Source: Octopus vulgaris (taxonomy: Eukaryota). From it: a stretch of 64,000 nt of DNA. This document shows, piece by piece, positions 1-64,000 of the stretch (position 1 is the stretch's first letter; the number at the start of each line of letters is the position of its first letter). A program made the translations under genes and the position numbers. Location: the NCBI GenBank assembly GCA_951406725.2, contig OX597821.1, positions 81,158,001 through 81,222,000 of the forward strand, read 5' to 3'. Below the pieces are notes generated by a model, which saw only the letters and a program-made list of their open reading frames with translations, did no database searches and was not told the DNA's origin.

Positions 1-830
1 AATCTTCAGAAAGCAACTGAACCACATGTCTAGAAATGGTTATCGAACACATTAAGTGAAAGGCAGCATGAACATCAACAGCAAAGCTACTAATGCCATC
101 ATATTCATTGCTGAAATCACAGAGCAACTGCAGACCATGCTGACAGAGCAGAACACTTATATAGAGCTCAGCTATAGGCCTTAAAAGGAACTGCAAGAAA
201 ACAAAATCCAAGCAGTCCAAAGCCAAATAGAAGTGGAAAACAGCGAAATTGTGAAGGAAAAGAGGTACATCTACAGTGAATATGTGCCAAGACATGAATG
301 TTGAAATCTCAGAGAGAACATGGGCAGGATGGAAGACATTTACCTTGATAAAAGATGTGCTCAAAGCAAAGCTGGACAAGAACCTGCGTGCCAATTTCTT
401 CAATGGCACCAAACTACCTATACTCTTATACACAAGTGAGTCACAAACTACTACAAGGAGGGAAGAATATTGGTTCACTATAACGCAAAGGGTCATGAAA
501 AGACGCATGCCAGGAATATCATTGTGAGAGTATATCCAAAATGATGCAATTCAAGAAGAGAGCAGAGTGAACGATGCGATCGTAGAATATCAAAAAGTAT
601 GTTTTGCAGGGCCAGACATGTTCAAAGTTTGCAAACAGCAGCTGAATCTATGCAGTTAGTTGCTGAAGAGTATCCAAAAGATCAGAAAAAAGCATCTAGA
701 AAAGGCTTCGACAATGATGTGAAGACAATTTAGTTAAATGATTCAGGCCATGATGGAAAAGAAGGATGTCATCAAGGAAAGGTTGGAAGCACATTGTGAC
801 CAGCAGTGTATAATAACATCCGATAATCTG
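1..830 (+). mobile_element. Decayed RTE-clade LINE, RT C-terminal region
   Basis: ORF 276-527 EISERTWAGWKTF...LRANFFNGTKLPILLYTSE...TQRVMKRRMPGISL resembles RTE-1 EI.RRI..GW.AF / LYGSETW / QRAMER.MLGI motifs; broken by stops. Confidence 0.7.
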
Positions 831-857
831 GATGATACAGATATATATATATATATA

Positions 858-1517
858 TCATCATCATCATCATCAGCTAACATCCGCTTTCCATGCTAGC
901 ATGGTTTGGACGATTTGACTGAGGACTGGCGAACCAGATGGCTGCGCCAGGCTCCAATCTGATCTGGCAGAGTTTCTACAGCTGGATGTCCTTCCTAATG
1001 CCAACCACTCAGAGTGTAGTGAGTGCTTTTACGTGCCACTGGTACGAGGGCCAGTCTGGCGGTACTGGCAACAGCCACGCTCAAATGGTGTTTTTTACAT
1101 GCCACCTGCACAGGAGCCAGTCTAACGGCACTGGCAACGACCTCGCTCGAATGTCTTGTTCACGTGCCACCAGCACAAGTGCCAGTAAGGCGATGTTGGT
1201 AATGATCAGGCTCAAATGGTGCTTTTTATGTGTCACTGGCACAGAAGCCAGACAGCTGTTCTGGCAGTGATCCCGCTCAGATGGAGCTGTTACTGCTCCA
1301 CTGGCACGGGTGCCAGTCATCGAATTTGGTTCAATTTCAATTTCACTTGCCCCAACAGGTCTTCACAAGCAGAGTTTAGTGTCCAGTGAAGGAAGGTTGG
1401 CATGGGTACCAGTCGTCCAATTTGGTTCAATTTTGATTTCACTTGCCTCAACAGGTTTTCACAAGTAGAGTTTTGTGTCCAAGGAAGGAAAGGTACGCAT
1501 AAGTGGGCTGGCTACAT

Positions 1518-1520
<3 letters not shown>
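858..1520 (-). mobile_element. 3' UTR of RTE-type LINE family with (GAT)n tail
   Basis: Reverse copy of ...ttaggaagggcatccagctgtagaaac...aacccatgctagcatggaaagcggacgttaaa(tga)n, with internal ~60-bp subrepeats; same family as 17955-18660, which carries the ORF end. Confidence 0.8.
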
Positions 1521-1581
<61 letters not shown>

Positions 1582-1649
1582 ATATATATACACACACATA
1601 AAAGCAAATTCTTGAACGAAATCAAAATGGAAATAGTAGTTGTGGCTAA

Positions 1650-1930
1650 TGCCAGTGCCGCCTGACTAGCTCCCCATGCCAGTGGCATGTAAAAAGCACC
1701 GTCCGAATGTGGTCGATGCCAGTTCCCCCCCTCCTAACTGGCTCCGGTGCCAGCAGCACATAAGAAGCACCCACTATACTCAGTGATTGACGTTAGGAAG
1801 GGCATCCAGCTGTAGAAACTTGGCCAGATCAGATTGGAGCCTGGTGCAGCCTTCTGGCTTGCCTCTTCCCAGTCAAACCATCCAACCCATGCCAGCATGG
1901 ACAACGGACATTAAACGGTGATGATGATGA
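1650..1930 (+). mobile_element. 5'-truncated RTE 3' UTR copy
   Basis: gttaggaagggcatccagctgtagaaac...ccatgccagcatgg...gatgatgatg. Confidence 0.8.
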
Positions 1931-1939
1931 CATACATAT

Positions 1940-2128
1940 ATCTTTTACTTGTTTGTCACTTAACTGTGGCCATGTTGGGGCACCACCTTGAAAGGTTTTA
2001 GTCAAATAAATCAACCTCAGGACTTATTTTTTAAAGCCTGATACTGTATCAGTCTCTTTTGCCGAACTGCGAAGTTATGGGAATGTAAACACCCCAGCAC
2101 CAGTTGTTGAGGACAAACACAGACACAC

Positions 2129-2191
<63 letters not shown>

Positions 2192-2360
2192 TAGATATAT
2201 AAACACACACAGTTTCCATCTACCAAATCCACTCACAAGGCTTTGGTCGGCCCAAAACTATAGTAGGAGATACTTGTCCATGGTGTCACACAGTAGAACT
2301 GAACACTAAACCATGTAGTTGAGAAGCAAGCTTCTTACCATATATAGCCACGCCTGCGTC

Positions 2361-2362
<2 letters not shown>
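1940..2362 (-). mobile_element. tRNA-derived SINE family A (CORE-like body, internal microsatellite)
   Basis: Diverged reverse copy of the element at 36270-36654. Confidence 0.75.
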
Positions 2363-2398
<36 letters not shown>

Positions 2399-5300
2399 TA
2401 GATAGATAGATATAATTGTCAAAGTAATTCAGTGCAAATCTAAACTAAATCTAAACATTAGCCATTATGTATCATCAGTTTTATCTTGGTCCTAATCTGA
2501 CTTCAATTAACGTAAAGGGAAGAACCTCTCGTTGCTCCCATTAACTTTATGTGTGGGCCACAGTGGGATTACAATTGCACAGATGGTAGAGAGCCAATCT
2601 AGATGCTCAGTCCAAATCCAGGTACTGCTCTTGAAATATGCTCAAGTATCAGTTGTTTAACACCAAACCACATTATATGTGCCTTGCCCCTTTAAGACAG
2701 GGATTTAAGCAGATTTTAAGGAGATTTAGCAGCTTTTTTTCTAGCAAACTGAACAGCTACATAGTGTCCTCCTAGAATCAAAGTACCAATAATATGTAGT
2801 CTAGAACCTGTACTTAAATGAGAAACACTTGTGTTTAAGAAAAAGAGTTCATTCTTTTCAGCAACAGCTTCTCTTCTGGGTTGACATGAAATGTTCCTCG
2901 ATACTTAGATATCTATCCTCACTTTTCCCATTGTTTTTTTGTTTTTTGGGGGGTTTTTTCCACTTCTAATTATATATCCTAGATCCTAGACGAGTAAAGG
3001 GCGGTTGGAGGTATTTTACAGTGGAGTGATCAATTGTTATGTCTGAAAGAAATTGGCAACAACTGTAACTGGTAATGCTGTATATTGACCTCAGTTGTTG
3101 AGTCGATTGTAGGATAGGATAGTGTGCGCGATGAAGAAAGAGGAGGAGAGAAATGAAGGAGGAAAGGAAGAAAAATGCATTCACAAAACGAAAGAAACAG
3201 AACGATAGGATGTTTTTAGATACATACATAAAGACAGACAGACAGGGATGGGAGGAGATAGATACAAATATATATATATATATACGACATAGATACAAAT
3301 ATATATATATATATACGACAGATGAACTGATAGCAAGAGAAGAAAGGAGATGAATAAACGCGTGAGCAAACTGGCGCAAACACAGAGCATAGAATGGGAG
3401 CGACATGGCTGAATCGGTGGAATGAGTTGGGTTAGTGTAAAGAAGAATCGGCATCAGTTGACGAGTTGACACGAATGCCTTTGAAAAAAACGAGAAGAGT
3501 TTATAGTAAAATCTGCAGTATGTACGGGAAGTGATAAAAAGATGAGACAAGAGGCACATGGAATAGTGTGAGAATATTTAGTGGAAGATTAAGAGGGAGG
3601 AGGAGATCAAACTGGTTTGGATGACAGCAGCAGAGTAGAAAGAAGGATGAAGAAGAGGCGACGAGGTGTATGTGTGTGTGTATATATATATATAGAGAGA
3701 GAGAAGGGTAGAATGAGAGAGAGACTGACAGTGGTGGAGAACTGACTGAATAATGCTGAATCGGAGAAAAACCAGTTTGACTTTTTTGCGGGAAACTGCA
3801 ATCCACGATAGAAAAGAAAATAAACAAAAAGAATGAAAGAAATTAAATAAAGCTAAAAATTAGAGGGAGAAAAAGACGAAAACAAAGAAAAATAGAAAAG
3901 AGTAAAACGAAGAGAATGCGTGGAAAGGAGGGAAAAGCTTAGAAACGTTAGCAACAGAAGAATTCGCCAATTTCAAACAGGTTAGCAGGTGTCTAAATGA
4001 CAAATATTCATTGCGGTTCTTCCCCCTCTTGTTAAAAGAATACTCTAATCTAGAAACTATATAACTTCATTAAGGTACAAGGCAGTTGGCTGCAACCTTT
4101 TTTTCATTTGCGGTACACTTATATCCTTTTCAAAATAGGGCGGCACACCTGAACTAGAAGTATAGGGAAACAATTATATTCAGGTTATACTGTGGCACAC
4201 CAGTGTATCGCACTGGTATAGGGGACCGGTTTGGGGCTTCTAGTCAAGAGAAAGAGAGAGATACATAAAAAGGAATCGGAGATTCATTTCTTCTTTATGG
4301 TGACTGAAATAAGCTAAAAAGGACGGGGAAACTGCTGTACTTCCACATACATTCCCAGCAAAAATGATAATTTTAATTAGACAATGGAAAATTAAAGCAG
4401 CTGCTGTTATTTAACCCCTGGTCTGCCCTCTCAGATCAGACCTACGGTCACAGGCATTCGAACTGTAGGCGTCTTTTGTTCAATGTTTTGCAGGAATATG
4501 CTTTCCAATGTGTCCATTTCAAAAAAACATTTTTTTTTAAGACAGCAGATGTAATTTAGGGCAGATATGGCTGCTACATTCAGTAGGTCGAGTAGTTTCC
4601 CCTTTTGGTTCGGAAAAGTGAAGTATTCTAAAGGAGTGTGGGATGATGACCGGTCAAGTCGATTACAGAATTGCCGGTGAGTAAAGTCCGTAGTCAGGTT
4701 ATATTTCCGGCTCTAGCCAAAAACACTTCACTATCGCTGATTATTTTACTAGAAAAACAAGAAAGTTCCGAGGTGATTTTATTTTGAAATGCAGTCAGTT
4801 TGTCTCTGGACTCTCCGCTTTCCTAAACGGATGAGGCGGTTCCATGGATGTTAACGATGGAATCGAAACCGGGTTGTGAGTTCGGTTCATACAATAGGTT
4901 ACTTCTAAGATCTTAAATCAACGATATTATTTTTTGTTTTTTTTAATAAGTCTGAAATCTAGTATCTTTAGAGAATGTAAACAGAGGTTGCGACGTGTAT
5001 TTCTGCTGGGAAAAGGCATTCGCAACGTAAAGAAAAGAAAATGGTTCCAACCGGAAATTGCAAGTTGTTTGCCGGAAGCTCTACATTTCGGTACATACCA
5101 ATGATTACTCCTTGGTAAACAAGGTGACACACCACTGGCATGTGTGTGTGGGTGGGTGGACTAAGAGTTCAGATCTATCTTTGGTCTATATGTTTAACCG
5201 TAGACTAAACTAAGACCCTGTCGCCATCTCCACCCCAAGAATAACTCTTTTTGACTACACACAATGCAAAATTTTGAGTTAGAGGATATAAATAACTGAA

Positions 5301-5582
5301 TTGACCATAACATATTACTAATACTGGGTTCAATTAACACCAGAAGGCTAAACACAAGGTTGGTCTCGGATATGAATTAAAAAAAAAACCTTAGAACTCC
5401 GAAAAGCAAGTAGCCAGACAAAAATATCCACGGTGGTGCGTGTGCCATCACAATAACCGTCGCCAACATGAACACAGATCCTCCAAGATTTTTAAGAGAA
5501 TAAAGGTTTAAAACATTGACAAACATACAAAACATGAATTTCTTCCAACCAGGAAATAAAACATTCAGGTGCAGGAAAGACA

Positions 5583-5727
5583 TGTCAGGAGCTTAGCTGA
5601 TACAACGAAGTAAAATCATTAAAAATGTTTGAGTTGTTCTCGATAGAATCTATGGAGAACAGCAGAAACGTTTTTAATGATATTACTTGCAATTTCGTCA
5701 TTCGTTGTATCAGCTAAGCTCCTGGCA
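5583..5727. repeat. 145-bp foldback palindrome (MITE-like)
   Basis: caggagcttagctgatacaacgaa pairs perfectly with ttcgttgtatcagctaagctcctg; inner arms also pair around atagaatctat; 14-nt bulge on the right arm. Confidence 0.85.
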
Positions 5728-6376
5728 AGATAAAAAGATGAGATGAAAACGAGGGAGGAAGCAATGAGGCTTTCATAGACATCGATAAAAAAAAACACAG
5801 AAGGAGTTCAGGGAGGGAGATGAGAGGAAATAGTTTTACCAGATGTCAATAAAGGAGTTAAATGAGGCTTATGAGAAGAGAATATGATCGGAGATTGACA
5901 TCCTAAACATTCTTCCTGGCAGACAAACAACACTTGAAAACAAATTGATTTTTCTCATTCTTGAAACACGATCGAACTGGAATTTAAACGGATCGAACTC
6001 GGGCAAGTAAGCGGCATTGTTGGTAGGTATAGAACAAATAAATTGTAGAATACATTGGGTTCTACTCAGCAAAATAGTTTACACAATAAACCAAATTAAA
6101 GTATCATTAGAAGCAGGTATTTAATCTAATTTGAAAACACCTGAAGATAAAAACAACACTGACCAAAGTGGTAACACATCTTCCTACGGCGAAACATTCA
6201 GGACAGGAACTAACGACTCTAGCTCTCATATAAGCATTTTAATGTCTAAGGATTAGCGATGCTGTTCTTATAATCAATTCCCTTACATAGCTAAACGTAG
6301 GGGTCGATAGAAATGCTAGAACTCTTGTAACCTTTTCAGTTAATGCTACAAAATTAATAGTACTTAAGGTACCATT

Positions 6377-6391
6377 AGAACCTTCTGGAAT
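6377..6391. promoter_or_regulatory. Perfect three-unit heat-shock-element match in ROCK intron 1
   Basis: aGAAc cTTCt gGAAt, followed by an overlapping aTTCt gGAAa; motif match only. Confidence 0.3.
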
Positions 6392-7749
6392 TCTGGAAAG
6401 GTGTTCTCACAAAGTAGATCCCTGCAGTAAGTCCAAAATTAAAATCGAGTAAAACATGCCCCAGACGCTTAAACACAGCATTAGGGAATACCTAGTTCAA
6501 CATCCTATGTTTAGTACAACTCTTTTAAGTCTCACGGAGCCAAACCCCTATCAAACATAAAGGATTGTCTCGTCGTATCAGCTTTGCAACAGGTTTTCAA
6601 TCTTCTGCATAGCACATCTGCCACATTGCACACTTACGAAACACGTTTGCCCTTTAGAGGCGACATATATACTACAAAAACAGGTACAAAGTGCGAAGAA
6701 TATCTCTGTGTTATATTAAATTCACCAACATCTCAAACCTAGCACAAATATGTTCCATCTATTTTAAGACAAAAACATTTCTATCAAAAGATTGCCGCGC
6801 AAAACAAAAGGGTAAAAAAAAAAAAAGCACCTGTTCTAGCTCAGAAATTTTATTAAAAGAATGTGATGACTCGAATTCCTTTATATTAAACGCATAAAAA
6901 AAAAATTGGATCTTCTGTGAAGCACCTATGGAATGTGGATAGACTTAGTATTTTAGTTAAATGAGCATCAATTTTGTCACATCTGTTATGTGAATGTGTT
7001 GGGTCAGCATTAGTCACGATTCTCCAAGAGGTTAGCAGTGAAGACGTGTTCAGTGATGGAATAGAGCCAACCTTACCAGTTGACGGACAAAATATATACA
7101 CACACACACACGTATTTGCATGGTGCATACACGACTCTCACTGTGAACTGTTTCGGCTAGGACATTATTCATAGCAGCACTCCACCAAAAACTAACCGAC
7201 TTCTTTGCAAGTACTTCTGTTTTAAAAATAGCACTACCATTTCCTCTCCCTCTCCTCCGACCTAACCTCCACCTTCATCATCCCAGTACTATCAGATGAA
7301 TTAAGGACACGAGCATGAAACGGGACGGGGTAGTGATGGGATACCAATTTACTAAACAAATGGTTACATTATATCGCAGTATAAGAATTTAAAGGAGCGC
7401 TGTGATTAAAGAGGTTAAAGAGAAATATCGTGTGTGTTAGACGGCTAAATGAGAAAACCATGTGTTTTGCGGGGTGCAGAGCAATAATAAAGTACTTAAA
7501 GGAGACGAAAGGGTGGGAAAGATAAATCATAGAAATATTTGAAAGGAAAATCCATGAAACATCTCGTTTTTTAAAATATGGAAGTAGAGAGAGAGAGAGA
7601 GAGTGGGAGACAGAACATCTTTGGATATTGAGGAAAAGAGAGCAAGTGTGGTGCTTGTCTGTCGACATAATTCTCAAGGGACTGATATAACGTGATGTTA
7701 AAATCTGACATCTGGGGTGATTCAGGGATGTAGGTTAGGCTTGTTATTG

Positions 7750-7925
7750 TTGTTTAACCCCAGGTCGACTCCGATTGAGCAGATTTATGATCATAACGTC
7801 ATTTTATTTTGTTGTTCAGGCATACATTATCCACTGTGCCCTCATCTTTTTTTTTTTTTAAGACAGTAGGGTATGATTTAGGGGGAGCAAGCTACAGATG
7901 TCTCCTACCAGTCTAGTAGGTCAAA
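7750..7925 (+). repeat. Unclassified dispersed repeat (other copies near 2650-2770, 4400-4600, 51830-51960, 53500-53810)
   Basis: Shared gttgtttaaccc..ggtc...gagcaga...tatgatcaaagg and ggagatttagctgct motifs across the copies. Confidence 0.55.
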
Positions 7926-8645
7926 GGTTGTGTTCTTTAATAACTTGAGTGTTAAATAATAAAGAAACAGGATTAATACTCTAACGACTGAGAAGTCTTC
8001 TTCGGACCTGACCTGACTAATCAACACACCTATGTGTGTGTGTGTGTGTTGTTGGCTAATGGACTCGGAAAATGCATGAACATCACAAGATTTTCTTTGA
8101 CTATTAGCAAAGATTTCTGATATTAGGGATGCGTGGGCGAGAGAACCGAGTTTTGTGGGATACGGTTTTTTTCTTTTAACTTTTTTATTTTCAAAATCAT
8201 AACCAATCTAAATAGAAATGTTTCTTTTAAATATCGAAACCGACTCGGCAAGATCTTATTGTAAACATAACTTATATGAAATACTCGAGCGTCAGTTCAT
8301 CTTCATGACTACTTCCCAAAGCACAATGTGTGTGTGTGGTGTATAATCAATTACAAGTGAATAAGCTATGGATATGAGCCACCGGCAGCCAGTCAGAATT
8401 AACAGTCAGAAATTCGTTCGAAGTCCATCCTGTCTGTCTGACAAAGGGTCACAAAACAACCGAACATCGAGTACATTGAAGTAATTTAAAATAATTGTCT
8501 TGTGTGGCGAAAGAATTTCTTAGAGTTTTTTCATGAACTTCATACGCAGTATGGAGGAGTCGACAGACTAAATAAAGGGGATAATTGGTATCTGAAAGAG
8601 AAAAGGGGATTAAGGCAAAATAAAAAGATGTTGCAAAAGACTTAC

Positions 8646-8744
8646 CATAAGTCCATCCAAATTAATATTTGAGGTAGTAGTTTTAATTTCCCTCTCCAAG
8701 TCCTTAAGACGTTGGTACAACTTGGGATCTTGCAGTAGAGACAT
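8646..8744 (-). CDS. ROCK: First coding exon of a Rho-associated protein kinase (ROCK/Rok)-like gene; gene continues leftwards, probably out of the window
   Basis: Minus strand reads gccatcATG then MSLLQDPKLYQRLKDLEREIKTTTSNINLDGLM followed by a phase-0 GTAAG donor (plus-strand cttac 8641-8645). Resembles the ROCK N-terminal capped-helix segment (R..LE..I.DP.S.IN.D.LL|D) and its exon-1 boundary as I recall it. No later exon identified in the window. Confidence 0.75.
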
Positions 8745-11350
8745 GATGGCAGTATGTGGCAGAGAAGGAGCGAACACGGAATCCCAGTAGTAAAAAAAAT
8801 TAAAACTATATACTTAAGAGACAGGGAATTAAAAAAAAAGGAAAGGACACCGATATTTTAAAAGTGTCAAAAAGGGATCATCTTAAAACTGGGGGAAAAA
8901 AATTAATCCGTCACTGTGTTTAAAATTACCACCCGTCAAGTACTGAGATTTTTATATAGACGGAGTGGGGAAAGTCTCGCCTAATTAGCTATATTATAAA
9001 GACAGGTTAAATATTGAATAACAATAGAGACGAGGTACAAAGATGACCAAAGGTTATGGCCATCCTCACCGAATCATCCACCCTGTCTGTCACTTAGGAA
9101 AGGCGTGAAGTGTGTCTAGGTACGTGTTGCCAGTTTTAATGTACACAAGACTAAAACAGCGACAACACCTTCCCTAAAAATTGGATATCTAAATAATTTA
9201 TTATCATTTATTAAATACTTGCAATACTTTTATTTGATATTGTCTTAGAAACCTAAAAATACAATTTTAGTTCATTTTCCCCAGTTTTTAGTCATTAATT
9301 GACCGGAAACAGTAGAGAAGAAATACCGGAAATGGACGAAACCGGGTGATGAAATGTACATGTCAAATTAGCTGAGAGAGCCCAGTGCGCTTCGGAGATA
9401 GATCCACGGTTGGAGAGGCTTCTCAATGTAAAACCAGACGAATGTTTGATTATAATAGTAAATATAAATTACATGAATCAGTCACACATCTATTTATATA
9501 AATATATATTAGTTATGGATGGGTAAAGGTAGTAAACTTAAATTTCAAAAATAGTTTGGCAGTGTTGACTACAAACAAAACGACTTCCGTTCATGAAATT
9601 ATTATAACAAATACAATAAAGGGATATGTTGTAAGAAATTATATAAAACCAGTAAACCCTAAGATAGTCACAGATAATAGATTAAAGGAAAATCCGCAAT
9701 AATAAAGGTGGGCCCCACACCACCTTCGTCGCGACTTTGCCTCTCCTTCTCATTCAGAGCAAGATTAATTAATTAGGGTTGTAATGATTTGTTAGTAATA
9801 GTAATCCAGTTGGTTTGTATAATATATCCAGAAAGGGAGAAGGTTAATTATTTGGCCGCCAGCGAGTGGCAGACGGACAGGATCCGGCTTTAGGTGAAGC
9901 CATCAAGCCATTCTCACTGTGGAAACAGAAAAATCCATTGAGTCTTTTCCTTCGTTTTCGGTCTTTTCCCTGGGTTTTTCGTTCTGCTGCTCCAATAGAC
10001 TTCAATCATCGAAGTGAAAGCAGCTTTTCACTGCCACACACTTGCAGTAGTGATCTTTTTTAATATTCCACACAATGCTTCTGTCTTTTAGAGTAGATCT
10101 GTTTGTTTCCCGATGGCTGAGGCATGTGTCTGTCTGCTTCCAAACACGGCTGGCTTCATTTAGCTTTCTTCCGTAGGCGCCATCACAGCCTTAACAATGG
10201 CCACCACCTATACGGCTCTACCTGCCACCGCCACTCTCACCTTGTTTACTACTCTATCTGCTACTTCCACGGTCTCTCTTACTCTGTCGCTACCACCACA
10301 CTACGTCACTCGTCTTTTATGTTTCCCTGCCTTTCTCTTTCCTTCTGTCTTTCACTTTTACTCTATCTTTATTTTCCTTTCCCATTACAGCAATTACTCC
10401 ATCTGTCATCAGCCCAAAGCATAATTCTCTCTTTCTCTATTTTTTTATTCCCTTTTCTATGTTATTATAAGCAGTCGCTCATTCTGCCGTCACCAACTTC
10501 CACCACAATCCTCTCCCTGGCTCTTCTCACTAAACCTCGCTCTACTGAAGAGTAATAGTGGCAACTGGACTATTACTACTTCCACTTCAATAAAATTCTG
10601 CAGGATAGCAACTTCTGTTTACACAACCACCTAGGAGGTGGTGCGAACCCTGAACTATTGTTCAGTAATTCAAGAAGAGTTTTTAAAAAATTAGCCGACT
10701 TGAATATTTAGCGAATAGGGAGTACTGAGATAGAAACAGAGTGGGTCGTCGAAGAAAGAGGTTGGGGAAAAACTGACGAAGAATGGCAAGATGAGAAGAA
10801 AGCGATATGAGAGAATAAATACAAAATTTGTAAGAAGAAAAAGAAAGGTCACGGTTTCAGTGAGAAAGAGGTGAAAGAAGCGAACACCAAGAGAAAGGAG
10901 AGAGATACTGTAAGAAAAATAAGGAAATAGCTGGTTTTACATTGCGCGGTTAAATAGCAGAATAAAAGCCGTTATTTACAAGCTGAATGACTCATGAAAA
11001 TGCCAAAATCTTTAAGTTAGGGAATTAGGCACGAAAGGTTAAAGAACTTCTACTGGGAAGTTCTTTAAATTAAAGAATAACTACTGCGATTAAATTTGCA
11101 GACAAATTAGTCTAACATCAGCATAAAGGGAAAAGAATCGTGTGCATTCACGAGTCTAGCAGTTGAATATTTTAAAGAAACTGATTGATCTAAGGGTGGG
11201 GAGAAAGGAAAAGGCTGGAAATCGAGACCATAAAAAGACTTTGGGATATTGGGGCTACAGTACGTGTTGCCCTGTTCTGTACAAAAAAAGTTATATATAT
11301 AAATTAAAGACCCTATACGTGAAATGAAAGGGTTATATATTAAAATATTT
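8745..11350. promoter_or_regulatory. CpG-retaining 5' UTR/promoter region of the ROCK-like gene, possibly bidirectional
   Basis: Repeat-poor, many intact CpGs and CCGGAA (ETS-type) motifs near 9302 and 9326, directly upstream of the ROCK ATG. TSS not located. Confidence 0.45.
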
Positions 11351-12299
11351 TTTTATCTTTCAGATTTCTGTCGTGAGTTATTTTAGAAAAGTTGTCTCCC
11401 ATAATTTATGGAAAGCTTCAAGTAGAATTATGTGGTGGGTGAAAGAGAATGCTGTACATTAGAAAAAGTAAAGATAAAAAAATAAAATCATCAATTTCCT
11501 TTGTATGGAACTCGACCAAAATGAGTCATCACAAATCATATATTATGATTATTTGTCAGAAATGATTAAAAAGATTGTATCACCAAGGACAGTTCTGTGT
11601 GTCCTGAACTAAGGATAAGAATTATGTAAACATTTTCTCTATGTTGCCAATAATTGCAATTGATAATGTTAATCTGTAGCCTAAAACTTCTGCATTGAAG
11701 TCTCACTCCTCTCGATCAAATGTCGCTGAGGCTTCAGCTCACGCTGATTGTTTTCTCCTTCTCTTCCACGTGTGATTAGCTTTGCAGCTCCTTTACAACA
11801 AGAACCTGCTCCCCTTCCCACATATTCTGATACTTTAACCCCTCATACCCAAGAATAACCCACCATACACTCACACAAACACATGCACACACACACACAT
11901 CTCAGAGTTTATAGTCATGTGAGCTGCTTAGCAACCTTAATAGTACTGGGAGCCCCAAAATAGTACCCAATACACTTGTACATGCTGTGAAGTGGTTCGC
12001 ATTAGGAAGGGCATCCAGCCATAGAAACCATGCTAAAGCAGATACTGGAACATGATGCAGTTGTTAGACCCAATAGATCTGGTCAAACCATCCAGCTCAT
12101 GTTAGTATAGAAAAAGGACATTGAACAATGAAGAAGAGGAGGAGGATGGTGGTGTGGAGGTGGTTTTTTAATTATAAGTTTACTAGGTTTGGAATAACCT
12201 GAAGCTGCAACAATAACAAAAGATCTTTTAACTCATTACAGTACACACACACACACACACATGTGTGTACAATGTGAACTGCTATTTGCCAATTTTCCC

Positions 12300-12444
12300 C
12301 TCCTGATGAAGGAAACCAGTATTTTGATGATGTTTTTATGCAATCATCTACAGGTGCATATCCATGGCTATTTGCCTATTCCATCTACTAATTATGAACT
12401 TACAGCTATTATATCATTCTGAGCTCCTAGAAACAGCTGTTGAG
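12300..12444 (+). ncRNA. Type I hammerhead-ribozyme-like motif with long loop II insertion
   Basis: ctc-CTGATGA-agga...(111 nt)...tcct-a-GAAAC-agct-GTT-gag; palindromic helix III ACAGCTGT typical of Penelope-associated hammerheads. Confidence 0.4.
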
Positions 12445-12526
12445 CTAACATTTTTCTGTCTTTTTTTCATATTCCATGTAAAAGAAAATTGATTTGTCGC
12501 TATATATAAATATCTATGTGCTTGTA

Positions 12527-13614
12527 CACTATGTGATCAAAGGTATCTGGATCCCCACCTGATAATGAAGTACAAGTTTGGGCCACCCTCCATTGGGAAC
12601 ACTGGCAGTCAATACAGTGTTGGCCCACTCTTAGCCTTGATGAGAGCCTCCACTCTTGCTGGTCTACTTTCAGTCAAGTGGTGAAAGGTTTCCTGGGGAA
12701 TGGCAGCCTATTCTTCACAGAGCACCAAGATGAGCATAGGTATCGATGTGAGTTAGTGTCATCTAGCATGAGGTCAGTGTTCTAAGACATCCCAGAGATG
12801 TATGATGGGATTTCAATCAAGACTCTGCACAGGCCATTCCATTAGTGAGATGTTGTTGTTGTCAAACCATTCCCCTACAACCTCTGTGGTATGGACAGAT
12901 GCTTGGTGTGTTTTAAAATACACAATGGTCATCCCTGACCCGGTCTTCGACAGTAGGCAACATGAAAGGGGTTAAAATCTCAGAGTAAGTTTGTGCCATG
13001 ACAGTGCCACATAAAGCAATAAGAGGGCAGAGCCCCATCCAGGAGAGACATGACCACACCACGATCCCACTACTGCTGAATTTCATGGCACTATACAGGC
13101 TGGTGTGTATCATTCACCAGGCATTCACCACACCCACACCCTACCATTGGATCACCACATTGTATACCATGATTCATCATTCCACATGACAAATTTCCAC
13201 TGTTCTATAGCCCAGTTACGATGCTCTTTACACCACATGAGGCGGCGTAGGGTATTTGTCTGTGTGATGTGTGGCTTGTGGGCAGCTGCTCTTCCATGGA
13301 AACCAAGTTTCTACACCTCACGTTAAAGAGTTGTGGTGTTTTGAGTAGATCCTGCTGCAGTTTAGAATTCCTGTGTGATGGTGGTGAGGAGTGGGAGACG
13401 ATTATGCTGTACAACCCTCTTCAGTGTCTAAGGGTTAACATCGGAGGTCAGCTCAAATGCTTTGGGGTTGTACATGTCCCTTTATGCATCTACTTCATTA
13501 TTACATCAGAAACAGTGGACCTAGGCTATTTTCAGGAGGGTGGAAATCTCACACACAAGCTTATTAGACAAATGGTACTTAACTACATTGAAAGTCCATT
13601 AGTTCTGTACCCAT
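12527..13614 (-). mobile_element. Tc1-family DNA transposon fossil (disrupted transposase ~12609-13614)
   Basis: TA plus terminal cactatgtgatcaaa at 12527. Minus-strand fragments MGTELMDFQ, STVSDVI, GIVVWSCLSWMGLCPL and EWPVQSLD.NPIIHLW correspond to Tc1 GSVMVWG and WP.QSPDLNPIEHLW. Second TIR not seen. Confidence 0.85.
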
Positions 13615-13803
13615 ATATGCATGTATATATACATATATATGTAGGTATGTACATATATGTATGTAATATATGCATATATATATATTTATGTATGCATAAA
13701 TATATTTATGTATGCATATATATTTATGCATGCATATATATTTATTTATATCATTATATGATCGAACGCCATACATCCTTTTCCAAATAAGTTTTATACA
13801 TAC

Positions 13804-13836
<33 letters not shown>

Positions 13837-16779
13837 GATATATATATATATGATGGGCTTCTTTCAGTTTCCATCCACCAAATCCACTCACAAGGTTTTG
13901 GTCGGCCTGAGGCTATAGTAGAAGACATTTGCCCAAGGTGCCACACAGTGGGACTGAACCCGGAACCATGTGGTTGGTAAGCAAAGGAAACACATTACCC
14001 TCTTAACATAAAGTTAATCTGATATGATTTAATGGGAAAGTTATGATCCACTTGCAACTGTATCAAAGCTCCAACAAGTCTCACTATTCTTTCCTGTTGC
14101 TGTAATATTATAGTGACTCATCATCATCATCACCATCATTTTAAGATCCACTTTTCCATGCTCATACAGAACAGACAGAGTTTACTGAGGCAGATTTTCT
14201 GTAGTGGATGCCCCCCCCTGTTGCCAAACATCACCTGTCTTCAAGCATAATAGGCTAGACATGTTTTTGTAGAATATTGCAAATAAATGACACTGCTTGT
14301 ACAATGGTGACACCTTTTTACTGCCATTATGTGATATCAAGACAAAGAGACAGTATCACATATGCACACTTACATACACATGCACACACACACACACACA
14401 TACACACACGCACACAAACACAGACACACAAGTTTGTTTCCCAATCACATGTTTCTAGGTTCAGTTCCATTGCATGACACCTTGAGCAGGTGTCTTCAAC
14501 TAGCCTTGTGAGTGGATTTTGCAGATGGAAACTGAAAGAAGCTTATCATGTGTGTGTGTGCATGCACGCATGCATACATGTGTGTGTGTACATGCATGCG
14601 TGAATATGTGTGTGTTTGTGTGTGAGTCTTTGCATTTATCTCCTGCAACAGCTTTACAACCAAAGTTGGTTTGTTTACTGCCCTGTAAGTAAGCAGTTCA
14701 GCTAGAGAGACCAATAGTATAAGCATGTGGTTTAAAAAATATAAGTCCAAGGGTTGAATCATTCAACCAAATCCCTCCTTCAAGGCAGTACCTCAACATA
14801 TACATGGGTTCCTTTCAGTTTCCATCTATCAAACTCACCCACAAGGCCTTGGTGAGCCTAAGGTTACAGTAGAAGACACCTGCCTAAGGTGCCGTGCAGT
14901 GGTACTGAACTCAGAACCCTGTGGTTAGGAAGCAAACTTCTTAAGCACACAGCCTGCCAGTGCCTATTACTCCAGAATAAAATTATGTAAGCATCAATAC
15001 TTTAATCTAATCAGCCTAAAAAAATGCCTTGAGTACCCTAGGTTTCTCCCTCTTGTAGCCACATCTAAATCATGATATTGAAAAAATGCAATTAGACTGC
15101 TACTAAACTATATTTGTGTAGAGTACAGCTCACCTCTCCACAATTACTTAAATGTTTTTAATCATGTACACTGATTATAACCAATTAGTGACTGTCAAGT
15201 TGTTGTACATAAAACACAATGAAAAATTTTGAAAATTTGGTGCATCTAACACCATTTTATTTCTACCAGTTACAATTATTGAATTTCCACCAATCAAGAA
15301 AACCCTATTAGGTCACATGATTACAGAGTTAAAACTATCATTTTTCAACCAATAGAATGACTATCTTTTGTACACATGAGCAATTTTACCACTCCTTTCA
15401 ACCTTAAGAGTTTGAATTTGTCATTTTGCTTAGAGATTGTCATGGATTCACCCAAACTCTTGCCAAATGCCTAGACAGATAAGAACAATTATTTCACACA
15501 TCTCTTGTTCTTTCTCTTTCACATATTCATAGAATGGGAAGCATGTTCAAGCTTGCAAAAAAAACTCAGAGACAGAAAGGAACATATTACACACTGACAA
15601 TCTTTCCCCCCCCACTCTCTCTCTTTCTCTCCCTCTGAGCTAACTTACACAAATATAAAGACTCATACAACATCTTTATGTAAGAACTCTTTTTTACAAT
15701 TCATTAATACTAGTCTTCTCACTTCAGGTTCTTCATTGGCCTATTAAGGTCAATTTAATTGCTTAACAAAATGAAAATAAGGTTGTTTATTAACATGCAG
15801 TCTACATCATATTATATTTATCCTTATTAACATCAAGTAAATCTTAGCATAAACAGTATCCATCAAATACTAAAAGAAATCTGGAAAGTCTCAATACAGA
15901 ATCTCCGAGGAAGATTCAATACATTTCCCTACAGAAGTATGACTTTGATATCAGAGATAATAAATAACCGAAGCCACTTAAAACCTTATTTCTTAAGCTT
16001 CAGTTGTATATCATTTTATCCCTAGACAGAAAATTAATATGCTAAAAAGTGCTCCACATATCTCTTCCTTGACATAACTAACCTAAATCAGAAATTGTTA
16101 TAAATAAAATGGGTACTTTTATAAAATGAGCCAGTCAATGGGTAGAATGTTGGTGAGTAACATTTTCATGAATTCTCCTTCTCAGTATCAGAGATGGTAA
16201 GTAGGTACCAAGGAATTGAATGACATTTGTTTTTTTTTGTTTTTTTTTTGTTTTGGTTTGTTCTTTGTATGTTGTCTAGTTTGTGTTTTTGTGTAGCAGC
16301 AGCACCATACCATATGTGGGAGAGCAGGCTTAACTCCCTAATGAAATTATAGGGGTGCAATATGACATATGGCATGTCTTTAAACCTAAATTTTTGGCAG
16401 GCAACTTTGCATGTCAATTTTCAAATTAGATATTATCAAAAGATTTACCAATGTCAAGGTCAATAACAAGCAACATTGCTCTTGCTAAAGTTTTTAAAGG
16501 GCAAGAGACCTCTAACATGGAGTTGGATACAGGATTTCCAGTAAATTTATCTCTACATAAAACCTAATGGTGATTGTTAAGAAAAAAGCAAAAGCAGATT
16601 CATTATCACTATCATCATTTAACATCCTCTTTTCCACACTTGCATTGGTCAGATGGAATTTGCTGTATCACATCTTGAGCAAGTGCCTTCTACTCTAGAT
16701 ACAGGCCAACCAAAGCCTTTTGAGTGGATTTGGTAGATAGAAAGTGAACAAAGATTGTTGTATGTATGGATGTAAATAT

Positions 16780-17373
16780 CATATCAGGACAATTCTCCCC
16801 GATGGCAACTACCCCCTAGGACAATTACTCCCCTTGTTTAATTATCTCCTCTCCAATAAATTAAGAAGTTTTAAATTCTCATCTAAAAGTGCAAATTATA
16901 TGCAATTCCTCACAAATATTGTATCACATTTATGTTTTCATAATGGTCAACTACATCATTAATACAGACTGAAACATCGAAATATTTCTTTCTAGAAATA
17001 ATCAGCAACAAACACATTTCATCAATATCAAAGTCTTTATTAGATTAAAAATAACACCATCAAAACATGAACATAAATTAAAACAAATATGCTTTGATCT
17101 CTTCTGGGCACCAATGTACAGTAGCAGTAGTCTTTCATGTTGTTCACTGACTGACCTTTCCTCTGAAAACAATCAGACGAATGATTTGATCTCCATAAAC
17201 AAATTATTTTCCTCCTGAAACTTATGAAAAATACACACATAAAGCACACCTTTCTCTAAGCTGCACACTTAATTTCCCAGGTAAAAAATAGCGGCTTATA
17301 CACAAAAAACATGGTACACATTGGGGAGTTAACTGCTTAGGGGTAATTGTCCTGTGGGTAAATCGCCCAGACT
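16780..17373. mobile_element. Non-autonomous TIR element with 9-bp TSD (MULE-like), inserted in a SINE
   Basis: tgtaaatat duplicated at 16771-16779 and 17374-17382; subterminal ggacaattactcccc / ggggtaattgtcc inverted motifs. Confidence 0.55.
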
Positions 17374-17428
17374 TGTAAATATAAATATGCAAGTGTGTAT
17401 ATGTTTGTGTTTCCTTGTCTTGACATCA

Positions 17429-17858
17429 TGTCATCATCATCATCATCATTTAACGTCCACTTTCCATGCTATCATGGGTTGGACGATTTGACTGAGGACT
17501 GGTGAACCAGATGGCTGCACCAGGCTCCAATCTGATCTGGCGGTTTCTACAGCAGGATGCCCTTCCTAACGCCAACCACTCCGAGAATGCAGCGGGTGCT
17601 TTTACATGCCACCGGCACAAGGGCCAGTGAGGCAGTACTGGCAACGGCCACACTCAAATAGTGTTTTTTACATGCCACCTGCACAGGAGCCAGTCCAGCA
17701 GCACTGGCAACGACCTCGCTCACAAGTTTTTTCACGTGCCAGTAAGGCAACGCAGGTAACGATCACACTCGAATGGTGCTTTTTATGTGCCACCGGCATG
17801 AAAGCCAGTTTATTGCTCTGGCAACAATCATGCTCGGATGGTACTCTTAGCGCTCCAA
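17429..17858 (-). mobile_element. RTE 3' UTR copy
   Basis: (cat)n-tttaacgtccactttccatgct..., same family as 858-1520. Confidence 0.8.
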
Positions 17859-17954
17859 ATGAATTTTATTCATTTCCAATATTCTGTAAAAGCATGGCTG
17901 GCCATGAGGAAACATTACTTTGCTAGATAATATTTTGTAAGCATCCTGAGAGAA

Positions 17955-18660
17955 ATGTTGGGCATAAGAAGCATTGGATGCAGTGTGCAGGAGAGACGAT
18001 TGCATTGGTACGGTCATGTACTAAGGATGGAGGAGGAGAGATGTGTGAAGTAGTGCCAATCCCAAACTGTTGAAGGAACCCGGGGTAGAGGTAGACCCAG
18101 GAAGACATGGGACGAGGTGGTCAAGCATGACCTTCGTACTTTGAGTCTCACAGAGGCTATGACGAAAGACTGAGACCTCTGGAGATATACTGTGACTTCG
18201 AAGACCCAACAAATGAAGTGAGTTCATGGCTTGCAGGATGGCCTACTGTGCTAACCTTGGATCATAGAGTGACCTGCTGTTCTTGAGGAGACCTGTTGAG
18301 TCAAGTTCGTCAACATCAAAACTTCGAATGGTAATTGTAGTTAAGACACCAGTGCTGGTGACAAGTAAAAGCACCGTTCGAGCGTAGCAGTTACTAGCAT
18401 CGCCTGACTGGCGTCCATGTCGGTGACATGTAAAAGCACCAACCGATCGTGGCCGTTTGCCAGCCTGCTCTGGCTCCTGTGCCGGTGGCATGTAAAAAAC
18501 ACCCACTTCACTCAAGGAGTGTTTGGCGTTAGGAAGGGCATCCAGCTGTAGAAACACTGCCAAATCAGACTGGAGCCTGGTGCAGCCTCCATGGCTTACC
18601 AAAACCCGGTCGAACCGTCCAACCCATGCTAGCATGGAAAACGGACGTTAAATGATAATG
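17955..18660 (+). mobile_element. RTE LINE 3' end (ORF C-terminus plus 3' UTR)
   Basis: SIGCSVQERRLHWYGHVLRM...GRGRPRKTWDEVVKHDL (RTE RL.W.GHV.RM and GRPRKTW motifs), then the UTR with GAT tail. Confidence 0.85.
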
Positions 18661-19229
18661 TATGTGTTCTGATATGGCCATGTAATGCATATGAATGATG
18701 ACTGTTACATCAAGGGGTGGCAATCTCTAATTGTAGAGAGAAAATGTGGAAGGAGGAGACTCAGGAAGTCACGGGATGAAGTGGTGAGGAAGAGTCTTCA
18801 TAAGTTGGGACTCACGGAGGGGATGAAAGGGGACCGAGACTTCTGACAGTTTGCTTTACTTGAAAAGACATGTCAAGCTAAATAAAAGCATAGTTGTTCT
18901 TGCATGTAGGCTTGTCCCCAGCATCCCTCTCAAACTGAACAGTCCTAATCTTGCAGGCCTGTGGGTACTGGAGCCACATAAAAAGCACCCATACTGGTGC
19001 CATGTAAATGCTCCCATGCCAGCGCTCAGTGCTGCAAAGAAAGCACCCAATACACTCTGTAAACTGGTTGGCATCAGGAAGAGCATCCAGCCACAGGAAC
19101 CATGTCAAAACAGACAATCAGAGCCTGGACAGTTTCTTCAGCTGGCCACCCCTGTCGAAAATTCCAAACCATGCCAGAATGGAAAACAGGTGTTAAATGT
19201 TAATAATAATAATGATGATGATGATGATG
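18661..19229 (+). mobile_element. Older RTE 3' end copy in tandem
   Basis: tatggccatgtaatgcatatgaat...ggaaggaggagactcaggaag...ggcatcaggaagagcatccagc...gatgatgatg. Confidence 0.7.
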
Positions 19230-19994
19230 TATGCGTGTGTGTGCATATGTGCACGTGTGCGTACACTTGAGTATACTCTAGTTTTGACAGCTTATGATGG
19301 TGGAAAACATGCATCATCATACAAGCAATGTTATTCATTTCCAGTCTTGCATGGAAAGCCTGTCTGGCCCTGGGAAATATTACTTTGAATGGAAACAGTT
19401 AAGGGTTAACAACTGGAAGGGCATCCAACTGTAAAAAAATATCTACCTAATAACCTTTCTCCAACCGATGCTAGCATGGAAAAACAGACATTAAAATTAT
19501 GATGATGATAAAAGCTGAGAGGAATCTGTCCATATATGCTGTTCTGGTTGATGTGTGAAAGAAGAGAATAAATAATGTAATTAATATTGGTCTCTACTTC
19601 TCTGATGGTTTTGCATTGTAAGTTAGCCCATCCTCTCCTGACAACTACATTTCTAGTTTAATTGTTACATTCTCTGCAATTGAACTTGATACATCAATTA
19701 TTAGCCCAGTTATGCTGCTCTTCTCACTCATGCAATAATAAACAGCCTATGCTGTTATAGTGAATGAAGGAGTATGTATGGAGTATGTATATCAGTGGTT
19801 CACAAACAATTTGAAGCAGAGTGCCTGCACACTTCTGAGTGAATAAAGATATGTTAGGACAATTGTGCATAAAGTAAGAAAGAAAAAGCATTAAAAATTT
19901 TACATATTTTAGCCATTAATTAATTGTAGGTAGGGAGACTGTATTTCATTATACAAATGAATTAATGAAATAAGGTATTCATGTCAGCATTTAA

Positions 19995-20426
19995 CCCTTT
20001 CGTTACTGCATTTATTTTGAGATGCTCTGTGTTTCTTTCAATTACTTTAACCCTTATGTTACCAACCCAGCTGAAACCGGCTCTGGCTCTCAATACAAAT
20101 GTCTTGCTTCCATAAGTTTTGAATTAAAATCTTAGTTACAATTTATGTTCCTAACACTAGCTGAATGATAACTAAGTTATTTTACTAAATTCTTTGATAA
20201 ATTTTAAATAATTGCTAGAAACACAGAGCATCTCAAAATAAATTCAGTAATGAAAAGGTTAAATATGACAAAGAATTTAGTAAAATAACTTAGTTATCAT
20301 TCAGCTAGTGTTAAGGACATAAATTGTGACTAAGGTTTGGTGGAGGATTTTAATTCAAAACTTATGGAAACAAGACATTTGTACTCAGAGCCAGAGGCGG
20401 TTTCAGCTGGGTTGGTAACGAAATTT
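19995..20426. mobile_element. piggyBac-like MITE containing an inverted copy of itself (inner copy 20051-20258)
   Basis: TTAA|cccttt.gttac termini; TTAA at 19991, 20047, 20259 and 20427; inner copy is the reverse complement of the reconstructed outer copy. Confidence 0.8.
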
Positions 20427-20739
20427 TTAATATGTATGTACCAGTTGCCAGGAATGTGTTTGATATGGTTTACCCAACTGTGTTACATTGTTCCATTTGG
20501 TGGCCAGTCAAGCAATGTGTTCATGGATCGTTAATAGTTTCGGTGATGTTGAAGAAGGAGCAAGAACAGAAATATGCATATACACCCATAACAACCTATT
20601 TTCTCTCTCTTTGATTACATTGTTTACATATGTATTCATATAGGAAATATCCTAACTTCCGGTACTGGCCCTAGTTTCTATTGAAAATATGTAGAGATAA
20701 CTTTTAAAAGTTTAATCACTAAATATAAATGATTTAAAA

Positions 20740-20915
20740 TACACAACTTTTTAATAATACCTTGCTAAAAGGCCTTAGAGATCTACAAGGAGTAGATGTG
20801 AGTTTGTTCAAAGAAAATTTAGATAAATTTTTATCTGGGATATCAGACAAAGTCACATCATGGCAAGAAATGCAAAGAAGAGCAGCTTTTCCAACTCAAT
20901 ACTTCACTATTCTGG
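20740..20915 (+). mobile_element. CR1-type LINE 3' fragment
   Basis: QLFN...GLRDLQGVDVSLFKENLDKFLSGISD resembles CR1 C-terminal FK..LD.FL..VPD. Confidence 0.55.
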
Positions 20916-21779
20916 AAATAGGACTGGGAAATGAGTCTTAAATAAACAAGTATTAATATTAAAGGCAGTGCTCCAGCATGGCCACAGCCCCTGGATGAAA
21001 CCAATAAAAGAAAAAAGAAAGAAAAGAAATACTTTTTTATTCAATAAATGTGGCCAGTTATCAAGACTTTTATACTTATTAAGATTCTATATTTAAAATT
21101 ACAGTTTGTGCTTTCCAAATTTTTTAGAAAATAATTATAGTTTTTCAGCATCTTACAATAAACTGCTTTTGGGAACACTATTTTATGGGGTCACTTAACT
21201 CAATAGGCACCACAGTCAAATCATCTGGAGAAAAAAATTAAAGAGACTGATAATATAGTCATATAAATACTATATCTGAAAACATGATGGAATGGTCGTG
21301 GCTGGGAGGAGGCTAAAACAACAATAGCCTATGCTTCATTACACATCAAAAACAGTTTTAACATCTTTTCAGTTGATCTTTGAACACTCCTGTAATACAC
21401 GCTCTTTAAGACCTAAAACATATCTGAGACTTTCGAGCAGAAAATAAAAAATCTGATACTTTAGTCATTGCAAATGACTATCCTATTTCCTTCGTAAGAT
21501 ATAGGGCAAAATATCCTTAATATATGTGTGTGTGTATATATGTAAGTATGTATATAATGTATATGTGTGTGTGTGTCCGTGTGTGTTCGTGTGTGTGTTA
21601 AAACTAACTACTATATTAAGTAATTAAATTAATCACATGTTCTTCCTTAGCTGTTAGACTTACTATATAAAATAACAAACAACTCCTATTTAGAGATATA
21701 AATAAACAAACAATTTAGCATTCTTTCATCTAATTAATGAAGCAATTTGGTAGAAAAGAATACAGGACCTTGATACCAT

Positions 21780-22080
21780 CAGGAAAATGGCCATGCTCAA
21801 AATGCAAAATAGGAGTAGATAGAAATTCCATACAGTGTACCTTATGTGACCTATGAGGGCACAAAAGGTGTAATGGAATCAAAAGCAGGTTGACAGTGAA
21901 TAGAGACTTTACTTGTAGTAGGTGTACAAGAGTAAGTAGCCCTCAGAGCAGTGGTAAAGTAAATTCTTTGCAAGACTCAGAGGGCTTTATAGATGCAGTT
22001 GGTAGCTTCTCTTATATATTCAGCAGAGGCTATAGTCATAAAGGTAGAAAGGATAGAGTGGGAAGACAGTGCAACTGAGG
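21780..22080 (+). mobile_element. RTE ORF fragment with Cys/His finger
   Basis: SIQCTLC...HKRCNGIKSRLTVNRDFTCSRCT...IDAVGSFSY. Confidence 0.55.
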
Positions 22081-22099
22081 GTTAAAACATGTAGCATAT

Positions 22100-22265
22100 T
22101 TATTTCTTTATTGCCCACAGGGGGCTAAACATAGAGAGGACAAACAAGGACAGACAAAGGGATTAAGTCGATCACATCGACCCCCATGCGTAACTGGTAC
22201 TTGTTTAATCAACCTCAAAAGGATGAAAGGCAAAGTCAACCTCAGCGGAATTTGAACTCAGAACA
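22100..22265 (-). mobile_element. SINE family B (MetaSINE-like domain), partial
   Basis: Reverse of ctttgcctttcatcct...taagtaccagttacgca; same family as 53225-53458. Confidence 0.7.
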
Positions 22266-22844
22266 TGTTGCCTTGTTTTTTAAAGTATTTGAACTGTTGC
22301 AAACTCATCTTGAAAATTTGATGCAGCTCATTTGTGAAACTATCACCCGAGTGACCATTTCCTTTCATACACTCAGGATTAGGAAAACAAGTACCAGTAA
22401 TATACTTGGAAATGTTCAAGCAATTCTCTATCAGTTCAGGTCAGGTATGGGGGTCACGTGCTGTTACAGTGCATAGCTAGATTCACCATTTGTTAGTGAT
22501 TCTCTATTCCTGAAGGATGACCCCTTTGCAGCACTCAAGTGGCAACCCTCTAATCCATGGGTCAGTTTGGGTATTCATTGCTGATGAGGAATTCTTTATG
22601 AGGTCAAAGAGCAAATCGTACCTCAACCGCTTTTAGTCTCTTTTTATGATGTACAGAGGCAACGCTGGGTCTAATCTTTGGCTTGTCAATCCAAACACCA
22701 TACAGCACTCTATCTTCTTACAAAATTTTCATTTCTGCTAGTTATAAGCAATCATTATCTTTCTCACATGAAGTCGGTGCCACAGTGTTCATAACTTGTG
22801 TTTGAATCATATTTGAAGCTATTTCACTTTACATATTCTTTTCT

Positions 22845-23245
22845 TTCTTTTACTTGTTTCAGTCATTTGACTGTGGCCATGCTGGAGCACCGCCTTTAGT
22901 CGAGCAAATCGACCCCGGGACTTATTTTTGGAAGCCCAGTACTTATTCTATCGGTCTCTTTTGCTGAACCGCTAACTGACGGGGACGTAAACACACCAGC
23001 ATCAGTTGTCAAGCAATGCTAGGGGGACAAATACAGACATACAAACACACACATTCATACATATATATATATATATATACATATATACGACAGGCTTCTT
23101 TCAGTTTCCATCTACCAAATCCACTCACAAGGCATTGGCCAGCCCAGGGCTATAGCAGAAGACACTTGCCCAAGATGCCACACAGTGGGACTGAACCTGG
23201 AACCATGTGGTTGGTTAGCAAGCTACTTACCACTCAGCCACTCCT
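22845..23245 (-). mobile_element. SINE family A, full length
   Basis: Close reverse match to 36270-36654. Confidence 0.85.
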
Positions 23246-23344
23246 TGATTATACCCTTTAAAGATAGTGTCAGTGTCACAACTTCTCATTTCTTTACTCT
23301 AAAATAAATCTCATCCTTCCTGCTGTTCTTATAAAAATATTAGT

Positions 23345-23667
23345 GAAAGCATATGGCTTAGTGGTTAGGGTATTTAGCTCACCATCCAATGGTTGTGAGT
23401 TCGATTCCCTGTGGTGCATTGTGTCCTTGAGCAAGACACTTTATTCCACATTGCTCCAGTCTACTCAGCTGACAAAACTGAGCTGTATGCGTAATGCAAA
23501 GAGCCAGCATTGTCACATTCTGTGTCACACTGAATCTCCCTGAGAACTACATTAAGGGTACGCATATGTGTGGAGTGCTCAGCCACTTGCCCATTAATTT
23601 CATGAGCAGGCTCATCTGTCAACCAGATTGACTGGAACTCTCATCATCGTAACTGATGAAGTGCCAG
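23345..23667 (+). mobile_element. tRNA-derived SINE family C
   Basis: A-box tggcttagtgg, B-box gagttcgattcc, then tgtgtccttgagcaagacacttt. Other copies near 30062-30385, 34590-34752, 37685-37990, 42150-42355, 62690-62840 and 63290-63510. Confidence 0.75.
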
Positions 23668-24979
23668 CTTTATAAAAATACAAGAAACCATTATATTGTA
23701 TGTGTCTTGGATGGGTCATTAAACCAACAAGTACATGCACTGGTACTATTTCAGTTCTTTATTTTAATTAGTCAAGTGGCTAACCTTTTAACCAATCATC
23801 TAATCGATTGTTTGATTAATTGTTCAGTCAATCAATCAATCAATCAGCTAGGTTTATCAAAGCCCTTTCGTTGCCATTCATGACCTCATCAATGATACAC
23901 CTCTCTACTCCAAGTCTGCATGAATTATTTTACAAACCATGACAGGAGGTGTCCCATTGTGTTAAATAGATATAAAATAAATTTCTCTCCCTGGATAGAA
24001 TGCCAATTTTTTTATATGTAATTTTATCCTTAAAGTTCTGCAATCTGTTCCTCACATCAAAGTAAACTAAGACAACAGAATAACGTTTGATCCAAAAGCA
24101 CAAGAACATACTCACAATGGGTTTTGATCTCACTAATTTCTCACAAGTTAGTAATCAAATACCTTGACCAAACAATCTACATTACAGATATCTACATTTC
24201 TTATGAAGAAACAAACAAAAAAAAAAAGGTTGGGGTATATTTGACATCTAATATGCTTCATTATATTTCAGATCACAGGTTTATATATCATCTCAAATTT
24301 CAGAATGTTGAATTTATGTTAATAGAAGCTGACATTTAGAGGTTTTTTATTTATTTATTTATTTTTTTGACTGAGTATGGCATGAGGGTAGCATAGCAGG
24401 ATGTCCTTCAATAGGGAAAGGTCAGAAAAGGACAATAAAATATTTGTTGGGTGGACATTACAATGTAACGAACAATACAGAATAGAATTAATTTTGTCAA
24501 TTTTAATTGCATTTTTTGTTTATTTTTCCAGGGTTCAGTTAAAGTTTTGAAACTTCAAAGGAACTAAAGTCTACGAAATAGTAAAATATGCAGTGACCTT
24601 TTGAGCAGGAATGAACTTTACACTGAAAACTTTATTGTTTTTCTCACAGCAGAGTGTAGCAGCATAAATAATAATAATAATAATAAACAGAAACATTCCT
24701 GTTAATAATTTAAGTCCTTAACTTCAATTGTTATTTTTTCTCGAATTTTCCAAACACAAAAACTTAACAAATGAAATTACACAAAGTCTGGTTAAATGTC
24801 TGACATGAGTGTTGCTAGTAAAATTATAATTCCCCAAGTTAGTAGTCCAGATGTATTTACCCAGACATCATCCATATGCAATACATGTCTGTACTAATGT
24901 AATCATTTCTCGTCTACACTTACAACCAATTCTTTGTGGTTTTTCTTTCAGTTCATGTTTACTAACTTTACACTTTAAG

Positions 24980-25980
24980 CGTTTTTGAGACATTTAAAAA
25001 ACATTTTTCACACATCTTCTGCATTTCATTACCATGCAGTCTCATAGTTTGTACGTAAGCATCATACAATCTGCCCTTCAATCAAAGAGGGAATCTTCTT
25101 GTTCTCAGCAGCACAAATAACTCTCTGAACTTTTCCCATCTATTCTTATTCTGGTGATTATACTCTCAGAACATCCCCCCCCCACCACTGCTAATTAGGT
25201 CATCTAGGTAACGGAAACTATCATCTACTTCTGTAGAGCTGTTTGAACAATGGAAGGAATTTATTTTACTGGTGCTCTCTGACAACTAACTACTTCTGGT
25301 AGCTTGCTCATACTAAGTCTTTATTTACTGTCAGCCTACCTTTGATTCCATTATACATCTTGTGCACCCAGAGATTACATTAAGTACATTATGAAATTTA
25401 TACCTTTTCTTTTCCTATGTATTGAGCACAGCCATTTTAGTAGCAAGATCCAGTCTGCTTTCCTACTTACTAAAAATTTAATATTCACTAAAGTTTACTT
25501 TAGACTCATCAATTCTAGGTTTTGTTTTCATATCTGTGAATTTTATTTCTAAATTTTCTACAGTCCCTGCTGTAGGAACTGGATTATCAGCATTTAATAG
25601 TTCCCATGGACATTTGGTCTTACACTTTTCTGTCATAGCTTGGAAAACTATAATTAATAGGAGTGGGGTCTAAGATCTGAGTCTTGATAAACACCTACTT
25701 GTACACAAAACAAAACTCATCACTAAACTCACTTTATTGACTACATTTCTCTATGTCGCTTGCACTGCTTTCTCAAGTCAGTCATTTACTCCTGGGCTAT
25801 AGATTGTGGTACCCAGTCAAAGACCTTCATCAGATCAATGAATGTTAGATAGAGGAGCTTATTCTCAGCTCAAAACTTCTTCAGGTATCTCATCAGGAAG
25901 AGAGCATCAGAAGTACCCAACCTGATATAAATTCAAACTGCATCTCATCTAAGCTGATTTTTTTTCCTAATAAACTGTGC
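24980..25980 (-). mobile_element. Decayed RTE LINE RT region
   Basis: Minus-strand LYLTFIDLMKVFDWVP (F.DL.KAFD.VP) and EVDDSFRYLDDLISSGGG...SESIITRIR...KFREL...KGRLYDAYV. Confidence 0.7.
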
Positions 25981-26188
25981 TAAACTTTGTTTTTATCTTG
26001 GGAGGGTCATTATGCCAATAATAAACACACTCACTGGTTCTATTTCACTGACCCTCTAAAGATACTACAAAATCTGTTTCAATACACAAATTCGCATCAG
26101 AGATCTTACAATCTGTTATATCCTTACACCTCCAATATCGTAGTATGGTTGACATTGCTGATGATCGATAAAGAATATACTGTAACAG

Positions 26189-27800
26189 TGTTATAACAAT
26201 ACAAAATAGAAACAGTGGCAGTAACAAACACGTAACAAACCAATAATCTTTTACGAACCAACAATCAATATTTCCAACACACTAACTCGAACTGTGAACT
26301 ATACCTCTTTTCCGAAGACCAAACTATGAACTGCTGACTACATCAGACCACTACTATTTATATGTAGTAGTACCATCTATTCTCATCAGAGGGTATCATA
26401 CTCTCACCTCAACATCTCATCTTTTGAGATTTTGAGTTCGGGAAGAATGAAGAAATTTTATTTATCATTATTATTTTTTAGTACCTTTTCGCTTGGGTTT
26501 TATCTCGTGTTTCTCCTAGAAATGTGATGTCTGTACACATTTTGCCCTTAAAATGTAATTTATCACCTGTCATGCCATGCACAATTTTCACTGTTTCCTG
26601 ATTTTTCTCCATGTATCCACATTTATGATTGAAATATCATTATCCATATCCAACTGTAGTTTAATATTTACACCATATATTTTTACATGTACGAATGTTT
26701 CTTGTTTTTGTGTGGTATTCACTTTCTGCTGAAAACTCCTTAGAACTTTTTGCGTTCGACCCTTGTAATTTTGTCCTGCATGTGAGCTCTTGTGACCTAG
26801 TTTCTGGCAACTTTAGCATTTTTGGTTTTTAAATGGATTCTCTTTTCTGAAGTGTAGGCCTCCATATCCGTAATATGGATTGAGGCCTGGCACTTTTTTT
26901 TGGTTGTACTCTCTGGGTCGACACATCTGTATTTTTATGGAATCTATCTCTTGAATTTTTTTCATGTTGTGCTTCAGGTTTACCATTGTTTTACATTCTT
27001 CTGCAATGATCTGTGGAATTAAGGCCTGGTTTGCTTGCTGCATTTTTGAGAGAATCCTTGCCCGAATTTCCCTGTCTTTGGTTGCTGTAAGGCCTTGTAC
27101 AAAAATAAGGGATTTAAACATATCCTGAGTGAGGTCCTGTAGCTTGAAAGTTTTCACACATACATTCTACTATTCTGGCAGGTGTAATAAAGTGATCATC
27201 ATCATTTTTTGTTAAGTTCCAACACTCCATTTGAGTGTTAAATAATGAACTTTTGTCACAAAATCTTTTATAGTAATTTAATAGTTTCTTGGAAAGTAAT
27301 CTCACTCAACTTTTTGGGCAATATAAAGTTACAGTAGCATTCATGCTCGGCCAGAGCTACCTTGCATAGTAATAACCCTGCATAGTACAAACCTTGCTTT
27401 CTTTTCATCTGACCATGACTTGCAATCTTTGTTAAAAATTTCCTAGTACCTTCCATTGTACACAGGCAACATAATACCCTCCTCCAGATTATAAGTGAAT
27501 TTAGAATTCAAGTTTGCCACACCATCTGGCATAAATGAATTTACTGAATTTTCAGACTTCCTTGATTGTAACCCAATTAACTATTGATGTTGTAATATTT
27601 GTTAAAACTCTTTTTGTTATTTTCATAACTTGGGCTGTCAATCTGATTCCTCTGCAGTTGCTTCTTTCTGGAGTATATCCTCTGCCATTATGGCAGTTGA
27701 TGATTATATTACAATGACAGTTGTTGGGTATGACACCATTCTCGATTACTAGGTTGACTATGTGAGTAACTAGCTTGAACTCTCCTTTGCCAACCTTTGC
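26189..27800 (-). mobile_element. Gypsy LTR retrotransposon remnant: gag/protease fragments and candidate 3' LTR (26189-26414)
   Basis: FKLQDLTQDMFKSLIFVQGLTATKDREIRARIL (gag-like) and KLQLDMDNDISIIN (degenerate LDTGSD protease). tgtt...aaca-bounded 226-bp segment is preceded on the minus strand by purine tract aaaagatgaga. Confidence 0.65.
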
Positions 27801-29395
27801 AGTGCTTCAGTACCTATCTCTGATAGACCAACTCTTTTCTGTGTCTTTATATTCGTTATAGCCATTTTGACCATGTCACTGCTGTTGGGTTTATTTAGGA
27901 GTTCATTTTCTTTCCACACATTTTACTCTTGTAGTAACATTACTAGACCTCTTTCTTCCCAGTATCGGTGAGGACCACAGTCATTTTGAACAAACTTTTC
28001 TCCAGAAGCACTTTGAGTCACTCTAATTTATAATCCTGAACATCTCTTGCTTCTGATCTTTTCAACACATGATATAAGCAAACCTCTGGATTTTAGCTTC
28101 TCTCTATGCTGAATCCAACATTTAACTTGTATTCTACCTACTTGACTAGCAAGCTTACTTGCTATGCCAAACTCAATGCAACTAATAATGACTAATCAAC
28201 AAATTTTATTAATTTTATTAAACATTGTTTAACTTCAATCCTTTGTTCTTTTTGAAAACATGCAAACTTAAATCATAAAATATAGAATTATGCAACTAAT
28301 CCCCACTCCCTAAAATTACTGGCCTTGTGCCAAAACTTGAAACCATTTTTATTACTATTATCTTAATGCAATTTATTGTGATATTACTATCTGGTTTATC
28401 AGGGTGGTACAGACGGTAACATGCTGAGTAGTAATTAATTTCATTGGTTAATGGCCAAGCTCAAATTCTGCTTGTTAGCTTTGACATTACATTTTATCCC
28501 ACTGTTGGTCTGCAGGAAATATTTACTATATTCAGTTCAATAGACTATAGCTGCCCAACAGATCATCTGTGTGTGTGTGTGTGTGTGAGTGTACAAATTA
28601 TATTATGCAATAGAAATTTATACAGGGTCAAGGGGTCACCAACTGACCTGGTACAACAAAACCCAAGTAACAGGATGGGCAGAGATGGCAACAACTTCAC
28701 TTTTCAATTAGTATATAGGATTTTGTTCTTTACTGTCCATTTTCTTTCTTTCTTTCTAGGTTTGTCTTTTAGCATAATACTATTCATCTCATTTGAACCA
28801 GGGTTCTGGTCTATATTTCTCAGCAAGGTAACTCAAAGAAACTTATGGTCTTTCTCTTTTTTACAGGTTTTCACCAATTCCATTTTTTCCATCATATGCC
28901 TCACCTTGGATAGAACGCCTTGCTGTATTTGTTCTGGCTCTCTGCATTCTGAGTTCAAACTCACTGTGGTTTATTTTGTATATTGTCCTTTCAAATTTGA
29001 TAAATAAAATACCAGTCCCCTATTTGTGGATAAGATTCTTGGCTCTTTCTTGTTTTCTTTCTGGAAGAAACCCACTGTGTTCTGACCTGGAATGGGATGG
29101 GCTCTGCCAAGTTTAAAAGGTCTAAGACACAAAAACACCACAAGTACTTCATAAAGTGGTGAGGGTACCTTGAAGGTACAAGGAATGAGGCACACACACT
29201 CACATCTTTTAAATTTGTTTACAGGAAACATTTTGAATATGCAAATAAAGTTCCTATTCCATTATTCCATTATGCTAGCTACAGTCTAATGAGGCTGACA
29301 GGTTGGGTTGCACTGAGCTGTTATTATTACTATATATATTTATATATATATATATATTATCAATAATAATAAAGGGTAAAATTAATTAATCAATT

Positions 29396-29652
29396 ATGTG
29401 CCGGTGGCACGTAAAAAGCACCATCCGATCGTGGCCGTTTGCCAGCCTCATCTGGCACCTGTGCAGGTGGCACATAAAAAGCACCCACTACACTCTCGGA
29501 GTGGTTGGCGTTAGGAAGGGCATCCAGCTCTAGAAACACTGCCAGATGAGACTGGGCCTGGCGCAGCCTCCTGGCTTCCCAGACCCCAGTTGAACCGTCC
29601 AACCCATGCTAGCATGGAAAACGGACGTTAAACGATGATGATGATGATGATG
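29396..29652 (+). mobile_element. Young 5'-truncated RTE 3' UTR copy
   Basis: CpG-intact copy with a long (GAT)n tail; imperfect aattaat(c)aatta duplication at the flanks. Confidence 0.8.
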
Positions 29653-29740
29653 AATTAATAATTAATAATTTTACCAAGTAGTTCGGTATGTTAAATGAAC
29701 CCTTATCAGTAACCTTATACAAAAATTCTATAATTATAAG

Positions 29741-30024
29741 CATAATTATAATTAGGGTTCAGCAAAAATGGCTTCACCATGTACCGAAATTTAGAAATAG
29801 CAGTTAAATATTATTCCACTACTATAAGATATCTCTCAGACAGTAATACTCTCAACTCATGCAGGTAAAGCTGGGTGGATTCGATATTTTTTCTCTTTAC
29901 CTGTGTGAGTTGAGAGTATTACTGTCTGGGGGATATCTTATGGTAGTGGAATAGTATTTAACTGCTATTTCTAAATTTCGGTATGTGGTGAAGCAAATTC
30001 TGCTGAACCTTAATTATAATTATG
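29741..30024. repeat. Long inverted repeat: 130-bp ungapped arms, 24-nt loop
   Basis: 29741-29870 versus reverse complement of 29895-30024: 12 mismatches and no gaps by manual alignment. Confidence 0.9.
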
Positions 30025-30061
30025 GAATTAAAAAATTTTCTTTTTATATATATACATGTTT

Positions 30062-30385
30062 AGAGCACTCCATCGGTTACGAAGATGAGGGTCCCAGTTG
30101 ATCCGATCAATGGAACAGCTTGCTCATGAAATTAACGTGCAAGTGGCTGAGCAATCCACAGACACGTGTACCCTTGATATAGTTTGCAAGGAGAATCAGC
30201 GTGACACAAAGTGTGACAAGGCTGGCCTTTTGAAATACAAGTACGCCTCATTTTTGCCAGCTGAGTAGACTGGACCAACGTGAAATAAAGTGTCTTGCTC
30301 AAGGACACAATGCGTCGCTGAGAATCGAACTCACAACCTTATGATCATGAGGTGAATGCCTTAACCACTAAGCCACACGCCCTCA
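30062..30385 (-). mobile_element. SINE family C, full length
   Basis: Reverse copy of 23345-23667. Confidence 0.8.
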
Positions 30386-30387
30386 CA

Positions 30388-30443
<56 letters not shown>

Positions 30444-30530
30444 GTAGGTCCCGGGTTGAGTCGGGGTTAACCACAGTAAATAAGGTACTCAATACATAGC
30501 AGAGTAAATTAATTTATTTTATAGAAGGAG

Positions 30531-30578
30531 CTTCTACAGGACTAGAACTGTTTCATTCAAATGAAATCATCAGGAAAT
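30531..30578 (-). ncRNA. Type I hammerhead ribozyme motif
   Basis: Minus strand: ttc-CTGATGA-tttcatttgaat-GAA-ACAG-ttctagtc-CTGT-A-gaag. Intact CUGAUGA/GAAA core, GUA triplet, 4-bp helix III, 3-bp helices I and II. Confidence 0.6.
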
Positions 30579-30579
30579 A

Positions 30580-31545
<966 letters not shown>

Positions 31546-31914
31546 ATTAACTGTAAATATTAACTATAAAACATAAAAAAAGAGAATGCATTCCAGTTGA
31601 TTATAAAAATGCAAATTGAATGCATATGGAATTCCGTAAGTGATTACCATTTTGACGTTAGGTGCAATTCCTGTTGCCTTTCAATATAAATATAAATATA
31701 CTAATGTATAGCACTATTAATTCCATGAAGCATGAGTTTAGTTCCACAATTAATTAATTAATTATAATAGTATGAAAGCGGAAAAGTATTCTGCCTTTAT
31801 TAAATGTTATTTCAAAGATTGTGCCAAATTTATTATATGGGCATGTATATATATATAACCAATTGCATGTGTGTGTGTGTGTGTGTGCTTGTCTATGCAA
31901 AACTGATTGTATCT

Positions 31915-32009
31915 TTTATTTATTACTTGTTTCATTCATTAAAGTCTGGCCATACTGGGGCACTGCCTTGAAGTGAAGTGTTTTTCTCAAACAAACCAGC
32001 CCCATTCCT

Positions 32010-32046
<37 letters not shown>

Positions 32047-32067
32047 CATATATATATATTATATATA

Positions 32068-32116
<49 letters not shown>

Positions 32117-32340
32117 TATATATGTATGTATGTGTATATATAAATGTGTATACACACACACACACATGTATACATTTATGCACAACATGCTTCTTTCAGT
32201 TTCCATCTATCAAATCCACTCGCAAAGCTTTGGTTGGCTCGAGGCCATAGTAGAAGACACTTGCTGAAGGTACCACGCAGTGGGACTGAGCTAGGAACCA
32301 TGCAGTAGGAAGCAAGCTACCACATACCACACAGCCATAT
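31915..32340 (-). mobile_element. SINE family A with expanded internal microsatellite
   Basis: tacttgtttcattc...ggccatactggggcac and cttctttcagtttccatctatcaaatccactc... Confidence 0.7.
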
Positions 32341-32353
32341 GTATATATATATA

Positions 32354-33085
32354 TCATTATCATCATCGTTTAATGTCCGCTTTCCATGCTAGCATGGGTT
32401 GGACGACATGACTGAGGACAGGCGAACCAGATGGCTGCACCAGATGGCAAGGTTTCTACAGCTAGATACCCTTCCTAACACTAACCACTCTGAGAGTGTA
32501 GTAGGTGCTTTTATGTGCCACCGACACGAGGGCCAGTTAGGCGGTACTGGCAACGGCCATGTCCAAATGGTATTTTTTATGTGTCACCTGCACAGGAGCC
32601 AGTCCAGTGGCACTGGCAACGATCTCACTCAAATGTTTTTCCACGTGCCACCGGAACAAGTACCAGTAAGGTGACGCTGGTAATGATCACGCTCGCATGG
32701 TGCTACGGAAGCCAGTCAGCTGCTCTGGCAACAATCACACTCGGATGGTGCTCTTAGCACTCCACTAGCACAGATGCCAGTCATCGATTTTGATTTTGAT
32801 TTCACTTGCCTCAACAGGTCTTCGCAAGTAGAGTTTAGTGTCCAATGAAGGAAAGGTACGCATAAGTGTGCTGGTTACTCCCCTGGCATAGGCCATGAGG
32901 TTATGGTCTCACTTGGCTTGCTGGGTTTTCTCATGCACAGCATATTTCCAAAAGTTTCAGCCACCAGACATTGCCTCAGTGAGGCCTAATGTTCGAAGGT
33001 CGTGCTTCACCACTTCATCCCAGTTCTTCATGGGTCTACCTCTTCCACAGGTACCCTCAACCGCTAGGGTATGGCATTTTTTCAC
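32354..33085 (-). mobile_element. RTE LINE 3' end (ORF tail plus UTR)
   Basis: Minus-strand TCGRGRPMKNWDEVVKHDLRTLGLTEAM and the same UTR as 858-1520. Confidence 0.85.
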
Positions 33086-33749
33086 ACACACACATATAGA
33101 CACACACAAGTTAGCATGAGTTTTGTGTGTGTGTGCATGCGAGCACTCGTGTGTGTATATATGTTTGTTTGTCCCTCACTCAGTGCTTGACAACAGGTGT
33201 TGGTTTGTTTATGTCCCCATAAATTAGCCTGTTTGGCAAAAGAGCCTACTAGAATAAGTACAATACTTACAAATACGGGTCAGTTAGTTCAAAACGGTGC
33301 TCCAGCATGGCCAGAGTCTAATGACTGAAACAAGTGAAAGATAAGAGAGGAAGGTTTCCTTGATAATTACGAAACTGCAGATTTCTAATAGATGCGAATT
33401 GAGATGATCCGATGTTCATGCTTTATCAAAGTAATCGGGATGTAAGTCAAGGGGAACAGCTGCAACCAGGAATTGAAACCATCCACTGAACCTTACATTG
33501 GTGTTCCATTGTTTTGCTTTGAATTTCTTCAGTTATTCATTTTGTCTTGCATCCTTTGGGGATTGGTAAAATGGATAAGCTTCATGGTGAAAAGAAAGAA
33601 AGAAAGAATGAATGAAAGAAAAAGAGGGAGAAAGAAAGAAAAAACTCGCTCAATTTCTGTGAACATTTCTGGGAAAATAATGACGCTTGTTATATATACA
33701 TGTAAAACGCATGACATCTCCTTTAATAATAATAATATTGAGCGTATTG

Positions 33750-34075
33750 TAAGGCGGCGAGCTGGCAGAACCGTTAGCACGCCGGGCGAAATGCATAGCC
33801 GTATTTCGTCTGCCGTTACGTTCTGAGGTCGATTAAATAAGTACCAGTTACCCACTGGGTCGATATAATCCGTTTGTCTGTCCTTGTTTGTCCCCTCTGT
33901 GTTTAGCCCCTTGTGGGTAGTAAAGAAATAGGTATTTCGTACGCCGCTACGTTCTGAGTTCAAATTTCGCCTTTCATCTTTTGGGGTCGATGAATTAAGT
34001 ACCAGTTGCATATTAGGGTCGACATAATCGACTGGCTCCAAACCCCAAAATTTCGGGCCTTGGGCCTCGAGTAGA
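33750..34075 (+). mobile_element. Two rearranged or tandem SINE family B copies
   Basis: ggcggcgagctggcagaaccgttagcacgccggg head; gtatttcgt...ttctgag and taagtaccagtt segments each occur twice. Confidence 0.7.
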
Positions 34076-34299
34076 AATGAATATTGAAAAGCATTGTTTA
34101 TAGCTCAAGGGAGATAATTCGTAAAAATAAGAAAACGTTTTGATGGGATTTTAGCAATTTAGGTTTCAGACGGAAATTTTCTGTGATTCTCTGATAACAT
34201 CGTTTCGGAAAATAAAATAATAATAATGATAATAAAAAAAACCGGTAAGACAACAAAGAAGTCTCTATGTTCGACCTGTTAGAAATAACAGCAAAAAAT

Positions 34300-34530
34300 C
34301 TTTATATACAAAACAACACAGCTCCCATGACTTTCGGAAACATTCTTTCACGCTCAGAGTTGCTGAAGCATTGAATAAACTGCCTGCGTCAGTTGTTGAC
34401 TGCCATGACACTGCATCCTTTAAGGCCCTCATGCTTTCCGAAATCCGTCGAAACTACACCTGATTATATATACACTTTAGATGAGTTGTAGTGCACCTGA
34501 GCACTGTACACAATTATTATTACTATTATA
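34300..34530 (+). mobile_element. CR1-type LINE 3' tail
   Basis: RKHSFTLRVAEA.NKLPASVVDCHDTASFK (F..RV...WN.LP..VV) with an (ATT)n tail. Confidence 0.65.
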
Positions 34531-34751
34531 CCCTAACCCTATTATAAGGAAGAATACAGTGACGTATATATTGTCCATCTCTGGACAGGACATTCGTTTG
34601 TCAGAGGATTACTCATTTTTGTCAGGTGAGTGGACTGGAGCAATGTGAAATGAAGTGTCTTGCTCAAGAACACAACACATCACCTGGTCCAGGAATCGAA
34701 ACCGCAATCCTATGACCATGAGTGTAATATCCTAACCACTAACATGCGCCT

Positions 34752-34766
34752 CCACACATACACACT

Positions 34767-34814
<48 letters not shown>

Positions 34815-35026
34815 TACATACATTCATACATACATACATACATACATACATACATACATACATACATACACACATACATACATACATACATACACACATA
34901 CATACACACATACATACATTCATACATACATACATACATACATACATACATACATACATACACACATACATACATACATACATTCATACATACATACATA
35001 CACACATACATACATACATACATGCA

Positions 35027-35060
<34 letters not shown>

Positions 35061-35126
35061 CATACATATATACATATATACAAACATGCATACATACATA
35101 CCTACCTACATACATACATACATACA

Positions 35127-35160
<34 letters not shown>

Positions 35161-35262
35161 CATATATACATACATATATACATATATACATACATGCATG
35201 CATACATACATACATACATACATACATACATACATACATACATACATACATACATACATACA
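34752..35262. repeat. (CA)n then (TACA)n microsatellite
   Basis: Direct inspection. Confidence 0.95.
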
Positions 35263-36087
35263 TTGCCGGATTAAGATTCATCGAGGCCCGCAGTACTTAA
35301 AAGATTTTGGTGCCTCCATAAAAGATTATGTAATTCAAAATATAAACAGTAACAAAACATTCAATAAATTTTTATTTTTCAAAATGAAAGAAAACAGTAA
35401 GAGGGAAAATAATGTTTATTTTTGCATATTTCCACTTTATTTGTATTTGAAAAGTTTCCTCCTACTTTTCTGAATTGCGAAGTCTTTGATCAGATCCCCA
35501 AAATTAATCTTAGGTAACACATCTGCTTCTATACTTTGTAGAGATAAAGGCATTCCAAATATTATTTTAGCAAGTTTAAAGTGATTTTTTTTGTGCTGTA
35601 AACCATTTACCATTTCTGTGGTGCCCCCTCCTCCTTCCCTTGATGCCCTAAGCACGTGCTTATTTTGCTTAATATATACATACATTATACTCCCCAACAC
35701 TTATATGTTGTTTCTGTTGCTAAAAACGTATTCTTACCCAATCTACCTGCTATTTATAATACTGGTGACTGATTAGTCACTATTTCATTGAATATCAGTT
35801 AGGACGAACTCTGGCTATCATACGATAATAGTGGATACCTGTGATTGATGATGCAAACATGTAGAAATCATCTGATCTAACTGTTTCCCCGCCATTTTTC
35901 GTCTGCTACTGATACTTATGAAATATTCTTAGCACTATACATCTATACGAGATGCTTTCTCAAGTCAAATGCCACAGTATTTAACGTTCTTACAGTATAT
36001 CCTCATGAAGTTTTATATATACATATATATACCATCAGTTCATATATGAAAAACAGAAGCACACTCTAAAGGGTAGAGCAGTAATGT

Positions 36088-37184
36088 ATTTATAGGAAGT
36101 TAAATATATGTCCGGTCATAGAGTGACCAATGGTTTCTCATTCATAAAGCGCTTAACTTAACAGACAGCTCACCAGACTCCACTGGTCGCAGGCATGTAC
36201 CCGCTCTTGGAACTGGGGGTATGAAAACCGTTACGGTCAGTTATTTTGTAAACAAAAGAATATTATACAGGCGCAGGAGTGGCTGTGTGGTAAGTAGCTT
36301 GCTAACCAACCACATGGTTCCGGGTTCAGTCCCACTGCGTGGTATCTTGGGCAAGTGTCTTCTGCTATAGCCCCGGGCCGACCAATGCCTTGTGAGTGGA
36401 TTTGGTAGACGGAAACTGAAAGAAGCCTGTCGTATATATGTATGTGTGCGTGTGTGTCTATGTTTGTTCCCCTAGCCTTGCTTGACAACCGATGCTAGTG
36501 TGTTTACGTCCCCGTCAGTTAGCGGTTCGGCAAAGAGACCGATAGAATAAGTACTGGGCTTACAAAGAATAAGTCCTGGGTCGATTTGCTCGACTAAAGG
36601 TGGTGCTCCAGCATGGCCGCAGTCAAATGACTGAAACAAGTAAAAAAGTAAGAGTATACATTGTCTGAACTTTAAACGGGACGGGTTATCGCCCTTCGAT
36701 GGGTTTGGTCAGCAAATCTGATGGACCGAAAGGACAAATGAGGAATCTCCGTCCCGAGATTGGTTCCGGTCCGCAAATATTCTATACAGCCCTAATCGAC
36801 GAATGGGTAATACCACGCCTGCAGCAAGTAGCGCTGGAAATACAGGTAGAAACTATATATATCTCGTGTCTTGAATTCAAGAGAATTTTCGGGTCAATAG
36901 AGCCTTTAAGGATTCTATCCCGCTCTTCTATGCAAAACTTGCACAGATTTACTGACCAAACCCATCTAAGGGCAACAACCTGTCCCGTTTATAGTTCAGA
37001 CAGTGTATAATATTCTTTTGTTGACAAATTAACTGACCGAAACGGTTTTCTTACCCCCATTTCGAAGAGAGGGTATATGCCCGTGGTTATTGGAGCCTGA
37101 CGAGCCATCTGTAAAGCTAAGCGCCTTATGGATGCGAAACCATTGGTCACTTATGACTAGACATATATTTAACTTCATATAAAT
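36088..37184. mobile_element. Foldback/long-TIR element (~240-bp arms) interrupted by a SINE
   Basis: 36088-36269 plus 36661-36720 are the diverged reverse complement of 36944-37184. Confidence 0.8.
36270..36654 (+). mobile_element. SINE family A, full-length young copy
   Basis: ggcgcaggagtggctgtgtggtaag (A-box), gggttcagtccc (B-box), cttgggcaagtgtcttc CORE-like block; tataca TSD at 36264-36269 and 36655-36660. Confidence 0.9.
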
Positions 37185-38607
37185 GAACTAGCAGCTAAGC
37201 CCGGTCCCCCGCGGTCTGTTTGGATGATGTGGCTGTGATCGTTTTCTGTTAGGTATAATCTATAACAGCGTTTCTCAACCTTATCATTTCGGGTTTTCTG
37301 TTTCGATTGGAGCCTCCAGCTGTATGAAAATTTCCTGACTCCCCCACCTTGTCAGAAAACAGCTTCAGGAGTTGTGAATAATGAATTTGTACATAGTCTG
37401 TTTCTGAGAGCTATTCTATTGGACCTCTGTCCAATCATTAAAACATTGATTTAATTATGAACATAGAAAGAAATTATACATTAATCCCTATTTTTGTAAG
37501 CAGTTGTATCCGTAAAAATGTGGTTTGCAGAGAGCAGAAATTGAAAGAAGATATATGAAATGGACGTGTGTGTGTGTGTGTGTGTGATAAAGGAACTTTT
37601 CTAACCATCTTGTATAATATACAATGTAAATTTAAGATATGATCTTCTTTTGTATAATACTATACTAGAGAGGCTAATATTTATGATGTGGTTAGAACTT
37701 CGGCTCACAATCATGAGGTAGTGAGGTCGATTCTTGGACCTGGCTGTATGTGTGTTGTGTTCTGGAGCAAAACACTTTATTTCATGTTGTAGAAATGTGC
37801 TGCGACGTCCCTGGCGCCAAGCTGTATCGACCTTTTCCTTTCTCTTGGATAACATCGATGGCGTGGAGAGGAGAGGCTGGTATGTATGGGCGACTGCTGG
37901 TCTTCCTTAAACAACATTGCTCGGACAGCATTGCCTCGGAGAGGAACTTTCTAGGTGCAAATCCCACGGTCATTCATGACCGAAGTGGGGGGGGGGGGTC
38001 TTTACTCCCTTATTTTTTTTAAAGGTTAATATTTATGCTATTATAATATTTATGACAGATATGTTTAAAATAAATATCGTGGCTGATACGAATTTATGTT
38101 TAACAGTAAGTTACTTTTAGATGGAAGTTGCTTTAGTAAGCTTTAGTAAGGTATGTTGTTAGGAAATATCTTATGTAACTTCCAATTCCAGCAACAAAGA
38201 AAGTCAGTTAACGATAATGAAATAAAGAGGCAAGTTTTTTTTTTTTTTTAGTTTCCTGAAATTTTGTTATGAGGATGATTAAAATATATTAAGTCAGATT
38301 ATGTAAGGCAAGAAATATATTTTTACAAGTTTACAGTTGATACAAAAGACTGTTTAGAAAGCTTGAGATCGAAAAGTAAATTGTATGCCTTGTGTGCGTG
38401 TGTGTGTTCACCCCCACCACCTGACAACCAGTGATATATGTGCCTGTAACTTAGAGGTTCGATAAAACAAACGGATAGAATGAGTACAAACAGACAAAAG
38501 AAGCTGTTTTGAGATGCCAATAGTAAATAGGTAATGTAAGGGAGATAATTCCAGGTAAGACATCAAGGGGAATAATTCTGAAATTGAAATGCGGACATTG
38601 TTTGATA

Positions 38608-39113
38608 TCTATATATATAAAACTCTAGTTGTGTGAGTGTCTGTCCCCTTCGATTTAGATTCCTAACTCCTCCCACATTTTGCGGTGCAGTTTAACCAAA
38701 TTCGGGTATCTTATAGTCGTGATTCATATCGAGCCCGTCTGACTATTAGCGCGCGTCAACGATGAGTCTACGATTTTAAAAATAATTTAACATCATTTTT
38801 TATTCCATTTTAATGCATAAAATGCATCGTATGTCGATGGTGGCGGAGTTGGCGTCCACGCTCACAGCTGCACCTGTTTGCTTCTCCCCCTTCCCTCCCT
38901 CGTGAAGCTGTGGGGAAGGGAGTGTAAAGAAATCAACGTCGTAATGCGTTGTGAAGGAAACCAGCGTTCTTTTAGAACAACGACTTCATGGCTTGAAGAC
39001 ACCAAAATAAAAATGGCTAAGAAAGCCCGAATTTATAAGGGAAGTAACTCTCTAAAAATGCTTATATAGTTATTTCCCTTACAAACCCGAGCAACGCCGG
39101 GCGATACTGCTAG
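38608..39113 (+). mobile_element. Non-autonomous Helitron 1
   Basis: A|TCtatatatataaaa 5' end, cccgagcaacgccggg subterminal hairpin, CTAG|T 3' end, no TSD. Confidence 0.85.
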
Positions 39114-39582
39114 TCTTAATATAAATTTGAGTGATGTTCTCTGTTCTTTATGTTTTTACGTTCATTAACACCTCCTAGACCGTTGAAGGGGGGTTTATTT
39201 TTTTAAGGGTTCCTAATTGGAATCCCACTGACCCCCTATTTTTACTGCATATAAATACATTATATTGGCGACCAAATCGGAGCAATGACAGTGAATTTCA
39301 TATCACGAACTCCCAGGGAGTATTGTAAAGAGGTTCAATTTCTGAAGGGGCCGCTTAAATGGGGACCCACTGGCCCCTCCCCTATTTTTACTGCATTTAC
39401 CTCGCTCCTACGATTATTGATTAAACTATGAGCAGCATCAGTACCTAACACATTTGCAGAAATAAGTTTCATTACAAAAGCTTAGAGGGCCGCGAAGTGG
39501 CCCGATATTGGGTCGAAGGTCTGAAAGGTACCCTCCGCAGGAGGCAGCGTGAATGCCACCCGAAGGGTGACTTCAAGGCTAG
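39114..39582 (+). mobile_element. Non-autonomous Helitron 2 (different family), abutting Helitron 1
   Basis: TCttaatataaa start, gccaccc-gaa-gggtgac hairpin (39555-39571), CTAG|T end. Confidence 0.65.
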
Positions 39583-40319
39583 TATGATATATTTCCTTTT
39601 GGTAGCGATCTGGCAGAATGCTTATCACACCGGACGAAATGCTCAGCAGTATTTCGTCCGTCTTTACGTTCTGAGTTCAAATTCTGCCAAGGTCGACTTT
39701 CTTTTGATGTCGGTAAAATAAGTATCAGTGATCGACTTAATCCTTCTCGCGAAATTGCTGGCCTTGTGCCAAAATTTGAAACCAAAATTACATTTTTCTC
39801 ATGATAATCTGAAATTGTTAAGCACTCAGTATTAATGACATTGACAGAATTGGTGGATGAACGGAAGAAAATACCTTTTGGTATTTAATTAGTTCTTTAC
39901 GCTCTGCTTATGAATCCCAATGTCGATTTTGAACTACTGTAATCTCTCTCCTCAAATGTGAGGCAGTGTGCCTACGACAGCAGTCAATATTCTGAAAATA
40001 CGATACCTTCATAATTATTTATACACTCGACTGTGTATGCTGAAAGAGTGCTCATGTATGCCAAGATGATAAGGCATGTGAGGATGTCCAGTAATACAGA
40101 TACCAAAACACTGCTGCTGCTGGTGTTGATGATGATGATGATGATGATGATGATACAATGAAAGTTTTCGAAGACACACGATAATTATGGTTTCTGATTT
40201 AGGCATAAGGCCAAGAAGCAGAATAGTCATAAACTGAAGTGACGCAAGTATAATGCTGGTATGGTAATGAATATGAAAGTATAGCAACTAATTCCGGAAT
40301 ATGATCTGTAATTCCTTTG

Positions 40320-40370
<51 letters not shown>

Positions 40371-42710
40371 TTCTTTCGAACCTCGCCAACATCTGTGCAT
40401 TTTTTCTCCCGGTCGCCACTCATTTGTCCGTGCACCAATTCAACTGACTATTTATTTTTCGTTGATCGCAGCCTATTTGCCAGTATCGACCCACTTCATC
40501 CTCAGTACCCTGTCATCTTGACTTGGTCTGCATCAAATCAATTGACCTAAGTTTGCGACTGACTTTAACCAAAGATTACCTCCTACTGCTTCACCGCTCA
40601 ACCGCTTTCATTTTCTCATATTCGAAGCAGCAAGAAAGCTCCGTTTTGCCAACAAAGATCATTACTATTTTCCTTGGATTCAACTGTTTTACTGTTTGGT
40701 GAGTATTTCTTATCTATTAATGCTCCTGGTGGATTTAATTACTGATGCGCAAAGTAAAATTACATTACTTTTATTCAAGATGACTAGCAAGAGGCCATCA
40801 AATTGAAGTGAAGGTGGTCACATGGAAAAAAGAGTTGTAAAGGAATTATAGTGGGCATTAAACTCTATGTTTCACAAAGGTTCATGCAAAATCTTACATG
40901 GAACCAGCTGAGAACCCCTGTTTTAGACAGGTTATTCAGTGAGCTTAAATTTTTTTCTGATAATGTGTGTGTATGTCCCCAAGAGCGGATTTCCATTGAT
41001 CCAACCAAAGGATCAAGATGTGATAATTAACTTCAAGTCGGAGAATTTACAAACAAGTCACAAAAGCAATTGAGGAAAAGGAGAAACCAACAGTTTGAGC
41101 TGTCTCGGGAATGAGGCTCAACACCGAGGATGCACTCGATAATAATAGCCAAATCTACGTCTAAGAATAGTGTTTGACAAAACATAGGGATGAACTGTTT
41201 CCTACCAGCAGAAAATCTACATCAATTTCAGCAGGATATTGCAACACTGACAAATGACGTATGATTAACAAAAAGGAAGTCGTAGAAGATGATACGGTCA
41301 GTTACTAGGGTCCCATAACGAAAGTTGGTCAAAAGAGTAACTGATAATGTTAGAACGAAACCCATGCCACAGAGGAAGAAAAGGATATAAAAGTTTCTCC
41401 CAATATTCTTCAAATCACTACAAATAAATTTACTGAAGAGTTGACATATGCAGAGAAAGGTGTGTTTGCAAGTCTTTGCTGATGAAAAAATATTAATCGT
41501 GAACATAACATGAACATTTCAAGGGGAGTTCAAATGAATTTAGTTTCAACACTGGACTGCACAGAGAAATATTGCACCGTAAACATTGTTCCTGGTTACC
41601 AAATGGCTGCTTGGGAACATTTTGTTTCGCTGCTTTCGCGGATTCCCATGACTCTCTGCTGCCATCCAGTTCCATTATTATGAATTTGAATTGGGAGCTT
41701 GAGTCATAGTGAATATATCATTAGTTGATTACACAGCCATGGACGCCATCCCTAATGGATGCGTTGTAGTTATTCTTTTGATAGAGCTTGGTGACCCTGA
41801 CCGTCGATCTCCAAGGATTCTTCTGCTCAGCATCAATGCTCAATTGAGCTCTTCCGTTACCTCTTCACACTCCGCCATGCTACATTCCCATATCTTCGCC
41901 GCATCCCTGGCAGGGTGGCTGAAACGGTATTGTGCCTCTACCGAAGGGTAGCCTGTAACTATGTAGGACACGGTCGTCACTCTGTGAGGTATTTTCAAAA
42001 TAACTACTTCCCCTAAAAATTAATATTCATCGGTTGATTTGGATGAATAACTGAGCGAAACCCAACGCGGTTTCGTTGGCTCGTTTTACTGATCAGAAGC
42101 TTCTGATGTATTTATGGGTCAGTCCACATAACTTCGTAAAGAATATGGCGCCGGTTTCCAGGTTTCTATGGTATTTATGTATTCCTCCTTGGACGGTACG
42201 CCTGTCCATCGCAGGATTACTTATTTTTACCAGCTGATTGGGCAGCATGAAATGAAGTGTTTTGCTCAAGAACACAACACATCATACGGTCCAGGAATCA
42301 AAACTGCAATATAACGATCATGAGTCCAGCACCCTAACCACTAAGCTAAGCATTCGCATGTAGTGTGAATTGTCTCGGCAGCAGCTTAACAAGAACTATT
42401 GAGGGTTATCGGTTTGGGATGAAAGGTAATAGGCAATTCTTCTTGCGTGCTATCGTTGGGTATGTCTGAAATTATTAAATAACCTTTTCAAATACAGTTT
42501 TTGAAACAAGACAGGTTTCTTAGTGAACATTCAGCATCTTACTTGATTGTATTAAGCTGGAAAATTAAAAATTTTTAACCTTTCATACTTATATTAATTT
42601 TCATTAATAAATACTTAAGTAAATTAACCTGAGTTGTTATTTTACATCAGTTAAACACTTTTGAATATGAAAGTATAGTATCACTCAACTCTCAACCCAG
42701 ACCAGAATTT

Positions 42711-42932
42711 TAAACTCTTTGATATTTAAACTGACTATATCAGGCCCAAACACTCCACTGGTTTTATGATCAAACCGGCTAGATTCGGCCTCTCACACCT
42801 ACACGACAATGTCATTCTAAAAATAAACAAGCATATCCAAATCTCGAAGCTACGAGATAATGCATGATTAATTCAAAACAATGTGAATAAATAAACATTA
42901 CATCTGACAGAATAATCTGAATGCTAAAGGGT
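42711..42932. mobile_element. piggyBac-like MITE, decayed
   Basis: taaactctttgatatt ... aatgctaaagggtg, degenerate TTAACCCTTT/AAAGGGTTAA termini. Confidence 0.5.
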
Positions 42933-43012
42933 GATTCGAAACCGAATCTCTGGATACGCAGTTAGGCATCACGAGGAAACCACTATAGTTCTATGTGCTC
43001 TGTCTATTAACC

Positions 43013-43120
43013 GACCAATCAGCGTGAAGCGATGGCAGGGGAGGGCAAGTTTTCTCTAAAAGTCTAGAATTTGATTTCCGATCCCCTATAAAAACCGTTC
43101 GGCGCGCATTTTTATCAGCC
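43013..43120 (+). promoter_or_regulatory. Candidate Pol II core promoter (CCAAT box, TATA box, initiator)
   Basis: GACCAATCAG (CCAAT 43015-43019), TATAAAA 43087-43093 and TCAG initiator with A at 43117, exactly 30 nt after the first T of TATA; locally CpG-rich and non-repetitive. Confidence 0.55.
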
Positions 43121-43138
43121 GGACGACGGCTAAGACAG

Positions 43139-43210
43139 ATGGCACGGATAGAGGACAGGAATCTCCGTCACCACGAATATAGCACTATTATTTCCAGCTG
43201 TAAACTCCCA
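43139..43210 (+). CDS. Candidate first coding exon (or uORF-bearing first exon) of the SLC1 gene
   Basis: ATG 22 nt after the putative TSS, MARIEDRNLRHHEYSTIISSCKLP, then a phase-0 GTATGT donor at 43211 that is phase-compatible with the acceptor at 54842. Confidence 0.35.
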
Positions 43211-43964
43211 GTATGTAATTATCGTTGTTACCTGTAAAAGGACCAACGCAGTTTGTCTTTCTGTCGATTATAAAATCTTCTGCCAAATGGTCGCGGCTGT
43301 TTTTTCAGTCACTTATACACGCAACCCAAGAAATATATTTTCATTCAGCAACTCAACCAGCCACCACCACCACCACAGACTGGATAACAACAAACCCTAG
43401 CGACAGGGTTAAATGCTTTAGCTGCAGCCATTCGCTGGAATATCAACAATGTGTGACTTTCTGCAGAGTTAAACTACTTTCAAAACTAACAAACATTTTT
43501 AAACAAAGTTTACACGGTGGGGTTTGATCATGAAAATTAACCAAAGTCAGTTAATATTGACTTCACACGTTCATGAAATGTCTTGACGATTTTGATGATA
43601 AACAGAAAGAATTTCGTAAACCTTTATTCAAATACTTTTCATGTTAATTACGTATCAACAATTAAATGTCAGCCATTGTATGATATGCTACGAATAAAAT
43701 TATGCAGTTGACTCTTGAAATGGTATTTTCTTTTACTGAAAAAAAAAAAGAAAAGAAAAGAATGCTACATAAACTTGCGCTACATTAAGTTTTTTTCTTT
43801 CTATTCTTTTTGCACTGGATGATTTTGAATAAGTTTCCAGAGTGAAAAGAAGTTGGAGAATCAATTTGGGCTTTCTGTAAATAAAATATAAAATTTGATT
43901 ATAGTAATATGTATAATGAATTGCATTACTTTAGATAAATATAAAAAAAAATGTATCTCTTTTA

Positions 43965-44412
43965 ATCTTTTACTTGTTTCAGTCATTTGACTGTGGCCAT
44001 GCTGGAGCACCGCCTTTAGTCGAGCAAATCGACCCCAGGACTTATTCTTTGTAAGCCCAGTGCTTATTCTATCGGCCTCTTTTGCCGAACCACTAAATTA
44101 CGGGGACGTAAACACACCAGCATCGGTTATCAAGTGATGTTGGGGGGACAAACAGACACAAACATATACACGCACATACATATATATACATATACATATA
44201 TACGACGGGCTTCTTTCAGTTTCCGTCTACCAAATCCACTCACAAGGCTTTGGTCGGCCCGAGGCTATAGTAGAAGACACTTGCCCAAGGTGCCACGCAG
44301 TGGGACTGAACCCGGAACTGTGTGGTTGGTAAGTAAGCTACTTCATTTCATTAAGATTTGCCATAAAGGCATTACAAAGAGCAGCTACTTACCACACAGC
44401 CACTCCTACGCC
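43965..44412 (-). mobile_element. SINE family A, full length, with a 39-bp insertion
   Basis: Reverse match to 36270-36654; insertion 44344-44382 flanked by duplicated agctactt. Confidence 0.9.
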
Positions 44413-44945
44413 TCTAATGAAACTGAAAATAATTTGGAGTGGAAAAAGAGAAATCGTCAAAAGAAATGGAATTTTGTTCTCAGTCAAATAAGATTTGTGG
44501 AATGGAAAAGTGGACTCTTGAAATTTTGTTCTTATTTTAGATTCTAGGAGACAACGATGATTTTGAAAGAATCACTTCTTTGATTGATCCTCAGTGGTTT
44601 GACGAACAGTGGTGTAGTTAGAGTGTTTGCCATCCGGTACAGCCCTTGAGTTTGCGCCCCACTCTTTAGAAGCTTATGCGACAGACCTAAAAGTGCCGCC
44701 TCTATAAGAGCGTCATCCGGAGCAGATCCCTCCTCTCACTCTCTTAGCAACGCTACTACTGACGAAAGAAACATGTTAATGTCTCATGAATTTTAAATTT
44801 CAAAGGTATAGGTTGTTTCGAATTTAATAAAACCAATAACAATGAAAAAAAAAAAGGATTTGAAAAAACAAAAACTTCAATTAAGTACAATACTAGTAAT
44901 AAGATGCATTTTGTTTTTATGTATATTGGGATTTTAACCTTGATG

Positions 44946-45288
44946 TGTCTTGGGAGGGTCACTACATCAGTAATAATAACACGCATTGGTTTAATATCAC
45001 TTTTTTTTTATTGTTAGTCAATTGATTAAATATGTAATCAAATAACAAATCGATTGTTTGTTTAATGTGCTGGTTAAACAATCGATTGAGAGGGAAAGTC
45101 ATTGAAAAGGTCGCGATTAGCGGCGAAAGGACTTTGACCAACAAGCGACTGATTGCTTGTTTAACCATCACATTAAGCAGACGATCCATTAGTTAGCTGG
45201 TTAGATATTTAAACAATTGACAAACAATAAAGAAATAATATTGGACCAATGCGTGTATTATTATTGGTGTAATGATGCCCCCAAGACA
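44946..45288. mobile_element. Foldback MITE (partial relatives near 23700-23910 and 25995-26045)
   Basis: tgtcttgggagggtcactacatcagtaataataacacgcattggt pairs with accaatgcgtgtattattattggtgtaatgatgcccccaagaca; pairing continues inward. Confidence 0.7.
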
Positions 45289-45378
45289 AAAATTTGTTTT
45301 TCTAAAAACGAATTCACATCAAGAATCTTGCAAACCAAATCCAAAAGAAAAAAGAAACTTGATTAAAACCATTTTCAT

Positions 45379-45467
45379 TTTTGTTAACACTTTTTGTTAA
45401 CCCTTTTTTGTTAACCCTTTTTTTGTTAACCCTTTTTTGTTAACCCTTTTTTTTGTTAACCCTTTTT
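45379..45467. repeat. Minisatellite (T5-8 GTTAACCC) x6
   Basis: Direct inspection. Confidence 0.9.
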
Positions 45468-45883
45468 CAACAAATGATTTAATAAAGTACACGATCAATA
45501 ATTCTTATTCTCATACATAAAAGACAGCAAAAAAGTGAAGGCAAATGGAGATAGATACGAACACGGAATTGATATCGGTCTAGGACAGCTTTCAAACGAC
45601 TGGCATTTCCTTTCCTCTAACAATTATTAATACCTACAAAATTCAGATGAGACAAACAATGGAGTCCTGCTCTCAAGTCTGGAACAGTGCTACTGCAGTT
45701 GAACACACGAGTATTCAAGACCACATGCCGAATAAGACCAACCAAATGATTGGCACTATACATACATACATTCATACATACATACATCATACATACATAC
45801 ATACATACATACATACATACATGCATGTATGCATGCATGCATACATGCATGCATGCATACATGGATATATGTATATGTATATA

Positions 45884-47134
45884 TTGGGTTGGCAACTAAG
45901 TTCCCGCCGTTTTTAAAAATTTAAATTTAAAAAAAAATATTTTATAAATAACAACTAATTAATCAATAATGTATTCAACCTTGTTGTTTACAATTTCTTC
46001 CCAACGTTCAATAAGATTTTCAATACCTCGTTGGTAGAAATCACCCGATTCCGACTCGAAAATTGATCCAACCAAGCTCTCAGTTCTGCGTCTGTATTGA
46101 ACGAAACTTCGGGCATAGCATTTGAAAAAGATGGAAAGAGGTGGAAATCCATTGGTGCCAAATCAGCAGAGTACGGCGGGTGTGGCAGCACTTCCCAGCG
46201 ATGCGTTTGAATGTCTTCCTTGGTCATATTGGCGATATGAGGGCGGGCGTTGTCGTGCAGCAGAAGAACTCCATGCTGCCAATTAGGTCTTTTCTCTTGA
46301 ATAGTCGTGTTGAGTCGTACCATCTGTTGAATATAGAGTTCTGTGTTGACCGTTTGGTTCCATTCAAGCAATTCGTATTGGATAATCTCTTCCCAGTCCC
46401 ACCATACGCACAGCATCGTTTTACGCGGATGAAGATCTTGTTTCACGCGCGGTTGTCGCTTGTTTACCGGGACTAAGCCATCCCTTACACTGCTTCATAT
46501 TGATGTACTGGCACCATTTTTCGTCGCCAGTAACGATTCGGTAAAGAAATCGCTGCTTGTGTCCACGAGTAGAGCGGTGACGAACAAGCAAACCAGCGGA
46601 GATTGTGGCTCGTTGATTTTTGTTGTCACTTAAAGCATGCGGGATCCATGCTCCATACTTCTGAACCTTTCCCATCGAGTGAAGATGCTTTTCTATAGCA
46701 GTGTGGAAGCATTCCATTTTCTCTGCCAGTTCCCTTGTCGTTTGACGAGAACTTTCGTGCAAAAGTTGGTTTAATCGCTCTTCATCGAACTCAACTGGAC
46801 GGTCAGAAGGAGGTGCATCTTTGGGGTTAAAATTTCCATTTTTGAACTTGGCATACCAATCACGAGCGGTTCTTTCAGCTATGGCACCCTCTCCATACAC
46901 AACACAAATGTCGTGAGCAGCTTTTGCGGCCTTAGACCCTTGATTAAAAGCAAAAAGAAGGTGTCGAAAATGCTCGTTTTTCTTAACTTGACATTCTATT
47001 TTAATGATCTGAAAATAAACAAAAATTAACTAATAAAAAAAAAAGATTCCAAAATGATTCAAAAATAGAATTCTCGGAAAAAATAGATTCCTAAATTTAA
47101 AAAAAAAATGGCGAGAACTTAGTTGCCAATCCAA
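45884..47134 (-). mobile_element. Full-length mariner (DD34D) element, mellifera-subfamily-like
   Basis: TA TSDs (45882-45883, 47135-47136); TIRs ttgggttggcaactaagttcccgccgtttt / aaaatggcgagaacttagttgccaatccaa; 1251 bp. Confidence 0.95.
45959..46999 (-). pseudogene. Mariner transposase pseudogene
   Basis: Start mutated to ATA; NEHFRH..LFAFNQG, WIPHAL, IVTGDEKW, LHDNARPH, HPPYSADLAPMDFHLF and ERWEEIV...EYIID* are spread over several frames. Confidence 0.92.
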
Positions 47135-47701
47135 TACTTCGTTCCGTAACTCTTGTATTCATACATACATACATACACACACACACATACATACATACAT
47201 ACATACATACATACATACATACATACATACATACACACATACTCACATATATACATACACACGCACATATGCATAAACGCTGACACACCATGAAAATTAA
47301 TTTGGGGATTGGTAAGAAACTACAGGAAAAAAAAATATCAAGAAAGTCAGAGTAAAGTTGATGAAAAGCAAATTTAGAGAGAAACAAGTTAAAAATGAGT
47401 GTGAGAAGATTTCGGATGTTGCAACATGGACGTCTGGTCAGGTGACACTTTCGCAACAATGTTAGAAAATCCACACTCAATGTTTGTTGTGATTGACACC
47501 CCCACAACCATCGTTGTGTTGTTAGCAGGGGACACACCTCGTGTAAACAGGGTCTTATTGGCTTGTTTGATGGTGTGTGGCCGGCGGGCGGGCGGGCGGG
47601 CGGGCGGAAGAATTGTTTCTTGTGTGTCGAAGTATGTGTGTATGTGTGTGTGTGTGTGTGAGAAAGAGAGAGAGAGAGAGAGAGAGAGCGAAAGTATGTA
47701 T

Positions 47702-47734
<33 letters not shown>

Positions 47735-47849
47735 TAAGTGTGTGAGAGAGAGAGAAGGATAAGTACGTATGCGAGCAAGAAATACATTTCGGTTATTTCT
47801 TGCGGACCTGTATACTTGTGTGGTCAGCCTTCTCTCTCACTCACACCTC

Positions 47850-51510
<3,661 letters not shown>

Positions 51511-52149
51511 TCTCTCTTTGCGTATGTGTGCGTTTGAGAATAGGTGAAAAATATAATACAGTTGCTTCTTGGTGTGTGTGTGTGCATGTGTCTGCTTGTA
51601 TATGATGAGTGTGTGTGTGTGTGTGTGTGTGATAAAGAGAGAGTGTGTGTATGTGTGTGTGAGTGTGTGTATGTGAGAGAGAGAGAGAAAAAAAAGAGAG
51701 AGAGAGAGTATGTATGCGTGTGTGAATGTGTGTGATTATGAACAGGTGTAAACTCTATTGCAATTTCTCCTTAGATGCGTGTGTATGTTTCTGTGTATGT
51801 ATATATGGATGTATGTACGTTGTGGCTGTTGTTTAATCCCTGATTAGTTCTGATCTAGCAAACATAGGATCAAAGACGTTCCACCAGAGACCATCTCGTC
51901 ATTTCAAGGACTATATTATTCAAGATGTCCTTACTTTTTATCGAAGATAGTTCGGTGTTATTTAATTACGTCTTCCATCTCATGTGCGCGCGCGCGTGTA
52001 TGCATACGTGTTCAGTGTATGTATGTGTGTAGCTGTGATTTACGACGGTTAATGAGGCTGTGTACGTGTATGTGTGTGCGTATGTAGATGTTAACGGGCG
52101 TTTTTCATTTTAGGTAATTATAATATGTATAAACGATATAAGTTCGTTA

Positions 52150-53180
52150 TCTTTTGGCCAAAGATTGGCCGAAACTTAACCAACTAAACAGCATCACCTG
52201 ACAGGATCTGATAAGTCATATTTTTATGTCAAGTTTTGAGGTATCATGGTCCATTCAAGTAGAGAGTTGTTGACTGAGATGTATCCAGATATAGGTGGCT
52301 TACCTGGTACCCCTTGAAGAAATTTGTCCAGGTTTCGTTTAAAGGTGATGAGAACTGTATCTTTTCGGTTTGACCGGCAGTTTTTTGAAATAATTTCCAC
52401 GTAACTAAACACTTTTAAACTTCGTATACTGGTAGAATGTGTTTATAAAACATCTTTTTCTCTTGGCTTTATTGAGAAAATTCTATAGTTTGTAAGATAT
52501 TTGTTGTTGTTTTTCTTCAATTTCTGCAATTTCAACCAATCAATGACGTCTGTTGAGGTAAACAATATTCTGTGCCGTATGAATATGTCCCTCGTTTAAG
52601 AAACAGATTGGGTTTATTTACATTTCTGAAGAAAAAAAGATACCCTTCCCCCCACCCTAACCCTAACCCTAAAACAGATTGAAATGCAATAGATCGATAC
52701 TAGGGTCATAATTATGGGTGACAATTTCATATGACACCGCTAGAAAAAACTGCCGTTCAAACCGAAAAGATCCTGAGAACTTTTTCCTTTTTCTTCTTTG
52801 AGTTGTTTTGGAATATAATGTTAAATAGCGCAGGGCCCGTTGAGGAAATGAAATTGTGTTGCAGTAAATTTTATATGCTGTGAACCTGAATTGTGTGGGG
52901 AGCATATGGTACGTGGCCCCAGCCTTGGATGAATTCTGAATCCAGTGTTAAGGTGGTGTGAGCAAAACCGATGGTATATTCTCCACGTTGTGCAAATGAT
53001 GTAGCACTCACGGTGGCGCTGGAGAGAATAAAGAATCAAGATCAATCATATCCTTTATTTTTTCTTTTTAGCGAAAGCTCTCTTGGAGTTTGGATAATGA
53101 GATCAAACCCCGTTTTGAGGAGGTCAGTTCTTGATGTGGACCCTGGATGAGAACCACTGATCTAAGAAATCTTCCATGCA
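52150..53180 (-). mobile_element. CR1-type LINE 3' region split by a MITE
   Basis: LYSLQRHRECYIICTTWRI (LYSL.RRRERY.II..WKI) and FKRNLDKFLQGVPGKPPISGY. Confidence 0.75.
52357..52773. mobile_element. MITE with ~29-bp TIRs and 8-bp TSD (Merlin- or hAT-like)
   Basis: tgagaact duplicated at 52349-52356 and 52774-52781; g(t)atcttttcggtttgaccggcagttttt / aaaaactgccgttcaaaccgaaaagatcc. Confidence 0.85.
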
Positions 53181-53224
53181 TGACCATTCCAACAATTTTT
53201 CTTTTAAAGAGCTCATTATCTATC

Positions 53225-53458
53225 TGTTTCTTTACTGCCCACAAGGGGCTAAACACAGAGGGGACAAACAAGGACAGACAAATGAATTAAGTCGATTACA
53301 TCGATCCCAGTGCGTAACTGGTACTTAATTTATCGATCCCGAAAGGATGAAAGGCAAAGTCGACCTCAGCGGAATTTGAACTCGGAACGTAACGGCAGAC
53401 GAAATACTGCTTAGCATTTCGTCCGGCGTGCTAACGTTTCTGCCAGCTCGCCGCCTTC
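53225..53458 (-). mobile_element. SINE family B (MetaSINE-like), full length
   Basis: Reverse of ggcggcgagctggcagaaacgttagc...gagttcaaattcc...gcctttcatcctttcgggatcgataaattaagtaccag; other copies near 39600-39790, 56998-57140 and 63940-64000. Confidence 0.85.
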
Positions 53459-54098
53459 AGAGCTAATTATCTATCGTCTCCCTTCTCCTACAAGACCGTT
53501 CGGTTTGATACAAGGGAGATTTAGCTGCTAGTTGCAGTGGGTCAATGACCCCGTAGAGACTCTCTCACTGACTCGATTATGTTAATAATATATAAAGTTG
53601 GTGATAGTGGTGGTGGTGGTGGTGGTGGTGGGTGTAGTGGCGGTAGCAGTAGCTGGTGGCGGCGGCGGTGGTGGTGGTGGTGGTGATGATGATGGTAATG
53701 GTGGTGGTGACAGTGGTGCTGGTTGTAGTAATGTCTTCGTTGTTTGGTTGCAGGTCAACCCTGGTTGAACAGATCTGTGATCAAAGGCGTTCCAACTGTG
53801 ACTATCCCAACAACGGTAGCAGTGATGTTTATAAAGTGACTGCTATAATAGGGATGTAAATGGTTACGACTGAGGTGATGGTGTATTGATGATAGGGATT
53901 GTAGCGGTGGTGGTAGTGGTGGTCATGGTGGTGGTGGTGGTGGTGGTGGTCATGGTTATGGTGACGTCAAGTACAGAATTAAATGTAATGCGGAGAAGGA
54001 AGGTGTTTGTGTGTTTGTAGTAAAGAAAAGGTGTTTGAATGGTGTTAGATAAACTATTGAAGACATTTGGAGCCGTTAACATTATATGAACGTGCCTT

Positions 54099-54099
<1 letters not shown>

Positions 54100-54150
<51 letters not shown>

Positions 54151-54231
54151 CGTGTGTGCGTATGTGTGTGTTTGTATGTATCTAGGTACATGTATTTGTC
54201 TGCGTGTTTGAGTGTGTATATAGTATGTGTG

Positions 54232-54270
<39 letters not shown>

Positions 54271-54389
54271 GTATATACACATGTATACATATATATATAC
54301 ATATATATACATATATATATATGTATATATATATATATGTATATATATATATGTATATATATACACATATACATATATATATACATATG

Positions 54390-54425
<36 letters not shown>

Positions 54426-54481
54426 CATATGTATGTATATATATATATATATATATATATAAGTATATATGTATAGATGTA

Positions 54482-54526
<45 letters not shown>

Positions 54527-54660
54527 GTATATATATATATGTATGTATATATATGCGCACATACACACACACGCCCGCACACACATGCATACACTCAGGT
54601 ACATGTATACAGGCCCGTAGATAAATATGCACACCAAGATATATACACATACACACATAT
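54100..54660. repeat. (TG)n/(TA)n microsatellite block
   Basis: Direct inspection. Confidence 0.95.
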
Positions 54661-54842
54661 TCTGGTGCGCGCGTGTTAATAGAGAGAGAGAAAGAGAGTA
54701 AGCGAGAGAAAGAGGAGGAGGAAAGAGAGAAAGAGAGTATGTGTGAATAAGAGTGGTACGGGAGAGGGAGAGAGAGACTGAAAGAAAAAGAGAGAGGTAG
54801 GGAGAATGTTGCCAAACAGTATTTCTCCTCTTTTTCTCTTAG

Positions 54843-56788
54843 TCGCCCAGAAACTCGAATGTCGCCCTTAGCTCGCTGGACAGGTTACACAGAGAGGATA
54901 ACAGCAAAGATAGATATTCTTTAGCAGCAAGTTTTGGAATAAACACAGCTGTCTTTGGAGACCAGCTTCATACCAGGTCCATCCAGTTGGAGAAAATGAA
55001 GCAGTTGGACAGTTCCCCTTCTAGTAGAGTTTCCCCTGTTGAAACTGAATGCACTGAACGGGTCAACACACCTGAAACAGTCGACAAAGACCTACCCAGC
55101 GAAACAGCTTCTAAGACCTTGCACGAAGAAAAAATGGATAAAGTGGAGAATTCTTTGATTGATATCCAACCTCCAAGAGACGAACTGCAGGAAGAAAATA
55201 ATGAGTCAGCATTAGATGGTGAGAAAACGTTGCAAATGCTTTCTGCTTGTTCGGCAGATGAAGAAAATCAGACAATGCAATCTTTTGAATCGGACAATAC
55301 AATCAAACAAGAAGTGCAAACTGATATTCATAATCTTGAATTTAACCAGACAGGAAAGAAAATGGATGAAAGTTCATCAGTTTGTGGTGAGACGAACATT
55401 TTTGCCGTGTCCGACTCTGTTAGTTCAGTGGATGAAGTGGATAATTTGATACAAGTATCTGATTGTAGAACATCATTTAATGAAGAAGAGACTTCTAGTC
55501 TAAAGGACAGTGATGTACCATCGACTGATCTTTCCAAAACTGACTCAACAGTTAACTTCGGAGATATGAATCCTGCTTCCGATAATGAAGAAGATAGTCT
55601 CTCTGAATGTACGGCGACATATAATAGGGCGGAACAAGAAAACAGACCATCATCTAGTGAGGGGGAATCTTCAAGTTTAAAGGACGGTGATATACCATTG
55701 ACTGATCTTTCCAAAACTGATTTAACGGATATCTCTGAAGATATGAATCCTGTTTTCAATAACCAAGACGCTAGTCTATTTGATGGTGCGACGACATATA
55801 ATAATACGGAACAAGAAACTGCTTTTACAAGTGTTGGCTATGAACCTTCGGTGAAGTGCTGTATAAGAGATTCTATCTCTGAAAACAACGTTAAATCGTC
55901 TCCTGTTTGCCAGAATGAATCATCAACGCAGAATAACTCAAACTGTAACAAATTTTCTTCGAACACAATTGAAGAATCTACTAGCTCACCGGTTCATTTT
56001 CGAAAAAAAATCAGGAAAATGGAAATATTGCGAATTCCTACCAAAACTTCTCAGAAACGTAAAAAGAAAACATTGGAAATTGCCCAGAAAGATGCTCCCA
56101 TTTTTGATGTCGATACGACGATATATGTAGAAGAAGACAATTCTTCACCGGTTATTGCAAATGGATTGCATTTGAATGAAAACTCAAGAGAATGTTCCGA
56201 CGAATCGTTGTCAACTCGTCATCAACGAAATTCTATGAATAATACAAAAAAATCTAATTGCTTTTCAAGTGCCTCTAATACTGTTACTACTGTCCAAAAG
56301 TTCTTTGTTACAGTCGACAGCTCTTCCAGTGACTCAGAACTTTCGACTACATCCGATGACGATAATCAGTGTCGGCAAAAATGTAAAAAATGTAAAACAC
56401 ATTCTCTAAACTTACTCGCTTTCTTGGCAAGTGTCTTCGCACTCGTTACAGGAACATGTCTTCGGTCTGTGATTTCATCGAGAGATTACCGCACCATTCT
56501 CTATCTACGACTTCCTGGCCAGTTGTTCACTAATGTATTACAGATGCTAGCCATACCGTTGATTATCTCTGGCCTTATATCGAACCTTGCATCGCTCGAC
56601 AGAGGGCTGGCACGCCGCATTTGTCTACGTACATTCTTTTATTATTCCATCACGTCGTTTATTGCGTTAATGACTGGAGTCATTCTAGCACTTACCATTC
56701 AACCAGGCCAATTCGGCGTCAATCTGACCGTGGAGAAGCAAGCAGTTCCCAAAGTCAACATTTTGGATGTAATGTCAGACTTACTCAG
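54843..56788 (+). CDS. SLC1A: Large exon of an SLC1-family (EAAT / dicarboxylate-amino acid:cation symporter) transporter: long acidic N-terminal extension plus TM1-TM3
   Basis: ORF 54987-56792 ends with [30 protein letters not shown]...[27 protein letters not shown]...DLLR, matching SLC1 motifs FPGE...LKMLILPLI.SSL..GLA.LD, YY..TT, I.PG and LDLIR. Donor AG|GTGAGT at 56788/56789 splits the DLLR Arg codon. The frame is open from a pyrimidine-rich TAG acceptor at 54842; the first in-exon ATG is 54996. Confidence 0.9.
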
Positions 56789-57174
56789 GTGAGTTAAACA
56801 TTTCGTTCATTTTTCTTGTTTTGTTTTAGTTTTGTTTTACATGGTTTAGTAAGAGCAGAAAAGCTAACATATCTGATCCTTTTGAAGATTCCTGGGAATG
56901 GAGGCGGAAGGGAGAAGAGGGGTGGTTATCCTCACACTAGAGACCTGACTGATGAAAACACGTAAGGACCAGGAGATAATAATATCCATCAGGACGAGAA
57001 GGTGGCGAACTGGCAGAAACGTTAGGACGCCGGGCAAAATGCTTAGCGGCATTTCGCCCGTCTTCACGTTCTGAGTTCAAATTCCGCCGAGGCTGATTTT
57101 GCCTTTCGTCCTTTTCAGATCGATAAAATAAGTGCTAGTCGAGATAGATTAAATCCACCGCTTGTTTTTCTCAT

Positions 57175-57715
57175 AGGCGCTGGTATGGCTGCGTTGTTAA
57201 GAAGCTCGCTTTGCAATCACGCGGTTTCGGGTTCAGTCCCATGTTGGGAAAATGTCATTTACAACAGTCCTGGGGCGACCAGTGTCTTGTGAGTGGATTT
57301 GGTAGATAGAAACTGTGTGGAAATCTGTCGTATGTATGTTTGTGTGTGTGTGTGTATATGTAAGTATGTATGTATGTATGTATGTATGTATGTATGTATG
57401 TATGTATGCATGTATGTATGTATGTATGTATGTATGCATGTGTGTGTGTATGTATGCATGTATGTATGCATGTATGTAAGTATGTATGTATGTATGCATG
57501 TATGTATGTGTGTGTGTGTGTGTGTTTGTGTGTCTCCTTTCCTGCCTCTTTACAACTGTTGCTGGTTTGTCTACTTCCCCATAACATTAGTGGTTCGGCC
57601 GAAGAGATTGATAGAATACGTAGCACTTAAAAAGGTGCGTCGTGGGGTCAATTTGTTCAACTAAATCTTTAAAGGTGTGCTCCTACATGGCTGCAATCCA
57701 ATGACAGAAATAAAT
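57175..57715 (+). mobile_element. SINE family A with expanded (TATG)n core
   Basis: ggcgctggtatggctgcgttgttaag head and catggctgcaatccaatgacagaaa tail. Confidence 0.7.
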
Positions 57716-57928
57716 AACATTTCTTTCTTTTGGGTTGCTAATGTCCTGTTTGATTATTTTAGCTGAATCATTACAACGAGCTGTAGTCATTGTTACAGTA
57801 CTAGTATGTATTCACCATTTATTGTCACTGTCGTAATTTGCAATCACTGCGCAAGATCACAGCAGCGAGATATAACTACTGCGCATAGTCACTGCATTGA
57901 CACGAAGCACAAAGGGTGCTAAAAACGA

Positions 57929-57940
57929 TTATTATTATTA

Positions 57941-57992
<52 letters not shown>

Positions 57993-58720
57993 GTGACGAA
58001 AACTCACAGCTTATTTTGCTGAGTATGATGGAACGTGTCAGCAGACTAAGGCGACACTTGTTTACCGGCCCTAGTGTTCTTGGCGCCTCCCGCAAGTAGA
58101 ACTTTGGCGCCTTTACAGGTATAATTTTTTTTCAAACTTTCACAAGGTGAAAAACTGAAAATGTAGACTGAAAAGCACATGGTGCCCCGAGTGACTGCTC
58201 GGGTTGCCGGTAGCTTGAGCCGGCCCTGGTCATGCTTCAAGAACCGCGCGAAGAATTGTTGCAATTCCAAGCAATGCTGATTTTTGTAGGTATTCTACCT
58301 TCACACTTGCACCAATCTTTTTCAGCCATGTTAGTAGTTGAATGTTGATAGGTCCAAGTGCTCCAATTACTACTGGTATCACGTTTACCCTCCTCATTGA
58401 CCACAACCTTCGTATTTCCCCCTTCAAATGGCTAAAGTTGCTCATTTTTTCTTCTTCTTTCACATTGATCCTGTTGTCACCGGGGCATGCTTTGTCAATT
58501 ATCATGCATGTTCTTTGTTTTTTTATTGACCATAACATTGTCCGGTTTCCGATGTCTGGTCAAGTGATCGCACTGAATCATTGCTTCCCACAAGATTTTG
58601 CAATTCTCATTCTCGGTGACTCCTTCTGGGGTTTCCTCACACTACGGCTTCCCTCTTTGTAGGCCGTGATTTCCACAGAGATCCCAATGGATCATTCTTG
58701 CCGCATTGTCATGGCGTCAC
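57929..58720 (-). mobile_element. R4/Dong-clade (restriction-like endonuclease) LINE 3' end ending in (TAA)n; 3' UTR interrupted by a hAT-like MITE (~58068-58228)
   Basis: RHDNAARMIHWDLC...KILWE...RKPD...IIDKACPGD...VIPVVIGALG...LQKSALLGIATILRAVL*; (ATT)n array 57929-57992. Confidence 0.85.
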
Positions 58721-58724
58721 TGTT

Positions 58725-59300
58725 GGAAAAGAAAAAAAATCTTAACATCGGGTTACAACAAGTAACCTTAGATACCAAGAACCTTCCTAAGTATCCTAGC
58801 GGTCCCTAATAACACTGTTTTCTGGAGCTGTACTAAATTGGGTTTTATGCCTATTTCTTCTATCCATCAGTTCAAATTTTTAGGGACAGTTCCCAATGCA
58901 TCTATAACCACTGGGATACAGTTTACCCACTCTTTCCATAGTCTCTGTTATTCAATGGCTAGGTCCTGGTACTTTGCTATTTGTTCTATACCTCTCATAT
59001 TAATTTTTTCATTATTTGGGACTGTAAAGTCAATTATCTGCCACTTTATATTCTCTGCTACTACTAAATCGGGTCTTCTATTTTCTATTACCCTGTCAAT
59101 CTGAATGTTAAAGTCCCACAACATCTTATATTTCTTACTTTCTAGTACTTTACTAGGTTCATGTTCATACCATGCGTCAGTATGGTAAAATCCTAGCTTT
59201 CTACATAACTCTCAGTGGATTACTCTCCCTAAGTTGTCATGACTTTTCTTGTATTCTTCCTGCGCCAGCATGCTACATCCACTAACTATATGAGTAACAT
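58725..59300 (-). mobile_element. Second, distinct R4/Dong-clade LINE 3' end
   Basis: CSMLAQEEYKKSHD...WYEHEP..VLE...LWDFNIQIDRVIENRRPDLVV...IIDF.VP...KYQDLA...IPVVIDALGTVP...LQKTVLLGTARILRKVL. Confidence 0.85.
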
Positions 59301-59309
59301 TTTCTTCTT

Positions 59310-59356
<47 letters not shown>

Positions 59357-60139
59357 ACACTATCTATCTATACATGCATACATATACCTACCTACCTACC
59401 TACCTACCTACCTACCTACCTACCTACTTACCTACCTATCTACCTACCTACCCACATACCTACCTACCTACCTACCTACCTACCTTCCTACCTACCTACC
59501 TACCTACCTACCTACCTACACATGCATGCATGAATATATACATACATACGCACACAACACACATATAAGACGGGTTTCTACAGAGTTTTCGTCTACCAAA
59601 TTTATTCCCAAGGCAATGGTTATGGTAGATGACACTTACGCAAAGAGTTATGGAATGAGACTGAACCAAAAAAGAAAAAAAAACCCATTCGGTTGCAAAG
59701 CGCGCTTCTTAACCATGTCGCCATACCTGCGACATTAGTTTTGTAGAGGGCTGTGAAGATTAATCAAACATTTCCTCGGGATGTAAGGCAAGGAGTGGGG
59801 ACCACTAATGCAAAGGATCCTTCATCTGGTTATCTCGCTGGTTGGTGAGAGAGTTAATATCCACTGTACTTTAGAAGCAAATCCAACCCTAGATATATTT
59901 GTTCGATTCCTAGATTGTGGGACCCTTGATCATCTGCATAATTTATCTCCTGGTAAATTTGGCAATGAAATAAAACTTTGGCAGCCCCCTTCTCTTTATA
60001 TCTTAAAGCATGTGTTTATTTTGTTTTTTGGTTGATTCCATTCTGGATAAAGAAAAAAAAAAGGATCAAAAGCATCCTTCTCGAGCCCTATAGACTCATA
60101 GGGACTGGTCTCCCAGTTTTCGTGGCGTATATATTTCTA

Positions 60140-62530
60140 TAGTTGAAATTTGCAGAAAAACAAAAGACGACGACAGGTGTATAAACAACAAACAGATGTA
60201 TTAGTTTAACGCTCGAGAAGGTGAGAAAGTCTTTTATGTTTCGAGCCTACGCTCTTCAACAGAAAGGAACACGAGGAAATAAACAGAGGGAGAATTGAAA
60301 AAATGCTTTTGGAGCTAGCGGTCAGTCATGGCGGCTGGCTGGACAAAGGTAGTTAGACAGGAGAGCTAAGAAGAAGGGGAGATAATAAAGTAATGGTGAT
60401 CCCAAAATGAAGGTGCGCGTGCGTGTGTATGTGAGAGTGTGTAAATGTGTGCGTGTGGATAGGGGCTGGTGACTTTAACGTGTGGATGTGTGCGTGTGTG
60501 CATCTGTAATGTGTGGCTGTGTGGATGATGGTGTGGGTGCTGGGAAGTGGTCAGTGCTAGTGTGTGCGGGGTGGTGTGGTGGTGTGTGATGTGGTGTGAC
60601 GGTGTAGGGGTGTGGGGATGCGAGGGTGGGATTGGGATAAAGATGTGGGGTAGGGGTGGGGTATGTGGGAGAGGGATGTGTAGGGGTTGGGTGTGGATGG
60701 AGGGGGTATCGATAAAGGGAGAAGGTGGATAGGAATGAAGTGAGGAAGTAGGTGCTAGGACAAGAGAGGAGAGGAGAGGTGGGTAGGAGTGAAAAGAGGA
60801 AGTAGGTGTGAGATGAAGATAGGAGAGAAGGGGAGTCAGATGAAGAGGGGAGGGGAGTTGAGCCCACGTGGCGCAATGGAGTGAAGAGAGAAGATTAATT
60901 CCTGTTCACGGCGAAGGTAGGAGCCCGGGTGGCCCCTGTGCAAAGACAATCCTAAGGCAGACAGGTGTTGTAATGAATGACTGGTAGAGCGGAAATGGCG
61001 CGAGACCGGGGTGTTGTTGCCGAGTCTAATGTCTCGGAGGTGCTCCGCGAACCGGTCAACCAAGCGGCGTCCCGTTTGACCGATGTACAGAGAAGGACAG
61101 AAAGAGCAGGAGATGCAGTAAATGACATTGCTAGAAGTGCATGTAAAGGAACCAATGATATGATAGGGACGATGATGGGTACCGGTGAGGATGGTGGTGT
61201 TGGAGAGGTAAGGGCAAGTGCGGCAGCATCGGCGGGAGCAGAGGAACGGGCCAGGTTGGGAGGTGGGGTTAGGGAAGAAACTGGGCCAGGAGGTCACGCA
61301 TATTGTGGGCTCGTTTGAAGAAGGGGAGGAGTAGGTTGGGGAAGATGTTCGAAGTGGAGGGGTCGGACTGGAGTCACCGGAAGGCTCGGAGAATGGTGAG
61401 TTGAAGGGGCAGGGTAGAGGGGTGGTAGGCGAGTGGAAATGGGAGACGGGTAACGGCGGTGAGAGAGAGCAGAGGCACGGTCCACGGAACGTGCTCTGGT
61501 AAGAGTGGTGTGGATAGTGGTGAGGGGATATCCACGAAGGATGAAATGGCGAGCCATGAGTTGAGACTGAGTCTCAAAGTCATGGTTGTCACTGCAGAGC
61601 TTGCGCAGACGGAGGAATTGGGAGTAGGGGATGGAGAGCTTGGCGTGGGTAGGGTGGGAGGAGGAGAAGTTAAGGTATGAGCGTGAGTCGGTGTGTTTGT
61701 AGTGGATGGAGGTAGTGAGAGTGGAGTTATGTACGTTGACCGAAATGTCGAAAAAGGCAACGGAGTGTTGGAAATGGTGCAGGAGAATTAGAGAGCAGGA
61801 TGGAAGGATTGTTCGTGGGAGAACGAAGTCGCACTGATACAGTCATCAATATAACGACCGTATAGTTCGGGAGTGGGACAAGTGAATCTTGAAAATATTT
61901 GGGCCTCAACGTAGCCAACAAACAGGTTCGCATAGTTGGGGTCCATTCTCGTTCCCATGGCCACTCCCGAGACATATTGGTAAAAGTCCCCCGTGGACGT
62001 GAAGAAGTTGAGGGAGAGAACAAGTTCGGCTAGACGAAAAAGTGTGGACGTGTCAGGGTTGAATTGTCTATGAAGTGTTTGAGGGTAAGAAGTCCTTCGT
62101 GGTGTGGGATCACCGTATATAGACTCTTGATATCGAGAGTGAAGAGAAGTTTAGAGGGACCAGGAGGGAAAGAGAAGGAGTTGAAAAGGACGAAGAGCAT
62201 GGTTAGTGTCGTGGATGTGTGAGGGGAGGGAAGCCACTAGGGTAGCAAGGACACGGTCGAGGTATTCATAGATCAGTTCCGTGGGACAGTTACAGGCGGA
62301 GACGATGAGGTGCCAGGGTTGTTGCGTTTGTGGATTTTGGGAAGGAAGTAAATGGTGGGGGTGCGAGGAGTGCAGACGATGAGGTTGGAGGCGGTTGAAG
62401 GGAGACGGGAGGAGGAGATGAGGTGACGGATAGTGGAAGACATGGTCTGTTGGTAGCTAGGCATGAGGTTGAAGGGCAGAGGGCAGTAGAGGGAGGTGTC
62501 TTGAAGTTGGCGGAGAGCTTCAGCGTTCGA
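60140..62530 (-). mobile_element. Penelope-like element (Neptune-type): frameshifted RT plus GIY-YIG endonuclease and terminal repeat
   Basis: YFLPKIHK, VAMGTRM.PNYANLFVGYVE, RYIDD, Cys-rich linker CSRRCCRTCP, and FTCTSSNVIYCISCSFCPSLYIGQTGRRLVDRFAEH...REQELIFSL....PRGLN. Confidence 0.92.
60231..60266 (-). ncRNA. Non-canonical minimal hammerhead-like motif in the Penelope terminal repeat
   Basis: cttt-CTGTTGA-a-gagc-gtag-gctc-GAAAC-ATA-aaag; helices I and II form, core A6 is replaced by U and helix III is degraded. Confidence 0.45.
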
Positions 62531-63568
62531 CACTCGGACTGTACTCGGGCTTAGCCCGAGTACAGATTTGATGATGTGAACGTGTATTTGCAAGCTGATT
62601 TAATTTCTGCCAATATTGATCTCAAGTATATAATTGCAGCCAATAACTCGAGCTCCTTTTATTGGTCACAGTTCATTTATTTTCGTTCAGGATGGACAGG
62701 ATGCTGGTCCGTTGCAGGATTAGTCATTTTTACCAGCTGAGTGGATTGGAGCAACATGAAATGAAGTGTTTTGCTCAAGAACACAATGCACAACCCGGTC
62801 CAGGAATTGAAATCACAATCTTACGATCAACACCCTAACTTCTACACTCCCAACCTGACTATACTATAAATTGAAATCTACCGCATCTGATTTGCATAAA
62901 AAAAAAGTACGAGTATATTAGGCGTATTCTAATTTCAGTAGCGTATATTCAAGAGAAAATAGTTTTTAGTGCATCAAAGCATGCAATATTGAAAGTAATT
63001 TTGGATATAGGACCTGGGGTGACATTTTGAGATTTTCTTTTTCTTTTGGAAAAAGTGTGCGCCTTATATGTCATCAAATCTGGTACAATGCGTTACATTC
63101 AGTAAATTATAATATTGTGGTAGTGTTTGTTGACTACAGTCTCGTAATTATTCAATAAATCTGAACATGACAATGAGCAGCAAACGAAACTGTTTTAACC
63201 TTATATTTCAGCCATGTAGCCTTGTCTGAAATAGATTCTGAACTGAATTCTCCATAAGAAACTCTGATTTGTTATAGTAAAACATAATTATTATCCAGTG
63301 TACCGTAGCCATCAAGGACCGTTCACACCTTGTATTTAAAAGATTTGGGACTATCAGGCTACAGCAGTCGGAACTCATTTTCATCCGAGTAGACTGGAAC
63401 ATCGTGAAATGAAGTGTTTTGTCTAAGGACACAACGCCTCGTCCGAGAATCGAATTCTCGACCTTACGATTGTGAATCTAACAGTTTTAAACGCTTGACC
63501 ACGCACCTTCAAAACATCTAATTGTTATATTTAGTTTCAAATAAGGTACTTAATAACTTTATTTCACT

Positions 63569-63910
63569 ACTAGCACTATGTGCTAGTGCATGCATATACA
63601 GCTGCGTGCGTGCGCACATGCACGCAAGTACTGTCCAAATCTCCGACCAATCACATACTGCTAGCTGGCATTCAATTGGCGTATTAAGTTTCGGGCATAG
63701 AAACTTCACAATTGGATAGAAAAATCACAAAAATGTCACTTCTATTGATTTTTTTAATGGCTTTGCTGGGTGACTGGTGAAATGTAAAGATGTGCACGAC
63801 CACCCTTGGACGGTTTTGAATGACCATAGACAGTGCGAGCCCTCTAGCTGAAAAATGGATTTGTATAAAGGACACACACACAGACATTTTGCTGTTTATA
63901 TAGAGAGAGA
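63569..63910 (-). mobile_element. Probable non-autonomous Helitron, internally deleted
   Basis: Minus-strand A|TCtctctatataaacagcaaaatgtctgtgtgtg start and catagtgCTAG|T end; subterminal hairpin not seen. Confidence 0.45.
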
Positions 63911-64000
63911 TGCGCTAAGGGAAGCAAATTTATATGAGAGTCGGTAAATCGATTACATCGACCCCAGTACTCAACTGACACTTATTTTAACGATCTCGAA

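Follow-up and report, generated by a model that had tools for sequence, protein, structure and literature searches.

What has become of a glutamate-transporter relative whose gene places an acidic stretch of several hundred residues in front of the first membrane helix? The question is raised by one exon of Octopus vulgaris, at positions 54843-56788 of the window (the whole stretch of 64,000 nt analysed here, G000:C8:81158001-81222000). A sequence-only reading had proposed that this single giant exon encodes a long, repeat-containing extension joined to the first helices of an SLC1 transporter. Two matters need to be settled: whether the extension is translated, and what the transporter behind it can still do. 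The features of this gene in the window, all on the plus strand, are as follows; P0003 is a related protein introduced below.

54843-56788, +: large exon with a 5′ segment, the acidic extension, TM1-TM3 and the loop to TM4a (open frame; donor confirmed by RNA, acceptor at 54843 from sequence only)
54996-56402, +: acidic low-complexity extension, 469 residues, predicted to be cytosolic and disordered (composition, AF2, homology to the P0003 extension)
55467-55818, +: tandem duplication that keeps the frame, two copies of 59 codons that agree at 79% of nucleotides (repeat comparison)
55998-56069, +: basic clusters, partly conserved in P0003
56316-56363, +: Ser/Asp run upstream of TM1; similar run in P0003
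56370-56396, +: Cys/Lys cluster adjoining TM1; not kept as a cluster
56403-56788, +: SLC1 scaffold helices TM1-TM3 (Pfam SDF; human EAAT1 chain, E=7.8e-17)
56789-64000, +: start of an intron of 26 kb in all; seven other exons lie beyond the window

A single large exon

The exon is read by one frame of 649 codons without a stop (54843-56792, + strand), found in a reading-frame scan. In 2000 base shuffles of the exon the longest open frame was 169 codons, and the extension has 15 and 67 stops when read in its remaining frames. An AG/GT donor closes the exon at 56788; its 5′ side has a pyrimidine tract and an AG at 54842, recognized from the letters.

Contigs from four of the 24 listed runs, which we guess to be RNA runs, were compared with 54805-56900. 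In three of the four (three studies), a contig departs from the genome at the donor and resumes 26 kb on, at C8:81240824; in the fourth the contigs end short of the donor. Since the letters resume 26 kb beyond the donor, the contigs derive from processed RNA. Jointly, the contigs of the four runs span 54905-56789, and they start at 54905-55150, downstream of the acceptor at 54843. One contig joins 56108 to the next exon, and none joins the first 370 codons to that joint. An internal splice joint was sought in the contigs over 54905-56789 and none was found, including near TM1, where splicing in would have left the extension out of the message. Thus, the proposal of a single giant exon stands.

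Two details of the exon may be added. At 55771 all four runs have A and the assembly has C (Ala to Asp in the runs); the assembly letter may be a rare allele or an error. Upstream of the ATG at 54996 there are out-of-frame ATGs at 54806 and 54859, each opening 21 codons, of which the one at 54859, within the exon, could be an upstream ORF.

The gene beyond the window

Exons 2-8 were sought in ten adjacent stretches, guided by the splice joint and by a canonical EAAT paralogue on C9, on the basis of GT-AG sites, frame and homology. All are on the plus strand.

G000:C8 81240823-865, +: TM4a; first joint, matches the loose ends of the contigs
G000:C8 81242128-356, +: loop; predicted, the weakest exon
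G000:C8 81247500-683, +: TM4c-5; predicted from GT-AG, frame and homology
G000:C8 81250760-993, +: TM6 and HP1; predicted from GT-AG, frame and homology
G000:C8 81256170-364, +: TM7; predicted from GT-AG, frame and homology
G000:C8 81258785-919, +: HP2; predicted from GT-AG, frame and homology
G000:C8 81261814-904, +: TM8 and stop; predicted from GT-AG, frame and homology

RNA verifies the first of these seven joints. Joined at GT-AG sites, the eight exons form an uninterrupted frame of 967 codons, although the product is only 35% identical to the C9 paralogue, and when aligned to solved chains they supply TM1-8, HP1 and HP2 in order and in a single frame. The SDF domain (PF00375) is recognized by Pfam on TM1-3 at 52.6 bits against a curated cut-off of 27.9 (E=4.7e-14), which bears out the assignment to SLC1; it is above the cut-off in two further exons and below it in two more, at E about 1e-5. 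The TM8 exon is the top AG-acceptor candidate in the 63 kb behind HP2 (score 44 vs 8 for the runner-up), but on its own it matches EAAT2 only at E=0.92.

The canonical octopus EAAT (G000:C9:40138328-40411437) retains all ten key transport residues, and its TM1-3 exon is followed by the next one after about 208 kb. Two genome searches found two SLC1 loci, this one and the C8 gene, and no others, a count to be taken as a lower bound. Intron positions and phases are the same in the two genes at every joint compared, the C9 counterpart of the loop exon not having been found, and this common structure suggests that the octopus gene arose by duplication of a molluscan EAAT. In a 25-row tree the gene is the longest branch, with 3.0 changes per column, and the tree leaves it unplaced among the EAAT clades.

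Close relatives were sought with phmmer using TM1-3 as query against 1.84 billion representatives, giving 1251 matches. The second-best, P0003 (520 aa, a cluster of three), groups with the octopus gene at SH-aLRT 95 in a quick TM1-3 tree of 175 rows and 135 columns; in the same tree a wider group that includes a scallop protein has SH-aLRT 81. P0003 is presumably from another cephalopod. This grouping bears out the earlier proposal of a lineage-specific SLC1 paralogue.

A public model of the gene exists (CAI9727076.1; UniRef A0AA36B4L6), of 771 aa and named 'putative sodium-dependent excitatory amino acid transporter glt-4' [Octopus vulgaris]. It is the only database protein found with the large exon, which it holds letter for letter, and it annotates two upstream exons, at 38052-38105 and 53072-53122. 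Coding exons upstream, which would give the ~540-aa version of the extension, have no support from the contigs, all of which start 3′ of 54843. Exact look-ups of four frames based on the exons gave no match in the protein collection. It halts after TM3, without TM4-TM8, and adds two non-SLC1 pieces (G000:C8:81223710-81223757 and 81231531-81231755). As the contigs support a different next exon, the public 3′ end is wrong.

Composition of the extension

Between the ATG at 54996 and TM1 there are 469 residues, and Ser, Glu, Thr, Asp and Asn make up 52% of the first 466, in good agreement with the roughly 470 acidic low-complexity residues described from the letters. The first 300 are net acidic, and there are 25 S/TxxD/E sites. 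Hydropathy does not exceed 0.71 in any 19-residue window, so the extension has no hydrophobic segment. SLC1 topology places the N-terminus in the cytosol, and the extension is predicted to be cytosolic. An AF2 model built on a three-row alignment has pLDDT below 50 and no secondary structure across model residues 1-413; its mean pLDDT of 34.7 from three rows is weak evidence of disorder. On composition and model together the extension is likely disordered. Another in-frame ATG, at 55134, is a possible alternative start, as the start of P0003 aligns near it.

The repeat within the extension, also noted before, consists of two 175-nt copies spaced 177 nt apart. The copies score 150 against each other in octopus and the corresponding stretches of P0003 score 31, and the duplication therefore likely arose on the octopus branch.

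The shorter motifs reported earlier (FRKKIRK, QKRKKK, the Ser/Asp run, a stretch of 13 protein letters and RICLR) are all found in the exon translation, and they fared unequally. The basic clusters are present but had been placed after the 470 residues; they lie within them, at residues 335-358, about 110 residues before TM1. The Cys cluster next to TM1 loses its value as a clue, with one Cys retained in P0003 and the first Cys changed to Tyr in a closer relative (run X14, below). No Pfam family is above cut-off in the extension, a comparison of its middle with the whole genome gave no second match, and an atlas look-up gave no lead besides SDF.

Is the extension translated?

P0003 has 382 residues before TM1. 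It is 31% identical to the octopus protein over 452 residues and 46% within TM1-3. When the extensions alone are aligned, the score is 145, against maxima of 108 in 1000 global shuffles and 122 in 1000 local shuffles. Across 172 other rows, of which many are partial, N-termini have a median length of about 37 residues, and a GPCR-SLC1 fusion record is the sole one with more than 200. This record, P0168 from Macrostomum, has a rhodopsin-family GPCR fused to a whole SLC1 domain and is possibly a merged gene model.

Run X14 comes from a closer relative, about 94% alike, with 40 of the 96 rows of differences listed. Among the listed differences, 11 are silent and 8 are replacements in the first 87 codons (54996-55256), giving omega of 0.2-0.28 (p=0.0005-0.006); in TM1-3, 9 are silent and 11 are replacements, giving omega of 0.42-0.54 (p=0.05-0.12). 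All five listed differences upstream of 55089 are silent in the reference frame (p=0.0006-0.002), as against one and none of the five in the other frames. The dN/dS comparison suggested earlier thus speaks for a coding extension.

Stops or frameshifts in relatives had been named as one finding that would speak against the extension. The extension of P0003 is open. In the X14 contig one base is missing at 55089 and another at 56261, and if these deletions were real they would disrupt the frame of that relative; each falls in a homopolymer, the contig depth is 4.6, and each can be explained by one substitution together with a homopolymer that has become shorter. Because of these sites, the low depth and the upstream differences that are silent in the reference frame only, the deletions are read here as likely errors.

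The homologous extension of about 380 residues in P0003 and the mostly silent changes in X14 argue that the extension is likely translated. Considering all the evidence, we are confident that this is a real gene with a translated extension. The proposal of a long N-terminus that is likely disordered likewise appears sound: composition and an AF2 model without structure favor disorder, and homology to P0003 and the excess of silent changes favor translation.

The transport site

The predicted back half of the protein was aligned to solved EAAT chains and to 14 references; of the 24 other rows in the 25-row tree, 10 were dropped because they nearly repeated another row or because their back half was broken or absent. 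In EAAT3 numbering, the replacements are M367T, D368N, G369A, T370G, E374K, D444N, R447G, T448V, G454S and S332C. The TM7 motif NMDGT thus reads NTNAG, whereas N-M-D-G is found in every one of the 14 references; among the dropped rows, one from Macrostomum reads N-M-N-G. The HP2 tip is also altered, with bulky Arg and Asn. Retained are N366, Y373, S333, D440, R445, N451, D455 and the TM3 Tyr/Thr/Ser. Equivalents of the alpha-carboxylate ligands N451 and S333 are thereby kept, as are those of the Na1 ligands G362, N366, N451 and D455.

The NMDG and TM8 residues had been singled out as those to inspect, and besides the TM7 motif the inspection found D444, R447 and T448 to be N, G and V. Altered substrate handling, suspected from the first exon, is therefore likely, but it is the downstream exons, outside the exon first read, that reveal it. 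The motifs on which the suspicion had rested, LPGQ and RICLR in TM1-3, are present; they were rejected as functional clues, as P0003 has FPGE and KLGLR and a sponge EAAT has FPGQ.

The roles of the replaced residues are known from other members of the family. In EAAT3, N451 and S333 hold the alpha-carboxylate and R447 and T370 the distal carboxylate. D444 is the ligand of the amino group in other homologues; coupling of Na+ to substrate depends on M367, and E374, the proton carrier, forms a pair with R447 in the apo protein (PMC7929514). In rat EAAC1, the carrier without substrate binds Na+ with lower affinity when D367 is Asn, and forward transport is lost with E373Q (PMC2151618). At several of the positions D444, R447, T370, E374, M367 and D368 one change is enough to abolish glutamate transport by EAAT3 (PMC7929514, PMC3737229, PMC2151618).

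With D444, R447, T448, T370 and E374 replaced, glutamate uptake is unlikely, and from these residues the protein is very probably not a conventional glutamate pump. It should be noted that the octopus gene keeps four of the ten coupling residues, and that 11 of the 14 references keep all ten. The other three keep six or seven (a scorpion, a mite and a row grouping with the scallop protein; P0143, P0099, P0077); they lose E374 and keep NMDG, so partial loss of key residues occurs elsewhere. Against the general divergence of the gene (69 of 109 conserved columns kept) the loss of six of ten has p=0.12, and front versus back half has p=0.24; a targeted redesign of the site is thus not shown. The transport-domain changes are known from one genome, that of Octopus vulgaris.

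Comparison with known SLC1 proteins

The octopus protein has the fold of human EAAT1-3 (SLC1A1-3) and the C9 EAAT, with the helices in the same order, and keeps their Na1 ligands, their N451 and S333 and their anion-filter Arg. It is unlike them in the 469-residue front, NTNAG, D444N, R447G, T448V, E374K, the altered HP2 tip and a very short C-terminus. A partial parallel is the Culex dicarboxylate transporter CuqDCT, also the second SLC1 gene of its genome. In both proteins D444 is replaced by Asn and T448 by a non-polar residue, Ala in CuqDCT and Val in octopus. CuqDCT, however, keeps R447, where octopus has Gly (PMC3737229), and octopus in addition loses T370, the NMD motif and E374 and gains the long extension.

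ASCT1/2 (SLC1A4/5) lack Arg at the R447 position, as does the octopus gene. They also have no Glu at E374 (PMC7929514), but they keep D444 (PMC3737229) and NMD, where octopus has D444N and NTN. By its residues, then, the protein would be an SLC1 member that belongs with neither the EAATs, the ASCTs nor the DCTs.

What might the protein do?

Our working proposal, tentative and at somewhat less than even chance, is that the protein carries non-amino carboxylates with weak coupling to sodium and also conducts chloride. The protein would still fold and trimerise, judging from the TM4 motifs and loop sequons that are kept. The retained N451, S333 and Na1 ligands would hold one carboxylate and one Na+. 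D444N with T448V would remove recognition of the amino group, as in the mosquito dicarboxylate transporter, and M367T with D368N would loosen sodium coupling. Among the most speculative steps, E374K may replace the positive charge lost with R447G, as residues 374 and 447 are in contact in apo EAAT3; the same change would abolish coupling to protons and potassium. Equally speculative is the role of the extension: cytosolic, acidic, rich in Ser/Thr and with short conserved blocks, it might be a phosphorylated tether or control trafficking. D444N with a changed T448 goes with dicarboxylate selectivity, and EAAT3 D444S/T448A carries succinate and has a chloride conductance (PMC3737229). Against a carrier, the mosquito transporter retains R447 and the octopus gene does not, and EAAT3 D444N alone gives no transport current (PMC3737229); moreover, transport requires the gate to close, which the bulky tip of HP2 may prevent.

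A broader possibility, more doubtful than the carrier, is that a cephalopod SLC1 lineage has turned a glutamate pump into a non-transporting anion channel or signalling scaffold, with a disordered domain of 380-470 residues kept across distant species. Its two halves can be weighed separately. A substrate-independent anion channel, perhaps gated through Na1, using the SLC1 chloride pathway and regulated by the extension, would agree with the heavily altered transport site and with the equivalents of the EAAT1 anion-filter residue R477 and of Q445, L296, P290 and D112, all of which are kept. EAAT1-numbered changes are S103G, M89T, M286T, A289S and L88F, the numbering resting in part on what we take to be a 20-residue offset, itself a weakness of this explanation. 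Each hydrophobic gate thus has Thr in place of a Met (M89 and M286, respectively) and looks looser, and weaker gates raise the chloride share in EAAT1 (bioRxiv 10.1101/2020.05.25.115360). Yet S103 is Gly in octopus; in P0003 the residue at S103 is Thr and that at M89 is Val, and the two proteins do not have these changes in common. According to the same source, the channel opens at an intermediate stage of the elevator movement; this movement may need bound ligand. On balance a pure channel seems rather unlikely.

Slightly less likely again is a membrane anchor that conducts nothing, its trimer positioning the disordered domain or its heterotrimers with the canonical EAAT regulating the latter. 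The length of the branch, the kept TM4 motifs and the extension kept in the distant P0003 would fit it; but buried G362, N366, N451, D455, S333 and R445 and the Pro and Gly of HP2 are also kept. An anchor has no obvious need for so many of them, although their number does not exceed background.

It is very unlikely that the extension is untranslated, with a start near TM1, or that the long frame is the relic of a decaying gene. The two X14 deletions, contigs that lack the transcript 5′ end and an omega in TM1-3 that is high for a transporter would suit such a history, but there is no in-frame Met between residue 414 and TM2, the five listed differences before the first deletion are silent in frame, the P0003 extension is open and homologous, and 967 codons are intact. 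Finally, an ordinary glutamate/aspartate transporter with a long N-terminus is most improbable: the SLC1 fold, SDF matches in five exons and the 'glt-4' label point that way, but D444, R447, T370, E374, M367 and D368 are all replaced and the label belongs to a model without a transport domain.

Significance

The ways in which SLC1 proteins couple transport to chloride conductance, or keep the two apart, are still being worked out, mostly on engineered mutants. The octopus gene offers a natural, intact, spliced variant in which the Na3, proton and amino-acid sites are replaced together, with the canonical C9 paralogue of the same animal as control. If the channel or scaffold interpretation were true, it would be a wild-type SLC1 protein with channel function separated from transport.

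The gene also matters for annotation. 'EAAT1' is among the markers in cephalopod atlases (PMC9712504, PMC12240821, bioRxiv 10.1101/2024.04.14.589438), and 'EAAT' serves there as a glial and neuronal marker; the public model of the octopus gene is wrong and hides the changed sites. The atlas marker tables could list the gene under another name, and the squid label 'Eaat1-2' hints at more than one copy. A literature search, outside which most subscription journals lay, gave no description of the octopus paralogue, and no relevant passage on it was found in PMC9815951 and PMC6386654.

Three further features lie near the exon. In the intron, broken frames at 60836-62599 (- strand) resemble a Penelope-like reverse transcriptase and GIY-YIG element; a Pfam scan of pieces from this interval gave no match. 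Upstream, a Mos1-like mariner transposase lies in two frames at 45988-47029 (- strand), with Pfam HTH_48 and Transposase_1. Between it and the large exon is a CTTT array of 3.66 kb (47850-51506), with about 916 copies at 86% matches, 3.3 kb upstream of the exon.
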